Shown: positions 1-64,000 of the stretch, piece after piece
How the letters are laid out: each line of letters opens with the position of its first letter
How positions within the stretch are numbered: position 1 is the stretch's first letter
DNA from: Spirochaetaceae bacterium
GTDB taxonomy: Bacteria > Spirochaetota > Spirochaetia > DSM-2461
Direction of reading: 5' to 3'
Assembly: GCA_965224705.1 (NCBI GenBank)
Contig: OZ245056.1
Span: forward strand, 768,001 to 832,000
DNA length: 64,000 nucleotides
The notes under the pieces: model-generated
The model's input: only the letters and a program-made list of their open reading frames with translations
What the model was told of the DNA's origin: nothing
Database searches by the model: none
Program-made: the position numbers and the translations under genes

Positions 1-668
1 CTCGAGTAATAAAGATTCAAGACATCATTTTCTGGAGTCGTTACAAACAACCAAAACTTATCGTTATGCCGAAATATTGAAGGATCCACATAACGATACC
101 CGGTCAATAGATTTCCGACATACTCCCATTTTTCTGGAAACGTTACTGCTTTGTATAGTCTTACTGATAAGTCCTGATGGCTTTCTGGGATTAGATAATA
201 ACTATCATCCCACTCGAAAACATATGGATATGACAAATGGAAGGTTTCATCAATGACGATCTTTCTGTATTCCCATTCCTTCCCATCTGTGCTTTCTGCA
301 TAGCCAATATCACCTTGATTGGTTTTACGGTTCAACACTTCAAAAAACATAGTGTATTTTCCATTTTCAATAAGCATGAACGGATCCGCAACAAAACTGG
401 CTCTTACATCTACAACATCTTTCCCTGTTAGAACTGGATTTGAAATGTTTTCCGGGCTGGCCAGATCAAATGGAGTGAAACCTTCATATATGCCAATGGA
501 CCAGGGACCGTAGGCCCTGCCCTGACCTGATTTATGAGTTAGTTTATGGTATACTGTTTTGATAATTCCATATGGAAATATTTCATTTTTATGAATAGCA
601 ATTCCATAAACTATACCTACAGTTAATGTCATCATCAATAAGACTGAATTAATCAGATATCTTTTCAT
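1..668 (-). CDS. Membrane-anchored beta-propeller protein, GINT1 N-terminal/GH43-like domain (3' end runs off the window)
   Basis: Not in the ORF track. Manual translation from ATG 668 gives MKRYLINSVLLMMTLTVGIVYG...WSIGIY...FVADPF...MFFEV...HLSYPYVF...YLIPES...YVDPSIF. The ADPF/HLSYP/IPES/VDP motifs are typical of this family in glycan clusters. Confidence 0.7.
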   Translation of the reverse strand, partial: MKRYLINSVLLMMTLTVGIVYGIAIHKNEIFPYGIIKTVYHKLTHKSGQGRAYGPWSIGIYEGFTPFDLASPENISNPVLTGKDVVDVRASFVADPFMLIENGKYTMFFEVLNRKTNQGDIGYAESTDGKEWEYRKIVIDETFHLSYPYVFEWDDSYYLIPESHQDLSVRLYKAVTFPEKWEYVGNLLTGYRYVDPSIFRHNDKFWLFVTTPENDVLNLYYS

Positions 669-686
669 ATTCTTTCTTAAACCCTG

Positions 687-713
687 ACCAGGTTACAACA
701 AGCTTCCTGACAC
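687..713 (-). repeat. Solo terminal repeat of the GAGTGTCAGAAAGCTTGTT element family
   Basis: Reverse complement GTGTCAGGAAGCTTGTTGTAACCTGGT is 25/27 identical to 24776-24802 and matches the IRs at 41786 and 45933. Confidence 0.7.
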
Positions 714-720
714 TTCAGAT

Positions 721-1911
721 CTATTTCTCAGAGGTACTCCTGAGAATATCTTTGAATAACGTTACCCATTTTTCCAGTACGATATCCTGACTGAACTTCT
801 TGCAGCTTTGAATGCCGTTAGCGGCCATCTTCCGCCTCATGGCCGGATTATCAATCAGCATCCGAATTTTTTCTTCATATGTATTCACATCACCATCCGG
901 CGAGATAACGCCATCGACACCATTCTCAATGACATCATGAACAGAGGCAAAGCTGTCCATCACGATGGGAACGCATCCGAATTGTTGAGCCTCGGTAAGA
1001 GTCATCCCCATGCCTTCGTACGCGGATGTCATCAGAAAAATCGAAGCTTCCCTATAGTATTTCTCAGGATTCGGTTGATGGGACAGAAAGACAATCCGTT
1101 CATTGCCCAAACGGGATGACAGTCTTTGATAAGGAACCATGCTCCTGCCGGTTCCGGCAATTTTCAACTCCCAGTCGGGATAATCCCGATGGAGTCTCGA
1201 CCAGATTTTGATTACATAGGATAATCGTTTTTGATACTCATCCAATCTTGAGACAACCAGCAACACTTTCTTCTTGTTCTCGACATCCTTCTGACTCGCA
1301 TAAGAAGGAAATGACAGTCCATTTGTAATTGCTTTGAGTTTTGAAGTATCTTTGATGCGATACTCATTTTTATAATCTTCATAAAACCTTTCCGAAAGCA
1401 AAACCATACAGTCGGATTTATTGTATGCTGCCCGCAGTTTGTACATTATCCGGCGTGTGTAGATCATGTAGCTCAATGGATAGACCAGAAGCAGAAACAG
1501 GGCTCGAATTCTCTTCACCTTAACAGGATTGTACAGAATAGATTCAAGTATTTTCTGGAACAGTCTGATCTTTTCATAGCCTGGTTTAGTGTGGAAGGCA
1601 CTGATGACTCGACAGGGCGTACCCTGTACGGCCCGGGAAGCAGTAACGCTCAATGCATAACCTTCCGGCACGAGGAGAATATCAATGTCCTTGTTTAGAA
1701 TGAATTGATTTATCGCCCGAACAGATAAGCCGATTTCCGGCAGTTGATTAATCCGATTATCAGCACCGGATGTGATGCGGAAAGTGGTATAGCAGCGAAA
1801 CTCACCCGTTTTAACCAGGTAATTAAGAAGCTGCACCAGAGTTCGTGAACCTCCGGCATCGTCGATGGCCATATCCCGAGTATACAGCGTAAGTATTTCA
1901 ATCTTCTTCAA
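721..1911 (-). CDS. Glycosyltransferase family 4 (GT-B)
   Basis: VSRL...QKR, MTSAYEGMGMTLTEAQQFG (EX7E) and GVDGVI motifs. Confidence 0.9.
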   Translation of the reverse strand: MKKIEILTLYTRDMAIDDAGGSRTLVQLLNYLVKTGEFRCYTTFRITSGADNRINQLPEIGLSVRAINQFILNKDIDILLVPEGYALSVTASRAVQGTPCRVISAFHTKPGYEKIRLFQKILESILYNPVKVKRIRALFLLLVYPLSYMIYTRRIMYKLRAAYNKSDCMVLLSERFYEDYKNEYRIKDTSKLKAITNGLSFPSYASQKDVENKKKVLLVVSRLDEYQKRLSYVIKIWSRLHRDYPDWELKIAGTGRSMVPYQRLSSRLGNERIVFLSHQPNPEKYYREASIFLMTSAYEGMGMTLTEAQQFGCVPIVMDSFASVHDVIENGVDGVISPDGDVNTYEEKIRMLIDNPAMRRKMAANGIQSCKKFSQDIVLEKWVTLFKDILRSTSEK

Positions 1912-1950
1912 TTATGTCATCCTGAAAATGAGATTTTATCCTTAGATCCG

Positions 1951-2718
1951 CTACAAAGTAAACCCATCATCAACCACGAGATTCTGCCCATTGATGTAGT
2001 GACTGTTATCCGACAGGAGAAACGCCAATGTGCCTGTTAAGTCAGTGGGATCCAGCATCCCCTTTTGCAGGCATTCATCCCGATAGGCTTCAATGAAACT
2101 TGCAGGTTGATTATCGCGGATCCCGCCTGGGCTCAGGCAGTTCACTCTGATGTTCTTTCCGGCAAGGAATCTGGCCATGTATCGGCAAAGATGAATAACA
2201 CCAGATTTTATTACCGAATACTCTACCGGCATCGTCATTTCCGTATCCGTATAGATTCCAAAACGGGGGGCCGCGACACCGTATATAGATCCGATCATAA
2301 CAATGTTTCCGTGCCCCTGTTCAATGAAGAAACGGGAGAACTCCTGCGCGGTATTGAAATATCCGCCCAGATGCCGGGATACATTGTCGTTGAAGTCCTC
2401 AAGTTTCACATCGAAAAACTTTCGGCCAAAAGCCGCATTCCGAGGATACGCGCTGCTTACCACACCGTCGATTTTCCCGCAGATTTTTTGAATTTCATTT
2501 ATGGTGAAGCGGATCGACTTCGCCGAAGTAATATCCATCGGCAGAAAAAGAACTTCGTTTTCACTTCCCCCCGACAGCTCCGAAGCCGTCAGGCGCCCTC
2601 TCTCCTCGTCCAGGTCTGTAATGACAGCCCGTCCTCCGTGGAGAATCACACTCCGAGCGAACTCCTTACCTAACAAACCGGCACCGCCGGTGATAACAAC
2701 GACTTTGTCATCAAGCAT
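1951..2718 (-). CDS. SDR oxidoreductase, PtmA-like (nonulosonate pathway)
   Basis: TGGAGLLG, GSIYG, YSVIK (YxxxK) and NCLSPGG motifs; adjacent to a cytidylyltransferase. Confidence 0.85.
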   Translation of the reverse strand: MLDDKVVVITGGAGLLGKEFARSVILHGGRAVITDLDEERGRLTASELSGGSENEVLFLPMDITSAKSIRFTINEIQKICGKIDGVVSSAYPRNAAFGRKFFDVKLEDFNDNVSRHLGGYFNTAQEFSRFFIEQGHGNIVMIGSIYGVAAPRFGIYTDTEMTMPVEYSVIKSGVIHLCRYMARFLAGKNIRVNCLSPGGIRDNQPASFIEAYRDECLQKGMLDPTDLTGTLAFLLSDNSHYINGQNLVVDDGFTL

Positions 2719-3415
2719 TATCCATCTCCTCTCTCATGAGCAATTCAACTATACGAAAATCTAATGGAGAATCGATGTCAAATGACCGTTCCCTGGGCAT
2801 AACATGAAGTTGGGTTCCCGGCAGGAAAATCTCAGATTCATTCAGCAGTGATTCCCTGGTCCAGGCGTAGATTGAAGCGTTCATATCGAAGCAGGGAGGT
2901 GATTCCTGCCGCCGTGTTAACATCCGCCCCATGGATTTTGAAGGTGCCCAATGCCCTGCGGCATTCTTCTCGATGAGATTGAAATATGGTGATCGATGGG
3001 AGGGTGCTGCTGTAATGACATTGCTGCAATTCCCCGATTGGATCAGGTCGGCACAGGTTTGAATATCGGTGATGGATCGTAGAGGCGATGTGGCATCCAG
3101 ATCGACTATATACTCGTATCGGCAGCCGTAGTGTTTTTCTGCTTCCAGGAATGCGTGGCGGATTACCGGAAGCTTCGGAGAACTGTCTTCTGCAAGTTCC
3201 CCGGGACGCCGGAAGAAAACCTCCCCTCCGTATTGACGTGAGATCTCCGATATTTCGTCTGAGTCCGTGCTTATAACAACATGTTCAAAGAGTTCGGAAT
3301 CCAGAGCCTGTCTGATGCTGTGGACAATCAGAGGATATCCGGCAATCATGCGGGAATTCTTGCTTTGAACACCTTTGGACCCGCCGCGGGCACAGATCGT
3401 GCATATAATTTTCAC
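2711..3415 (-). CDS. Acylneuraminate/nonulosonate cytidylyltransferase (NeuA/PtmB-like)
   Basis: CARGGSKGVQSKN, STDS, DATSPLR, RRQ and DIDSPLDF motifs. Confidence 0.92.
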   Translation of the reverse strand: MKIICTICARGGSKGVQSKNSRMIAGYPLIVHSIRQALDSELFEHVVISTDSDEISEISRQYGGEVFFRRPGELAEDSSPKLPVIRHAFLEAEKHYGCRYEYIVDLDATSPLRSITDIQTCADLIQSGNCSNVITAAPSHRSPYFNLIEKNAAGHWAPSKSMGRMLTRRQESPPCFDMNASIYAWTRESLLNESEIFLPGTQLHVMPRERSFDIDSPLDFRIVELLMREEMDNA

Positions 3416-4365
3416 CGTGCATCACCATTGTTGTCAGCCATATTCATTTCCGCCACCCGTAAAACCTTCATAGCCTGGGTAATTGTATTCAAATTTTCGC
3501 CTCCAGACAGCACCATCCGGAGAAAAGCCTTCATTTCCCGAAGGTACATGGTATTGCTGTCCTCGTTCAGGATGATTGCCGGAGATGAATCAGAAAATCG
3601 AATCGAATGCCCGATGAAATCGGCGGTGATGAGTCGATCCGGTGTTATGATTTCAAGTTTTCGACATGGACTGCGGCCAAAGTAGTCCAGATGAATTTCC
3701 AGAAAAGTGTCATTACTCCGGGCAATGTAAAGCGCGATATCGTTGGATTGTATTTCTAAATCTGACACTTTCCCGCCAAGTTTACAGCACTCTGAAGGGA
3801 ACCCGAAGAGGTCAATTATATAATCCCATTCGTGAATGAGATCAAGATGCACACCACCGCCGCAGCACGCCGACGCACTGTATGATTGCCGGTAATCAGT
3901 AGGTCTCCAATCCGGCAGGTAACTGGATGAAATCGCCCGAGCACTTAGAACCCGTTCCGAGGTGACCATGGATTTGATCTTCCGATACACACCTGTAAAA
4001 CGAAGAGGTGCTGCAACGTAAATCTCGGAGGAAGGAGGAATGTTGAGGGAGGCCATGTCGACATTTGAATGATGGAAAACCGGTTTTTCAACGAAAATGT
4101 GCTGACTGAGACTTACAACTTCACGGAGCGTTTCCTCGTGGAGGTGAGTTGGATTTGTTATAAATACGGCATCATAGAAGCGGTCAAGATCCGAGAATTG
4201 ATGAACGACTCGTTTTAAAGAAGGAAATGAACTGGAAATATCCGAGTTATATCCGGTCCTTAGCGCATGAACCACCGGTTCAATCCCAAGTTCTTCCGCA
4301 ATCGCCTGAAAATCAGTCATGTGGCGGAGACCAATCGATCCAAGACCAATGAAGCATACTTTCAT
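3412..4365 (-). CDS. Gfo/Idh/MocA oxidoreductase (PtmF-like)
   Basis: MKVCFIGLGSIGLRH, EKP, YLPDWRP and DLIHEWDY. Start moved to ATG 4365, which forms an ATGA overlap with the upstream stop. Confidence 0.85.
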   Translation of the reverse strand: MKVCFIGLGSIGLRHMTDFQAIAEELGIEPVVHALRTGYNSDISSSFPSLKRVVHQFSDLDRFYDAVFITNPTHLHEETLREVVSLSQHIFVEKPVFHHSNVDMASLNIPPSSEIYVAAPLRFTGVYRKIKSMVTSERVLSARAISSSYLPDWRPTDYRQSYSASACCGGGVHLDLIHEWDYIIDLFGFPSECCKLGGKVSDLEIQSNDIALYIARSNDTFLEIHLDYFGRSPCRKLEIITPDRLITADFIGHSIRFSDSSPAIILNEDSNTMYLREMKAFLRMVLSGGENLNTITQAMKVLRVAEMNMADNNGDAR

Positions 4366-5354
4366 AACGCTTGAATTGAGTTCCGTTTCAATGCCGGTAA
4401 GATAACTTCTTCGTATGAGATAACATGGGAAAATGTCTTGTACCAGGCGGAATGAATACCGACAATCTTCAAAAAGATTGCTGTGGACCTGGTTCCGATG
4501 AGTTCGGCTTCCAGCAAAGCTGTCGAAAAGAAACTGTAGGCGAATTGACATTTTGGTATGCGCGATTCCTCAAAGAACCGGGCATTGGCCGGGAGTTTTA
4601 TACCGGATTTTGAATGTGTTGACCTCGGATGATCCTTGATCAGTAATTCGGAATACTCGCCAGCCAGATAGTTCACAACGTTCTGGAAGATTCTTAATTC
4701 GGTTTCTGGACGGCACAAACCGATATGCGCAAGCGGCTGCAGGAAGAATACCGCCTCAGCTTCAATCATACCGGACTCCGATACCCCTGTGTATTCAGGT
4801 TTCAGAAATCCCATATCGACGATGACTCTGTCTTCTGACCATCCCCGATGTTTAATCAGGTACTCCCGATACGGTTTGCTGTAGACATAGTAGCAGTCCG
4901 TTTTAATCCCCCCGAAGCCATGTCCGATGATTTTTATCCCCAGCAGAAAACTGGAACAGGTATTGATGAACCACACAATGAATGCCCGTATCGGCCGACT
5001 CCTCAAATAGAACAAACCATGCTGCAGGGATATGCAGGTGACTTCGGGTAAACGTTTCCTGAGTATGGGAATGGCATTGGCACTGATGTATCCCTCCGAT
5101 GTCGCAAAGTAGACAGATTTCCATCCATTTCTTTCAATATGCTCAATGAGTTCCAGGGTTTTTTCCCTGACTCGCTGCCGGGATTGGATTCGGCAGACCA
5201 GAGTCGATACAGGCCCGCCGCTGTAGTTGGGAAGTGAGTAACTGAATACTGGAAGTTTATGCTGCTGTATAAATCCAGAGTAGTTTTCTGTCATACTATC
5301 GTCGAATGTGACGAATAATCCGAATTCCAGTGGTTTTCCCTCCACATTCATCAT
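4362..5354 (-). CDS. Putative GT-B nonulosonic acid (sialyl-type) transferase
   Basis: SLQHG, FFLQP, KDHPR (HP motif) and FSTALLEA; translationally coupled to the NulO activation genes. Confidence 0.5.
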   Translation of the reverse strand: MMNVEGKPLEFGLFVTFDDSMTENYSGFIQQHKLPVFSYSLPNYSGGPVSTLVCRIQSRQRVREKTLELIEHIERNGWKSVYFATSEGYISANAIPILRKRLPEVTCISLQHGLFYLRSRPIRAFIVWFINTCSSFLLGIKIIGHGFGGIKTDCYYVYSKPYREYLIKHRGWSEDRVIVDMGFLKPEYTGVSESGMIEAEAVFFLQPLAHIGLCRPETELRIFQNVVNYLAGEYSELLIKDHPRSTHSKSGIKLPANARFFEESRIPKCQFAYSFFSTALLEAELIGTRSTAIFLKIVGIHSAWYKTFSHVISYEEVILPALKRNSIQAL

Positions 5355-5581
5355 TGCCGTCAGTATATTGAATCTCGTTCCCGCTGTGTAGATGATTATC
5401 GGATTATACTCAGCAGAGCCTGGGCCTGGGGTTGTGTACGAATCGATAGGGCCGTAGTTTATATCACAGAGGTCCTCTGAGAAACAGCATCTGGAAGTCG
5501 ACGAAGGGATCGGGTAAAAAATCCTGGAGTCTGTTCAGAGGTGCCCCATACTGATTTCCGAGCGGGGCTGGCGATTACTGC

Positions 5582-7012
5582 ATGAAAAGAGACGAAATCC
5601 TAAATACAGTTGTTTCATACACTGGCGCTGCGATCAGCTTCTTTATAGTCTTTCTCCGGGCACGAGTGTTCTCACCGGCCGAGGTGGGTGTTTTCAGCTA
5701 TGTCTTAAGCGTGGGCATCATCGTCAGCAATTTCCTCAATCTGGGTATACCGCGGATCGTACTTCGCTACTATCCTTCGGAGCAGAAAAAACCGCTGCTC
5801 AGGTTCATACTGATCTTTCAAATCCTCGTCTATTTCTTCGCCATTACAGTTTTTTTTACAACCGGAATGTCCAGATACATCCAGAATCCCATTCTGGTCT
5901 CCGTTATTGCCGTCCTTATCTCAATCGCCAGCATACTTGATGCCGCCGCAATGGCCACCGGTCAATCAGTTCATACGAATATCTATCAGAAGATCATTTC
6001 CAATTCTCTCGACATCGCTGTTCTCTACGTTCTTTCAGTTATGAGTGTCGGCGTAGAGTTATACATCCTCCTGTTTGCTTTTACCAAAATCATCCTCATA
6101 GTATTGATGACCATCCGACTTCGTCCGGAGATATTCAAACGAAGAATACAAAAAATTACGGCCGCAGACTTGCAGGAGTATTTGAGATTCGGGTTCTTCG
6201 TTATGCTGAATGCCACCTCAGCCGTTCTGATCGTGACTCTTGACAAAGTAATGATACGCTATTTTGTTGGTTTCACCGGAGTTGGTCTGTATACGATTTC
6301 AGCGGCAGTGGCCTCGGCAATCGCGTTGATTAACTCCATTCTCGCGCGAACATCGACATCCATCGTTTCATCATACCTGCATGAATCCCGGTACTATGAA
6401 CTCAAGGTGTTGTACCAGGAGAATGTAGGAAAACAGTTATACCTTGGAAGTTTCCTGTTTGTATTCATCGTTATTTTCTCGAAGGAGATTCTCGGCTTCA
6501 TGGGGGAGGAGTACCTGGCTGGAAGACAGGTTCTCCTGATACTTCTTGTCGGGCAGTTCGCCTTACTCTTCAGCGGACTTGGATCCACTATACTATCCTT
6601 ATCAAAGCATTATCGTATAGAAGCAGCGATGAACGGTGGACTGCTCGTCCTGAGCATTCTAACAAATTTGATTTTTATTCCATGGATGAAAATTGAAGGG
6701 GCAGCACTGGCGACAGGCATCAGCCTAACCACTGTCAATGCAGTGAAAATTCTTATCGTTAGGAAGCATTTTCAGATACATCCGTACCGTGTCAAACAAC
6801 TCAGATACCCATCCATTGCTGCTTTGCTGGGGTGCGGTCTATATTTTGTCAATCACCTTGTTCATTCAGACCATATTATTGTTCTGGTATTGACCTTCCC
6901 CATCGCCCTGCTGCTGTACGATGTATTGCTCATTGTTACAGGGGACTTTAATACAATGACCAGTCAGTTTTATAGATACCTCAACCGATTGTTCAGCCGA
7001 AGCAGCCGCTAG
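5582..7012 (+). CDS. Wzx-like oligosaccharide flippase (MOP superfamily)
   Basis: Many TM segments; GVFSY, DKVMI..F.G..GVGLY and N.I.IP....GAALAT patterns. Confidence 0.88.
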   Translation: MKRDEILNTVVSYTGAAISFFIVFLRARVFSPAEVGVFSYVLSVGIIVSNFLNLGIPRIVLRYYPSEQKKPLLRFILIFQILVYFFAITVFFTTGMSRYIQNPILVSVIAVLISIASILDAAAMATGQSVHTNIYQKIISNSLDIAVLYVLSVMSVGVELYILLFAFTKIILIVLMTIRLRPEIFKRRIQKITAADLQEYLRFGFFVMLNATSAVLIVTLDKVMIRYFVGFTGVGLYTISAAVASAIALINSILARTSTSIVSSYLHESRYYELKVLYQENVGKQLYLGSFLFVFIVIFSKEILGFMGEEYLAGRQVLLILLVGQFALLFSGLGSTILSLSKHYRIEAAMNGGLLVLSILTNLIFIPWMKIEGAALATGISLTTVNAVKILIVRKHFQIHPYRVKQLRYPSIAALLGCGLYFVNHLVHSDHIIVLVLTFPIALLLYDVLLIVTGDFNTMTSQFYRYLNRLFSRSSR

Positions 7013-7024
7013 GCTTCTCGAAAA

Positions 7025-7067
7025 CTGTCTGAATTTATTCTGTGGACTTGAGGATTTACCTCTGGGC
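7025..7067 (+). repeat. 43 bp direct repeat, copy A (partner at 8552-8594)
   Basis: 37/43 identity to 8552-8594 by manual alignment. Confidence 0.75.
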
Positions 7068-7081
7068 TGTCAGTATTGGAT

Positions 7082-7353
7082 GGCTCCTCCACAATCCCAG
7101 AAATTGAACAGTTTGCACGCCTCTTTGGAACAACTTCAACAAGCAGTGTACCAGAGGCTCCATCCACAAACCGTACTTTTTCGTACACGAACCCCGTGAA
7201 GTGATAGGCCTTGTTCAGTAATGCTTTGATTGGCACAGAATTCCCTCTGTTAGCTTTGTTTTGAGAGATATAGTTTAACAGATTTCGGTGCTTTTTGTTT
7301 TCTCTTATTTTGTCTCGAAGCTTTAGATCACCCACACATTCTTACAGGGATCC
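7082..7353 (-). pseudogene. ISL3-family relic: left end plus transposase N-terminal fragment
   Basis: The minus strand starts GGATCCCTGTAAGAATGTGTGGGTG (ISL3-like end). The fragment PIKALLNKAYHFTGFVYEKVRF...LLVEVVPKRRANCS resembles ISL3 transposase N-termini and breaks off at the zinc finger. Confidence 0.55.
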
Positions 7354-7365
7354 TGATTTTTTCTC

Positions 7366-7416
7366 TTGACTATTGATTCACCTACATGTATTGTATATAC
7401 ATCTATTGTATGTACA
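7366..7416 (+). promoter_or_regulatory. Sigma70-like promoter with two palindromic, probably MarR, operator sites
   Basis: TTGACT at 7366; TGTATATACA (7392-7401) and TGTATGTACA (7407-7416) lie just before the MarR start. Confidence 0.5.
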
Positions 7417-7419
7417 GGG

Positions 7420-7881
7420 ATGGCCGTGAGTATACAAACGGACTTGGGAACCGAAGATTTCAAAACGACTCAAATCAAAGCTGTTGTGAACATCATGTTC
7501 ACTGGTTACTGGCTAACCAGCAAGATCAATCGAACACTCGACTCCTGTGGACTCACGGAACCTCAGTACAATGTTCTCGCTATTGTCTATGCCGCGAGAG
7601 GCGGCCCTGTCAGCCTTACCTTCATCAAGGAAAGAATGATTCAGAGGGAGAGCAATGTCTCTCGCATCGTCGACAGGCTTGTAGACCGTGAGTGGATAAC
7701 CAGAAACAACTGCCCCAAAAATCGCCGAAAGGTAGACATCGCCATGACTGTCAGCGGCCGCCGGACCTTCCAACACGCCAGGTTAGTGGTGACATCCTTT
7801 CACCGCGATCTGGAGAACCGCCTATCGGACATGGAGTTGGAGCAGCTTTCGGACTACCTCGACAAGCTGCGGATGGAGTAG
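7420..7881 (+). CDS. MarR family transcriptional regulator
   Basis: LTEPQYNVL, SNVSRIVDRLV and NRRKVDIAMT winged HTH; ATG at 7420. Confidence 0.9.
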   Translation: MAVSIQTDLGTEDFKTTQIKAVVNIMFTGYWLTSKINRTLDSCGLTEPQYNVLAIVYAARGGPVSLTFIKERMIQRESNVSRIVDRLVDREWITRNNCPKNRRKVDIAMTVSGRRTFQHARLVVTSFHRDLENRLSDMELEQLSDYLDKLRME

Positions 7882-7970
7882 CGAAGCGTCCACTGTTATG
7901 AAAAATCTGTCTTTGGCTTTCAGGCCGCAGGCAAGTCAATATTGATTATATGATGACAAAGGAGTACATC

Positions 7971-8537
7971 ATGGCGAAGAAAGTATTAGTGATTCTGGGA
8001 ACAGTGAGAGAAGGCCGCGCCGGTAAGGCGGTGGCAGACTGGTTTATGACCTATACCAAAAAGTTCAAGGCTCACGCTGATTTCGAGCTTGTGGATCTGG
8101 CGGAGGTGAATCTGCCCTTCATGAACGAACCGGTTCCCCCGAGGATGGGCATGGAGCCGAAGCACGAGCACTCAAAGGCATGGGCCCGCCGCGTCTCATC
8201 GGCTGATGCATTCGTCTTCATTACACCCGAATACAATCACGGCCTCTCTCCCGTGCTTAAAAATGCCCTGGATTATTTGTTTCAGGAATGGAAGGGTAAA
8301 CCGGCCGCTTTGGTGGGCTATGGTGCGGAGGGGGCGTCACTATCAATGGCGCAGCTCCTCCCGGTGATGGAATATCTCGGTTTGAGGGTTCTGGAAACTC
8401 CGTTAGGTATAACAAAAATCTGGGAGGCCCTGGGTGAAGATGGAATGGTTAAGGATGAATCGGTGATCGGAGATCCTCACAAACTCATCGAAACACTGGT
8501 AACAGCAATAGCCGCCGACTCGACAAGTACCGGTTAA
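7971..8537 (+). CDS. NADPH-dependent FMN reductase
   Basis: GTVREGR, TPEYNHG and LKNALD motifs; GGAG RBS before ATG 7971. Confidence 0.92.
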   Translation: MAKKVLVILGTVREGRAGKAVADWFMTYTKKFKAHADFELVDLAEVNLPFMNEPVPPRMGMEPKHEHSKAWARRVSSADAFVFITPEYNHGLSPVLKNALDYLFQEWKGKPAALVGYGAEGASLSMAQLLPVMEYLGLRVLETPLGITKIWEALGEDGMVKDESVIGDPHKLIETLVTAIAADSTSTG

Positions 8538-8547
8538 CTCAGATAAG

Positions 8548-8607
8548 GAGCCTGTCTGACTTTATTCTGTGGACCTGAGCTTTTACCCCTGGACAGACCA
8601 CAGAATT
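8548..8607 (+). repeat. Direct repeat copy B; begins with a degenerate GAGTCTGTCGGACTTTA-type end
   Basis: GAGCCTGTCTGACTTTA has 2 mismatches to the 42942 MITE end; internal hairpin ATTCTGTGG...CCACAGAAT. Confidence 0.6.
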
Positions 8608-8637
8608 CTCTATATCCTATGGATCAGGAAAATCAGT

Positions 8638-8958
8638 ATGAATGCAAGGAAGGAAAATTGGAACTACTTCATTAAGAAGTATCCAAAAGCCCATAGAGCT
8701 TATGAAGAATTTGGTAAGGCTCTCAGCGAAGAATCCGGGCCATTGGATGCCCGATCCTGTGCCCTGATAAAAGTTGGTATTGCAGCGGCCTGTCAATACG
8801 ATTATGCCCTGCGGCGTCACATTGAGAAGGCCATAGAATCCGGCTGTACGGCCGGTGAAGTTGAGCAGGCCATCCTTCTTACCGCTACTACGGCCGGGTT
8901 TCCAAAGATGATGGCTGCCCTGATTATTATGAGGGAAGAACTGGAGATGTATCCTTAA
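8638..8958 (+). CDS. Carboxymuconolactone decarboxylase (AhpD/CMD) family protein
   Basis: GPLD...LIKVGIA, H...A...G....E and TTAGFP motifs; ATG at 8638. Confidence 0.85.
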   Translation: MNARKENWNYFIKKYPKAHRAYEEFGKALSEESGPLDARSCALIKVGIAAACQYDYALRRHIEKAIESGCTAGEVEQAILLTATTAGFPKMMAALIIMREELEMYP

Positions 8959-9179
8959 TTATCTCCGAACTGTCTGCATGACCGTACAGGAAGCAAAGAT
9001 GTTCCGGGCATTGTATCAATGGTTTTTATCACGGAATCAGATTGACGAATGAGGTAATGCTTTAACCATCCATTTTATCGAGAATGCATTCCATGATTTA
9101 ATCTGGACGAATGCAATTCAGACACTTGTAACCGTCTTCGCATTCCTTTTATTATCAATCAACACGTTGGAGGCTCTAG

Positions 9180-10283
9180 ATGCAGTTTATTTGTGATAAG
9201 GAAATCATCCTGAAAGAGATCTATGTTGCACAGGATATAATTGTAACACGCAATGCTTCGTCGATACTGGCGAATGTCTTACTTGAAGCTGATGGGGATG
9301 CTCTTACAATAAAGGCAACAGATTTAAAAGTAAGCTTTGAAACACGAATCCCGGTATTGATTGATTCTCCAGGTTCTACGACCGTATTCTGCGGGAAATT
9401 CCTAAACATACTCAAAGCTTTACCGAGTGGTGATGTGCAATTCATTCAAAATGAAGATGAAAATCTTACAATTAACAGCGGCTCGGATATAAGCTTTCAG
9501 CTTCACAGTATTTCAGCCGACAAGTTTCCTGAAATACTTGATGCAGGTGATGGTGCCTTTTTTCCTGTCCCACAAAAGGTTTTCATCAATATGATTGAGA
9601 ATACAGTATTTGCCGTCAGCGATGATGAAACCAGGTTTTACATGAATGGTATATACATGGAGAAAAAAGAAGACCGGCTGGTGATGGTTGCTACGGATGG
9701 AAGGCGCCTAAGCTATATCTCCAATGAACTCGGGAATGATTTTCCGGATTTTGATGGGATCATCATTCCTCCTAAAATACTCAATCTTGTCCGTAAACTG
9801 GCCTCTGGTGAGGGTGATTTGATAATTGCCATAGCCGATAAAACCCTTTTTATTCGTTTTGATAATCAACGGGTTACAAGCAATCTCATTGAAGGTCAGT
9901 TCCCAAACTATGAACGTGTTATTCCCGAAAACAATGACTCCCTCATACAGGTAAGCAGAATGGAACTTCTTGATGCACTCAAGCGTGTATCGCTGCTTGC
10001 GGAAAAGAATTCAAAGAAAATCCATCTAACAGTGAGCAATAACACGATGAGTCTTCATTCTGTTGAAAGTGATATTGGTAAGGCTGAAGAAAAAACGCCA
10101 TGCAGGTATGAAGGGCCTGAAACTACATTCAGTTTGAATCATGTCTATCTTTCAGATCCGCTAAAAGCTATTGAAGAAGAAGAAGTGGTCTTAAAGTTTT
10201 CTGATCCCAGGAAAGCAGTTATACTGGTTTCGGAGCCGGAGAAGTCATTTTTTCATGTCATCATGCCGATTCAGAAGGATTAG
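9180..10283 (+). CDS. dnaN: DNA polymerase III beta clamp
   Basis: ATDL, FAVSDDETRFYMNG, ATDGRRL, EGQFPNYERVIP and VIMP motifs. Confidence 0.97.
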   Translation: MQFICDKEIILKEIYVAQDIIVTRNASSILANVLLEADGDALTIKATDLKVSFETRIPVLIDSPGSTTVFCGKFLNILKALPSGDVQFIQNEDENLTINSGSDISFQLHSISADKFPEILDAGDGAFFPVPQKVFINMIENTVFAVSDDETRFYMNGIYMEKKEDRLVMVATDGRRLSYISNELGNDFPDFDGIIIPPKILNLVRKLASGEGDLIIAIADKTLFIRFDNQRVTSNLIEGQFPNYERVIPENNDSLIQVSRMELLDALKRVSLLAEKNSKKIHLTVSNNTMSLHSVESDIGKAEEKTPCRYEGPETTFSLNHVYLSDPLKAIEEEEVVLKFSDPRKAVILVSEPEKSFFHVIMPIQKD

Positions 10284-10285
10284 AA

Positions 10286-11365
10286 TTGGGTTTCCAGTCC
10301 GTACGGTTTTACGGGTTTCGCAATCTTGATGACTGTACAATACAGCTGAATGCTCATGACATTCACTTCGTTGGTAATAATGGTCAGGGGAAAACAAATA
10401 TACTCGAATCCTTGTATCTATTGAGTTATGGTTCTTCGTTTCGCACCCGTCACGACAGGGACTTGATTACATGGGGCCGCAGAGAAATGGCCTTATCGGC
10501 CTCTACAGATAGGCCGGAAGAACCGGATGGCAGCCTTGGAATTTCAATAAAAAATGGAATCAAGTCCATCCAGCTGCATGGCAAAACAGTCAGAGATAGA
10601 AAAATACTGCTGCAAAGAGCTCCCACCATTGTTTTCGTCTATGAAGATTTTCTTCTGTCCGGAGGATCTCCTGAAAAACGCCGATGGTTCATGGATCAAA
10701 CTCTGAGTCTTCATGATTCCTGCTATGTTGATCAAATGCGGCGATATAAGAAAACGCTGAAGGAAAGAAATTACCTGCTTAAGAATCGGAACAGGGGATT
10801 GTTGAACCACTATACTGAGCAGCTTGTGTCTGCCGGGCTTGCTGTTGTAGAACAGCGTGATTCACTGACAAAGGAATTCAGCGATGTGTTTTCAATACTG
10901 TACAGAAAAGTTTCCAATCTGGATGTTCCAGTAACACTAACCTACGTACCTTCATGGGGTAGAAATCCAACCAGTGAGACTGTTTCCACAGTTCTCAAGG
11001 AAAAACTTGAGTTAGATCTTGCACAGGGAACAACAAGCGTTGGCCCTCAGCGAGATAGATTTGTATTCATGGCAGAAGGTCGGGATTTCAGCACAGGTGC
11101 ATCAACAGGTCAGCGACGCCTTCTCTCACTTGTACTGAGAGTCGCTCAAGCTCGCCTGTTTTTTGAAAAGACAGGGCAAAAACCCATACTCCTGCTTGAT
11201 GATGTACTGCTGGAACTTGACCCGAACAGTCGCCGCCGGTTTCGTGATAATCTACCTGAGGCAGAACAGATCTTCTATACATTTCTACCAGGAAATGAAA
11301 TGAACCGAAGTGGTGATGATTCATTAACATACGAAGTTAAAAACGGAGGTTTACATGAGCAATGA
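10286..11365 (+). CDS. recF: DNA replication/repair protein RecF
   Basis: GFRN, GNNGQGKTNILE, GPQRD, STGQRR and LLLDDVLLELD motifs. Confidence 0.95.
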   Translation: MGFQSVRFYGFRNLDDCTIQLNAHDIHFVGNNGQGKTNILESLYLLSYGSSFRTRHDRDLITWGRREMALSASTDRPEEPDGSLGISIKNGIKSIQLHGKTVRDRKILLQRAPTIVFVYEDFLLSGGSPEKRRWFMDQTLSLHDSCYVDQMRRYKKTLKERNYLLKNRNRGLLNHYTEQLVSAGLAVVEQRDSLTKEFSDVFSILYRKVSNLDVPVTLTYVPSWGRNPTSETVSTVLKEKLELDLAQGTTSVGPQRDRFVFMAEGRDFSTGASTGQRRLLSLVLRVAQARLFFEKTGQKPILLLDDVLLELDPNSRRRFRDNLPEAEQIFYTFLPGNEMNRSGDDSLTYEVKNGGLHEQ

Positions 11366-11660
11366 TGATCCCTTTACTCAGGCCGGTGATGCTCTTTCAA
11401 AGCTGTTCGACAGGCTGATACCGACAGAAGCACAGGAATACAACAGACTGAATACTGGCTGGAAACAAATAGTTGGAGAGGAAGCTTCATTTCATGTCAT
11501 ACCAAAAGACATTGTGAATGGAATCCTGATCCTTGAATCAGATCATCCAGGATGGACTCAACGAATAAGAATGATGGAAAGTCAAATATACAAAACAATT
11601 CGATCACGATATCCTGAACTGAAGATATCAAGGATCGTAATCCAAATGTCAGATCTGTGA
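11355..11660 (+). CDS. DUF721/DciA family protein
   Basis: W..IVG..., and GWTQ.I.M motifs; canonical position after recF. Confidence 0.8.
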   Translation: MSNDDPFTQAGDALSKLFDRLIPTEAQEYNRLNTGWKQIVGEEASFHVIPKDIVNGILILESDHPGWTQRIRMMESQIYKTIRSRYPELKISRIVIQMSDL

Positions 11661-11670
11661 ATCCGGCATC

Positions 11671-11699
11671 TTGACGTAATTTGTACTTGTGTATATATT
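11671..11699 (+). promoter_or_regulatory. Sigma70 promoter for the rpmH operon
   Basis: TTGACG-17 bp-TATATT upstream of rpmH. Confidence 0.6.
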
Positions 11700-11757
11700 A
11701 TCTTTGTTTTTCAGGTGCCCTTCAGCAACCTTGATCTTCTCCGGAGAGAAATGAATT

Positions 11758-11913
11758 ATGAAACGTACTTATCAACCAAGTAAGACCAGAAGAAATCGTA
11801 GATTCGGCTTCAGAGCCCGGATGAAAACAAGATCCGGCCGATTAATACTATCTCGTCGGCGCAGTAAGGGTCGGAAAAAGCTTTCGGTAACGGATGAAAA
11901 AAAGCCTTACTAA
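11758..11913 (+). CDS. rpmH: 50S ribosomal protein L34
   Basis: Not in the ORF track. Manual translation: [51 protein letters not shown]. Confidence 0.97.
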
Positions 11914-12247
11914 AGTAGAAAGGCTGAGAACAAAGAAAGAGTTTGCCCGGGTGTTTGATAAACCGGATGCCGAATCCGGATGCCGAGGGGCGAGAATAAT
12001 TGTTAAACGAAACGAGTTAGGCCATAACCGTTTCGTGGTTATTCCAGTAAGGAAATATGGGAATTCGATAGAACGTAATTATTCTCGCCGTATTCTTAGA
12101 GAGATTTACCGGAAGAATAAGCAACTCTTTCCCGCAGGCAATGATATTATCATTGTTTTATATCCTGGGAGATACAGATACCATGAACGCTATCAACAGT
12201 TCCTGGAGTTGGCTCAGGGCATCAGTTTTGCTAAGAAAAGCCGCTGA
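11894..12247 (+). CDS. rnpA: Ribonuclease P protein component
   Basis: ERL....EF..VF and [14 protein letters not shown] motifs; position after rpmH. Confidence 0.92.
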
Positions 12248-12461
12248 TTGGCTGGCATGGCCACTGATAGTTCCTGTGAAAGTTTATCAGATTGTTATAT
12301 CACCACTTTTCCCCCGAAGTTGTCGATTTACACCAACCTGTTCATCCTACGCAGTTGAAGCTTTGAAAAAACATGGAATACTCAAGGGTCTGGGACTGAT
12401 GATCAGCCGTATCGTACGATGCCGTCCCGGAAACCCTGGGGGATATGATCCTGTACCATAA
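12183..12461 (+). CDS. yidD: Membrane protein insertion efficiency factor YidD
   Basis: YQ..ISP...[21 protein letters not shown] motifs; exact start uncertain. Confidence 0.9.
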
Positions 12462-12477
12462 TCAACCTGGAGGATAA

Positions 12478-14226
12478 ATGGATAAGAATACAGTCCTTGC
12501 AATTATTTTGACAACAATGATCATTACAGCAGGGATGTTTATAACAAACAGCATCAATGAGAAAAATGCACCGCCTGTCGATGAGATTCTGCCTGAATCA
12601 GTTGAACAGGTTGTTGAAGAGACAGAACCTATCCGTGAAGTGGAATCACTCTCCCGGTCTGTGCCCGATCAGGATTTCGAAAAAAAATCGATTACCGAAG
12701 AAACAAATTTATTCAGCATTACCTTCAGTACGGTCGGGGGTATTGCAACAGATATAGATCTCATTACGGAATATGATGATAACAAACCAATTTCCATGAT
12801 TCTTGATGGGAATACAGATGTTGGAACTTTCAATCTGGCCTTCGGCGGCCCGGATGCACCGTATATAACCGAGGTATTCGACCATAAACGCATACAGCGC
12901 GGCAAACAGATCATTCATGAGTTTACAAGACAATTTCAAAATGATGGCCGTACATTCACACTTGTTAAGAGTTATCGAATGATCCCAGATGAATACCTGA
13001 TTGAACTCATCATCACGTTAAAAACCCCCGATGGCCGGGCCGTTCCCCTGCTTGATACAGATCAGGCCGCTTATACACTTACTTATGGTCCGCAAATCGG
13101 CCCGGAGTTCGAAAAACTGGATGGACGTTACGAGGTGAGAGATTTTGTAAGCTGGGGACCTGATCCCCGCAGCGGTAAAATCAAGCGTAAAACCCATAAG
13201 AACAGGAATAAACTTGTTGAAATAAGCGATACTGTTACCTGGGCAGGAGTTATTGGAAAATACTTCGCCGTGATAATCAATCCTGGATCAGGAGGATCAA
13301 CCATTACATGGGATGGCAGACCTGTAGACGGGCACGATCAGCCATCGCGTATTCAGATTTCCAAACCGGCCAGGAGACAGAGCATCATTGAAGATACATT
13401 CCGGATCTATCTGGGTCCGTTGAGGAAGGAATCATTATCAAGGTATCAGAAAGCAGAAGATAACGCCTTCGGTTTATCAGGAATGGATTTTCAATTTGCT
13501 CCCCGGACAAGTTCATGGTTGGGATGGCTTGAGAGTATTCTTCGATTCCTGTTGGAAATCTTCTATAAATTAGTACCAAACTATGGTGTTGCCATCATAC
13601 TGCTGACGATATTGGTGAAGGCCATCCTCTATCCATTTACTCATAAGAGCTATGAATCTACAAGCAGAATGCAGGGGATACAGCCCAAACTGAAGGAGAT
13701 TCAGGAGCGCTATAAAGATGATGCACAGAAGCGCAATGAAAAAACAGCTGAGCTTTACAAAACAGAAGGGGTTAATCCCATGGGAGGCTGCCTTCCAATG
13801 TTGTTTCAATTTCCAATCTTCATTGCTCTATATGGCTTGTTAAACAGGTATTTCCCTCTGAGAGGAGCTGTCTTTATAGAAGGCTGGATTACTGATTTAT
13901 CCGCACCGGAATTTATATGGAAAGAATTTGGAAAACCTCTGAACCTTTTTGTTGTGAGTATTCCTGCGATCCGTATTCTGCCCATACTGTATCTTGGTGG
14001 ACAGCTCCTGATGACCCGGGTGACACAGCAGGGGCCAACAGGCGGACAATCTGCCATGCAGCAGAAAATGCTCACATTGGGAATGCCGATTATGTTTTTC
14101 TTCATTCTGTACAACATGCCGTCAGGCTTGCTTTTATACTGGACGGCAATGAATTTTATAACGATTGGCCAGCAACTGGTCACCAACTATTTCAAAAAGC
14201 TCAAAACAGCAGGAGCAATTAAATGA
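12478..14226 (+). CDS. yidC: Membrane protein insertase YidC
   Basis: NYGVAIILLT, NPMGGCLP and PSGLLLYW motifs. Confidence 0.96.
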   Translation: MDKNTVLAIILTTMIITAGMFITNSINEKNAPPVDEILPESVEQVVEETEPIREVESLSRSVPDQDFEKKSITEETNLFSITFSTVGGIATDIDLITEYDDNKPISMILDGNTDVGTFNLAFGGPDAPYITEVFDHKRIQRGKQIIHEFTRQFQNDGRTFTLVKSYRMIPDEYLIELIITLKTPDGRAVPLLDTDQAAYTLTYGPQIGPEFEKLDGRYEVRDFVSWGPDPRSGKIKRKTHKNRNKLVEISDTVTWAGVIGKYFAVIINPGSGGSTITWDGRPVDGHDQPSRIQISKPARRQSIIEDTFRIYLGPLRKESLSRYQKAEDNAFGLSGMDFQFAPRTSSWLGWLESILRFLLEIFYKLVPNYGVAIILLTILVKAILYPFTHKSYESTSRMQGIQPKLKEIQERYKDDAQKRNEKTAELYKTEGVNPMGGCLPMLFQFPIFIALYGLLNRYFPLRGAVFIEGWITDLSAPEFIWKEFGKPLNLFVVSIPAIRILPILYLGGQLLMTRVTQQGPTGGQSAMQQKMLTLGMPIMFFFILYNMPSGLLLYWTAMNFITIGQQLVTNYFKKLKTAGAIK

Positions 14227-14960
14227 AGACCATGGAATTTGAAGGACGAACCGAACAGGAAGCTGTCAAACGAGCGGCAGCAGAGCTTGGAAGTGAGAGT
14301 TTTGATGTTGAAGTCATAGAAAAAAGTGGAGGCTTCTTCGGCCGAAGCAAAGTAAGGATACGTGTCAAACTGTTAACTTCAATACCGAATCCCATTTCCG
14401 GAAGTAAAACACTTCCAGAAAGTGATTCATCGACAGATGCCCGCATGGATGAAACTCTTGATCCTCCTCCAGATCAGTTCCTTGAGAAGTCAAGTGAATT
14501 TGCTGAGGGAATCCTTAAGCGAATGGGTTATGAAAGCAAGGTCAGGTTCAAGAAAATGGACGGTGCGAAGGTAATTCTGGAGGTAACATCAAATTTCTCG
14601 AACATTATAATCGGGAAAAAAGGAAAGAATCTGGATGCACTTCAAGTTCTGGTCAATGTGTTTTTTTTCCGTCTGGTTAAAGACGTAAACCCATGGCGTA
14701 TAGTGATCGATACGGAGGGGTACAGAGCCCGGCAGGAAGAGGCTCTGATCAGAACGGCCCATCGTGCGGCTGATGAAGTTATTAGAACCGGTTCGAATCG
14801 TTTACTGGAACCAATGAACCCATTTGAACGGAAACTGATCCACACAACTATCGAAAACCGGGAAGATGTTGTAACCAGGAGTGAAGGAGACGGACTGTAT
14901 AAACGGGTTAAAATAATCGCAGGAAAAGCACGGAACAAGAAAAACCGAAACCGCCGTTAG
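14223..14960 (+). CDS. jag: Jag/KhpB (EloR) RNA-binding protein
   Basis: Jag N-domain, KH IIGKKGKNLDALQ and R3H ERKLIH. Confidence 0.93.
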   Translation: MKTMEFEGRTEQEAVKRAAAELGSESFDVEVIEKSGGFFGRSKVRIRVKLLTSIPNPISGSKTLPESDSSTDARMDETLDPPPDQFLEKSSEFAEGILKRMGYESKVRFKKMDGAKVILEVTSNFSNIIIGKKGKNLDALQVLVNVFFFRLVKDVNPWRIVIDTEGYRARQEEALIRTAHRAADEVIRTGSNRLLEPMNPFERKLIHTTIENREDVVTRSEGDGLYKRVKIIAGKARNKKNRNRR

Positions 14961-15018
14961 AATTTCCTGAAAAACAGCCTGGGAAATCAAGGCGAACTCA
15001 AGAACTCTGATGGATTTC

Positions 15019-16329
15019 TCAGAGGTGCCCGGAAGAATACTTTTCCAGCAGAAAACTCTCCAGATCTTCATCTTTATTGCCCATCACTATGGAATTCTTA
15101 TCTTTGCAGGCAAGGCTGGAGAGGGCCTCAGGCAGTTGGGGTTCTTCACCGACAGCATCCTTAACGGCCTGGACAAATTTCCCTGGATGAGCTGTTGACA
15201 GTATTATGGTATCAATACCGGGATGCTTCTCCCTATAGAGTTCTGCGGCCCGGTATCCTACGGCTGTATGGGGGCAGCAGAGATACCGATGTTCCCTGTA
15301 AACCCGTTTCATAATGCTTTTTGTGGTCTTATCATCGACGGCCCAGGCCTCAACATGGTCTCGAAAGATTTCAACATCACTGCGATAAAGATAATCCAGC
15401 CGCTCGTAATTACTTGGATCACCAACATCCATGGCATTGGAAAGTGTGGGGATTGACGGCCTGGGTAGATAGTTTCCAGTTTGAAGATAGGACGGTATGA
15501 CATCATTGGCATTTGTGGCCGCAATGAAATGCTTAACTGGAAGTCCCCATGACTGTGCATAGAGACCGGCTGTAATGTTACCGAAATTACCGCTTGGCAC
15601 GACGAAGGCAAAGTCACCTTTGCCTCTCATCTGTGTCCATGCCCAGATGTAATAGAAAGACTGAGGTATTAATCGGCCAAGGTTGATGGAATTGGCTGAA
15701 CTCAGAGGCAGGTTTCCCAATTTGGGATTGGTAAAGGCTGCCTTCGTCATCCGCTGACAATCGTCGAAACTCCCATCAATTTCCAGCGCTGTAATATTGC
15801 CTCCCAGAGTGGTTAATTGTTTTTCCTGAAGGAGGCTCACTCTGTTGGAGGGATAGAGGATCACAACATCAATGGATTCCTTATTGTGAAAAGCCTGTGC
15901 GACAGCACTTCCGGTATCTCCACTGGTGGCCGTAAGAATGATGGCCCTCCTGTTCCGATCATCAAGAAGCCGATCCATTGCGGAACCCAGAAACATTGCC
16001 CCGAAGTCTTTGAATGCACAACTGGGTCCATGGAAAAGTTCCAGCATGAATATCGTTTCATCAATCTGCCGAAGAACAGGACCGAAACTGAATGCACCAT
16101 CGATGATATCCTCTGCCGTTCTCCGGTTTATTTCCGGTTCAAGCAGACGGGTAGTCAGTTCTATCGACAGCTCGTTAAATGAAATACTGCTGTCCAATGA
16201 GGCAAAGAACGATGATAACTCCGGTATTTCCTGGAATTGGTACAGGCCTCCATCCGGTGCTAATCCATTGAATATCGCATCTGTGAAACTTCTCGGCTCA
16301 TCTGTATTGCGTGTGCTGATAAAACTCAT
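15019..16329 (-). CDS. thrC: Threonine synthase
   Basis: GLAPDGGLY, LFHGPSCAFKDFG, ATSGDTG, PSGNFGN and TAHPGKF motifs. Confidence 0.96.
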   Translation of the reverse strand: MSFISTRNTDEPRSFTDAIFNGLAPDGGLYQFQEIPELSSFFASLDSSISFNELSIELTTRLLEPEINRRTAEDIIDGAFSFGPVLRQIDETIFMLELFHGPSCAFKDFGAMFLGSAMDRLLDDRNRRAIILTATSGDTGSAVAQAFHNKESIDVVILYPSNRVSLLQEKQLTTLGGNITALEIDGSFDDCQRMTKAAFTNPKLGNLPLSSANSINLGRLIPQSFYYIWAWTQMRGKGDFAFVVPSGNFGNITAGLYAQSWGLPVKHFIAATNANDVIPSYLQTGNYLPRPSIPTLSNAMDVGDPSNYERLDYLYRSDVEIFRDHVEAWAVDDKTTKSIMKRVYREHRYLCCPHTAVGYRAAELYREKHPGIDTIILSTAHPGKFVQAVKDAVGEEPQLPEALSSLACKDKNSIVMGNKDEDLESFLLEKYSSGHL

Positions 16330-16453
16330 TCTTAATCCTGCCGGTTATCATAGCGAAGGTCTTCACCTGGTACAATATGGTATCTTGATGGCAATTGTCC
16401 AGAACAGGAAAACACCCATTGATACATACGGATTGGAATTGTAAGGTCACAGA

Positions 16454-17743
16454 ATGTCCAGATATGTTGTAGAAGGAGGATTCCCTGTCAGCGGGCGAAT
16501 AAAGGCATCCGGTAATAAGAATTCCGCACTTCCCTGCCTTGTCGCGACGCTTCTTACCAATGAAACAGTTTACCTTGAGAACGTTCCGGATATCGAGGAT
16601 ATCAAGGTGATAACTGATGTTTTAAATGACCTTGGAGCCAGAGTGGAGAAACGGAATCCCGGTGAGTGGGAGATCTGTTGTGATACGGTGAACGAAGCCG
16701 TAATCTCTGAAGAAGCGGCTTTGAAACTCCGGGCTTCAATCCTCTTTGCCGGAGCTATGCTCGGTCGCTTTGGCAGCGTTACGCTGCCGCCTCCTGGTGG
16801 AGATGTTATTGGCAGACGGCGTTTAGACACCCATTTTCTTGCATTCAAAGCATTGGGGGCTTCGGTTGAGATGAATGGTCAATTCGTTCTCACGGCGAAT
16901 AAACTGGTGGGTCAGGATGTTTTTCTTGATGAAGCATCGGTTACAGCAACCGAAAATGCTGTTATGGCGGCTGTGCGGGCCGAAGGGGAAACAATAATAC
17001 ATAATGCGGCAAGTGAACCCCATGTTCAGGATCTCTGTCGGCTTCTCAATGCCATGGGCGGGCGAATTACAGGCATCGGATCAAACATCATCAGAATTAA
17101 CGGCGTCAAGGCTCTTGGTGGATGCCGTTTCCGGATTGGCTCGGATTACATGGAAGTTGGTTCACTGATCGGTCTTGCTGCAGCAACAGGAGGAAACATC
17201 GTTATTGAAGACGCTGGACCTGAAAACCTCCGTATGTGCAGGCATGTATTTGGAAAGCTGGGCATCTCATGGAAAACAGATGGTTCAACTGTTATGGTTG
17301 GATCGGACCAGGAGATGAAAGTTGTTCAGGATATGGGCGGCATGATTCCCCGGATAGATGATGCTCCATGGCCGGGATTTCCGCCGGATTTAACAAGCAT
17401 TATTACCGTAGTGGCCACTCAAGTTGAAGGAACAGTCCTTGTTCATGAAAAGATGTTTGAATCAAGAATGTTCTTCGTGGATAAACTCATTGCCATGGGA
17501 GCTGGAATAATTCTCTGTGACCCTCACAGAGCGGTTGTAACAGGCCCAAGACGGCTGCGGGCAGCGGTGCTTACCTCTCCGGATGTTCGTGCAGGTATGG
17601 CCATGCTCATTGCCGCAATGGCCGCAAGGGGTACCAGTATTATCCGAAACGTTTATCAGATTGAACGCGGCTATGAAGACCTTATCACGAGGCTTCGATC
17701 CCTGGGTGCCCGTATTGAACGGATTGAAGAAGATCAGCTGTAA
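16454..17743 (+). CDS. murA: UDP-N-acetylglucosamine 1-carboxyvinyltransferase (Cys115Asp type)
   Basis: [26 protein letters not shown] and DVRAG motifs. Confidence 0.95.
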
Positions 17744-17752
17744 GAGAAGAGA

Positions 17753-18135
17753 TGTGCACAACTTATCCACAACCAGAGGGTTTAAAGATTGCGGAATACC
17801 CAATCATTTCAATACTCCTGAGAGTTAAGGCGGATTTCCAAATCCGATTCTATTTCTTTGTAATAAAAAGAAATAGATATCAGTTACAGTAAGAGTGTAT
17901 TGTTGATTGATTTCACTGGAAATTCTGAACAGCATCTATTTCCTTGTTATTTCAAGTTTTGTAAGTTTTTCCACAGGTTATTCACAGAATACTGCGGCAA
18001 GGTGCAGCATTCTCAGTCAGCATCCAACTTAGGAATACTTCCAGTCGATTTGTAACACGTTGTCAGAAAAAGAAAAACAACATGGAACAGACATCCGCAG
18101 CTTCAATTTACCCCTGCGGCAGTTTTTTATACACA
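17753..18135. other. DnaA-box cluster with AT-rich segment (putative oriC or DnaA-titration locus)
   Basis: TGTGCACAA 17753 (reverse, 1 mismatch), TTATCCACA 17763, TTTTCCACA 17967, TTATTCACA 17978 and TTATACACA 18127; AT-rich stretch at ~17849-17965; all within a 523 bp intergenic gap. Confidence 0.7.
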
Positions 18136-18266
18136 TTTGAGAACAGCCATTCTCAGCCTTCAGAGTCGTCCCGAAGTAGATGTTTTCTGTAAAAATGCAA
18201 ATAAAAGTGAATTCAACCTGACAAACTTATGATATAATAGCTATAATACACAAAGAAGAGGAATCA

Positions 18267-18884
18267 ATGATGAAAAAAATCTTGTTACTGATTTTCATTA
18301 TGGTCGCCGCTGCGGTTACATTGCCGGCAAAGACTGAATTGCTGAACGTGAGCTATAGCCGCTATACCGGCTGGCTTGGAGTGGATGAGTACAGTTTATC
18401 AAGCATGGGATTGACTGTAGTGGGCATCTATGATAATAACTTCTATTTCCAACTCAATGGCTACTATGGATTGAGTTGGGAAGCATATGGAACTGAATTC
18501 TCATTGATAGAGTATGATTATCTACAAGCTGGAGGAATCAACGTCATTCTGGGCGTTGGCCACGATTTCAATTTTGGACCTATTGGACTCGTTCTTGGCG
18601 GGGGAATCTTTGGTGATTTCAATCTCATACAAATTCAAAATCAGTGGTACTCCTACTACTCCGGCGTCCGCGAAACTGCAAACTATTATTACTTAACAGG
18701 CGGGCTTGGTTTGGGAGCAAATTTCTATATCAAGTTTGGCAATTTCGTTATAAATGCAGGCGTAATGGGGGCCTGGAATCCATTAACATATTCATTCGGC
18801 AATTCTTATTCTGGATCAGAAAGAGCAACCAATCTATACCAGATGCAGCTCAGTGCAGGCCTTGGGATAGGCTGGTCGCGCTGA
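18267..18884 (+). CDS. Putative small outer-membrane beta-barrel protein
   Basis: Signal peptide, Gly/aromatic alternating strands and C-terminal AGLGIGWSR. Confidence 0.6.
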   Translation: MMKKILLLIFIMVAAAVTLPAKTELLNVSYSRYTGWLGVDEYSLSSMGLTVVGIYDNNFYFQLNGYYGLSWEAYGTEFSLIEYDYLQAGGINVILGVGHDFNFGPIGLVLGGGIFGDFNLIQIQNQWYSYYSGVRETANYYYLTGGLGLGANFYIKFGNFVINAGVMGAWNPLTYSFGNSYSGSERATNLYQMQLSAGLGIGWSR

Positions 18885-18971
18885 TACCTCCTGAAACACA
18901 CCTGCTTGAGGCAGATCCGCCTCATCGACCTCAATCATCTCGAAAATCTACTGACAGCCCATTATTGACCT

Positions 18972-20327
18972 ATGCCTGTATACGTTAACAGATTGTTGAA
19001 TTTCAAAAAGATAAAGGTTGTAGGATTTGATATGGATTACACTCTTGCTGCCTATGATACAGATGATTTTGAAGGACTTGTGCATTCCCTTGCTATCAGG
19101 CGGCTGGTTGAGAAATATGGCTATCCGGAATCTGTCACAAAACTTAAATTTGAAAAGGAATGGGCCATCGTTGGATTGGTTATCGACCGACGTTACGGTA
19201 ATCTCCTCAAACTCAGCCGCTTCGGTAAAGTGAAGTTGGCCTTTCACGGTCTTGAACAAATTGACTATCGGGAGCATCAAGCTCTGTACCGGGAAAGGGT
19301 TATCGATCTCAAGGATCAGGACTTTCAAAGCCTTGACACGGCCTTTGCCATATCTCAGGGCGTTCTGTTTTCACAGATTGTCCAATTGAAAAAGGACGGT
19401 GCAAAACTGCCTGATTTCCGCTGCATTGATGCCGACATAAACCAGTGTATCGATTCTCTTCACAAGGATGGCATTCTCAAGGACATACTCAAGAAGGACT
19501 TTGATAAATATGTTGTCAGTAATCCTGAAACAGCAGCAATGCTCGAAATGCTGAAAGAGTATGGGAAAAAACTCATCATCATTACGAATTCGGATTACCA
19601 CTATACAAACATGCTTCTGGATTACAGCCTCAATCCTTATTGGAAGAAGCATAAAAACTGGCAGGACGTGTTTGACCTGGTTATCACACTGGCAGATAAA
19701 CCCCAATTCTTCAAAGAACACAATCGATTTCTCCGTGTTGACCCGGCAAGTGGTGCCATGTCCAATCACGAAGGTCCCGTTTCAACAGGGATATGGCAGG
19801 GCGGCTGGTTCGGTGATGTTCAGGAGGGTCTGGGTGTAGAGGGTAATGAAATACTCTATCTTGGCGACCATATCTATGGCGATGTGGTGTCCATAAAAAA
19901 ACGCTGCGACTGGCGCACCGGTCTCATTCTGGGAGGCATGGAAAAGGAGATTGAAGCCAACCGGTCAACACAGAAACTCCAGGCGGAAATTGACAGGCTT
20001 ATGAGTAAAAAATCCCTTCTGGAAAAAGAATCGGATAGAGCTGAGATGAAACGCCGCTCTGGGCGAAAGGCCCCCGTATCTCCAGACCATGGGGAAGAAC
20101 TGGACAGGCTGAACAATCAGATTTCCAGGCTGCTTGACGAACTTAAGAAGCATTATAATCCCTGGTGGGGAGAAATTTTCCGGGCTGGAAGTGAAGAGAG
20201 CCGATATGCCGATCAAGTTGAAAACTATGCCTGCATCTACATGACAAAAGTATCCGACATGGGGGAATACTCTCCTCGAACCTATTTCCGGCCGCGCCGC
20301 CGCCTGCTGGCTCACGAAGTCATTTAA
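18972..20327 (+). CDS. HAD-IG 5'-nucleotidase (cN-II family)
   Basis: GFDMDYTLA, ITNS, ADKP and YLGDHIYGDV motifs. Confidence 0.92.
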   Translation: MPVYVNRLLNFKKIKVVGFDMDYTLAAYDTDDFEGLVHSLAIRRLVEKYGYPESVTKLKFEKEWAIVGLVIDRRYGNLLKLSRFGKVKLAFHGLEQIDYREHQALYRERVIDLKDQDFQSLDTAFAISQGVLFSQIVQLKKDGAKLPDFRCIDADINQCIDSLHKDGILKDILKKDFDKYVVSNPETAAMLEMLKEYGKKLIIITNSDYHYTNMLLDYSLNPYWKKHKNWQDVFDLVITLADKPQFFKEHNRFLRVDPASGAMSNHEGPVSTGIWQGGWFGDVQEGLGVEGNEILYLGDHIYGDVVSIKKRCDWRTGLILGGMEKEIEANRSTQKLQAEIDRLMSKKSLLEKESDRAEMKRRSGRKAPVSPDHGEELDRLNNQISRLLDELKKHYNPWWGEIFRAGSEESRYADQVENYACIYMTKVSDMGEYSPRTYFRPRRRLLAHEVI

Positions 20328-20343
20328 AACTGGTTCTATTTCC

Positions 20344-22164
20344 CTATTTGGGCCATAGTTTCACATTGATGGTTAACAGGTGACGGAACATTTCTGAACC
20401 GGCGACTGCGGTGAAGTTGTTCTTGTTGCCATAGTGAGAGTCATACTCATACACAAAATTGTATTGTAGTGATAACTGGACAGGAGCAAACAATCCCCGC
20501 AGGTCCACTGAGCCGCCAAGAGAAAAAATGTGAAACCACTCATAGGTGCCGTCTTTAAGGAAATTTTTGGTGCCGGATGGATAATACGCACCATTGGGAT
20601 CACCGTCCGGACCGCCAACAGCATCATATCCCCAGGCGTCATAGGTACTCCCGTTGACATCCGAACCGCCATGGCGAATCAGCCGGTATGAGAAACCGGC
20701 TGTCCAGGCAGGGGATGGCTGTATATGAAAGGCTATAAGAAATTCATCTGAATTGGGTTCAAGGTATGAACCGAGATTTTCGCCATGATTCTGATAGCCT
20801 GTTTCCATTTCCAGGGTGGGATCATCCGGATCTGAGTAATACCATGGTGTTCCGCCGGTAGCATAGTGTGTGTATGTAAATGGTTCAATTTTTGTATACT
20901 GAAAGGTGAATAGAGACCAGATTCCCATAGGAACAGCGACCTTGATTCCTGCCTGAACAGCCATCTGATTTCGCAGATCGGACAACTGGAAGCCTGGCTT
21001 CCATTCATCAACCAGAACAGTTCCGTAAGTCCGAAAAATTCCCGGCCAGCTTAACGCTATTGTACCACCAAAAACAACATTGTCAAAATCCCCCACATTC
21101 CCCTGTGTGAGAAGTCTGGACATGAAAGGAAACATGTATCCCAATTCAAAGCGTCTCAGGTATACAATGCCATCGTAGAGACTTATGTACAACCACCGGG
21201 CTGGCCTGATTTCCAATTGAAAGAGACTCAGCATATTCTGCTGGACTTTTGATACTTCCCTGGGACCCACCGTATAGTTATCACCACCCTCAACCGATGG
21301 ATATTTATTTGATACAAAGGGGCTGTTCCGAAAACTTGGAGCAGATTCCAAACTGCCAAACAGAAACGTCATGCTTAACCATTTCCAGGGAGAAACAGTT
21401 CCCTCCAGCCCCATGAATGGACGAGCTTGCTTATCAAGGAAAAGATTTCCTTCTCCCAATCCCCAGTCCCGCCGCATTCGGCCAAATCTAAAGCCTACTC
21501 GATTCTCCCATGCCGATAAGACCAGTTCGGTATGCATTGCCCATCCCATGGACAATTTTCCCGGCATGAGATATTGAGGCGATGGGTCCGACAAATGTCG
21601 GACACTTCCATCCCAATTCTTGGAATAAGTATACGGTGCCCAGGCATAGGGGTAGGGAGCATTATCATCAATGTGGATCCTGTTTAATTGGAACTGCAGG
21701 TCAAATCCATAGGAAAGATATTTGCCCATATCACCACTGAAAATACCTTTAACACTGTTTTGAATACCAAACTGACTTGTATCATTAACATCAACGTTTG
21801 ATTGGTGTTCGGCATAAAACTGCCAGTTCAATGGAAATACATCATGCTCAATTCGAAGATCCCCATCCTTAAGAAAAGGTTCCTCTTTGTCTTTGCCAAA
21901 ACGATCCACGTAATCATCCAGCACTGATTTTTGTCCAGCCGAGAATTCATCTCTGAAGTCTCCTAATTGCTGAAGTGCTCTCTTTATCCGGGATCGGGGC
22001 AGAGGCCTTGCCGCTGGGAGAGGGTCAATCATTCCTGATATCTCAGCAATTTCAAGCAGCCTGTAAAGGCTTTCTTCTTCCATTGGAATAGAGTTATGTG
22101 TCTGCGCATTTATACTGACAGCAAAAAGATATGTCAATAACAGGATCAGAATAGTGTTTTTCAT
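20344..22164 (-). CDS. Wzi-like (capsule assembly) outer-membrane protein
   Basis: Signal peptide; FGR...[15 protein letters not shown] and LG..L.PNSDE motifs. Confidence 0.65.
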
Positions 22165-22253
22165 TGTTTACATCCTTTAATACTATAGAAATGTTATCAT
22201 TTTTATTCAAGAGATCTTCCCGTTCAGCCCGCTTAGACGCTACCATATCTCCC

Positions 22254-24779
22254 ATGAGCAGCTATCCATTTAAAGATATAGAACCCAGATGGCAAAAATA
22301 CTGGGACACGAACAAAACCTTCAAGGTAACAGAAGACGCATCTATTCCCAAAGATAAGCGATGCTACGTTCTGGATATGTTCCCCTACCCATCTGGAGCA
22401 GGATTGCATGTAGGGCATCCTGAAGGATATACCGCTACAGACATTTACTGCCGTTATCTGCGAATGAAGGGATTCAATGTGCTTCATCCCATGGGATATG
22501 ATTCCTTTGGACTTCCTGCCGAAAACTATGCAATTAGAACTGGAACTCCTCCCCAGAGTTCCACCGAAAACAATATCAGGCATTTTACACAGCAGATCAA
22601 GAGTCTGGGCTTCAGTTATGACTGGGACAGGGAAGTTCAAACCCATACTCAGGAATACTATCGGTGGACTCAGTGGATATTTCTTCAACTGTATAAAAAG
22701 GGATTGGCGTATGAAAGTGATATGCCCATCAACTGGTGTTCCAGCTGCAAAACAGGCCTTGCCAATGAAGAAGTGAAGGATGGTAAATGTGAACGCTGCA
22801 GCAGTACTGTTGAACGGCGCAGGATCCGGCAGTGGGTTTTAAAGATTACATCGTATGCAGAAGAACTGCTCAACGATCTTGATGATCTTGATTGGCCGGA
22901 ATCAATAAAATCCATGCAGCGCAACTGGATCGGCCGATCTGAAGGAGCCAATGTTACATTCCTGCTTGCAGGAAAAGCAGCAGACCAGGGACAGCTTGAC
23001 GTCTATACCACACGGCCGGATACCCTTTTCGGAGCAACTTACATGGTATTGGCACCGGAACACCCCCTGGTGAGAAAGATTTGTACCGCCGATCAGAAAA
23101 GTTCCGTTGAATCCTACATTGAGAAGGCAAATCGCAAGAGTGACCTGGAACGCACCGATCTAGCCAGAGAAAAAACCGGTGTGTTTACCGGAGCCTTCGC
23201 CGTGAATCCTGTCAATGGCTTGAATATCCCTATCTGGATTTCTGATTACATTCTTATTTCCTATGGAACCGGGGCCATTATGGCTGTTCCAGGACATGAT
23301 CAAAGGGATTGGGAGTTTGCCAGAGAGTTCAATCTTCCCATTATCGAGGTACTCCAGGGGGGAGATATAACAAAAGAGGCCTTTGTCGGGGACGGACCCC
23401 ATATCAATTCTGACTACCTGAACGGCATGGGTAAAGAGGAAGCCATTGATACAATTATTGAGAGACTTGAAGAAGACGGGAAGGGGTTTCGTACAATTAA
23501 TTACAAACTCAGGGATTGGATCTTCAGCCGACAGCGATACTGGGGCGAACCCATTCCCCTTATTCATTGTCCTGACGATGGCATTGTACCCGTCCCCGAA
23601 GATGAACTTCCTCTCAGACTGCCTGAAGTGAAAAAATATGAACCTTCCGGTACGGGAGAGAGTCCCCTGGCAACGATCGATGAGTGGGTGAACTGTCTTT
23701 GTCCGGTATGCGGCGGAGCGGCAAAACGGGAAACCAATACGATGCCCCAATGGGCTGGTTCCTGCTGGTACTATCTCCGTTACATTGATCCGCACAACGA
23801 GAAAAACTTTGTTGATCCGGATAAGGAAAAGTACTGGATGCCTGTTGACCTTTATGTTGGGGGTGCGGAACATGCGGTGCTCCACCTGCTCTATGCCCGA
23901 TTCTGGCATAAGGTTCTTCATGAATTGGGATTTGTCTCGACATCGGAACCATTCCAGCGTCTCATCAATCAAGGAATGATCACCTCCTTTGCCTACATGC
24001 GCAAGGATAAGACCCTGCTTCCTCTGGATGAAGTAACCATCAATGGTGGTTCATACACGGAGACGTCTACGGGGGAAGTCTTACAACAGGTTGTCGCCAA
24101 GATGTCCAAGACGTTGAAAAATGTAATCAATCCCGATGACATTATCAGTCGATTTGGGGCCGATTCCATGAGGATGTACGAAATGTTTATGGGCCCTCTG
24201 GAAGTATCCATGCCCTGGCAGACTCAAGGCCTGGTCGGTATTCATCGTTTTCTTAACAGAGTGTGGGATGTGGCCACCCGACCCATGACTGATGACGAAC
24301 TGTCTTTGTCACAAACGAAAATCCTGAACAAAACCCTGAAGAAAGTTGGAACAGATACAGCTTCGCTTAACTTCAACACCGCCATTGCCCAGATGATGAT
24401 CTTCATCAATGAGATTTACAGCGAAAAAACCTGCCGGAGAAAGCTGTGGGAACCCTTTGTTCTCATACTTGCTCCGTATGCCCCCCACCTTGGTGAGGAG
24501 ATGTGGCGTATGCTCGGTCATAAAAACACTCTGGCGCACGAGAACTATCCGAACTGGGATGAATCCTGCACTGTTGATGATGAGAAAGAAGTGGTACTCC
24601 AGGTTAACGGCAGGGTGAGATCCCGAATCGTTGCGGCTGCGGGAACATCCGGGACCGAATTGGAGAAACTTGCAGCGGCCGATGAAAAAATCAAAGTCTG
24701 GCTGTCAGGTAAAAATGTGGTTAAAACAGTCACTGTTCCTGACCGTCTGGTTAACTTCGTGGTTAAGAATTCCTGGTGA
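22254..24779 (+). CDS. leuS: Leucine--tRNA ligase
   Basis: [25 protein letters not shown] and QVNG motifs; ATG at 22254. Confidence 0.98.
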
Positions 24780-24802
24780 CAGAAAGCTTGTTGTAACCTG
24801 GT
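24776..24802 (+). repeat. Solo terminal repeat of the GAGTGTCAGAAAGCTTGTT family, overlapping the leuS stop codon
   Basis: GTGACAGAAAGCTTGTTGTAACCTGGT; 25/27 identical to the reverse complement of 687-713. Confidence 0.7.
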
Positions 24803-24826
24803 TTATCGATTTTGTTTTCAGGCTGA

Positions 24827-25897
24827 ATGAAAATGGCTGAAGTATTCCCTTCCATCCGTGATATTCGCCTCCTTCTCAAATGGTTTGACGGCTATGGCAC
24901 GAACTATCCCTGGTCAGCGGAAACAGGCACGGCACCAGACCCCTATGCCGTATGGATTTCCGAAGTCATGCTGCAGCAGACGACTGTTGCGGCTGTCCTG
25001 CCGCGGTACAAGCGGTGGATGGATCGATTCCCTGCAATTGAGACTCTTGCTCAAGCTTCGAGAGATGAAGTCTTTCGGGAATGGGAGGGATTGGGGTATT
25101 ACTCAAGGGCTGGAAATCTCCATTCAGCCGCCCGGGAAATCAAACAGAAGTATGGCAGCCGAATACCTGAATCGGTATCAGAACTCAGAGAACTGCCGGG
25201 AATAGGCGAATACATTGCATCGGCAGTAGCATCTTTTGCCTTTGGCAAAAAGATCCTCACGATAGAGGCCAATGGACGCCGCATCGTTCAGAGATTGACG
25301 GCCTCGGAAAAATGGGATCGAAACCTGGAACGGATATTTCGGAATGCAGCCGAGCAGAACATGCCGAACCATCATTCTGGTAAATTCAATGCCTCTCTGA
25401 TGCAATTTGGTCAAAAAGTATGCCTGCCGGGAAAACCAAAATGCGACCAATGCCCTTTCGCCCAGCGCTGTGAAGCGAACTCGCTGAATCTACAGGAAGC
25501 AATTCCAGTACGGCACCGACCGACAAGAATCAATAAAACCACGAATCTGGCCCTTGCCATGCAGGGCGGGGAGGTCTGGATAAGGATCCGTTCATCGGGT
25601 ATTGCCGCCGGTCTCTGGGGCTTCCCTGAAACGGCAGAACTGTCCCGGCCGGAAGAGTGGGTCCCCGCAGAATGCCTGAGCACACAGATTCATTCATATA
25701 CACGATACAGAGATAAACTGCAGCCGACGATTTACCTTAAGAATCCGAATTCAAACTGTGGAGAAGCAACGCCGCCGACTCCAGCAGGACAATGGATCAA
25801 TGTTAAAGATTTAGATGACTTTGGAATGCCCACCGCACATCGATCCATTGCCAGGAACTTGTCCTTATATCTGAAATCAACAATAATAGACCCATGA
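24827..25897 (+). CDS. mutY: A/G-specific adenine glycosylase
   Basis: WISEVMLQQT, WEGLGYYSRA, LPGIG HhH and CX6CX2CX5C Fe-S motifs. Confidence 0.9.
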   Translation: MKMAEVFPSIRDIRLLLKWFDGYGTNYPWSAETGTAPDPYAVWISEVMLQQTTVAAVLPRYKRWMDRFPAIETLAQASRDEVFREWEGLGYYSRAGNLHSAAREIKQKYGSRIPESVSELRELPGIGEYIASAVASFAFGKKILTIEANGRRIVQRLTASEKWDRNLERIFRNAAEQNMPNHHSGKFNASLMQFGQKVCLPGKPKCDQCPFAQRCEANSLNLQEAIPVRHRPTRINKTTNLALAMQGGEVWIRIRSSGIAAGLWGFPETAELSRPEEWVPAECLSTQIHSYTRYRDKLQPTIYLKNPNSNCGEATPPTPAGQWINVKDLDDFGMPTAHRSIARNLSLYLKSTIIDP

Positions 25898-26892
25898 GAA
25901 TAAAAAAGATGTTTCTCGCATTGTTTTCGATATCGCTGGTACTCGCTTCATGTGCTTCGATAAAAAAATCAGCCATTCGCTCTGTAGCGGATATGCTGTC
26001 CTCCAGCGAAGGAGGCAGTGCCTTTACATCGGATGATGATCCGCAGCTTATAGCAGAGTCCCTCCCCCTGGCCTTGAAGCTGTATGAGATTCTTCTGGCT
26101 TATGATCCGGAGAATGCCGATCTGGCGGCTGCAGCAGGTCGAAACTTCACCATGTACTCTGGAGCCTTCGTACAGATGCCGGCAGATATGCTGGATGATG
26201 AGCAGTGGAACGAAGCAGATATCGCCCGTAAACGGGCAAAAAAACTCTTCCGCCGGGGCCGTGACTACCTTCTGCAGGCATTGGAGATGAATCATGATGG
26301 CTTCATGGATTCACTGGATAGTGGTGAATACGATAGTGCCATCATGAAGCTTGAACAGACAGATGCATCGACAGCGTTCTGGGCTGGATTGGCCTGGCTG
26401 GGCATGGCCAGTACCGACCCCTTTGACCTGGAACTCGCAACAACTCTTGACAGGGCCATCCTGCTTCTGTACAGGTCTCTGGAGCTGGAAGAAGCCAATC
26501 CCGGGCTTCATGATGCCATGATACAGGTTCAGATGGCATTGCCATCCGCCATGATATCCGCCATGAGGGAGAGAAGTCCATCTGCTGCTGTCTTCATGGA
26601 TGAGTATTACAGAAGCAATGGTGTCAGCGAAGAGCCCCTGAAACGGGCTTTTTTCCATTATTACAGAGCTCTTTCCCTGTACGAGGATACAAGTCCCTCC
26701 CCTCACATAACAATGGCCACTGCTGTAACGATTAAAGAGCAGGATGCTGAAGGCTTCAGAGATTACTTAGCCAAAGCCCTGACTATTGATCCTGAGGCCA
26801 GCCCTGACACACGGCTGATGACTATTCTTTACCAGGAGAAAGCCCGGTGGCTTCTGGATAATATTGAAAGTTTTTTCCTGGTAGATTTCTAA
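25894..26892 (+). CDS. TRAP transporter TatT component (TPAT lipoprotein)
   Basis: Lipobox LASC, DDDPQLIAESLP..LK and C-terminal KARWLL..IE.FF; first gene before dctP. Confidence 0.85.
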   Translation: MRIKKMFLALFSISLVLASCASIKKSAIRSVADMLSSSEGGSAFTSDDDPQLIAESLPLALKLYEILLAYDPENADLAAAAGRNFTMYSGAFVQMPADMLDDEQWNEADIARKRAKKLFRRGRDYLLQALEMNHDGFMDSLDSGEYDSAIMKLEQTDASTAFWAGLAWLGMASTDPFDLELATTLDRAILLLYRSLELEEANPGLHDAMIQVQMALPSAMISAMRERSPSAAVFMDEYYRSNGVSEEPLKRAFFHYYRALSLYEDTSPSPHITMATAVTIKEQDAEGFRDYLAKALTIDPEASPDTRLMTILYQEKARWLLDNIESFFLVDF

Positions 26893-27890
26893 TGAAAACA
26901 TCACTTCGCAGATTCATCATGACAGCTTCATTGATTGTTTTTTTCACCTCACCGACAGCCAGTTTAACACTGAAACTGGCCAGCCCCTTTCCTGAAGGAT
27001 CGGCCTGGGATACCAGCCTGAAACGCCTGGCCGGTCAGTGGCAGAAAATCTCCGGCGGAAAAATACGTATGCGCATTTATCCCGGTAGTGTTGCCGGAAG
27101 TGAGGGGGATATGATACGCAAAATGCGCTTTGGTCAGGTCGATATTGCTGTACTGACCACATTTGGAATGAAGAGCATTGTCCCCAATTCTTTTGTAATG
27201 ACTCTGCCGGGAATTCTTCAATCTGAAGATGAACTGGATTATGCCGTAGCTGAATTTGCTCCACGGTTCAATGAAAGCTTCATCTCGAAAGGATTTCGAG
27301 TACTTGTGTGGTCGAAAACAGGCTGGGCCTATTTTTTTACTGCCGATCAAATACGGACACCTGATCAATTGCAGAAAGAAAGATTATCAGTCAGCAATAC
27401 AGATGAGGAACTGGCGGCAAATTTCAAGGCATTGGATTTCAATGTTGTACCCATGGCCCTTGGAGAGGTAATGGTGGCATTGCAGAGCGGAATGGCAACC
27501 GCTGCCTACGGCCCTCCTCTTGCGGCCGCAGCATACCAGTGGTTCTCTCAAATCCCCTACATGCTGAGTTTCAGGCTTGCACCAGTGATGGGCGGCATCG
27601 TTATCAGCGAAAAAACCTGGCAGCGTATACCCGGCCAGTTCCATGAAGAATTCCTGAAAGCCATACAAAAAGTTGCCCTTGATTTTCAACATGAATCCAA
27701 TCGGTTGAACAAAGAAGCAATGAAAGTGATGCAAAAGCACAATCTTACAGTTACAGAACTGACTGAGGCGGAACTTGAGGACTGGCATCAAGTTTTTACA
27801 GAGGGGCATTCCCTTCTGGTGGGTGATAATAAATGGATTGATGAAAAGGTGTACAACGATTTCATCGAAAGTCTTGAAGATTTGAGGTAA
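26892..27890 (+). CDS. dctP: TRAP substrate-binding protein DctP (TatP-type), copy 1
   Basis: KLASPFPEGSAW, YPGSVAGSEGDMIRKMRFGQ and ALQSG motifs. Confidence 0.9.
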   Translation: MKTSLRRFIMTASLIVFFTSPTASLTLKLASPFPEGSAWDTSLKRLAGQWQKISGGKIRMRIYPGSVAGSEGDMIRKMRFGQVDIAVLTTFGMKSIVPNSFVMTLPGILQSEDELDYAVAEFAPRFNESFISKGFRVLVWSKTGWAYFFTADQIRTPDQLQKERLSVSNTDEELAANFKALDFNVVPMALGEVMVALQSGMATAAYGPPLAAAAYQWFSQIPYMLSFRLAPVMGGIVISEKTWQRIPGQFHEEFLKAIQKVALDFQHESNRLNKEAMKVMQKHNLTVTELTEAELEDWHQVFTEGHSLLVGDNKWIDEKVYNDFIESLEDLR

Positions 27891-27893
27891 TCA

Positions 27894-28919
27894 ATGATCA
27901 ATAAATACACAGAAAAGCTTTCCCAGTATCTGCGAAAAGCAGGTTTTGTCCTTGTATTGCTAACCATCACCCCAATGGCAATGCGGGCCGTTACAATAAA
28001 ACTGGCCAGCCCGCTGCCGGAAGGTTCCACATGGCACACCGATTTGCTCCGCATGGCCGATGAATGGCGGACTATCAGCAATGGGAAAGTACGTCTTCGC
28101 ATATATCCTGGCAACATCGCCGGCAGTGAAGCTGATATGATCCGCAAAATGCGTTTTGGCCAACTTGACGCCGGCATATTCACAGCTTTTGGATTAAAAT
28201 CCATGGTCCCGGAAACCTTTGTTGTTACCCTGCCGGGACTCATACAGACGGAAAAGGAACTTGATTATGTCCTGGATAACTGGGTAGAACAATTCGATGA
28301 GAGATTCAGGGAGGAAGGATTTGAATTGATGACCTGGTCCAAGACTGGCTGGGCCTATATGTTCGGTCCTGAACCGCTGAAAATCCCGGCAGATCTTCAA
28401 AAATACACTCTGGCCATTGACAACACAGAAACAGAAATGGCCGTTGCATTCAAAACACTGGGATTCCATGTCGCACCTGTGTCTCTGGGGGAAATAATGG
28501 TATCCCTGCAGAGTGGTTTAGTTGACGCTTTCTATGCTCCACCGATTGCAGCAGCCGCTTTTCAATGGTTTGCTCTGGCACCCTATGCGACAGAATACCG
28601 GGTGGCCCCGGTTGTGGGGGGTGTTGTTCTTTCCCAGCGATCCTGGAAACGAATCCCCAGGGAGTTTCACGCAGAAATCAAAGCCTCCGTCTTTAGAATG
28701 ACCCGGGAATTTCATAACGAATCTCTACGCCTCAATAGTGAAGCTCTCCGAATCATGGAAGAGAATGGCCTGAAACGCATAAGTATCAGCCCGGAAGAAG
28801 TCAGCCAGTGGACCGACAAGATGTTTGAGGGTCATCTATTGATGACAGGTGATAACAAGTCGATTCCCTTCAGTGTCTATGAGGACCTTCAGTCAGTATT
28901 GGATGGCATGAGGAATTGA
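27894..28919 (+). CDS. dctP: TRAP substrate-binding protein DctP (TatP-type), copy 2
   Basis: Same motifs as copy 1: KLASPLPEGSTW, AGSEADMIRKMRFGQ. Confidence 0.9.
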   Translation: MINKYTEKLSQYLRKAGFVLVLLTITPMAMRAVTIKLASPLPEGSTWHTDLLRMADEWRTISNGKVRLRIYPGNIAGSEADMIRKMRFGQLDAGIFTAFGLKSMVPETFVVTLPGLIQTEKELDYVLDNWVEQFDERFREEGFELMTWSKTGWAYMFGPEPLKIPADLQKYTLAIDNTETEMAVAFKTLGFHVAPVSLGEIMVSLQSGLVDAFYAPPIAAAAFQWFALAPYATEYRVAPVVGGVVLSQRSWKRIPREFHAEIKASVFRMTREFHNESLRLNSEALRIMEENGLKRISISPEEVSQWTDKMFEGHLLMTGDNKSIPFSVYEDLQSVLDGMRN

Positions 28920-30781
28920 GCATGCCGGAAAAACTGAAATGGAATGACAGAATTGCTCTGGCAGAAGACCTGATCGGCGGCATTTTTCTCTTTGCCCTGG
29001 CCGTTGTACCCGTTGTAGAGATTGTTTTGCGCAGGCTCACAGGATCGGGTTTGGTGTGGTCCTCAGGTTTTCTTCAACACGTTGTTGTATGGGTTGCCTG
29101 GATGGGAGGGATTACAGCCTCTCGGGAAGGCACCCATCTTTCCCTCTCTTCGGTTGATGAAACAAAGAAGCGATATGGTCTTATTATCATTTCAGTTCGC
29201 AACATCAGTGCAGCAGCGATTAACATGGCTTTCGCCGTTGCTTCGGCATCTTTTCTCGTTCTTGGATTTGCTCCCGGTGACAGTGTTGGAGTTCTTCCAA
29301 TAAGATTGATTCTCATCATCCTGCCGCTTGGATATCTTGTGATGGCTGTTTACTCACTGTTTCGTCCCTACCAGAAACCATCTCTCTGGCTGGTCCCAGG
29401 AGGATTGTTGCTGGGTCTTGTTCTTTCCCTGCCCGCTGTAGTCAATCTCCTGGGGGTGGTCTTTACGGATCTTCCATTTGCCCTCTTTGATGCAACCGAT
29501 GCCTGGTACAAAGTATTCGCATGGTTACGATGGCCTCTGATCGTCCTGTTAGTATTTATGGGACTTCATGGCCTGCCCATCTATCTGATGCTGGGCGGTA
29601 CGGCACTTCTTCTCTTCTCAGGAAATTGGGGAGCATTGGAATCCCTGCCGAACGAAGCCTACAACCTGCTGACAGGAAACATGATTCCTGCCATTCCGCT
29701 GTTCACCATTGCCGGGTATTTGCTTTCTGAAAGCTCCTCTGGTAAACGCCTGGTTTATTTTTTCAGGGCCGCATTGGGCTGGCTGCCGGGTGGTTTATCC
29801 GTAGTGGCTGTTATCGCCTGTGCGTACTTTACAACATTTACCGGGGCATCAGGTGTGACTATTCTAGCTCTCGGAGGCTTACTTGCTTCAGTTCTCATAG
29901 AAAGTAAACAGTACGGAAAGGACTTTTCGCAGGGATTGATAACATCTTCCGGCAGTGTCGGCCTGCTCTTTCCACCAGCCCTGCCCATTATCATGTATGG
30001 TGTAACGGCCCAGATCAGCATACTGGACATGTTTCTTGGAGGATTACTTCCAGGTTTGCTTCTTGTACTGGTTATTTCCGGAATGGGAGTCTTCCGGGCG
30101 ATACGAAATAAACCGGAGCGGGTTAGATTTGAAATGCGGGAGTTCAGGCTTGCAGTGAAGGGAGCTGCCGGAGATTTATTGCTACCCGTTGTTTTACTGG
30201 TTTGTTACTTCAGCGGTTTAACCAACGTGGTAGAAACCTCTTCCCTGGCCGTTGTCTACACGATAATTCTTCTTGCAGCGACCCGGGAGTTTACCCATGG
30301 GTTGATTACACGGGTTCTCCGCCGGGGTGTACCGGTTATTGGAGGGGTGCTTGTTATACTGGCCGCAGCCAAGGGCCTGAGTTACTTCATTGTAGACGCA
30401 CAGGTTCCAACTCTGCTGACCGGGTTTTTCAGGGACAATATCTCATCCAGATTCGTTTTTCTCATCCTGCTCAATATTGTGCTGCTGATTACCGGTACGC
30501 TGATGGATATATACTCTGCCATTCTCGTGATCGCACCACTCATTGTACCTCTCGGAGAGCTATATGGTGTCCACCCCGTACAACTGGGAATCATTTTCCT
30601 GGCCAATCTCCAGCTTGGCTATCTCACACCGCCTGTGGGAATGAATCTGTTTCTGGCAAGCTACACATTTAATATACCCATGACAGCGGTGTACAGACAG
30701 GTTGTTCCCTTCCTTCTGGTGCTGTTTGCTGGTGTATTACTTATAACCTATGTGCCCTGGTTCAGCCTTGCCCTTCTTTAG
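28916..30781 (+). CDS. TRAP transporter fused DctQ-DctM permease
   Basis: N-terminal DctQ-like TMs, AIPLF, TGASG, GLLFPP and GYLTPPVGMNLF motifs. Confidence 0.92.
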   Translation: MSMPEKLKWNDRIALAEDLIGGIFLFALAVVPVVEIVLRRLTGSGLVWSSGFLQHVVVWVAWMGGITASREGTHLSLSSVDETKKRYGLIIISVRNISAAAINMAFAVASASFLVLGFAPGDSVGVLPIRLILIILPLGYLVMAVYSLFRPYQKPSLWLVPGGLLLGLVLSLPAVVNLLGVVFTDLPFALFDATDAWYKVFAWLRWPLIVLLVFMGLHGLPIYLMLGGTALLLFSGNWGALESLPNEAYNLLTGNMIPAIPLFTIAGYLLSESSSGKRLVYFFRAALGWLPGGLSVVAVIACAYFTTFTGASGVTILALGGLLASVLIESKQYGKDFSQGLITSSGSVGLLFPPALPIIMYGVTAQISILDMFLGGLLPGLLLVLVISGMGVFRAIRNKPERVRFEMREFRLAVKGAAGDLLLPVVLLVCYFSGLTNVVETSSLAVVYTIILLAATREFTHGLITRVLRRGVPVIGGVLVILAAAKGLSYFIVDAQVPTLLTGFFRDNISSRFVFLILLNIVLLITGTLMDIYSAILVIAPLIVPLGELYGVHPVQLGIIFLANLQLGYLTPPVGMNLFLASYTFNIPMTAVYRQVVPFLLVLFAGVLLITYVPWFSLALL

Positions 30782-30794
30782 GAGCAGTTTCGGA

Positions 30795-31067
30795 GTGGAA
30801 GCAAGAAAATACATTGTTACAGGCCGGGTACAGGGAGTTGGGTTTCGATGGTTCGTAAGACGGCATGCTCATACCCTTGGAATAAATGGCTGGGTAAGAA
30901 ATAACAGGGATGGATCGGTTGAAATATGGGCTGAAGCATTGAAGGTCAAATTGGAGCAATTTGAATCCCTGCTGAGGAAAGGCCCTCCTGGGGCTGTTGT
31001 GCGAAGTGTTGAGGGCGTCAATGCTGCTGCTGTTCACGATTACAAGGGGTTCGATATTGCTTTTTAG
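30795..31067 (+). CDS. acyP: Acylphosphatase
   Basis: GRVQGVGFR and GWVRN..DGSVE motifs; GTG at 30795. Confidence 0.93.
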   Translation: MEARKYIVTGRVQGVGFRWFVRRHAHTLGINGWVRNNRDGSVEIWAEALKVKLEQFESLLRKGPPGAVVRSVEGVNAAAVHDYKGFDIAF

Positions 31068-31132
31068 CAGCCTTCCAGCAGAGATATCTTCCTGCGCCTC
31101 GTCACACTGAGAGCTGCGGGTGGACGATGGAA

Positions 31133-34003
31133 TTATTTACCGCCGCCCTGCTTTTCATCGACAGGATACAACACAAAATGGAAATAGATCTCATCATTGA
31201 AATACTTCGCCGCTGTTTCCATAAGAACTTCAGAGGTTAAACTGTCATAGAGTTCTACCCGGCTGCGAACCAACTCCTGGGGATCAACTTCTGAACGAAT
31301 ACCGAAGACTATTTGATTCATCCACCAGGTATTCCTCGCAAGATTCTCCTTGTAGTTTCTACGCTGCATTGCTGTTATATCTTCCGCAAGTTTAGATTCA
31401 GGCGGCCGCATCTGCCAGTCTTCAATGACCTCTTTGACCCTGTTCGATAACTCATCCACTCTCTCCGGATCACAGGAATAGGAAATCATGTAATTATACT
31501 GCTTCGCCGGTATGGTTTTCGCATTCAGAGTTACTCCTATCGAATAAGTACCGCCGTACTCCTCCCGGATAATTCTGGTCAAATGCATTTCCAATGCCGT
31601 TGTAAGTGAACTCATACGATACCACTCTGAGAATTCACCATTCCAGGCTCCACTCCAACTCTGGCTTACAATACTCAAAGGTTCAGTACCGGCTTCCAGT
31701 GTTTTTTCCCCTGATTCGGTAAAAAACCGCACGTTTCTGTCCTCCCAGGATTCAGCGGGTTCCTGAATCGGCAGATCAGCCAGCCAGTTAACAATGTAGG
31801 ATTCCAGAATGTCAGGTTCAAAGTCTCCAACAAAAATATAGGTGAAATCTCCGCCAGCATTAAACCGTTCATTATAGATGGTAAGAACCTCATTCAAATC
31901 CGCATCAGACAAATCTTCAAGGCTGAGGGGTTTGATACGGAAATGATTATTGTGCAATGTTGTCCACAGCTCATCGTAATACAGTATTCGGGGAGAAAGC
32001 TCACGGTTTTTGATGGAATCCGTCACCCGGTTCATCAAATTTTTCCATGCAACTTCATCCAGGCGGGGAGAAGTATGCGCCAGATAGATGAGTTGGAAGA
32101 GAGACTCCAGGTCTTCTTCAGTAGAATATCCCTGCATTCCCTCGAATTCCCTGTATAAACCGACCTGGAGTGAGACATCCTTACCGGTGAGGATTCTATG
32201 AAGATCCGACGGTGAATGGTTTCCAAGTCCGCCCTCCTCAACGGCATCTGAAACAAACTGTGATGAGATGTATAGGTCATCTTCAACCAGAGAAGAACCG
32301 CCGACACTGATGGATTCAAACAGGATTTCATCCTGTACAAAATCAGTGACTTTGTACAAAACTCTGGCGTTATTCGAGAGTATAAGAGTCACAATGTCTG
32401 TTCCCGGAATGGTGCCTCGTGAAATAATGCGGCCGGATTTCGGTGGATTCTCCACCAGGGGGCCGGAAACGGTTTTTTCAGTCCAGGCCGCCAATTCCAT
32501 GGATTCAACGTCCTGGAGAATCTGACGAAGGTCTTCCTCCTGAATACTGGTAACAGCCTCTGTTGATGGTCCTGTTACATAGACGACCCGGTTTGAGGGA
32601 TTCAGGAGTACTCTGGTCCTTTCACCAACTTCTTCCAGAGTAATCAGGGGCAGGAAATCCTGTACGGATTTCCATTGCCAATCAATGGAGGGATAGGGAT
32701 CTCCATACGTGAATGCTTCAATGTAACTGTTCACACGAAAGGCTGATTCACGATCGTTACGCTTCTTCCAGAAGTTTTCAGTCATGCTGAACATGTTTGT
32801 TTTTGCTCTCTCCAGTTCAGAAGGGAGGAAGCCATATTTTCGTACACGTTCTACTTCCATAAGAAGTCCCTGAAACCCTTCCATTACCCCATCCTCATTA
32901 ACAGAGGCACTCATCGAAGAAAATGTCGTATCTGCTGTGTAAGGATATGCAAATGCCCAGCCGCGAAGGAAGGGAGGATTCTCATTCCTGCTCACTTCCT
33001 CCAATCTCTGCTGCAGCATTGAGTAAAAGAGTTCTTCTATCAGATTCTCCTTAAAGTCTATTCGATTGATTGCGGGGATGGGATCATGCTTCACATGCAG
33101 GGTGACGTTGGTCTCTGTTTCCTCATCGTCATGAATCACTTTTATGAGTGTTTCCTCGTGGCGGGCTATTGGGTAGATCGGTCTTGGCCGGGGATTGGGT
33201 GTACCCGGCTGACGATTGAAGAGATTTTGTATTTTTTCGACTGTTTCATCGGCATCAAAATCACCGACAGCGATGACGGCCATCAAATCAGGTCTGTACC
33301 AATCCCTGTAATAACGTTTCAGGTCTGACAATGAGGCATTGAGCACCACATCCATGTCTCCAATCGGCAATCGTTCGGCATGTCTGGAACCCTTAAACAG
33401 GATGGGAAATATCTGATTACTTATCCTCGAATACGCACCACGGCTTCCCCTCCATTCTTCGTAAACAACAGCCCGTTCTTTTTCAAGCTCTTCTTCATCA
33501 AGCGTTGCATGGAAGGCCCATTCTTTGAGTACATCCAATCCACGGGTGAATACTTCCTCATCTTCAGTCGGTACGGACAGTCTATAGACAGTATTATCAA
33601 AGGATGTGTAGGCATTGAGATCAGGACCGAACTCCATACCAAGAGACTCAAGAAAATCAATCAACTCGTTGGCGGGATATTTCTCGGTTCCGTTAAAAAG
33701 CATGTGTTCCAGCAGATGAGCAAGTCCCAACTGAGTCTCATCCTCTAAAACCGACCCTGCTTTTATAACCAGCCGAAGTTCGGCTGTACCGGAGGGTTTG
33801 TCGTTGGAACAGACATAGTAGGTAAGGCCATTGTCCAGAGTTCCATAGCGTACATCCGGGTCATTTATAATGAGATCGGCATAATCAGCCAGATCGGATT
33901 TCTGTTCTGATTCGGGTTGTGCCCGGGCAGAACTCAATGCTGCCGCCAGGGTAAGTACGGCCAGTATTCCAAGAATACGGGGTAAAACAGCTGTAAAAGT
34001 CAT
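31133..34003 (-). CDS. M16 family zinc protease (PqqL-like), exported
   Basis: HLLEH inverted zinc motif, LDNGL, NAYTSFD and WYRPD; signal peptide. Confidence 0.92.
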   Translation of the reverse strand: MTFTAVLPRILGILAVLTLAAALSSARAQPESEQKSDLADYADLIINDPDVRYGTLDNGLTYYVCSNDKPSGTAELRLVIKAGSVLEDETQLGLAHLLEHMLFNGTEKYPANELIDFLESLGMEFGPDLNAYTSFDNTVYRLSVPTEDEEVFTRGLDVLKEWAFHATLDEEELEKERAVVYEEWRGSRGAYSRISNQIFPILFKGSRHAERLPIGDMDVVLNASLSDLKRYYRDWYRPDLMAVIAVGDFDADETVEKIQNLFNRQPGTPNPRPRPIYPIARHEETLIKVIHDDEETETNVTLHVKHDPIPAINRIDFKENLIEELFYSMLQQRLEEVSRNENPPFLRGWAFAYPYTADTTFSSMSASVNEDGVMEGFQGLLMEVERVRKYGFLPSELERAKTNMFSMTENFWKKRNDRESAFRVNSYIEAFTYGDPYPSIDWQWKSVQDFLPLITLEEVGERTRVLLNPSNRVVYVTGPSTEAVTSIQEEDLRQILQDVESMELAAWTEKTVSGPLVENPPKSGRIISRGTIPGTDIVTLILSNNARVLYKVTDFVQDEILFESISVGGSSLVEDDLYISSQFVSDAVEEGGLGNHSPSDLHRILTGKDVSLQVGLYREFEGMQGYSTEEDLESLFQLIYLAHTSPRLDEVAWKNLMNRVTDSIKNRELSPRILYYDELWTTLHNNHFRIKPLSLEDLSDADLNEVLTIYNERFNAGGDFTYIFVGDFEPDILESYIVNWLADLPIQEPAESWEDRNVRFFTESGEKTLEAGTEPLSIVSQSWSGAWNGEFSEWYRMSSLTTALEMHLTRIIREEYGGTYSIGVTLNAKTIPAKQYNYMISYSCDPERVDELSNRVKEVIEDWQMRPPESKLAEDITAMQRRNYKENLARNTWWMNQIVFGIRSEVDPQELVRSRVELYDSLTSEVLMETAAKYFNDEIYFHFVLYPVDEKQGGGK

Positions 34004-34034
34004 GGAGGAATACTAGTGCTGAATCATGCATTGA

Positions 34035-35651
34035 TCAAGTATCAAGCACCGGGAAAAATGCCGTACGGAGGAGTTTTTGCGTGTAGGGATGCTGTGGACT
34101 GGTAAAAATGCGGCTTGCAGAACCAGTTTCCACAATTTTGCCATCTTTCATCACAGCAACGGTATGGCAGAGGCTGCGGACAACAGCCATGTCATGGCTT
34201 ATAAATATGTAGGTAAGTCCTTTACTTTCCTGGAGTTCCCTGAGCAGAGCCATCACCTGGAATTGTACGGTTCTATCCAGGGAGGAAGTTGGTTCATCCA
34301 GTATAAGAAGCTGTGGTTCCAGAACCAGAGCTCGAGCCAGGGCAATACGCTGCCGCTGACCGCCGGAAAACTGATTGGGGTAGCGATTACGGAGTTCAGG
34401 ATCCAGACCAACTTCTTCCATGGCTTTGATAATCATGGCCTCCCTGTCTGATTTATCGCCAATTCTGTGAATTCCCAATCCCTCGCCGATAATGCTCTCC
34501 GCTGTCATTCTTGGACTCAAGGAACCATAGGGATCCTGGAAGATAATCTGGATGTGCCGCCGGAGGGGTCGTAGGGCTCCAGGATCCAGATCCGATATGG
34601 CCGAGCCGTCAAAGATGATACTTCCTTCACTGTTTTCAAGCCTGAGAAGGGCCTTGCCCAGAGTTGTTTTTCCCGACCCGCTCTCGCCAACCACACCCAG
34701 GGTTTGCCCCTGCTGGACATGGGCACTCACACAATCAACGGCCTTCACAAAGCCGATGGTACGGCGGAAAAAGCCTCGCTGGATTGGGAAATGAACTTTG
34801 AGATTCCGGAACTCCATCAGAGAAGATGCTTTTTCATCGGATTCAGGAGATTGTTCTCCGGGTTCGGTTTCCAATAGAGTTTTTGTGTACTCATGGGCAG
34901 GGGAAGAAAATAGATCTTCCGTCAGCCCTTCTTCCACGATGTACCCATCCTTCATCACCGCCATCCGTTCCGCAAATCTTTTCACAATGCCTAAATCATG
35001 AGTAATAAAGAGAATGGCCATACCCGTTTCCTTCTGTAGTTTTTTGATCAGCAGGAGCACTTCCGCCTGGATGGTTACATCCAGTGCCGTGGTTGGTTCA
35101 TCGGCGATGAGAAGTTTCGGATGGTTTATCATGGCCAGAGCAATCATGACACGCTGGCGTTCTCCTCCGGAGAGTTGATGGGGATAGGCATTGAGACGTT
35201 TTTCCGCATCTCTCAAACCAACGTGTTTCAGCCAGTCCAGTGCAATGGGTGTGGCCTGGGCCGAATCAAGATTCTGGTGGAGAGCCAGAGGCTCGGTCAA
35301 CTGTTTTTTCATTGTATGAAGGGGGTTGAGGGATGTGAGGGGCTCCTGGAAGATTGTTCCAATGGCCGAACCTCGAAGAGATCGCAGATGGGATTCACTG
35401 GCATCCAGTATTGAGGTACCGTCAAAGTTGATGCTGCCGCCAGTATACCCAACTAATTCTTCTGGATACAGCCGGAGAACGGACAGAGCTGTTACGGTTT
35501 TGCCGCTTCCACTCTCACCCACCAGGGCCAGGGTTTTGCCGGAAGCAAGATTCAGGTTAACGCCATGGATAACTTCGTTTATTCTATCATCCTTGCGAAA
35601 TCCAGCACGAAGATCGCGGATCTCCAGTAGATCAGTTTTTTCAGAATTCAT
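34035..35651 (-). CDS. yejF: Peptide ABC transporter double ATPase (YejF-like)
   Basis: Two GESGSGKT Walker A motifs with LSGGERQR and FSGGQRQR signatures. Confidence 0.88.
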   Translation of the reverse strand: MNSEKTDLLEIRDLRAGFRKDDRINEVIHGVNLNLASGKTLALVGESGSGKTVTALSVLRLYPEELVGYTGGSINFDGTSILDASESHLRSLRGSAIGTIFQEPLTSLNPLHTMKKQLTEPLALHQNLDSAQATPIALDWLKHVGLRDAEKRLNAYPHQLSGGERQRVMIALAMINHPKLLIADEPTTALDVTIQAEVLLLIKKLQKETGMAILFITHDLGIVKRFAERMAVMKDGYIVEEGLTEDLFSSPAHEYTKTLLETEPGEQSPESDEKASSLMEFRNLKVHFPIQRGFFRRTIGFVKAVDCVSAHVQQGQTLGVVGESGSGKTTLGKALLRLENSEGSIIFDGSAISDLDPGALRPLRRHIQIIFQDPYGSLSPRMTAESIIGEGLGIHRIGDKSDREAMIIKAMEEVGLDPELRNRYPNQFSGGQRQRIALARALVLEPQLLILDEPTSSLDRTVQFQVMALLRELQESKGLTYIFISHDMAVVRSLCHTVAVMKDGKIVETGSASRIFTSPQHPYTQKLLRTAFFPVLDT

Positions 35652-36667
35652 CAGGATGCCTTCCGGGGATCGAATGCATCCCGTACCGCTTCACCGGTGA
35701 ATACAAGCAGGGAAAGAATAAGGGCCAGTACGATGAAGGTCGATATACCAAGCCATGGTGCCTGAAGATTCGCCTTGGCCTGGGCCAGAAGGCCTCCAAG
35801 GGATGGTGACCCCGGAGGCAGGCCGAAACCAAGAAAATCAAGAGCCGTTATGGAAGTAATGGCTCTGCTCAGGGTAAAAGGGGCAAAGGTAAGTGTGGCG
35901 GCCATGGCATTGGGAAGTATGTGAAAATAGATAATTCTGCTGTCAGAGAGACCCATCGCTTTGGCCGCCAGAACATACTCAAAGTTTCGTACCCGGAGAA
36001 ATTCAGCCCTGACGACACCGACGAATCCCATCCAGCTGAAAAGAAGGAGTATGCCCAGCAGCCACCAGAAATTGGGCTGTACCACACTCGATAATATGAT
36101 GAGGATGAAGAGTGTGGGCAAACTCCCCCACACTTCAATAAAACGCTGGCCCAGAATGTCTATTTTTCCCCCATAGTATCCCATGACAGCCCCCACTGAT
36201 ACACCGGCTATGGCTGAAAATATAGTGAGGGTCAGTCCAAAAATGACGGAGAGACGGAAACTGTAAATGGTTTGGGCAAGTACATCCCGGCCTCTGTCGT
36301 CAGTGCCCAGGAGGTTTTCAGCTGTTGGAGGAGATGGAGCCGGACTGGGCAGGTTGTAGTTGATTGTATTGTAGCTGAACCGGATGGGCGGCCAGATCAT
36401 CCACCCATGAGAATTGATAAGGCTGGCAACAAAAGGATCACGATAGTCAGCAGAAGTCTCAAAGACTCCGCCAAAAGTAGTTTCAGGATAGTCAATAAAG
36501 ATGGGCAGATAAAACCGCCCCTGATACCTGAGAAGGATGGGGTTCTCATTGGCCAGAAATTCGGCAAACAGAGTGATAAAAAACAGAATTCCGAAAATTC
36601 TGGCTGAAACAGATCCAAGTTTGTTCCGTTTGAATCGCCTGAGACGTTCGGCCATGAGTGCATTCAT
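35651..36667 (-). CDS. yejE: Peptide ABC permease (YejE-like)
   Basis: YPETTFGG...DY.DP and LGTDDRGRDV motifs; ATG at 36667. Confidence 0.88.
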   Translation of the reverse strand: MNALMAERLRRFKRNKLGSVSARIFGILFFITLFAEFLANENPILLRYQGRFYLPIFIDYPETTFGGVFETSADYRDPFVASLINSHGWMIWPPIRFSYNTINYNLPSPAPSPPTAENLLGTDDRGRDVLAQTIYSFRLSVIFGLTLTIFSAIAGVSVGAVMGYYGGKIDILGQRFIEVWGSLPTLFILIILSSVVQPNFWWLLGILLLFSWMGFVGVVRAEFLRVRNFEYVLAAKAMGLSDSRIIYFHILPNAMAATLTFAPFTLSRAITSITALDFLGFGLPPGSPSLGGLLAQAKANLQAPWLGISTFIVLALILSLLVFTGEAVRDAFDPRKAS

Positions 36668-36668
36668 T

Positions 36669-37769
36669 CTAAATGGACCTCCTCTCAAAATCGATTCTGG
36701 GATCCACAACCGTGTACATGAGATCGGAAACAAGGCCCATGACCAGGCCCAGCAGTGTCGAGATGTACAGGGTACCGAACATCACCGGGTAATCCCTCTG
36801 CATCACCGCTTCAAATCCAAGAAGTCCTATTCCATTGAGTGAGAATATAGTTTCGATAATGACAGATGAAGTAAACAGCATGGAGATGAAGGCCCCGGGA
36901 AATCCTGCAATGATGATGAGCATGGCATTTCGAAACACATGTCCAATCAATATCCCGTGCTCGGTTAACCCCTTGGATCGTGCGGTCATGACATACTGCT
37001 TGCCGATTTCATTCATAAATGAGTTCTTGGTGAGCAGGGTAAGGGATGCGAATCCGCCAATGAGCATGGCAGAGAGTGGAAGAACCAGATGCCGGAAGTA
37101 ATCAAGAATTTTCATCCCGAAGCTCAAATCTTTCCAGTTGGAGGAGACCAGTCCTCTGAGTGGAAAAATGGAGAGGAACGATCCGCCGGCAAAGAAAACA
37201 ATGAGAAGGATGGCAAACAGAAATGATGGTATGGCATTCCCGAAGATGACGATGGCACTGCTCCAGCGGTCAAACGGCGATCCGTCCCTGACAGCCTTGT
37301 ATATGCCCAGGGGAATTGAAATCAGATAGACAAGAAGAGTTGTCCATAGCCCCAGGGAAATGGATACCGGCATGCGTTCAAGTATGAGTCTGATCACTGA
37401 CTGTGCTTTGAAAAGGCTGTCTCCGAAATCAAAGCTGATGTAATCCCGAAGCATTTGAAAGTAACGGATGTGCAGAGGCTTATCAAAACCGTACTGCTTT
37501 TCAATGGCTGCGATGATCTCCGGGTCAAGTCCCCGTGCACCCCGGTATTGACTCATGGGCTGGGTTTCGCTGTCTGCCGTGCCGGATTCATTCTGCCCGA
37601 TGCCGGATATGCGTTCCATGGCCATGTTGGATGTTATTCCCTGGGCCTTTGCGATGGCCTGTTCCACAGGTCCGCCCGGGGCAACCTGGACGATGAAGAA
37701 ATTGATTGTAATAACAGCCCAGAGAGTGGGAACTATTAACAGCAGCCGACGAAGGATGTACGATCCCAA
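36669..37769 (-). CDS. yejB: Peptide ABC permease (YejB-like)
   Basis: [23 protein letters not shown] and HVFRNAML motifs. Confidence 0.9.
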
Positions 37770-37781
37770 ATCAGCTTCCTG

Positions 37782-39683
37782 TTATCGTGATGGAAGACGA
37801 GCTTCTTTTTCCTCATCTATCCACCAGGTGGAGAGTCCATTGCTGTACCGGGGTTTTACGGCGGGCCTGTCAAACATATCCCAGAAGGCAACTCTGGTGG
37901 TGGAGGAATACCATTGAAATATGCCGTAGTGATTCCACTGCAGCACTCGATCAAAGGCTCTGCCCCAATGGACAAGTGCAGCGTTATCATTTTGATGTTC
38001 AACAATGCCTTCAACCAGATAATCCACTGCGGAATCTGTTACACCGGAGTGATTGTAAGTGCTGTCAATATAATCGGAATGCCATCTGAGTTTCAGACTG
38101 GAGTCAGGAAAGAATTCCCCCGAGAACGGGAATGTAATCATATCGTAATCCAGATTATGCAGACGATTGAGATACTGAGTTGTATCCACAAGACGGAGTT
38201 GGAGATCCACACCAATCTTTTTAAGGTTTTCCTGATAAGTTACTGCAATGCGTTCGTTGGAGGGACTGTACACAAGGAATTCCAATGCAAGGGGCTCATC
38301 AGTCTCAGCATTCACCATTTTCTGATCTTTTATTATCCAGCCCGCATCGGCCAGTAAATCCAGGGCCCGGGCTATGTGACTGCGGATATTGCCTGATCCA
38401 TCCGTTTTGGGAGGCTGGTATTCCTGTGTAAACACCCTGGGGGGAATCGCATTCCGAATCGGTGAGAGGATTTCCACTTCTTCCGGTGATGGGGTGCCCA
38501 TGGCTTCAAAGGGAGTGTTCTGGAAGTAGCTGCGGGTTCGTGTGTATTGGCTGTAGAAGAGATTTTTGTTCAGCCACTCAAAGTCCATCATCAGCCCCAG
38601 AGCTTCACGAACCTGCCTGTCCTGCAGCTGCTCTTTTTGAATATTGAAAATGTATCGCCGGATGGTGGGGGGGGATTCATCAGACAACTCTTCTTTTTTG
38701 ATATACCCCGCATCGAAATTGGGCCCGGTGTATTGGGTGGCCCATTGCTTGGAGACGCCTTCCACCCGAAGGTCAATCTTACCTGCTTTCAATGCCTCGA
38801 GTTTGACCACGTCATCACGATACATGTCATAACGAATATAATCAAAGTTCTGTGTTCCTTTGATGGCTGGTATATTCATCGCCCAGTAATCCTTGAGCCG
38901 TTCATACACAACATACTGACCCATGGCATAATCGGACACGATGTAGGCTCCGCTGCCTGAAGGCGGTTCCCTGAGCGGCTCGGACAAATCTCTTCCTTCC
39001 CAGTAGCGGGGAGACAGAATTATCAGCTGTCCAAGGGAGATGAGCATTTCTTTGTCACCGCTGGTGAGTGTGAATTTCACTCGTAATTCATCCAGTGCCT
39101 CGACGGATGAAATATTGGCGTAGTAGGTTTTGAACTGGGGGACTCCTTCGTCCATGAATTTATTGAATGAGAAAACCACATCATCAGCCGTAATAGACTG
39201 ACCATCCTGATGTCTGGCTTCCTGTCGAATATGAAAAGTTATCCAGGAGTAATCCGGAGGATATTCCATCTTTTCCGCAATAAGCCCATAGTACACTTCC
39301 ACTTCATCCAGGCTCATTGTTGTTAAGGTGTCATAAAACAGGGAAGAACTGGGTGCCGACTCTCCCCGCTGGGCATAACGGTTGAAGCTGCCGAAGGTGC
39401 CGGTACCGGCCATCACAATAGTTCCGCCTTTGGGAGCTTCGGGATTAACATATTCAAAATGAGTAAAATCCGGCGGGTACTTTGGCTCACTTCTCTGTGA
39501 TATGGCATGGGTAACAACAACGCCGTCAGCGTTCAATTTCTCCACGGGATTGGGAGGAACCGTTCGATTGGATACATCCTCCACCGGGGAGGCATTTTCT
39601 ACTTCGGGACGGGCATTTTCGCCGGGGCCGCAGGAGGTCAGCAAAATCAGACTGATAAACAGGCTGAATAAACGGTATTTCAT
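37782..39683 (-). CDS. yejA: Peptide ABC substrate-binding lipoprotein (YejA-like)
   Basis: Lipobox LTSC, PKYPPDFTHFEYVNPEAPKGG and DFEWLNKNLFY motifs. Confidence 0.88.
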   Translation of the reverse strand: MKYRLFSLFISLILLTSCGPGENARPEVENASPVEDVSNRTVPPNPVEKLNADGVVVTHAISQRSEPKYPPDFTHFEYVNPEAPKGGTIVMAGTGTFGSFNRYAQRGESAPSSSLFYDTLTTMSLDEVEVYYGLIAEKMEYPPDYSWITFHIRQEARHQDGQSITADDVVFSFNKFMDEGVPQFKTYYANISSVEALDELRVKFTLTSGDKEMLISLGQLIILSPRYWEGRDLSEPLREPPSGSGAYIVSDYAMGQYVVYERLKDYWAMNIPAIKGTQNFDYIRYDMYRDDVVKLEALKAGKIDLRVEGVSKQWATQYTGPNFDAGYIKKEELSDESPPTIRRYIFNIQKEQLQDRQVREALGLMMDFEWLNKNLFYSQYTRTRSYFQNTPFEAMGTPSPEEVEILSPIRNAIPPRVFTQEYQPPKTDGSGNIRSHIARALDLLADAGWIIKDQKMVNAETDEPLALEFLVYSPSNERIAVTYQENLKKIGVDLQLRLVDTTQYLNRLHNLDYDMITFPFSGEFFPDSSLKLRWHSDYIDSTYNHSGVTDSAVDYLVEGIVEHQNDNAALVHWGRAFDRVLQWNHYGIFQWYSSTTRVAFWDMFDRPAVKPRYSNGLSTWWIDEEKEARLPSR

Positions 39684-39698
39684 AAGACTCCTCAGGTT

Positions 39699-41621
39699 TT
39701 AAGGTGGACTGGCCATTGCAATTCCTGCTGCCGAGATAATTGATTCCACTATTTCGGGATTCAACAATGTACTTATATCGCCAAGATCGGACACATCTTT
39801 TTCGGCCACTTTCCTTAAGATTCTCCGCATGATTTTTCCAGACCGTGTTTTGGGTAATCCATCGACAACCAGTATAATATCCGGGCGCGCCAGGGGCCCA
39901 ATGATCTTGTTAATTGTTGAAACAACCGATTCCTTCATCTTCTCGACATCATGGCTCTCCGCATCACTTTCATAGACAACAAAGGCATAGATGCCCTGTC
40001 CCTTAATCTCATGAGGATAACCAACGACCGCAGATTCATTGACCAGGGGATGCTCATTGATCGCATTCTCAATTTCAGCCGTACCCAGACGGTGACCGGA
40101 AACATTGATTACATCATCCACCCGGCCCAGTATGCGGTAATAACCGTCTTCATCACGTCTGCATCCATCGCCTGTAAAATACAAATTCTTATACGAGGAG
40201 AAATATGTCTTACGGCATCTCTCATGGTCGCCATAGGTTGTACGCAATATACCGGGCCATGGATACTTGATGCAGAGGTTTCCTTCCACGCCGTTACCCT
40301 TTAGTTCGTTTCCGGCATCATCCACCAGCAGGGGCTGGATTCCTGGAAGCGGCATTGTTGCACAGGTGGGTTTTGTGGGTGTAATTCCAGGCAGGGGAGA
40401 AATCATAACACCCCCTGTTTCAGTTTGCCACCAGGTATCGACGATGGGACATTTGTTCTTACCCACATGATCGTGATACCAATGCCATGCTTCTTCATTG
40501 ATGGGTTCACCAACGGTTCCGATAACTCTCAGGGAGCTCAGATTACTTCTCTGGACATATTCCAGACCCCGGGCCTGCAATGCCCTGATAGCGGTGGGTG
40601 CTGTATAAAACTGATTGACCCCGTATTTCTCCACAACTTCCCAGAATCGGCCTGCATCGGGAAAGGTTGGTACCCCCTCAAACATCAGGGTGGTTGCCCC
40701 TGAAAGCAGCGGCCCATAGATAATGTAGCTGTGCCCTGTAATCCAGCCGATATCAGCCGTACACCAGAAAATATCTCCGGAATTGTACTGGAAGACGTTT
40801 CTGAATGTATATTGACTGTAGACCATGTAGCCGCCCGTTGTATGAACAACTCCCTTTGGTTTACCTGTTGAGCCACTTGTATAAAGGATGAACAGCAGAT
40901 CCTCGCTATCCATCACCTCTGCCTCATTTTCACTTGAGACACCGGCAATAACTTCATCCCACCAGACATCCCTTCCGGTCTTCATGGTGATCGAACAGCC
41001 AGTTCGCTTCAATACAATGCAGCGTTTCACACAGGGTGTTGTCTCAAGGGCTTCATCGACAATCTTTTTGATCTCCAGTATTTTGCTTCCTCTGTATCCT
41101 CCATCACTGGTGATGACTGTGCTTGCGTTCGCATCGTTGATTCTATCGGCCAGAGCTTTGGCGGAAAATCCCGCAAAGACAACGGAATGAACAGCTCCAA
41201 TCCTTGCACAGGCCAGCATGGCAATTGCAGACTCCGGCACCATTGGCATGTAGAGTACAACCCGGTCTCCCTTCCTGACACCCTGCTTCAACAATCCATT
41301 TGAAAATCGGCAGACTTCGTCAAATAATTCTTTGTATGTAAGCCTGCGGCCTTCTTCCCCGGGATCATTGGGTTCCCAGATAATGGCAGTCTGTTTCCCA
41401 AGTGTGAAGAGGTTGCGTTCAAAGATGTTCTCAGTGATGTTGAGTTTTCCATTCTTAAACCATTCCACTTCAGGCTTTTCAAAATCCCATTTCAGGACTT
41501 CATCCCATTTCTTCCTCCAGTGAAAATCCTCTGCTATAGCAGCCCAGAATGATTCCGGGTCAGCAATGCTTTTCTGATATTCATGGATGTATCCACCCAA
41601 ACTGCTTATTCTTGAAGCCAT
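39699..41621 (-). CDS. acs: Acetate--CoA ligase
   Basis: YTSGSTGKPKG, DTWWQTETG and PKTRSGKIMRR motifs. Confidence 0.96.
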   Translation of the reverse strand: MASRISSLGGYIHEYQKSIADPESFWAAIAEDFHWRKKWDEVLKWDFEKPEVEWFKNGKLNITENIFERNLFTLGKQTAIIWEPNDPGEEGRRLTYKELFDEVCRFSNGLLKQGVRKGDRVVLYMPMVPESAIAMLACARIGAVHSVVFAGFSAKALADRINDANASTVITSDGGYRGSKILEIKKIVDEALETTPCVKRCIVLKRTGCSITMKTGRDVWWDEVIAGVSSENEAEVMDSEDLLFILYTSGSTGKPKGVVHTTGGYMVYSQYTFRNVFQYNSGDIFWCTADIGWITGHSYIIYGPLLSGATTLMFEGVPTFPDAGRFWEVVEKYGVNQFYTAPTAIRALQARGLEYVQRSNLSSLRVIGTVGEPINEEAWHWYHDHVGKNKCPIVDTWWQTETGGVMISPLPGITPTKPTCATMPLPGIQPLLVDDAGNELKGNGVEGNLCIKYPWPGILRTTYGDHERCRKTYFSSYKNLYFTGDGCRRDEDGYYRILGRVDDVINVSGHRLGTAEIENAINEHPLVNESAVVGYPHEIKGQGIYAFVVYESDAESHDVEKMKESVVSTINKIIGPLARPDIILVVDGLPKTRSGKIMRRILRKVAEKDVSDLGDISTLLNPEIVESIISAAGIAMASPP

Positions 41622-41785
41622 ATCTACTCCTTCGAACCTGTCTTTTTACAATTCAACTTCTGCTGAATCACTCTGCCTTTCCCAAGCAGAGTAATGGATA
41701 AAACAAATCCCATCAATAAAACTTATGATAAAAATTGGAATGTCCTCTATCGACCCAATCATGTATTGATCTGTTATGGTTTACA

Positions 41786-41899
41786 GAGTGTCAGAAAGCT
41801 TGTTAAATGGAAAAACATTTCTTTAGTACGACTGTTTTGATGACTTAGAACCCTGCAATTACCCGGAACAGTGGGAATTCAACAAGCTTTCTGACACTC
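41786..41899. mobile_element. 114 bp MITE with perfect 19 bp IRs (GAGTGTCAGAAAGCTTGTT)
   Basis: GAGTGTCAGAAAGCTTGTT...AACAAGCTTTCTGACACTC; same ends as the element at 44676-45934. Confidence 0.85.
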
Positions 41900-41925
41900 G
41901 CTAAGGCTAACAATCTGGTGCGCGG

Positions 41926-42759
41926 CTACCTGGCGGCAATACAGACAATACCCGTAATCGCCATAATAAATCCAGCCAGTCTCAACACTCCCATATTCTC
42001 GTGGAATACAATTTTTTGAAGCAAAACTGTTGGAGCCGGGTAAAGAGCAACAAGTGTTGATGCAACGATGAGCAGCCCTGATCGTGTTGCAAGCAGGAAG
42101 AGAATATTAGCCCCCATGTCGAGAATACCTGCCCCCAGAGTCGCAATCCTTGTTCCCGAAGCAAGTATCAAAGGTTGACGGCGAACTAATGCCAGTAATA
42201 GAAGAGCTGGCACTCCGGCTGTTCGAGCCGCGAGGAGCGGCAGAAGACCGGAATCGTCTCCGCTCCGGGAAATAAGAATGAAAAACCCTCCAAAACCCAG
42301 CCCGGAAATGAATCCGCTGCACAGGGAGTCTTTTACAGAATGACCAGAGTAGTCTCTTTCCATGGCAAGCAGTACTGTAGCAGGGACAGCCAGTCCCACT
42401 CCCATCCAATCCAATAAATCAGGACGTTCCCCGACGAAAACTCCAAACAGAACCGGTAAAATGGTTCCGATTACAGCAGAAACCGGAGAAACAATGGCCG
42501 CCAATCCTGTCGATAATCCATGGTAAAGAAATCCAATACCTGCCGATCCTGCCATACCCGCGGCCATTCCCCAGATCCAGGAATCCAGAGACAAATGAAA
42601 CGACCCCAGAAGTGGCTGAACAGCCAGAACCGTTACAGCACCCATGAACTGGGACCAGATTACAACAGAAAGAATGGGACTTCGCCGTGCTGCCAATCCT
42701 CCAGTAAAATCAGCACAGCCATAGAATAGCGAAGAAAGAACGGCAAAAACTACAGTCAC
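41926..42759 (-). CDS. EamA/DMT family transporter
   Basis: About 10 TM helices in a duplicated EamA pattern; YG.ADF.GG and LYPA.TV motifs. Confidence 0.88.
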   Translation of the reverse strand: MTVVFAVLSSLFYGCADFTGGLAARRSPILSVVIWSQFMGAVTVLAVQPLLGSFHLSLDSWIWGMAAGMAGSAGIGFLYHGLSTGLAAIVSPVSAVIGTILPVLFGVFVGERPDLLDWMGVGLAVPATVLLAMERDYSGHSVKDSLCSGFISGLGFGGFFILISRSGDDSGLLPLLAARTAGVPALLLLALVRRQPLILASGTRIATLGAGILDMGANILFLLATRSGLLIVASTLVALYPAPTVLLQKIVFHENMGVLRLAGFIMAITGIVCIAAR

Positions 42760-42941
42760 TCAAATCCTCCATGATGAACGCAGCTGAAAGACAGTACTAT
42801 GGTCACTTGTTTCACACAGTAGACAGATTCAAAGAACTGGACAGGGATGTATCTTCCGGACACGAACGAGTGCTCACGAATTAAGTTTGAGTCGGCGGCA
42901 TTCAATGCCGGTAACTGTCAATCTCTCAAACAGGAGACTAG

Positions 42942-43103
42942 GAGTCTGTCGGACTTTAAGGCTTCGAGGCGATTTTTGATGATTTTTTCCTGATGCAAGG
43001 CGACAAAAACTTAAGCGTAGCTGGGCTACGTGAGTATTTTGGCAACGCAGCAGCAGGGAAAAAGGGCAAAAATCGAGCCGTGAGGCGTAAGTCCGACAGA
43101 CTC
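42942..43103. mobile_element. 162 bp MITE, family B (IR GAGTCTGTCGGACTT), CTAG target duplication
   Basis: Perfect 15 bp IR; CTAG at 42938-42941 and 43104-43107; near-identical copy at 58239. Confidence 0.9.
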
Positions 43104-44096
43104 CTAGATCTCTTCCCATTCCCCGCTGCCTCCAGAGCGGAATGCAGCGTCAATGATCTTCATATTTGCAATACTGTCGGAACCGGGAATCGAAGCAGTA
43201 CCACCGTTCCGGAATGATTCAGTGAAGTCTTCAAGCATCAGCCTGTACTGATCTGCCGGACCACAGTGCACCTCCCTCTGACTACTGCCATCATCGATAG
43301 CAAGAAGAAGCGGAACGTCGGGGTGAGCATTAAATGGCCGTATAACCTCCAGGGAACCCCTGCTTCCGAACACTGAAACCTTCTGACGAGGAGTCATTCT
43401 TGTAGAAACAGTAAATACAGTCTTTGAACTGCCAAAATCCATTATAGCCGAACAGAGGGTGTCAACATTGGTTACAGCATCGTACTTAATATCTGCGAGA
43501 ACCCGATCTGGTTCCTGGTTCAGGAGAAATCGTGCTGAAGAGATGGCATAACAGCCAATGTCATAAAGAGCGCCGCCGCCAAGATCCCTTTGATTACGAA
43601 TGTTCCGGGGATCATTGTTTGAAAAACTAAAAATTGTATGAATGGACATAATCTCACCGATTTCTCCCGCATTCAGTACTTCTCGAGCTTTTACCCACTG
43701 GGGGTGGAAGCGGTACATAAAGGCCTCCATGGCCAGAACACCTTTCTTTTCAGCGTATTCAAAAGCGTCAGCAGCTTCGACAGCATTCATCGTTATGGGT
43801 TTTTCGCAGAGTACAGCCTTTCCAGCATCAACACATCTCCTGATCCACTCAGCGTGGACACTGTTTGGGAGAGGAATGTATACGGCTTCCACATCCGGGT
43901 CATCAATAACTTCCTGATAGGAACCGTAAGCCCTCTTGAATCCCCATTTCTCAGCAGCTTTCTGAGCACGTACAAGCGTACGGGAACCAAGGGAGATGGG
44001 GTCTATCAGATATGAATCTGTAATTGATTTGTGCATGCGAAGACCATAATGGCCGGAAACTCCGAGGACACCAAGTTTTAAGGGCTGCATATTCAC
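43104..44096 (-). CDS. Gfo/Idh/MocA oxidoreductase
   Basis: YIPLPN..H, LCEKP, EAFMYRFHPQ and GGGALYDIGCY motifs. Confidence 0.9.
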   Translation of the reverse strand: MNMQPLKLGVLGVSGHYGLRMHKSITDSYLIDPISLGSRTLVRAQKAAEKWGFKRAYGSYQEVIDDPDVEAVYIPLPNSVHAEWIRRCVDAGKAVLCEKPITMNAVEAADAFEYAEKKGVLAMEAFMYRFHPQWVKAREVLNAGEIGEIMSIHTIFSFSNNDPRNIRNQRDLGGGALYDIGCYAISSARFLLNQEPDRVLADIKYDAVTNVDTLCSAIMDFGSSKTVFTVSTRMTPRQKVSVFGSRGSLEVIRPFNAHPDVPLLLAIDDGSSQREVHCGPADQYRLMLEDFTESFRNGGTASIPGSDSIANMKIIDAAFRSGGSGEWEEI

Positions 44097-44247
44097 TCCT
44101 TCCGGGAATCAGTCGTTCTCAATTCCCGATCAACGTTGATTGTAGCAGAGAAATAGAATCATAGATATGAACTTTGTGAAAGTCTTCTGGACAGGTTTTT
44201 CTGCATGAAGTCATGCATTCCTGCTGAATTGAAGCTGCTCTCACCCT

Positions 44248-44580
44248 TCAGTTATCCAGATTAATTCCGGCAAGTTCGGCCAGCATATTGACCGCTTCAT
44301 CTTTCATCTTCACTTTTGTTTTCTTGACAGCCTTGCGTATGACAGGGCCCCATTGCTTCTGTGGAATATCTTCTTTCAACTCTTCAAGAAGTACCAGAAT
44401 ATTCTCACTCATATTTATGTTGTAGATCTTTTCAGCATCATAAAAGAAGGCTTCATCAAGAAGGTTGATGAAGTCGCCTGCCGTTCGAGAATCCCGTTGA
44501 CTTTTACGTTCGAGAACCATCATCTTTTTTCTGGACTTTTTTATCTCACGATTTCTTCGTTCCAAATCTGTGCTTTTCAT
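44248..44580 (-). CDS. Hypothetical protein
   Basis: Plausible ORF with a GGAG RBS before ATG 44580 and a basic N-terminus. Confidence 0.65.
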   Translation of the reverse strand: MKSTDLERRNREIKKSRKKMMVLERKSQRDSRTAGDFINLLDEAFFYDAEKIYNINMSENILVLLEELKEDIPQKQWGPVIRKAVKKTKVKMKDEAVNMLAELAGINLDN

Positions 44581-44675
44581 AGCGGTTTCTCCCAATCGTT
44601 AGTAGTAAGGATACTTGACCAGGCATTCTTTTTTCAATGGGACGTCAGTAGTTGGAAGAAGTTTTATCCCCATAA

Positions 44676-45934
44676 GAGTGTCAGAAAGCCTGTAAAACCT
44701 CCTTCAACCCATTCCGGGAGTCCAATCTCCTCCTAAACCTTCACATACAGCGGATCATAACGGCCGGATTCCACTCCCGGATTACGCCACTCACACAGCC
44801 AGGTTTTCTTCTCTGCCACACCCAGATTGACCTTGCTCAAAAAGGCCCTCTTCAACCAGTACCTGTTCACTGCCTTGCGAAGTTTCTTCCTGGTGATCCC
44901 GGCCTTCTCAGCATGAGTTGTGTCCTTCTTCTTCCGGGCCTCCTTCACCCGCCATGGAATCATGCAGTTGTGGTAGTGACGATAAAGAACAAATCGTATC
45001 ATCATCGCAGCGGGAGATTTGGCAAACTTGACCGTCTCCCTGACATGATCTGAAATATCTTTTCTGATCTGACGGTCAATGTAGTTAATAGGAAACATCG
45101 GGTTATCCATGGTTCTGGCCGACCTTGAAGATGTCATGACCCGGATGAAGAAGTGGAGAAAATGCTCGGTTTTCGCAAAGGCCCGGGTGTATGCCCTGTG
45201 CATATCCGTGAAGAGAAGCTTATGCACAACCTTTTTCTTCATAAGGAATTGAATCAAATCTTCTGTCAGACTTCTCACCGATTTCTCAATGGCCCCGGGA
45301 TCCGCCCTGCCCCGGGCCTCCAGCTTTTTTCGGATCAATTTCTGACGGGAAGTCATTCTTCCTTTCCTCCTGAGATTGGCAAACCCGGTCTCATAGATGA
45401 ACTCGGACTCACTTCCGGCAAAGATGTTGATGTGGTTGGGATAGTATTGAGAGAAGGAAAAGGACTCCAGTCCATCGGCGGCCATGGATTCCCTCATGGG
45501 GAGTTTTTTCAACAGCCGGGCATGGATTGCCATGGCGGAACGGGCCAATCTTTCGCATCGGTTCTGTACCGTATCGGAAGAAACCTCCAGATGACGGCTG
45601 ATGTCATTCACACCGGAAGAGGTCACCAGATGTTGGAAAAGTTCCTCGTAGTCGATGACTTTTTTCGCATAGTAATCGATTGAAAAAGTCTGGGAGGAAA
45701 AGGTTCTTTTGCAGTCATTGCAAATGTAGCGCTGGACTGTTCCAAATGCTTCTGTGTGGTAGGAACTATGTATCGAAAACCAGTTTTTTTGCTTCGGGGC
45801 ACTGAAATGGATACATTTCGGGTTGGGGCAGTGGGGGAATAACATGGTCAAACTCCTTTATAAATTGTTTTCTTACTATGTTATAACGAGCCTGACAGGA
45901 GTTTTTTGCTGCATTAACAAGCTTTCTGACACTG
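44676..45934 (-). mobile_element. ~1.26 kb IS-like element with ~20 bp terminal IRs
   Basis: AGTGTCAGAAAGCCTGTAAA at 44677 and TTAACAAGCTTTCTGACACT ending at 45933 tightly enclose one transposase-like ORF. Confidence 0.8.
44733..45845 (-). CDS. Putative transposase (IS1-like Zn ribbon, HTH and RNase H-type core)
   Basis: CPNPKC...QRYICNDCKRTF, HTH (ISRHLEVSSDTV), ADGLES, FTDMHRAY and NYIDRQIR; AAGGAG RBS before ATG 45845. Confidence 0.75.
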   Translation of the reverse strand: MLFPHCPNPKCIHFSAPKQKNWFSIHSSYHTEAFGTVQRYICNDCKRTFSSQTFSIDYYAKKVIDYEELFQHLVTSSGVNDISRHLEVSSDTVQNRCERLARSAMAIHARLLKKLPMRESMAADGLESFSFSQYYPNHINIFAGSESEFIYETGFANLRRKGRMTSRQKLIRKKLEARGRADPGAIEKSVRSLTEDLIQFLMKKKVVHKLLFTDMHRAYTRAFAKTEHFLHFFIRVMTSSRSARTMDNPMFPINYIDRQIRKDISDHVRETVKFAKSPAAMMIRFVLYRHYHNCMIPWRVKEARKKKDTTHAEKAGITRKKLRKAVNRYWLKRAFLSKVNLGVAEKKTWLCEWRNPGVESGRYDPLYVKV

Positions 45935-45977
45935 GTTAAGGGATAGGAAGAAACATGACATTATGGCACGATGAGTC

Positions 45978-46787
45978 ATGGTTGCTTTTCGCCGCCCGGG
46001 AATTATGGGTATTATAAACTGCACTCCAGACTCTTTTTATGCAGGCAGCAGATCAATGGAGCATTCAGAGATTCTTAAAACTGCCAAAAAGATGATTGAG
46101 GAGGGCGTGGATATCATTGATATTGGTGGTGAATCTACAAGACCGGGTGCCGTCAGTGTTGATGCGGAGGAACAGATTTCCCGTGTAATACCATCAATTC
46201 ACTCAATTCGAGATTGTTCATCCGCAGAAATCTCCATTGATACTCAAAGCTCTGTTGTGGCTGAAGCGGCATTGAATGCCGGTGCGACTATAATCAATGA
46301 TATTTCAGCGTTGCGGTCTGATCCCGGGATGACTGAACTGGCAGCGGAACGGGGCGTGAAGGTCGTTCTCATGCACATGCAGGGTTCTCCTGCGACGATG
46401 CAGGATCATCCCTACTATGATGATGTTGTTCTGGAAGTCAGAGATTTTTTTCTCAAAGCTGTCGACTATGGGATGTCCAGGGGAATCAGGGAAGACTGCA
46501 TCATTCTCGATCCAGGTATTGGGTTTGGCAAGAGGTTTGAAGACAATATGACCTTACTCCGTAAACTCCCGGATATAAGGGTTGACGCATTTCCAATTCT
46601 GGTGGGATTGAGCAGGAAGTCCTTCCTTGGAACCATTCTTGGAAATGATGCCGACAGACTGGCCGGTACTCTGGCTGCTCATGGATGGTGCCTCGCTCAG
46701 GGGGTTGATTTCGTAAGGGTTCATGATGTGAAAGAAACCAGAGATCTCATCAATGTTTGGGAGGCACTGGCATGCAGTTCCTCATAG
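45978..46787 (+). CDS. folP: Dihydropteroate synthase
   Basis: MGIINCTPDSF, GGESTRPG, DPGIGFGK, SRKS and RVHDV motifs. Confidence 0.96.
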   Translation: MVAFRRPGIMGIINCTPDSFYAGSRSMEHSEILKTAKKMIEEGVDIIDIGGESTRPGAVSVDAEEQISRVIPSIHSIRDCSSAEISIDTQSSVVAEAALNAGATIINDISALRSDPGMTELAAERGVKVVLMHMQGSPATMQDHPYYDDVVLEVRDFFLKAVDYGMSRGIREDCIILDPGIGFGKRFEDNMTLLRKLPDIRVDAFPILVGLSRKSFLGTILGNDADRLAGTLAAHGWCLAQGVDFVRVHDVKETRDLINVWEALACSSS

Positions 46788-47566
46788 ATCTCCCTTTTTT
46801 CAACAACTTCTTGTTGCCAGTACTGGATATTTTTCTTCTGGCCTACCTCCTTTACAGATTATACATATTACTGGAGGAAACGCGGGCAATTCAACTCCTG
46901 CGCGGTGCTGTCATCCTGGCTTTTATCTATGCCGTAGCCTGGGGGTTTCAATTGTCTGCCCTGCTGTGGATTCTTGAACTAATAGCTCCGGGACTTTTTA
47001 TCGGTGTTGCCATTGTTTTTCAGCCGGAATTACGCAACATTGTTTCCAGAATTGGTCAGAGGGAGTTATTCAAAGGAAAGGTACGGCAGAAGCCATTACA
47101 GATTGATGCGGTTCTCAATGCTGCTGAATTACTGGCTGATAGAAAACGAGGAGCTCTTGTTGTATTTGGAAGGAAGGTAGGATTAAAGGGAATCATCGAT
47201 ACCGGAACCCTGTTGAATGCCGATTTATCATCGTATTTGATTCTTACGGTCTTTGGTCATGATGGACCCTTACATGATGGAGCTATGATTATACAGGGAG
47301 GCCGTGTTACGGCAGCAAGTTGTTTTCTGCCATTATCAAATCAGTCCGATATAAGGAGTTCCTTTGGAACCCGTCATCGTGCCGCATTAGGAATGGCCGA
47401 AGAAACTGATGCCCTGATTCTGGTGGTATCCGAAGAAAGTGGTGCCCTGTCACTTGCTTATGATGGCAATATTTTCTACAACCTGGGAAGTGATGAAATC
47501 CGGCAGCGTTTGAATTCATTGCTGGGCATGAATTTGACGGATAGAGTGAAGGATGATAAGAAATGA
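46772..47566 (+). CDS. cdaA: Diadenylate cyclase CdaA
   Basis: 3 TM helices, FQPELR, LHDGA and GTRHRAA motifs. Confidence 0.94.
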   Translation: MQFLIDLPFFNNFLLPVLDIFLLAYLLYRLYILLEETRAIQLLRGAVILAFIYAVAWGFQLSALLWILELIAPGLFIGVAIVFQPELRNIVSRIGQRELFKGKVRQKPLQIDAVLNAAELLADRKRGALVVFGRKVGLKGIIDTGTLLNADLSSYLILTVFGHDGPLHDGAMIIQGGRVTAASCFLPLSNQSDIRSSFGTRHRAALGMAEETDALILVVSEESGALSLAYDGNIFYNLGSDEIRQRLNSLLGMNLTDRVKDDKK

Positions 47567-48648
47567 GAATGTCAATTCTTCGCCGTTTTGTCCTTCATCG
47601 ATGGTCAAGCAAAATAATCTGTGCCGGATTGGCAATCCTTCTATATCTTCTGTTCCGTGTTAATACTCAAACCGAACGTGAAATCACCATTCCCCTTGAA
47701 GTGATAACACCCAGGGGATTGATTGTCAGTTCTGATTATCCGCGGAGCATCAATATCACTCTGAGGGGTAATGAGAACGATGTGAAAGGTGTCCTTCCAG
47801 ATGATATTGAGGCTTTCATCAATCTTCTCCCCTATTCGGAGGAAGGGGAGTATCAGCGCCTTATCGAAATTCGTAAGAAGGGAACAGCCCTCCAGCCAGA
47901 AGCATTGGAACTGCGTTCTCGGCCAAGGGAATTATCTCTTACCATTGAGAAGCAAGTCATGCGCTCACTGGTTGTTCGGCCAGAGTTGTCTGGTATCCCG
48001 GCTCTGGGCTACAGCCTGACTCAGTCTTTTATATCACCTTCATCTGTAACGGTTGTGGGACCTCAAAGTCAGATGGCCAATTTAACGGAACTCACCACCG
48101 AGATGATCGATCTTTCAGGCCGTCTTAAGAATTTCACTGTAACGACTCGTATAGTCAGCCCCTCTCCTCAAATTGAACTGCCCGGTGGTAGAATCGTTGA
48201 ATTTCGCGGAGTTATTGATGAAGTTGTAATAATTCGGACAATTGAGGACCAGGAATTGATTGTTTTCGACCTTCCTGATGGTCTGAGAATTACAGAAGAA
48301 CTCCCCCGCGTGCGCTTAACTCTGCAGGGAAACCAGTTGGCTGTGGAGGGAGTAAGACCTCAGGATATGACCTTTTTTCTTGATGGTTCCCGTATCAGCA
48401 GTCCCGGGTCATATACACTTCCTCTTGCGATGGATATTCCTCCCGGTCTGGCTGTTCTGACGCTTGTCCCCCGTGAGGTTGAAATTCAAGTGGTACAGAC
48501 CCGGCCGGATGTTTCTGAGGAAAATGTCCCGGCATTGACGACGCCTCAGAATACCAGGCAGATTTCAGATACTGCGCAGCCCTTTGGAACAGCAGGACTG
48601 CCGGATTATGCACCAGCAATTGATGCAGCAGAAGGGAATGATCAATGA
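47563..48648 (+). CDS. cdaR: CdaR/YbbR domain protein
   Basis: N-terminal TM, YbbR repeats (P..VTV.GP); follows cdaA. Confidence 0.85.
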   Translation: MRMSILRRFVLHRWSSKIICAGLAILLYLLFRVNTQTEREITIPLEVITPRGLIVSSDYPRSINITLRGNENDVKGVLPDDIEAFINLLPYSEEGEYQRLIEIRKKGTALQPEALELRSRPRELSLTIEKQVMRSLVVRPELSGIPALGYSLTQSFISPSSVTVVGPQSQMANLTELTTEMIDLSGRLKNFTVTTRIVSPSPQIELPGGRIVEFRGVIDEVVIIRTIEDQELIVFDLPDGLRITEELPRVRLTLQGNQLAVEGVRPQDMTFFLDGSRISSPGSYTLPLAMDIPPGLAVLTLVPREVEIQVVQTRPDVSEENVPALTTPQNTRQISDTAQPFGTAGLPDYAPAIDAAEGNDQ

Positions 48649-49031
48649 TCGTGGGAATTGGATTGGACGTTGTAACAGTTTCAAGGATTGCCGGATGGCT
48701 GGATGTGCCGCCGCTTTGTGAACGCTACTTTCATGAAGATGAATTGAAGGCTGTGTATTCCCGGGGAGCCGATGCACCGGCCTCTCTGGCAGCAAGATTT
48801 GCCGCAAAGGAGGCATTTGCAAAAGCCCTTGGAACAGGATTTACTGGATTGCGATTACGTGATATTCGTGTAGTGAATGAGCAGTTTAACCGCCCGATTC
48901 TCGTCCTGAAAGGCAGCGCACGGGCTGGAATTGAGCGGCTGGGCGTCGATAACGTGCATGTATCTCTAACTCATGAGGAGAATCTGGCTGCTGCACAAGT
49001 AATACTGGAGGCAGTTAATGGACAATACTAA
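48645..49031 (+). CDS. acpS: Holo-ACP synthase
   Basis: GIGLDVV, AARFAAKEAFAKALGTG and VSLTH motifs. Confidence 0.95.
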   Translation: MIVGIGLDVVTVSRIAGWLDVPPLCERYFHEDELKAVYSRGADAPASLAARFAAKEAFAKALGTGFTGLRLRDIRVVNEQFNRPILVLKGSARAGIERLGVDNVHVSLTHEENLAAAQVILEAVNGQY

Positions 49032-49860
49032 AGTATCGTTCAGGAAAAAAAATCCAACAATTTGTCCTGTCTGTAAAACTGAGAACTATAAGGAAGAGCT
49101 TCTCACTGGCGGCGGTCGGATGAATGCTGGTGAGCTTACGGATGAACTACATCGGAAATATAACCCAACTAAGAAGTTTGGTGCAGTCTATCCGCTTTTA
49201 TACCCCATAACAGTATGTCCCCGGTGTTGGTTTGCCTCATTTCCACGGCATTTTGAAGCATTGAGTCCGGATATTGTAGAAGAACTGGACAGGGGTCTGA
49301 GTGCAAGAAAAAACCTTATACGGCCTTTGTTTGAAGATGTTGATTTCAGCCGGAACAGAACCTTGAAAGATGGCATCTCATCCTACGTGCTGGCAGCGGC
49401 CTGCTATGATTCTTTCCCTAAATCAATCTCACCTTCAATTCTTCAGGGACTCTGCTTTCTCCGGGCTGCCTGGCTGTCAGATGAACTGCATGAACTGGAG
49501 CCTGATGCAAAGTATGATTATCTGACCAGGATTTTCTACCGGAAGGCTGTGTTTTCATACGGCGAAGCATTGAGAAATCAAGATAATAAATCCGAAAACT
49601 GGGAAGAAATACCCCACCTTGGTCCTGATCTGGATAATAATTATGGTTATGATGGCGTCTACTACCTTGTTGGTGTGCTGCAGTTGAAATATGGAGACCA
49701 GACGGATAGTGACAAGCGGGCAAACTGTTTGAATCTTGCCAGAACAGCTGTTTCGCGTATCGTGGGAATAGGTGAGACATCGAAGGCTAAACCTTCAGCT
49801 TTTCTCGACCTTGGAAGAGAACTGCATAAATCAATAAAAGAAGAGTTGAAGCATCTGTAA
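49018..49860 (+). CDS. DUF2225 family zinc-ribbon/helical protein
   Basis: CPVC...CPRC and LRAAWL motifs; spirochaete-type position between acpS and truA. Confidence 0.75.
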   Translation: MDNTKVSFRKKNPTICPVCKTENYKEELLTGGGRMNAGELTDELHRKYNPTKKFGAVYPLLYPITVCPRCWFASFPRHFEALSPDIVEELDRGLSARKNLIRPLFEDVDFSRNRTLKDGISSYVLAAACYDSFPKSISPSILQGLCFLRAAWLSDELHELEPDAKYDYLTRIFYRKAVFSYGEALRNQDNKSENWEEIPHLGPDLDNNYGYDGVYYLVGVLQLKYGDQTDSDKRANCLNLARTAVSRIVGIGETSKAKPSAFLDLGRELHKSIKEELKHL

Positions 49861-50622
49861 ATGCTCCGCAACATCGCACTTGTTATCTCCTATGATGGTA
49901 CTCAGTATGCTGGATGGCAGATTCAAGAAGGTCAACCCAGCGTGCAGGGAACAATAGAAAAAGCTCTTGAAGATTTACATGGGTTTTCAATTTCACTGAC
50001 GGGGGCTGGAAGAACAGATGCCGGTGTTCATGCAACAGGTCAGATGGGGAACTTTCTTACGGAGAAAGATACAATCCCTGACTGGCAGTTTCGAGATGCA
50101 TTGAATTCCCGGCTTCCCCGTGATATCCAGATTTTGAGAAGTCAACGTGTGGACAGGTCTTTTCATCCAAGAAGAAATGCCCTGGCCCGAGTCTATGAAT
50201 ACAGAATGGCTGAAGGACGTGCCTTTCCCGCCCATCTTACACGCTTTACCTGGCTGCTTCCCCGTATCCCTTCCCTGGTTATTCTTAACAGTATGGCAAG
50301 TATTATCTGCGGCAGGCATGATTTCACCGCATTCGCAGCAGCAGGAGATTCTTCTCCCAATAAAAACCGGGAGATATATCATGCGGTGTTTCTGTCTGAT
50401 GGCCCCCAAACCCTGTTCCGTATCGGCGGCAATGCTTTTCTATGGAAAATGGTGCGTTCTTTGCTGGGAACTATGATAGATACAGCATTACGGGGTGGTG
50501 ATAAATGTACAATAAAGGGCATACTTGAATCTGGAGATAGAAATACGGCTGGACCCACAGCTCCGGCCAGAGGATTATTCCTTACCAGGGTGGAATATGG
50601 ACAGGAATGGGGCCTTCAATAG
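49861..50622 (+). CDS. truA: tRNA pseudouridine(38-40) synthase
   Basis: YDGT.Y.GWQ, GRTDAGVHA, FLWKMVR and TAPARGL motifs. Confidence 0.96.
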   Translation: MLRNIALVISYDGTQYAGWQIQEGQPSVQGTIEKALEDLHGFSISLTGAGRTDAGVHATGQMGNFLTEKDTIPDWQFRDALNSRLPRDIQILRSQRVDRSFHPRRNALARVYEYRMAEGRAFPAHLTRFTWLLPRIPSLVILNSMASIICGRHDFTAFAAAGDSSPNKNREIYHAVFLSDGPQTLFRIGGNAFLWKMVRSLLGTMIDTALRGGDKCTIKGILESGDRNTAGPTAPARGLFLTRVEYGQEWGLQ

Positions 50623-51391
50623 ATATGCCTGCATACTGAAAGATGCTGAAAACTGGCTGACTGGCAGGTATCGATCAAGAGAGGCGAATGACACAATAGT
50701 TATCCCCGAAAATCAGGGAAGGGATTCGGCATTTCTTAACAGAAGCCCCGGATCGATTTCATTGAAGGATTCATCGGGATTTATCCCCTCTGTTCCTGTA
50801 GAAAATGGCCGGGCAGATGCAGCAGAACTGCAGGTCATCAACCGGGAAATCTGTACCTGTGAGAACTGTAACCTGTACTTGCTGAGAAGGTGTACTGTTC
50901 CAGGCAGGGGAACTGCCGGAGCAAGGCTTATGGTGGTAACCCCACCGCCTGTTGATGATGCCCGGGAGGACTCAATGCCCATGTCGATACAGGGAAATGA
51001 GTATCTGGCAAAATGGCTTACAGCCCTGGAACTTAATCTGGAGCAGGACATCTTCATTACACCGGCTGTGAAATGCCGAACACCTGGCGGAAGACCGCCT
51101 GAATCCAGTGAAGTGGAGGCCTGCAACGATTTCCTGCGGAGGCAATACCGGGCGGTGGCTCCCACTGCCGTACTGGCTCTGGGAGATGCGGCCTGTGGAG
51201 CCCTTTCCGGTAATCCGCGGGATTTTCCTGCCCTTGTTACCAAAAACTGGCGCTGGGGAGTAATTCCAGCCCTTGTTCTGTGGACGCCTGAAGAAGTTCT
51301 GGCTCATCCCGAACGCTTAAGAAGGCCGGTATGGGAAGCATTACTGCGATTCAAGGCGGCCTGGAATGTTCTACCTGGAACTGGTCTTTAA
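50597..51391 (+). CDS. Family-4 uracil-DNA glycosylase-like protein (catalytic motifs degenerate)
   Basis: CENC, VPGRG, VKCRTP..R.P...E..AC and LALG motifs; GEAPG and HP motifs are missing. Confidence 0.75.
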   Translation: MDRNGAFNRYACILKDAENWLTGRYRSREANDTIVIPENQGRDSAFLNRSPGSISLKDSSGFIPSVPVENGRADAAELQVINREICTCENCNLYLLRRCTVPGRGTAGARLMVVTPPPVDDAREDSMPMSIQGNEYLAKWLTALELNLEQDIFITPAVKCRTPGGRPPESSEVEACNDFLRRQYRAVAPTAVLALGDAACGALSGNPRDFPALVTKNWRWGVIPALVLWTPEEVLAHPERLRRPVWEALLRFKAAWNVLPGTGL

Positions 51392-53303
51392 TATTCCTGT
51401 TCAGCAGAGTTACACCTACCTGTCCGAACAGGAGGTTTCTGTTGGCTGCCGCGTAAAGGCAGAGTTGGGTTCCCGCCGTCTCATTGGCTGGGTTGTGGGG
51501 AGTCATGATAAACCTCCGCAGAAATTGAAAAAGGTTAAGAGTATTGAAAAAGTTGTGGATTCTCAGTCTCTTTTCGGTAAGGATACCCTGTCTCTGGCCC
51601 GGTGGATGTCAGCACTTACCCTTTGCAGTCTTGGCGAATCTCTGGCCTGCATGCTTCCTGGCGGACAGAGGGAAGGCCGGGGATTGTTGGATGATGACGG
51701 ATATCAGGCAGTCCGTATTGATGAACTTACCTCCGGGCAGTCCAGAGCTCTGGATGCTGTTCAAAAGAGTACTGATCAGTGGTTTTATCTCTATGGCGGA
51801 ACAGGGTCAGGTAAAACCGAAGTGTTTCTTCGTGTTGCTGAAAGAATGATTTCACAGGGCAGGGGGGTTATCTACCTTGTGCCGGAAATTGCTCTGAGTC
51901 ATCATCTGGCGGAGGGACTGGTAAAACGGTTTCCAGATAATCTTGCCGTGCTACATTCCAGTCTTACCCAATCTCAGCGTTTAACTCAGTGGCGGAAAAT
52001 CCAGAATGGTGAGGCCTTGTTTGTTCTTGGAGCCAGAAGTGCTGTATTTGCACCCGTCGATAATCTTGGATTGATTGTAATTGATGAGGAACATGAGGGT
52101 TCTTATAAATCCTCAAAGACGCCTCGTTATCACGCCCGGCAGCTGGCAATGAGGCGGTGTCGGCTGTCCGGAGCTACTCTGGTTATGGGGAGCGCAACTC
52201 CTTCGGTGGAGGCCTGGTCTCTGATGAATAACGGCCGATTGCAGAAACTGGAGTTGAAAGGTCGGCCAGCAGGTGGAGATTTACCTAAAATTTCTGTTGT
52301 CAATATGCAAAAAGTCAGCGGAGTTTTATCGCGGGATGTGCACATGGCTCTTACCCGTGTGTTGAACGAAGGCCGTCAAGCCCTCCTTTTTCTGAACAGG
52401 AGAGGGTTTTCCTATCATTATCAATGCCCGGACTGCGGAGAGGAGATTCTATGCCATCAATGCAGCGTCCCCCTCACCTATCACAAGAATCGAAATACAA
52501 TGATGTGCCATTACTGCGGTTATACAAAACTGCCTCCATCAATCTGTTCCAACTGCAATTCCCGGCAGATAAGGGCCCATGGCTTTGGTACGGAGAAAAT
52601 CGAAGACGAAATACAATCTCTGTATCCTGAAAAACGTATTGCCCGCCTTGATCGTGATACAACGGGGAGGAAGGGAGTTCTGGCATCGATACTGAAAGAT
52701 TTTAGAACTGGGAAAATTGACATTCTTCTGGGTACTCAGATGGTGGCCAAAGGGCTCAATGCACCTGGTGTCAAGCTGTCAGTCATTCTTGCCGCAGACA
52801 CAGCATTGAATCTGCCGGATTTCCGCTCTGCTGAACGGACATTTTCCCTCATTGTTCAGGTTGCCGGCCGAGCAGGACGTTTTCGCCCTGACGGAGAAGT
52901 TATAATACAAACCAACCGTCCTGAGTCCTTTCCGGTGAAATTCGCTGCTGAAAACAGAATTATTGAATTCTATGAGTATGAATTAAGTCAGAGAGCCATG
53001 CTGGGCTTTCCTCCCTACAGTCGTCTCTTTCGATTGGTTGTAAGGGGCAAAAAGGAGGAAAATGTAAGGAAATACCTGGATAAGCTGGCGGAGAATCTTT
53101 CTCAGGGCACGAAAAGCTGGGAGTTAATGGGGCCAGCCGAATGCCCGCTGGGTATGATTAATGGCCACTATCGGCGGCATGTAATTCTCAGAAGCCAGTT
53201 CTTTGACCAGACTCATGCAGCCGTAGCGTCGGCGGTCGCCAGCGTCAGGAAGATGGATGGCTTGAGGCTGGAGATTGACATGGATCCGGTAGATTTGTTA
53301 TAG
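51366..53303 (+). CDS. priA: Primosomal protein N'
   Basis: GTGSGKTEV, DEEH, SATPS, LNRRG and four CxxC motifs. Confidence 0.96.
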   Translation: MFYLELVFNIPVQQSYTYLSEQEVSVGCRVKAELGSRRLIGWVVGSHDKPPQKLKKVKSIEKVVDSQSLFGKDTLSLARWMSALTLCSLGESLACMLPGGQREGRGLLDDDGYQAVRIDELTSGQSRALDAVQKSTDQWFYLYGGTGSGKTEVFLRVAERMISQGRGVIYLVPEIALSHHLAEGLVKRFPDNLAVLHSSLTQSQRLTQWRKIQNGEALFVLGARSAVFAPVDNLGLIVIDEEHEGSYKSSKTPRYHARQLAMRRCRLSGATLVMGSATPSVEAWSLMNNGRLQKLELKGRPAGGDLPKISVVNMQKVSGVLSRDVHMALTRVLNEGRQALLFLNRRGFSYHYQCPDCGEEILCHQCSVPLTYHKNRNTMMCHYCGYTKLPPSICSNCNSRQIRAHGFGTEKIEDEIQSLYPEKRIARLDRDTTGRKGVLASILKDFRTGKIDILLGTQMVAKGLNAPGVKLSVILAADTALNLPDFRSAERTFSLIVQVAGRAGRFRPDGEVIIQTNRPESFPVKFAAENRIIEFYEYELSQRAMLGFPPYSRLFRLVVRGKKEENVRKYLDKLAENLSQGTKSWELMGPAECPLGMINGHYRRHVILRSQFFDQTHAAVASAVASVRKMDGLRLEIDMDPVDLL

Positions 53304-53361
53304 AAACGCCCCGGAGCTGTTCCCATGACAAAACATTTTAATTGTATTATATTCAGGATGT

Positions 53362-53850
53362 ATGGAGATATACACTATCAGGGTTGAGAATCAGCTGCAT
53401 ATTCTGCGGCAGGTTGCCGCACCCATTCAGAAAATTGATACTGAGACCGCTGTTCTTGCCCGGCAAATGATTGATACGATGATAAGGGGGAATGGTATAG
53501 GTTTGGCCGGACCGCAGGTTGGACTGTTGCAGCGCATATTCGTTGTTAAACCAGGTGATGAGGAGCCCCTCGTTTTCATCAATCCAGAAATAACGGCCAC
53601 CAGTTCGGAATTATCGCGATATGAGGAAGGATGCTTGAGTATTCCCGGTCAATATGCCACCGTAAAACGCCCGGCGGAGATTCAGGTTCAGGCCTGGAAT
53701 CTCCGGGGACGTCCGTTCACCATGGGAGCAGGCGGCCTTTTGTCAACGGTCATTCAACATGAACTTGATCACCTCAATGGGATTCTCTTCATTGATCATT
53801 TGAGCCGCAGTAAGAAGAAAAAAATCCTTGACAGCCAGATAAGTGCCTGA
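53362..53850 (+). CDS. def: Peptide deformylase
   Basis: GIGLAGPQ, EGCLS and QHELDH motifs. Confidence 0.96.
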   Translation: MEIYTIRVENQLHILRQVAAPIQKIDTETAVLARQMIDTMIRGNGIGLAGPQVGLLQRIFVVKPGDEEPLVFINPEITATSSELSRYEEGCLSIPGQYATVKRPAEIQVQAWNLRGRPFTMGAGGLLSTVIQHELDHLNGILFIDHLSRSKKKKILDSQISA

Positions 53851-54804
53851 ATGAGAATACTTTTTGCAGGCTCTCCATATATCGCCGTCCCTTCACTGCG
53901 ATCCATAGCAAGTCAATTCACAGTGGCAGGAGTTCTTACTGCCCCGGATAAAACCTCCGGGCGAGGACGCAGACTTACGCCTCCTGCTGTCAAAACTGCA
54001 GCGAAAGAACTTGGTTTGCCCATTCTCCAGCCTGTCAGAGTGGATGAAGAGGCAAGGAATGCTGTATTGAAACTCAAACCTGATCTACTGGTTGTATTTG
54101 CGTATGGAAAAATCTTCGGACCGAAGTTTCTGGATATTTTTCCAATGGGAGGTATCAACATGCACCCCTCGGCTCTGCCTCGATTTCGCGGGCCCTCCCC
54201 CCTGACGGCCGCCATACTGGCTGGGGATGATGAGACAGCCCTGACCGTTCAGAGATTGGCATTGAAAATGGATTCAGGTGACATACTTCGGCAGACGCCC
54301 CTCAGATTGAGTCCGTCAGAAACAACAGGTTCATTGGAAGAAAAAGTAGCCCGACAGGCTGGAGATGAACTGTTGACGGTTCTCAAAAGTATTCAATCCG
54401 GCACTGTTGTGGGTTATGCACAAAAGCATGAATCAGCCACATATTGCCATTTGATTACAAAGGATTCCGGCCGTATTGACTGGAAACAAAACGCCGTCGA
54501 TATTGAGCGCATGGTTCGAGCGTATTATCCCTGGCCAAAAGCACGAACAAAATTCTCCGGCCGAAGTTTGGCCATACTGGAGTCCAATGTTGGATTCACA
54601 GGAGGCAGAGACGATTCTCCCACACCCGGTACAGTCTTGAGTGTGGATAAGAGTCATGGTATCCTGGTACAGACGGGTAATGGAATTCTTGGAGTGACAC
54701 GATTACAGGCAGAGTCAAGAAAACCGATGGAGTTCAACGCATTTCTTAATGGTGTGAAAAACAAGACTGGTATGCTGTGGGGGGATGGAAATGAAAAGAT
54801 CTGA
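53851..54804 (+). CDS. fmt: Methionyl-tRNA formyltransferase
   Basis: PDK..GRG, NMHPS.LP.FRG and MDSGD motifs. Confidence 0.95.
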   Translation: MRILFAGSPYIAVPSLRSIASQFTVAGVLTAPDKTSGRGRRLTPPAVKTAAKELGLPILQPVRVDEEARNAVLKLKPDLLVVFAYGKIFGPKFLDIFPMGGINMHPSALPRFRGPSPLTAAILAGDDETALTVQRLALKMDSGDILRQTPLRLSPSETTGSLEEKVARQAGDELLTVLKSIQSGTVVGYAQKHESATYCHLITKDSGRIDWKQNAVDIERMVRAYYPWPKARTKFSGRSLAILESNVGFTGGRDDSPTPGTVLSVDKSHGILVQTGNGILGVTRLQAESRKPMEFNAFLNGVKNKTGMLWGDGNEKI

Positions 54805-55867
54805 ACGATTGCGGGACAAACTGCCAAAATTCATTCCAGGTTCTCCTGACGCTGCTGATGATGCCATGTCTGACAGCACTGATGATCAAAAAAGTGCATC
54901 GTTTTTTCGACAATCCATTCTCATCATCGGCATTGCACTGTTCATAATGCTGTTCTTCTTTATTATAGCATTTTTCTTTGCGGTTCGTGGGGCTGAACGG
55001 ACAATCGTACCGAATATTGTCAGCCTGGAACTAACCGAAGCCATGGTGATGCTCCAGGAAAGAGAACTCTACCCCCGGCTGCAGCTGAAATATACCGGAA
55101 CTCCCGATGACAAGGGGCTGATTATTGACCAGAACCCGGAAGCAGGTCTCTATGTCAAAGCAGGTCGCCGGATAACGGTTACCGTAAGCAAAGGGGCTGT
55201 CATTGACAACGTCGAAAACTATGTTGGCAAAGATCTGGATGAGGTAAGGGGGAGATTGACTACTTTGTTCTCAACCTATGAACCTCTTTTGTATATCAGG
55301 GAACCTGTAACTTACGTCTATAACAGTGCTCCTCAGGGGATTGTACTTTCTCAATCTCCTGAAGCAGGAACTCCATTAGGAGAGCCGCGGGAACTGATAC
55401 TGATTGTCAGTCGTGGAAATAGCGACAGACAGCTGACACTGCCAGGCTGGATTGATTGGAATAGTAACGGTACATTGGATTCCCTGGCCTCTCTTCCATT
55501 CAGTTTTCGATTCATTCCGGACAATGTTCCGCCAGTGGGATCTGCTCCACGAGTGAGAAGGCAGTACCCGGTGGAAGGTACAAAGCTGAATCCGGGAAGT
55601 ATGGTCACATTGTATTACAGTATCCCGGATTACATCCCTGAAGACTCTCAATACGGCCTGTTTTCATACGAATTGCCAGTGTATCCAGTGCCGGTTCTTC
55701 TTGAGGTATTTGTTCTGGAACCTGGCAATGAAGAGAGAATGTTTTTTTCCATGCCCTATGTTGGCGGACCTGTTTCCTTTCCCTATGTCTTTCCAATCGG
55801 TACGGTTCTCTATCTCAGGGTGAATGGCGAAGAAATCCATCGGCAGGTTGTTGAGGCTCCAGGCTGA
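54791..55867 (+). CDS. PASTA domain-containing membrane protein
   Basis: TM helix followed by repeated Q.P..G...VS.G PASTA units. Confidence 0.85.
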   Translation: MKRSERLRDKLPKFIPGSPDAADDAMSDSTDDQKSASFFRQSILIIGIALFIMLFFFIIAFFFAVRGAERTIVPNIVSLELTEAMVMLQERELYPRLQLKYTGTPDDKGLIIDQNPEAGLYVKAGRRITVTVSKGAVIDNVENYVGKDLDEVRGRLTTLFSTYEPLLYIREPVTYVYNSAPQGIVLSQSPEAGTPLGEPRELILIVSRGNSDRQLTLPGWIDWNSNGTLDSLASLPFSFRFIPDNVPPVGSAPRVRRQYPVEGTKLNPGSMVTLYYSIPDYIPEDSQYGLFSYELPVYPVPVLLEVFVLEPGNEERMFFSMPYVGGPVSFPYVFPIGTVLYLRVNGEEIHRQVVEAPG

Positions 55868-56663
55868 TGAGGCTTTTCGCTGAATGCACCGTTCCGAGGG
55901 CATGGCTGTATTGATTCCAGAATTCCAACAATTTCTGCTGTGAATTGTCAAAAAACTCATTCTGCATTGCAGCAGCATCAACTCCTATCCATCGCCAGTG
56001 CCAGCTTTCCCATTGATAGCCCGTTGGATAATGAGTGGTTTCTTCTGGGTAGGAAAGACTCCATCCATAGTCTTTTGCATTTTGCATCAACCATTGACCG
56101 GCAGGTGTTTCTGCGAATTCGTTTGTTATACTCCCAAAGTCAACAGATGTTCCAAGCTGATGCTGGCTGTATCCTGGTGGAGCGGAAAACCTGACGGCTC
56201 TTGTGTATCCAAACCGTTTTACATAAGCTTCATGAGTTTTTTTCTGGTATTCACTGGAACGATATGCCGATGAAACGTGGAGCTGAATACCGGATTCCAA
56301 TGCCTTTTTCGTCATGGAAAACAGGGATTGACAGGCCTGGGAGTCGAGCTTCATACCATTTTTATTTACAAAGAAAGAATCGGGACTGAGGATTTTGAGA
56401 TTGTCCGGTTGATAATCAAGGGGCAGGGGGTGAGTTTTGTCAATAAGAATCAGATATTCCGGGGAGGTCTTCAGCATCTGGTGGGCAAGGGATAGAAATC
56501 GCTGAGCACTCTGCTTTGTTCCAAATGTTAAAGCCGGAATCAAACTCTCAAGTTCTGAAATTGAGAGATCAAAATTGGGATGAATCATTGAGTTCTCCAA
56601 TTCAGCAGGGAAGCATATTCCACTGAGTAGCAGAAAAACTAAGTAAAAAAGACAGTATTTCAT
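55815..56663 (-). CDS. M15B D,D-carboxypeptidase (VanY-like)
   Basis: SAYRS, SQHQLGTSVDF and ESWHW motifs; signal peptide from MKYCLF. Confidence 0.88.
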   Translation of the reverse strand: MKYCLFYLVFLLLSGICFPAELENSMIHPNFDLSISELESLIPALTFGTKQSAQRFLSLAHQMLKTSPEYLILIDKTHPLPLDYQPDNLKILSPDSFFVNKNGMKLDSQACQSLFSMTKKALESGIQLHVSSAYRSSEYQKKTHEAYVKRFGYTRAVRFSAPPGYSQHQLGTSVDFGSITNEFAETPAGQWLMQNAKDYGWSLSYPEETTHYPTGYQWESWHWRWIGVDAAAMQNEFFDNSQQKLLEFWNQYSHALGTVHSAKSLISLEPQQPADGFLRHSP

Positions 56664-56703
56664 CTCTGATCCAAGAATATACAATGTTCAGGGGTAATCC
56701 AAG

Positions 56704-58227
56704 ATGGTGACTCCTTACTATAATATGAGTGTGAGTACATTCAAAGAAGCCCACAGGGAGGCCCGGAACATGTTGGACCGGGGAGGTTTTAAAGATGCAT
56801 TTTCTCGCATCGCCAATGTCAAAGCAAGCCGTCCTGATCAGTTGTTCGATAAGATTGCGCTCATTGCCGATGCCGGCATAGCCCTCAGGAATATCAAAAT
56901 CCTTGAGTATGGTTTGTATTTACTGGAGCATAATGCCCGGGACACTCTTGCTGTACCGGCATGTGCTCCCTACCACTGGTTCAACCTGGGTAATCTGCAG
57001 GTCAATATACTATCATTGCTTGAGTATGAAGGCAGCAGCCGATGCTGGTATGACAGGCCATTAACGGTCAAGTCCCGGGAAGCCTACAAAAAAGCTGCTA
57101 ACAGTGTTGTGGATGATAATCATTTCAAATCTCAGATTCTTACAGCCCATGGCCGTCTCCTCTATGGTCTGGGGCGGGACAGGGAGGCTTTTGATCTATT
57201 TCACAAAGCAACTTTACTGAATCCGGATGAAGATGAGGCTGAACTGGGTAGAATTGAATCTCTGGCTGCAATCTCCGGTACGGCACCAGCTCTGGAAGAA
57301 AACCTGTTGAAGGAGGCTGGCGGCCGTTTAATCTCTCTGGAGAAAAGAAGTGAAAGTCATAAATGGAACAGCAACATTAAGGAACTCAAAGAACTGATAT
57401 CTGAACGTCTGGGAACCTCCGACATTGAAGAACCGGATTATCCGCGAAATACCATCGATATTGACAGTGAAAAAGGGTACACGATGGTAATGTACAACCT
57501 GAAGCATCACCTGTACCTGAGTCCATGTGCAGGTTGTTTGAAATGTGACAGGGCCATAGGTGATGCTGCTGTTATCGGTGCCAGACATGCTGTTTTTGGC
57601 GGGAAAGTTGCAGACCGCTACCGCCGTATGGCGATATTGATTGGGCGTCTTACTGAACGGCATCGCGCATTGCGGGCAGCTTTGTTTGACCATCATCAAA
57701 AAATTGAAGTTCCTGACGGCGCTGATTATCAGCCCCACATCCCGGCTGTTGACAGCTGGAAACCCATCCCCGCGGCAACAGTCTCACTCCTCAGCATTCT
57801 ATCAGGTTTAAGGGCAGTGATGGAGGGAATGGCCGCTTGTGCAGGTCTATACCTTGATCGAGAGATAAAATCTCCATTGAAAATGAATGACATACTTGGC
57901 ACCCCCACCTCTCCCAACACGGATTTGTACAAATTGAAGAATCCGGCTTTTCATGCCTTCTGGGATCTCTGGGCCGATGGTGAAGAGGATTTGATACCAG
58001 GAGTTAATCTAATTCGAGAATTTGGAGATAACCTTTCTTCCCGAAATGCAGAGAGTCTTTCACTCAATCATGACGATCTTACAGTACAGGCCATGTCCCT
58101 TACGGAATGGTCTGGAAAACTTATATTCTATCTCATTCGCATTGCGGACAGGGATGCCCGTGGGGATACGGAAGATCCTTCTGCCTGGCCCCTGAGGCCA
58201 TTTGTTATACCGGAAAGCATCCTCTAA
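56704..58227 (+). CDS. TPR protein with LA2681-like HEPN-type C-terminal region (probably inactive)
   Basis: TPR-like helices, then LYLSPC..C..CD.AIGD, KNPAFHAFWDL and KLIFYL, recalled as resembling LA2681-like HEPN proteins. Confidence 0.5.
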   Translation: MVTPYYNMSVSTFKEAHREARNMLDRGGFKDAFSRIANVKASRPDQLFDKIALIADAGIALRNIKILEYGLYLLEHNARDTLAVPACAPYHWFNLGNLQVNILSLLEYEGSSRCWYDRPLTVKSREAYKKAANSVVDDNHFKSQILTAHGRLLYGLGRDREAFDLFHKATLLNPDEDEAELGRIESLAAISGTAPALEENLLKEAGGRLISLEKRSESHKWNSNIKELKELISERLGTSDIEEPDYPRNTIDIDSEKGYTMVMYNLKHHLYLSPCAGCLKCDRAIGDAAVIGARHAVFGGKVADRYRRMAILIGRLTERHRALRAALFDHHQKIEVPDGADYQPHIPAVDSWKPIPAATVSLLSILSGLRAVMEGMAACAGLYLDREIKSPLKMNDILGTPTSPNTDLYKLKNPAFHAFWDLWADGEEDLIPGVNLIREFGDNLSSRNAESLSLNHDDLTVQAMSLTEWSGKLIFYLIRIADRDARGDTEDPSAWPLRPFVIPESIL

Positions 58228-58238
58228 CGAACACCTCG

Positions 58239-58400
58239 GAGTCTGTCGGACTTTAAGGCTTCGAGGCGATTTTTGATGATTTTTCCTGATGCAAGGCAAC
58301 AAAAACTTAAGCGTAGCTGGGCTACGTGAGTATTTTGGCAACGCGGTAGCGGGGAAAAAAGGGCAAAAATCGAGCCGTGAGGCGTAAGTCCGACAGACTC
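58239..58400. mobile_element. 162 bp MITE, family B, CTCG target duplication
   Basis: Same IRs as 42942; CTCG direct repeat at 58235-58238 and 58401-58404. Confidence 0.9.
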
Positions 58401-58491
58401 CTCGGAGGGAGTGAAATTTGCCTATTGGCAGCAGGGTGAAGATTGCTGACAGGATCAGAAGTTTTCAAGTATTGGTTTTTCAGGATTCTAC

Positions 58492-58519
58492 TTGACAGCA
58501 GGATATTTTCTAATATACT
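58492..58519 (+). promoter_or_regulatory. Sigma70 promoter
   Basis: TTGACA-16 bp-TATACT upstream of ATG 58547. Confidence 0.6.
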
Positions 58520-58546
58520 TTATACTTAGGAAGACAGGGGGTTAAT

Positions 58547-59449
58547 ATGAAATATATTAAAATAACAACTGTTCTTATGCTCATCTTATTGGGAATTTCC
58601 TGTAAGGGCAACATTTTTACAGGTAATCTGTTTAGTGCGTTGGATCCATATAAACCACCCTCGGAGAATGAACTGACGACAACCGAAGCAATCATGGATG
58701 AAGTAACGGATGGGCGTTTCCTGGATTATCTGGGTCAATCCCCGGAACTGGCTGAAAAAATCCTGGGAATACTGGAGGCTGAAAAGGATGACATTGTTGA
58801 CAAACTTAACGCTGGTGAAACTATCACCGATGACGAAAAACAATCACTCCTTGCTCTGTCACAGGTTGAATTTGCCGCCAGTGAAGCAGATGAATCACTG
58901 GCAAAAACGAATGATTTGATCGAGGACGTTGCTCAAGGTGAATCTGTATTGAGCTCAACAGCGGATCTATTAAAAAAGATTATAGTCATTGAAGATGGTC
59001 TGACAGAGAATGAGAAAAAAGAAAGTGTTAGAATGCAGATTGATGCTATGGTGAACAGTGCTGAGTATCTAAGGTTGTATCAGGATATTAATACAGACAA
59101 AGATGGAAACTACCTCCCGCCGGAAAGTACTGATTACCCTGAATCAGAAACAGCCTTTGATGCACTGTATTCGGGTGTTGTCTCATATATCACATCCAAT
59201 ATTATAGTAACTCAAGAAATAAAAGATGACTATCCTGGTACCACCGATGACGATGAGCTGCGTAAACTTGCCTTAACTGATGCCTTAGTTGCAGAAGTGA
59301 CCATTCCTAAGTATGAGAAACCAGCTGGTCTTGGTACAGATCCCGAAATGAAGGAACTGACTGAAGCCATTCTGGAGGAACAGGGAGTCGACAAAATAGT
59401 CGATCGTGGCCTGGGACTCGATACTGTTCTGGAAAAACTGGTTGGTTAA
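58547..59449 (+). CDS. Acidic helical lipoprotein, unknown function
   Basis: Lipobox LLGISC; very Asp/Glu-rich. Confidence 0.75.
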   Translation: MKYIKITTVLMLILLGISCKGNIFTGNLFSALDPYKPPSENELTTTEAIMDEVTDGRFLDYLGQSPELAEKILGILEAEKDDIVDKLNAGETITDDEKQSLLALSQVEFAASEADESLAKTNDLIEDVAQGESVLSSTADLLKKIIVIEDGLTENEKKESVRMQIDAMVNSAEYLRLYQDINTDKDGNYLPPESTDYPESETAFDALYSGVVSYITSNIIVTQEIKDDYPGTTDDDELRKLALTDALVAEVTIPKYEKPAGLGTDPEMKELTEAILEEQGVDKIVDRGLGLDTVLEKLVG

Positions 59450-59453
59450 TTCT

Positions 59454-60740
59454 GTGAAGAAAACGATACTGCCTTTATTTCTTTTAGTGCTCGGATTTAA
59501 TTCTTTAGATGCCGAACCGCGTTACAGGTTTGATCGGCCATTTGCCTGGACAAGTCCTGAAATTATGGCTCAGGGAGGTTCCTACACGGCAATTGCCAGT
59601 GGTTTTAACAGTCTGATGACAAACCCTGCTGGCTTTGCCTTCAACCACAATCGTAAAAAAATGAAGTCCAGGAGCCACACAAATCAGATTTATACAACGA
59701 TTCAGGGTGATACAATAGTTGTCCTTGAGGAAGAAGCAACTGAAAGAACTGTGTATCAGGAGAGGGGAGAAGTGACCATATTGGGACTTCAACCCATAAT
59801 AACTGCAAATCCCTTTACATTGCTGGGAGATCCGTCAGCTTTTTCGAATACTCAATCTATGATACCCGTGTTGTTTGATCAATTGAAGAACAATGGTCTG
59901 GGAGCCGCAGTGCAAGCCGGTGGAGGCTATGTCGGCCATGGTCTCGGCTTTGGTCTTATTGCTTATCTTGATGGAATGTTTCCTGGAACTCGTTATATTA
60001 CTTCCGTCAATGGCAGTATGACTCTAACCGTATCACTTGTTGGAGGATATGCACACAAGTTTCACTTTGGTCCTGTTGATCTGGCGATTGGAGCTGATGT
60101 TCGACCTATGTGGCGTCTTAAAATAAAAGACCTGGGGTTCAATACGGTACTGGACCAATTAGGTGGTGAAGGATTCTCACCGGAGGATCTTCTGGCCAAC
60201 AGTGATACATTGACAGGATGGGCAATTGGTTTTGATGCTGGAGTACTTGCCAAGTGGCGATTTCTTTCAATGGGATTCTCTTTGCGGGATATTGCCCATA
60301 CCCGATATCAATACAAAACCACCAACTTAATTACTGGCAGCTTAAACCCTTTTACGGGGAAAAATTACTCAGGTATACCATATATCTCACCAATGACTCT
60401 CAATATAGGTATTGGGGTGCAGCCTGATTTTGGCAGGTTGAACAAGTTTCTGGCATTCAAGGCTCATGCGGAGTTTAAAATCCCGTTGATTAACGCAGAT
60501 GAAGTCGCTGATTTTGTTGAGAAGAGTTTCTGGTCCATTCTACATCTTGGAACTGAAGTTAAGTTTTTTGACATTCTCTCTCTTCGCGGCGGCTTCTCTT
60601 CAGGGTATTTAACCGCAGGATTTGGACTTGATCTGTGGATCGTCGAATTGAATGCGGCAATTTACTCCCAGGAAGTTGGAAGACAGGCCGGAGATGATCA
60701 GCAGATGGGCGTCAATATGGAACTGGTTTTTCGCTTTTAG
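59454..60740 (+). CDS. FadL/TraF/PorV-like outer-membrane beta-barrel
   Basis: Signal peptide from GTG 59454, MAQGG...A...L..NPAGF hatch motif, FDAG, LRGG and terminal VFRF. Confidence 0.7.
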   Translation: MKKTILPLFLLVLGFNSLDAEPRYRFDRPFAWTSPEIMAQGGSYTAIASGFNSLMTNPAGFAFNHNRKKMKSRSHTNQIYTTIQGDTIVVLEEEATERTVYQERGEVTILGLQPIITANPFTLLGDPSAFSNTQSMIPVLFDQLKNNGLGAAVQAGGGYVGHGLGFGLIAYLDGMFPGTRYITSVNGSMTLTVSLVGGYAHKFHFGPVDLAIGADVRPMWRLKIKDLGFNTVLDQLGGEGFSPEDLLANSDTLTGWAIGFDAGVLAKWRFLSMGFSLRDIAHTRYQYKTTNLITGSLNPFTGKNYSGIPYISPMTLNIGIGVQPDFGRLNKFLAFKAHAEFKIPLINADEVADFVEKSFWSILHLGTEVKFFDILSLRGGFSSGYLTAGFGLDLWIVELNAAIYSQEVGRQAGDDQQMGVNMELVFRF

Positions 60741-60793
60741 GAGTCTGTCGGATTTACGCCTCACGGCTCGAAGCCTTAAAATCCGACAGACTC
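60741..60793. mobile_element. 53 bp internally deleted family-B MITE (inverted orientation)
   Basis: Both family-B ends joined at a shared TCGA(G). Confidence 0.85.
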
Positions 60794-60893
60794 CTGGGAG
60801 CCTATAAAACTGTAAAAGGTTGTTTGCTCCGGGACTTTATGCCGTATTTCATTTTGTTTTTTCGAGAGTCAGTCCTGGATTCACCAGAATGCT

Positions 60894-61598
60894 TCAGTCC
60901 GTTGAACTGTGAGAATTGGAACTCTCCCGGGCAAACATCTTGAAACTCCAATATGCCAAACTCAAAAATGTACCAAACAGCAAAGTGAACTCCCAGGTTT
61001 CACGATGGGTAAGCGGATCTGCCACCCGAATTACGATGTCGGTTAGAACCTGACTCATTTTATCCACCAGATTCCAGCTGTTCCACCGCAGGAATCTTCC
61101 AAGGTAGACACCGAAACATGCGATATAAATGAGTACTACCGGCACCAAAGTCGACCAAATTCGGGAGAAAGCTGCAAAAAATCGAGTCTCAAGCAGGTGA
61201 AGGCTCACAAACCCATAAAACATCCCGGTAAACCCAAAACTGAGGATGAGTATCATATCAAACCATAGCGGGACTCCAGGATTGCCGCACAGATGTACCA
61301 GATCCGTCAGAATATATGGTGCATTGGGAAATAATACGACCCAGCAAATGAGTAGAATCGTGAGAATCCATCTGCTTCGGAACTGTCGAACTTTCACCAG
61401 AGTCGCAATTGACCATGGGATGATGGCCAGAAAGAGATTCCACCAAAGGAATAGAAACATTGAGCTGTTCGTCACTATGACACGAATCAGTGTTAGCGAA
61501 ATGGAAAACAAGGAGAGGGATAGAAGTGCCATCGTCGATCGAATGGCGAAAATGTCCCTGATATATCTTTTTAGCAAAATGACCTCCGCATTTCTCAA
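60894..61598 (-). CDS. DUF1361 family membrane protein
   Basis: WNLFLA.IP, FPNAPYILTDL.H and GVYLGRFLRWNSW motifs. Confidence 0.88.
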   Translation of the reverse strand: MRNAEVILLKRYIRDIFAIRSTMALLSLSLFSISLTLIRVIVTNSSMFLFLWWNLFLAIIPWSIATLVKVRQFRSRWILTILLICWVVLFPNAPYILTDLVHLCGNPGVPLWFDMILILSFGFTGMFYGFVSLHLLETRFFAAFSRIWSTLVPVVLIYIACFGVYLGRFLRWNSWNLVDKMSQVLTDIVIRVADPLTHRETWEFTLLFGTFLSLAYWSFKMFARESSNSHSSTD

Positions 61599-61815
61599 GA
61601 TACAATGGATGCCTGCGAATTAACATAGTATTCTCAGTAATTACAGTTTCACCCGAAAAACACCTCAATACAGGAGCTTGATATAATTCCGAAAAAGTTA
61701 TATATTGTATGAAACCTGTTTCGAAACTTGTCTTTGCCAGCAGTACTCATCCCGCAGTCCTGTCTGAAAAGCCTCTTTTGAGGCAGGCGTTCAATATACC
61801 CGTTGGAGGATAATA

Positions 61816-62142
61816 ATGACTGAATTGCTCAATATCACAGATAAAGCACGAATACAACTCAAAAAGCTGGAAGTTAGCCAATCCAACTTCCTTCGCCTGT
61901 ACGTGGGAGATGGCGGCTGTTCCGGAATGTCGTATCAGGCCGTAATTGATGACAATGCAACTCCTCTGGATGTGCTGCTTTACAATGATGAAGAGATCAA
62001 AGTAGTGACTGACCAGTCAAGTCGGCAATACCTTGAAGGCATAACCATCGACTATGAAGATGACCTGGTGAAATCCGGATTCCGTTTCATCAATCCCAAT
62101 GCCGTTAAAACCTGCGGCTGCGGCGGTAGTTTTCAGGCTTGA
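61816..62142 (+). CDS. IscA/HesB iron-sulfur cluster carrier
   Basis: GGCSGMSY and NPNA..TCGCGGSF motifs. Confidence 0.93.
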   Translation: MTELLNITDKARIQLKKLEVSQSNFLRLYVGDGGCSGMSYQAVIDDNATPLDVLLYNDEEIKVVTDQSSRQYLEGITIDYEDDLVKSGFRFINPNAVKTCGCGGSFQA

Positions 62143-62144
62143 CG

Positions 62145-62363
62145 ATGAGTGTACTGGACATCCAGGAACAACTCACCGGCGGTGAGTCTGTTTACTGCAT
62201 CAATCAGGCTCAAATGCGCCGCACACGCAGCATCATTGCTTCGGATGATGCCAGTGGTGAGAAAGTTCGCCGGACTGTTGAGGAAATGGAGAAAACTCTT
62301 TCGAGGAATGAACAGGCTGCGGTTGCGTTCAGCATTATTGAACGACTGAATACTCATCCGTAA
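62145..62363 (+). CDS. Small hypothetical protein in Fe-S locus
   Basis: ATG 2 bp after the IscA stop; helical composition. Confidence 0.55.
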   Translation: MSVLDIQEQLTGGESVYCINQAQMRRTRSIIASDDASGEKVRRTVEEMEKTLSRNEQAAVAFSIIERLNTHP

Positions 62364-62467
62364 ATTTATCCATCAATTGTATATGCGCTACATTTTTCAA
62401 GTAATAACTCATGAATTAAGTCTGCCAGTGTATTCAAGTTCCTGAAAACCATTATACTCGAAGAACC

Positions 62468-63490
62468 ATGAATGCAACTATTACGAAAAAACAAGTATTG
62501 GCCGCTCTGGCTACCGTAGAAGATCCTGATCTACATAAAGATCTTGTATCTCTTGGGTTCATAGAGGATCTAAAAATATCGGGCAATGAGGTATCATTCT
62601 CCGTCATCCTCACGACACCGGCCTGCCCCCTGAAGGATAAGATTCGTATGGATTGTCTTGATGCCCTGCACCGTGACATTCCAGGTATTGGTAAAATCAA
62701 TTTGACTTTCGGATCCAGAGTCCGAAGTGATACCAGGCTGGCTGATAAGCAGAACTGCCCCTTTAAGAATGTTATAGCTGTTGGAGCCGGTAAGGGTGGA
62801 GTTGGTAAATCCACAGTTGCCGTCAATCTTGCCGTGTCCCTTGCTGCCTCTGGTGCATCGGTTGGCCTGCTTGATGCTGATATCTACGGACCAAACATCC
62901 CTGCTCTGCTGAGAATTGATGAACCGCCCCGTCAAAACGGAGAGATGATCATCCCCGTCGAGAAGCATGGGTTGAAAATAATGAGCATGGGATTTCTAAT
63001 CCCTCGGGATCAGGCCCTTGTCTGGCGGGGCCCCATGATTAACGGTGCAATCAATCAGCTTTTAACCCAGGTTGCCTGGGGGGAATTGGACTATCTCGTT
63101 GTTGATCTTCCTCCGGGTACCGGGGATGCCCAGTTGAGTCTTGCTCAACAGCTTCCCATCACTGGGGCTGTTGTTGTCACAACTCCGCAAACTGTTTCTG
63201 TTGATGACACACGCCGGGGAATTGATGCTTTCAGGAAGCTTGATGTTCCCATATTGGGAGTTGTTGAGAATATGACTGGCCCTGTATTCGGATCGGGAGG
63301 AGGTGAGGCAGTAGCCAGAGAGATGGAAGTTGGCTTCCTTGGGCGTCTGCCTCTTGATACCTCTGTTTCCAGAGCCGGTGAAGCGGGTGTACCGTTTTTG
63401 CTGGATCATGCCGAAGATACAGTTCTCAATGCCTTTCGGAAAGTCGTCGGGAACGCTGCGTCGGCTGTGAGCATTCTAACCGCAGTATAG
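62468..63490 (+). CDS. mrp: Mrp/ApbC (NBP35 family) Fe-S carrier ATPase
   Basis: N-terminal DUF59 (TTPACP), GKGGVGKST, DADIYGP and DLPPGTGD motifs. Confidence 0.93.
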   Translation: MNATITKKQVLAALATVEDPDLHKDLVSLGFIEDLKISGNEVSFSVILTTPACPLKDKIRMDCLDALHRDIPGIGKINLTFGSRVRSDTRLADKQNCPFKNVIAVGAGKGGVGKSTVAVNLAVSLAASGASVGLLDADIYGPNIPALLRIDEPPRQNGEMIIPVEKHGLKIMSMGFLIPRDQALVWRGPMINGAINQLLTQVAWGELDYLVVDLPPGTGDAQLSLAQQLPITGAVVVTTPQTVSVDDTRRGIDAFRKLDVPILGVVENMTGPVFGSGGGEAVAREMEVGFLGRLPLDTSVSRAGEAGVPFLLDHAEDTVLNAFRKVVGNAASAVSILTAV

Positions 63491-63695
63491 AAAGAATTGA
63501 ACTATCCAGCCGCCGTATACATCCATTCTTTGTTTTTTAGGTCATGACAGTTTAACCCTGAGACTACTTGACTGGAAATATATTATCTGGCATCTTGATT
63601 CAATAAAATGAAACTACTGTACTATTACAGTAGAACAATACGAATGTCTGATGTATCATCAGTAGCATAAATGCTGTTGGAATCGCAGCGGAATT

Positions 63696-63802
63696 CAAGG
63701 CGGCAAAAGCGGAGCGTAGCTGGGCTACGTGAGTATTCTGGCAACGCGGTAGCGGGAAAAAAGGGCAAAAATCGAGCCGTGAGGTGTAAGTCCGACAGGC
63801 TC
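63696..63802 (+). mobile_element. Partial family-B MITE (right ~two thirds)
   Basis: GCGTAGCTGGGCTACGTGAGTATT...AAGTCCGACAGGCTC matches the copies at 42942 and 58239; left IR absent. Confidence 0.85.
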
Positions 63803-63818
63803 CAAGGAGTAAGGAATC

Positions 63819-64000
63819 ATGAAGAAATATATAGCTCTGACCTATATGGGCATTATTCTAATAGCAGGGTTGACCGGGTGTAATCGCTCAAACGATACAG
63901 GATTATCGGAGGAAGGAAGCTCTGAGCGAGTCTATGCAGTCAGTGTAATGACAGTAACTCCCGATACTTTTGTGGAATACGGGGAGTATATCGGTGAGGC
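63819..64000 (+). CDS. Lipoprotein, possibly an RND efflux periplasmic adaptor (runs off the window)
   Basis: AGGA RBS; MKKYIALTYMGIILIAGLTGC lipobox, then VYAVSVMTVTPDTFVEYGEYIGE. Confidence 0.55.
   Translation, partial: MKKYIALTYMGIILIAGLTGCNRSNDTGLSEEGSSERVYAVSVMTVTPDTFVEYGEYIGE

Follow-up and report, generated by a model that had tools for sequence, protein, structure and literature searches.

The insertion sequence upstream of folP

The window, that is, the whole 64,000-nucleotide stretch of a spirochaete chromosome analysed here, carries on its minus strand an insertion sequence (IS) of 1263 bp (44674..45936), one of seven intact copies in the 3.0-Mb, single-contig host genome (G000). 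The element is a genuine multicopy IS of spirochaete bacteria. Its 370-aa transposase ORF (44733..45845, minus strand; ATG at 45845, stop at 44733) is preceded by the ribosome-binding site AAAGGAG (45853..45859, minus strand), recognised from the sequence, which bears out the original prediction of a single intact frame with its own ribosome-binding site. A promoter scan gave results at chance level. Residue numbers follow the 372-aa frame that begins at the listed TTG start (45851) and not the 370-aa ATG frame.

All parts of the protein are encoded on the minus strand. The N-terminal Zn ribbon (C8, C13, C44 and C47; 45711..45830), kept in 219-223 of 224 homologues and matching NF050000 weakly, below the cut-off, is followed by a three-helix HTH (residues 68-116; 45504..45650), delimited by the structure model and profile alignment, and by an RNase H catalytic core (residues 123-300; 44952..45485), in which a helical insert (residues ~160-205) separates the first and second Asp. 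The motifs noticed earlier, C8-x4-C13 ... C44-x2-C47, the HTH, ADG, TD and NYIDRQIR, are all present and conserved.

Each end of the element consists of a conserved inverted repeat (IR) core and a variable 4-nt tip. Upstream of the transposase, these lie at 45913..45932 and 45933..45936 (both minus strand; the tip reads ACCA inward), and downstream at 44678..44697 and 44674..44677 (both plus strand; tip AAGA). The repeats of ~20 bp with 18/20 matches described before are found for 44677-44696 versus 45914-45933, and 17/20 match from 44676 and 45934, where the ends had been placed, starting with GAGTGTC. That placement does not hold, because 9-bp target duplications and empty sites in sister elements set the boundary 4 nt out from the GTGTC core on both sides, and the element therefore extends from 44674 to 45936, with ends of the form N-N-N-A-G-T-G-T-C. 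Just outside it stand two target-like 9-mers (plus strand), one at 44665..44673, which does not duplicate the other flank, and one at 45937..45945, within the native folP upstream region. They match at 2/9 positions, and the window copy indeed has no visible target duplication, as first noted.

Copies, ends and target sites

All seven full copies in G000 have open frames and unrelated flanks, with 95.9-98.0% identity to the window copy, and many fragments exist besides. The exact end motif occurs 178 times in this genome (none for the backward-read control pattern) and 211 times with one mismatch (control, 4); a two-mismatch pattern, used in the site comparison with the sister species G009, yields 68 false matches in the control for 244. 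Left and right ends could be joined into 80 pairs, three of which were doubtful and removed before counting; among the remaining 77 are 18 of IS type and two MITE types, one of 220 bp (19 pairs) and one of 111 bp (16 pairs). Remnants of the element and small elements dependent on it (MITEs, 111 and 220 bp) number in the hundreds in its host genome. One MITE of the 111-bp type, non-autonomous and sharing the IR core, lies in the window itself (41784..41901, no strand assigned); its flanking 9-mers match at 6/9 positions. The window also contains unpaired ends of the 220-bp MITE type at 24776 and 713. At 42938-43107 there is an unrelated repeat, ~168 bp long and bounded by inverted ends of its own; it looks MITE- or REP-like, has ~141 copies of at least 100 bp in G000 and is very deeply covered in metagenome runs. 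Another transposase frame of G000, 344 aa long (L295; G000:137165), was assigned by eye as ISL3-like.

Homologues are numerous: one search returned 797, and a cluster search gave 501 up to E 1e-30 and 1977 up to 0.001, with members called hypothetical or transposase-like by their sources (for clusters, among the best 150 of the 1977). Spirochaete titles are attached to 76 of the 79 listed loci and Bacteroidota titles, on contigs of at most 3 kb, to the other three. Matches were obtained in 16/41 near relatives and in 5/301 genomes across the phylum (own genome counted in), and tblastn against plasmids, phages and viral contigs gave no match. Our literature searches found no description of the group, a weak negative since the main IS reviews fell outside them. 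Standard models miss this group, with its ~500 protein clusters at an E-value of 1e-30 or better, though a single genome holds at least 178 of its ends. With a name for the group, mobilome counts would be corrected and synteny breaks of host-associated spirochaetes explained.

Related IRs bound the homologous ORFs at 43 of the 51 untruncated loci (of 63 in total); the 43 elements were chosen by eye, and ~3 of their cores are probably misplaced. The ends take the form N-N-N-A-G-T-G-Y-C. Among the 86 ends of these further elements, in which copies from one genome are not independent, position 4 is A in 81 and positions 6-7 are TG (81 and 79), while position 1 (A25, C16, G27, T18) and position 2 (A29, C8, G15, T34) show no conserved terminal GG, in agreement with the initial view that the ends are unlike those of IS1. 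The tips also vary far more than the interior, by 12-75% versus 2-4% among the full copies of G000 and by 17.9% versus 4.1% among those copies of another genome, G001, that have perfect duplications. TGT at positions 6-8, as in N-N-N-A-G-T-G-T-C, is likewise reported for the terminal inverted repeats (TIRs) of IS26 and ISCth4 in passages of one source (PMC8477213); the register is shared, whereas the G at the tip of IS26 and ISCth4 is absent here.

As a trait of the whole family, a missing target duplication is not supported by sister elements. The element of G001 has 60% protein identity; 18 of its copies were fetched and 17 resolved, of which eight show a perfect 9-bp duplication in the 4-nt-out register, against none in shuffled pairings, and two more match at 8/9 and 7/9. 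The same register gives 10 of 77 pairs with at least 7/9 matches in G000, against 1.1 expected, and an 8/9 duplication was found in one of six copies in G249. Moreover, for elements of G009 (32 paired, in the fetched fifth of the genome), G000 offers two clean empty sites, each with the 9-mer once and the tips missing; a third, nearly clean site is that of a G000 MITE, with a few extra bases in its G009 counterpart, and four other candidates flagged in this comparison were not clean. The duplicated target is 9 bp long and AT-rich, approximately W-A-W-n-n-C-W-T-W. Duplications abutting the GTGTC core or lying 1-3 nt out showed no excess over shuffled pairings in G000, and in a scan for longer or asymmetric duplications the sole enriched diagonal was that of 9 bp at a 4-nt shift.

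Retention of the duplication is nonetheless uneven. Within G000 it is kept in 3/19 pairs of the 220-bp and 4/16 of the 111-bp MITE type and missing in all 18 IS-type pairs; it is also missing in 12 of 13 copies of G012, and 0 of the 43 further elements from other loci reach 8/9. Joining flanks inside G000 revealed no convincing empty sites; an apparent 8-bp repeat from that search lay within another repeat family and was discarded. The target consensus is still strong in the G000 flanks (T at -6 in 116/160). According to a study of another symbiont genome, in the part available, 83% of IS copies there are without a duplication (PMC3196728), so that duplication loss, being common for any IS in symbiont genomes, need not reflect properties of this transposase.

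The transposase and its relation to named families

The query reaches no Pfam or NCBIfam cut-off, and its earlier description as uncharacterised therefore stands in the sense that no such model names it. The IS1 model (NF033558) is matched with 32 bits against a cut-off of 100, through the N-terminal Zn-HTH part only. Weak matches to this model (E 0.01 or better) occur in 68 of 78 members and to ISL3 in 62 of 78, and PF03400 was touched by 1 of 40 distant members (E 0.024). The predicted structure (pLDDT 93) has an RNase H/DDE fold, as the original prediction expected, with ISCth4, retroviral integrases, Tn5 and TnsB as top matches. ISCth4, an IS256-family member, ranks first (Z 11.5, rmsd 7.7, 246 aligned), a rank that IS1 itself may also give it (a single-sequence control model of an IS1 transposase reached a pLDDT of 39), and the absence of IS1, IS6 and IS1595 structures among the fold matches does not exclude these families.

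Profile alignment points to IS1. The 224-member profile aligns with 83 IS1 transposases (a narrow set, including ISMac16) at 96.4% (HHalign, local, E 1.1e-9, 221 columns), collinearly over the whole length of IS1; the match ranges from 96 to 98%, mostly through the Zn-HTH part, and the reversed control gives 0.2%. Against IS1595, represented by nine sequences, the alignment reaches 84.8% and ends before the core does. The link to IS1 comes from the N-terminal half and from motif spacing, since the catalytic core by itself has only a weak match to IS1 (3.3%, E 0.013, in the same register as at full length), no better than its match to IS1595 (4.1%, E 0.01). Together, the structure model and the collinear profile uphold the proposed IS1-like layout of Zn ribbon, HTH and RNase H core.

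The IS1 register allows residues of the active site to be assigned. The first and second catalytic Asp are D126 (45474..45476; IS1 D99) and D216 (45204..45206; IS1 D155), conserved in 220 and 221 of the 224 homologues, with 40 residues between the second Asp and the third position. The position of the catalytic Glu of IS1 (E180) is occupied by N256 (45084..45086; 216/224), that of IS1 N183 by D259 (45075..45077; 210/224), one helical turn further on and a possible substitute metal ligand, and that of IS1 R187 by R263, seven residues past N256 and present in 222/224. Because the IS1 Glu aligns without gaps to Asn256 and not to Asp259, the third catalytic position would, by homology, be Asn256 and the triad D-D-N. 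This makes the D-D-D triad of the original prediction doubtful, although Asp259 is conserved and could act as the ligand.

Quite possibly, though somewhat short of an even chance, the working triad of the same element is nevertheless D126-D216-D259, with the carboxylate shifted by one helical turn and Asn256 in a supporting role. Amides bind metal less well than carboxylates do, and position 259 is Asp in 210 of the 224 homologues and Glu in six. The swap is also reciprocal, N..D...R in 205 of 224 members as against E..N...R in 83 of 83 IS1 proteins, and N256 and D259 are predicted to lie on one helix (253-263). However, N256 falls on the IS1 Glu in a gap-free register that also keeps the Arg at +7 (R263) and the R-x-T-x-x-F motif at IS1 spacing, while the residue at +7 from D259 is a variable hydrophobic one, and position 259 is His in three homologues and Asn in one. 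Whichever residue serves, the exchange of E-x-x-N for N-x-x-D constitutes a natural experiment on the third metal ligand in IS1-type transposases.

With IS1, the element shares the order of its Zn ribbon, HTH and RNase H core, the motifs D, TDxxxxY, helix-x7-R and R-x-T-x-x-F/Y in register, and a duplication of 8-9 bp; IS1 duplicates 9 bp, has ends beginning with GG, and is known for adjacent deletions, circles and cis preference. For ISCaa4, a duplication of 8 bp is given in part of one report (PMC3196728). Unlike IS1, the element has N-x-x-D in place of E-x-x-N and D-G-x-E in place of D-E-x-H, a C-x4-C first knuckle, a protein of 370 instead of 226 aa that includes a helical insert and 70 extra residues at its C-terminus, a length of 1.23-1.40 kb instead of about 0.75 kb, one ORF without a frameshift, and no conserved terminal GG. 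We conclude that it is of IS1 type in its working but departs from IS1 in the model cut-off, the triad and the terminal GG, and that it possibly forms a family of its own.

A place for it within the IS1 family, as an ordinary if divergent member, or in an ISNCY group already in ISfinder, seems improbable to us. Within IS1, the candidate home would be the single-ORF, ISMhu11-like group. The collinearity over the whole length, the 68 members that match NF033558, the 9-bp duplication at AT-rich targets and the nearest named Atlas cluster, which is of IS1 type (0.93), would all fit such a placement. Atlas matches of the core alone are all below 0.9. The marginal similarity of the core, the 32 of 100 bits confined to the N-terminal part, the differences in protein length and architecture, the missing GG and the names given to members by their sources argue against it.

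Other families are more distant. Some groups of IS1595 have Asn in the triad and loose first bases, and the N-terminal Zn finger and single ORF are common features; however, PF12762 (DDE_Tnp_IS1595) has no match in G000 and NF033547 is touched by 1 of 78 members. The duplication of the IS1595 family is given as 8 bp in an excerpt of its description (PMC8101967). In IS26, GG at positions 1-2 is nearly invariant and required for copy-in, as parts of one account have it (PMC8477213). Tested by ends and domain, the present element differs from IS6/IS26, with no terminal GG and PF13610 touched by 1 of 78 members, and its simple insertions with duplication are frequent in G001.

Movement, persistence and the folP breakpoint

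Several observations bear on the age of the copies. In the sister species G009 (~90% identity in this region), the site of the window copy is occupied by a deleted copy, and at 6 of the 7 G000 copy sites an end lies no more than 24 nt away. In six of six comparisons the G000 copy closest to a G009 remnant is not its positional partner, with small identity gaps (0.1-2 points), and pS among the G000 copies is 0.10, compared with 0.18-0.23 for two host genes; pN/pS is 0.12 among the seven G000 copies, 0.13 in G001 and 0.18 in G012. Since the sites are shared with G009, yet positional partners are not the closest copies and pS is half that of host genes, we infer that the G000 sites are old, predating the split of the two species, that their interiors have been refreshed, and that function has been under selection. 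Intact, selected copies at pre-split sites bear on how ISs persist under vertical inheritance.

Approximately four orthologous G000/G009 sites, as read by eye, carry different end types, and at 29 orthologous ends positions -13..-1 differ at 24%, versus 12% further out. Local hypermutation beside the ends was considered and is not claimed, because the excess is merely two-fold and the reference flanks were chosen by BLAST. There is no sign of present-day movement in G000. Two abutted end pairs with 5-6-bp spacers occur in that genome, and the lone 'duplication' of G012 reads right end, 9 bp, left end, the junction expected from a circle junction or a tandem.

We consider it likely that the element is an autonomous IS of a mostly spirochaetal group and a distant sister of IS1 that operates as follows. 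The Zn-HTH part would bind TGT at 6-8, the subterminal motif shared with IS26 and ISCth4, and thereby fix the cutting distance, so that positions 1-3 would hardly be read, and D126, D216 and the N256/D259 helix would form the active site. For ISCth4, one study describes short spacers and an attack whose distance from a subterminal site is fixed (PMC7780238); the free tips offer a test of end cleavage by such a subterminal ruler. Simple insertions would occur, with a short-spacer circle as the probable intermediate. In addition, one end may often attack a target on the same chromosome, leading to a deletion or inversion in which one flank is replaced and the duplication erased, and recombination with circles or with other copies may renew resident copies where they sit.

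One-ended flank replacement fits the orientation of the target motif: among 102 ends without a duplication, C-W-T-W, a motif chosen after inspecting the data, faces the element 29 times and away from it 7 times (p 3e-4), as in the intramolecular replicative transposition of the IS6 family, which yields deletions or inversions and split duplications according to sections of one review (PMC7986276). The split duplications expected after inversions did not emerge convincingly across copies in searches of G000, G001, G012 and G022, which counts against such an attack. A bolder proposal, a new family beside IS1, IS1595 and IS6 that unites a rewired active site (with Asp259 or an Asn triad), ruler cutting, free tips, long persistence in spirochaete lineages by in-place refreshing and reshuffling of the chromosome by one-ended attacks, remains tentative and, in our estimation, somewhat doubtful.

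A distinctly unlikely alternative is that the element is immobile in G000, its copies being old residents whose tips and duplications decayed neutrally and whose interior is kept by gene conversion or host selection. The sites shared with G009 and the raised divergence at -13..-1 would agree with this, as would gene conversion of IS copies in Wolbachia wBm, reported in the portion consulted of one paper (PMC3196728). Neutral decay does not sit well with flanks that keep the target consensus while their left and right 9-mers match at chance, nor with tips that vary even in the G001 copies with perfect duplications, and purifying selection on all seven ORFs is easier to explain by passage through transposition.

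Under the preferred reading of a mobile, autonomous IS, the window copy would be an old resident at a rearrangement breakpoint. The gene found upstream of folP in 7 of 10 relatives sits at G000:1712800 (of the other three, one has a different folP neighbour and two have no match); because it lies 900 kb away in G000, the window copy joins two loci. The roughly inverted flanks noticed at first are present, and they look inverted because both fit the polar target consensus read toward the element: what looked like a 'hairpin' is a pair of target-like 9-mers at the rearrangement breakpoint before folP.

Two further readings deserve minimal credence. Membership in the IS256/Mutator family, suggested by the top fold match of ISCth4, its TIRs with A-G-T-G-T at 4-8 (in passages of PMC8477213) and duplications of 8-9 bp, is contradicted by the profile alignment (2%, E 0.024, against 14 IS256-like proteins) and by the 40 residues after the second Asp, where ISCth4 has 107 and an insertion domain with C/DxxH before its Glu (PMC7780238). 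A search for Zn-type IS256 variants gave none over the cut-off. Insertion into DNA hairpins without a duplication, as originally suggested, would accord with the inverted flanks of the window copy and a slight excess of inverted identity at -4..-2, but there is none at -13..-5 beyond base composition, the flanks come from different loci, and the direct 9-bp duplications and empty sites refute it for sister elements.

The window stretch is present in runs of one study labelled mollusc metagenome; joints listed for four runs (contigs only) included neither an empty allele nor a circle joint at this locus. G012 (L018 / L050) carries its own element, 61% identical, before folP; it sits at another position and is oriented the other way, an independent insertion into the same intergenic region. 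At or next to G000 end sites, G009 carries another mobile element with ends GGGYACCTCTAAAAA (e.g. L103, L104, L115, L126, L131 and L154), reflecting either shared hot spots or nested insertion. Beside a tRNA-like sequence, the element at L111 in G009 is flipped relative to G000:2721391-2722645, and two G001 copies at different loci (L076 and L077) have an upstream flank in common within a long tandem-repeat region, which suggests segmental duplication.
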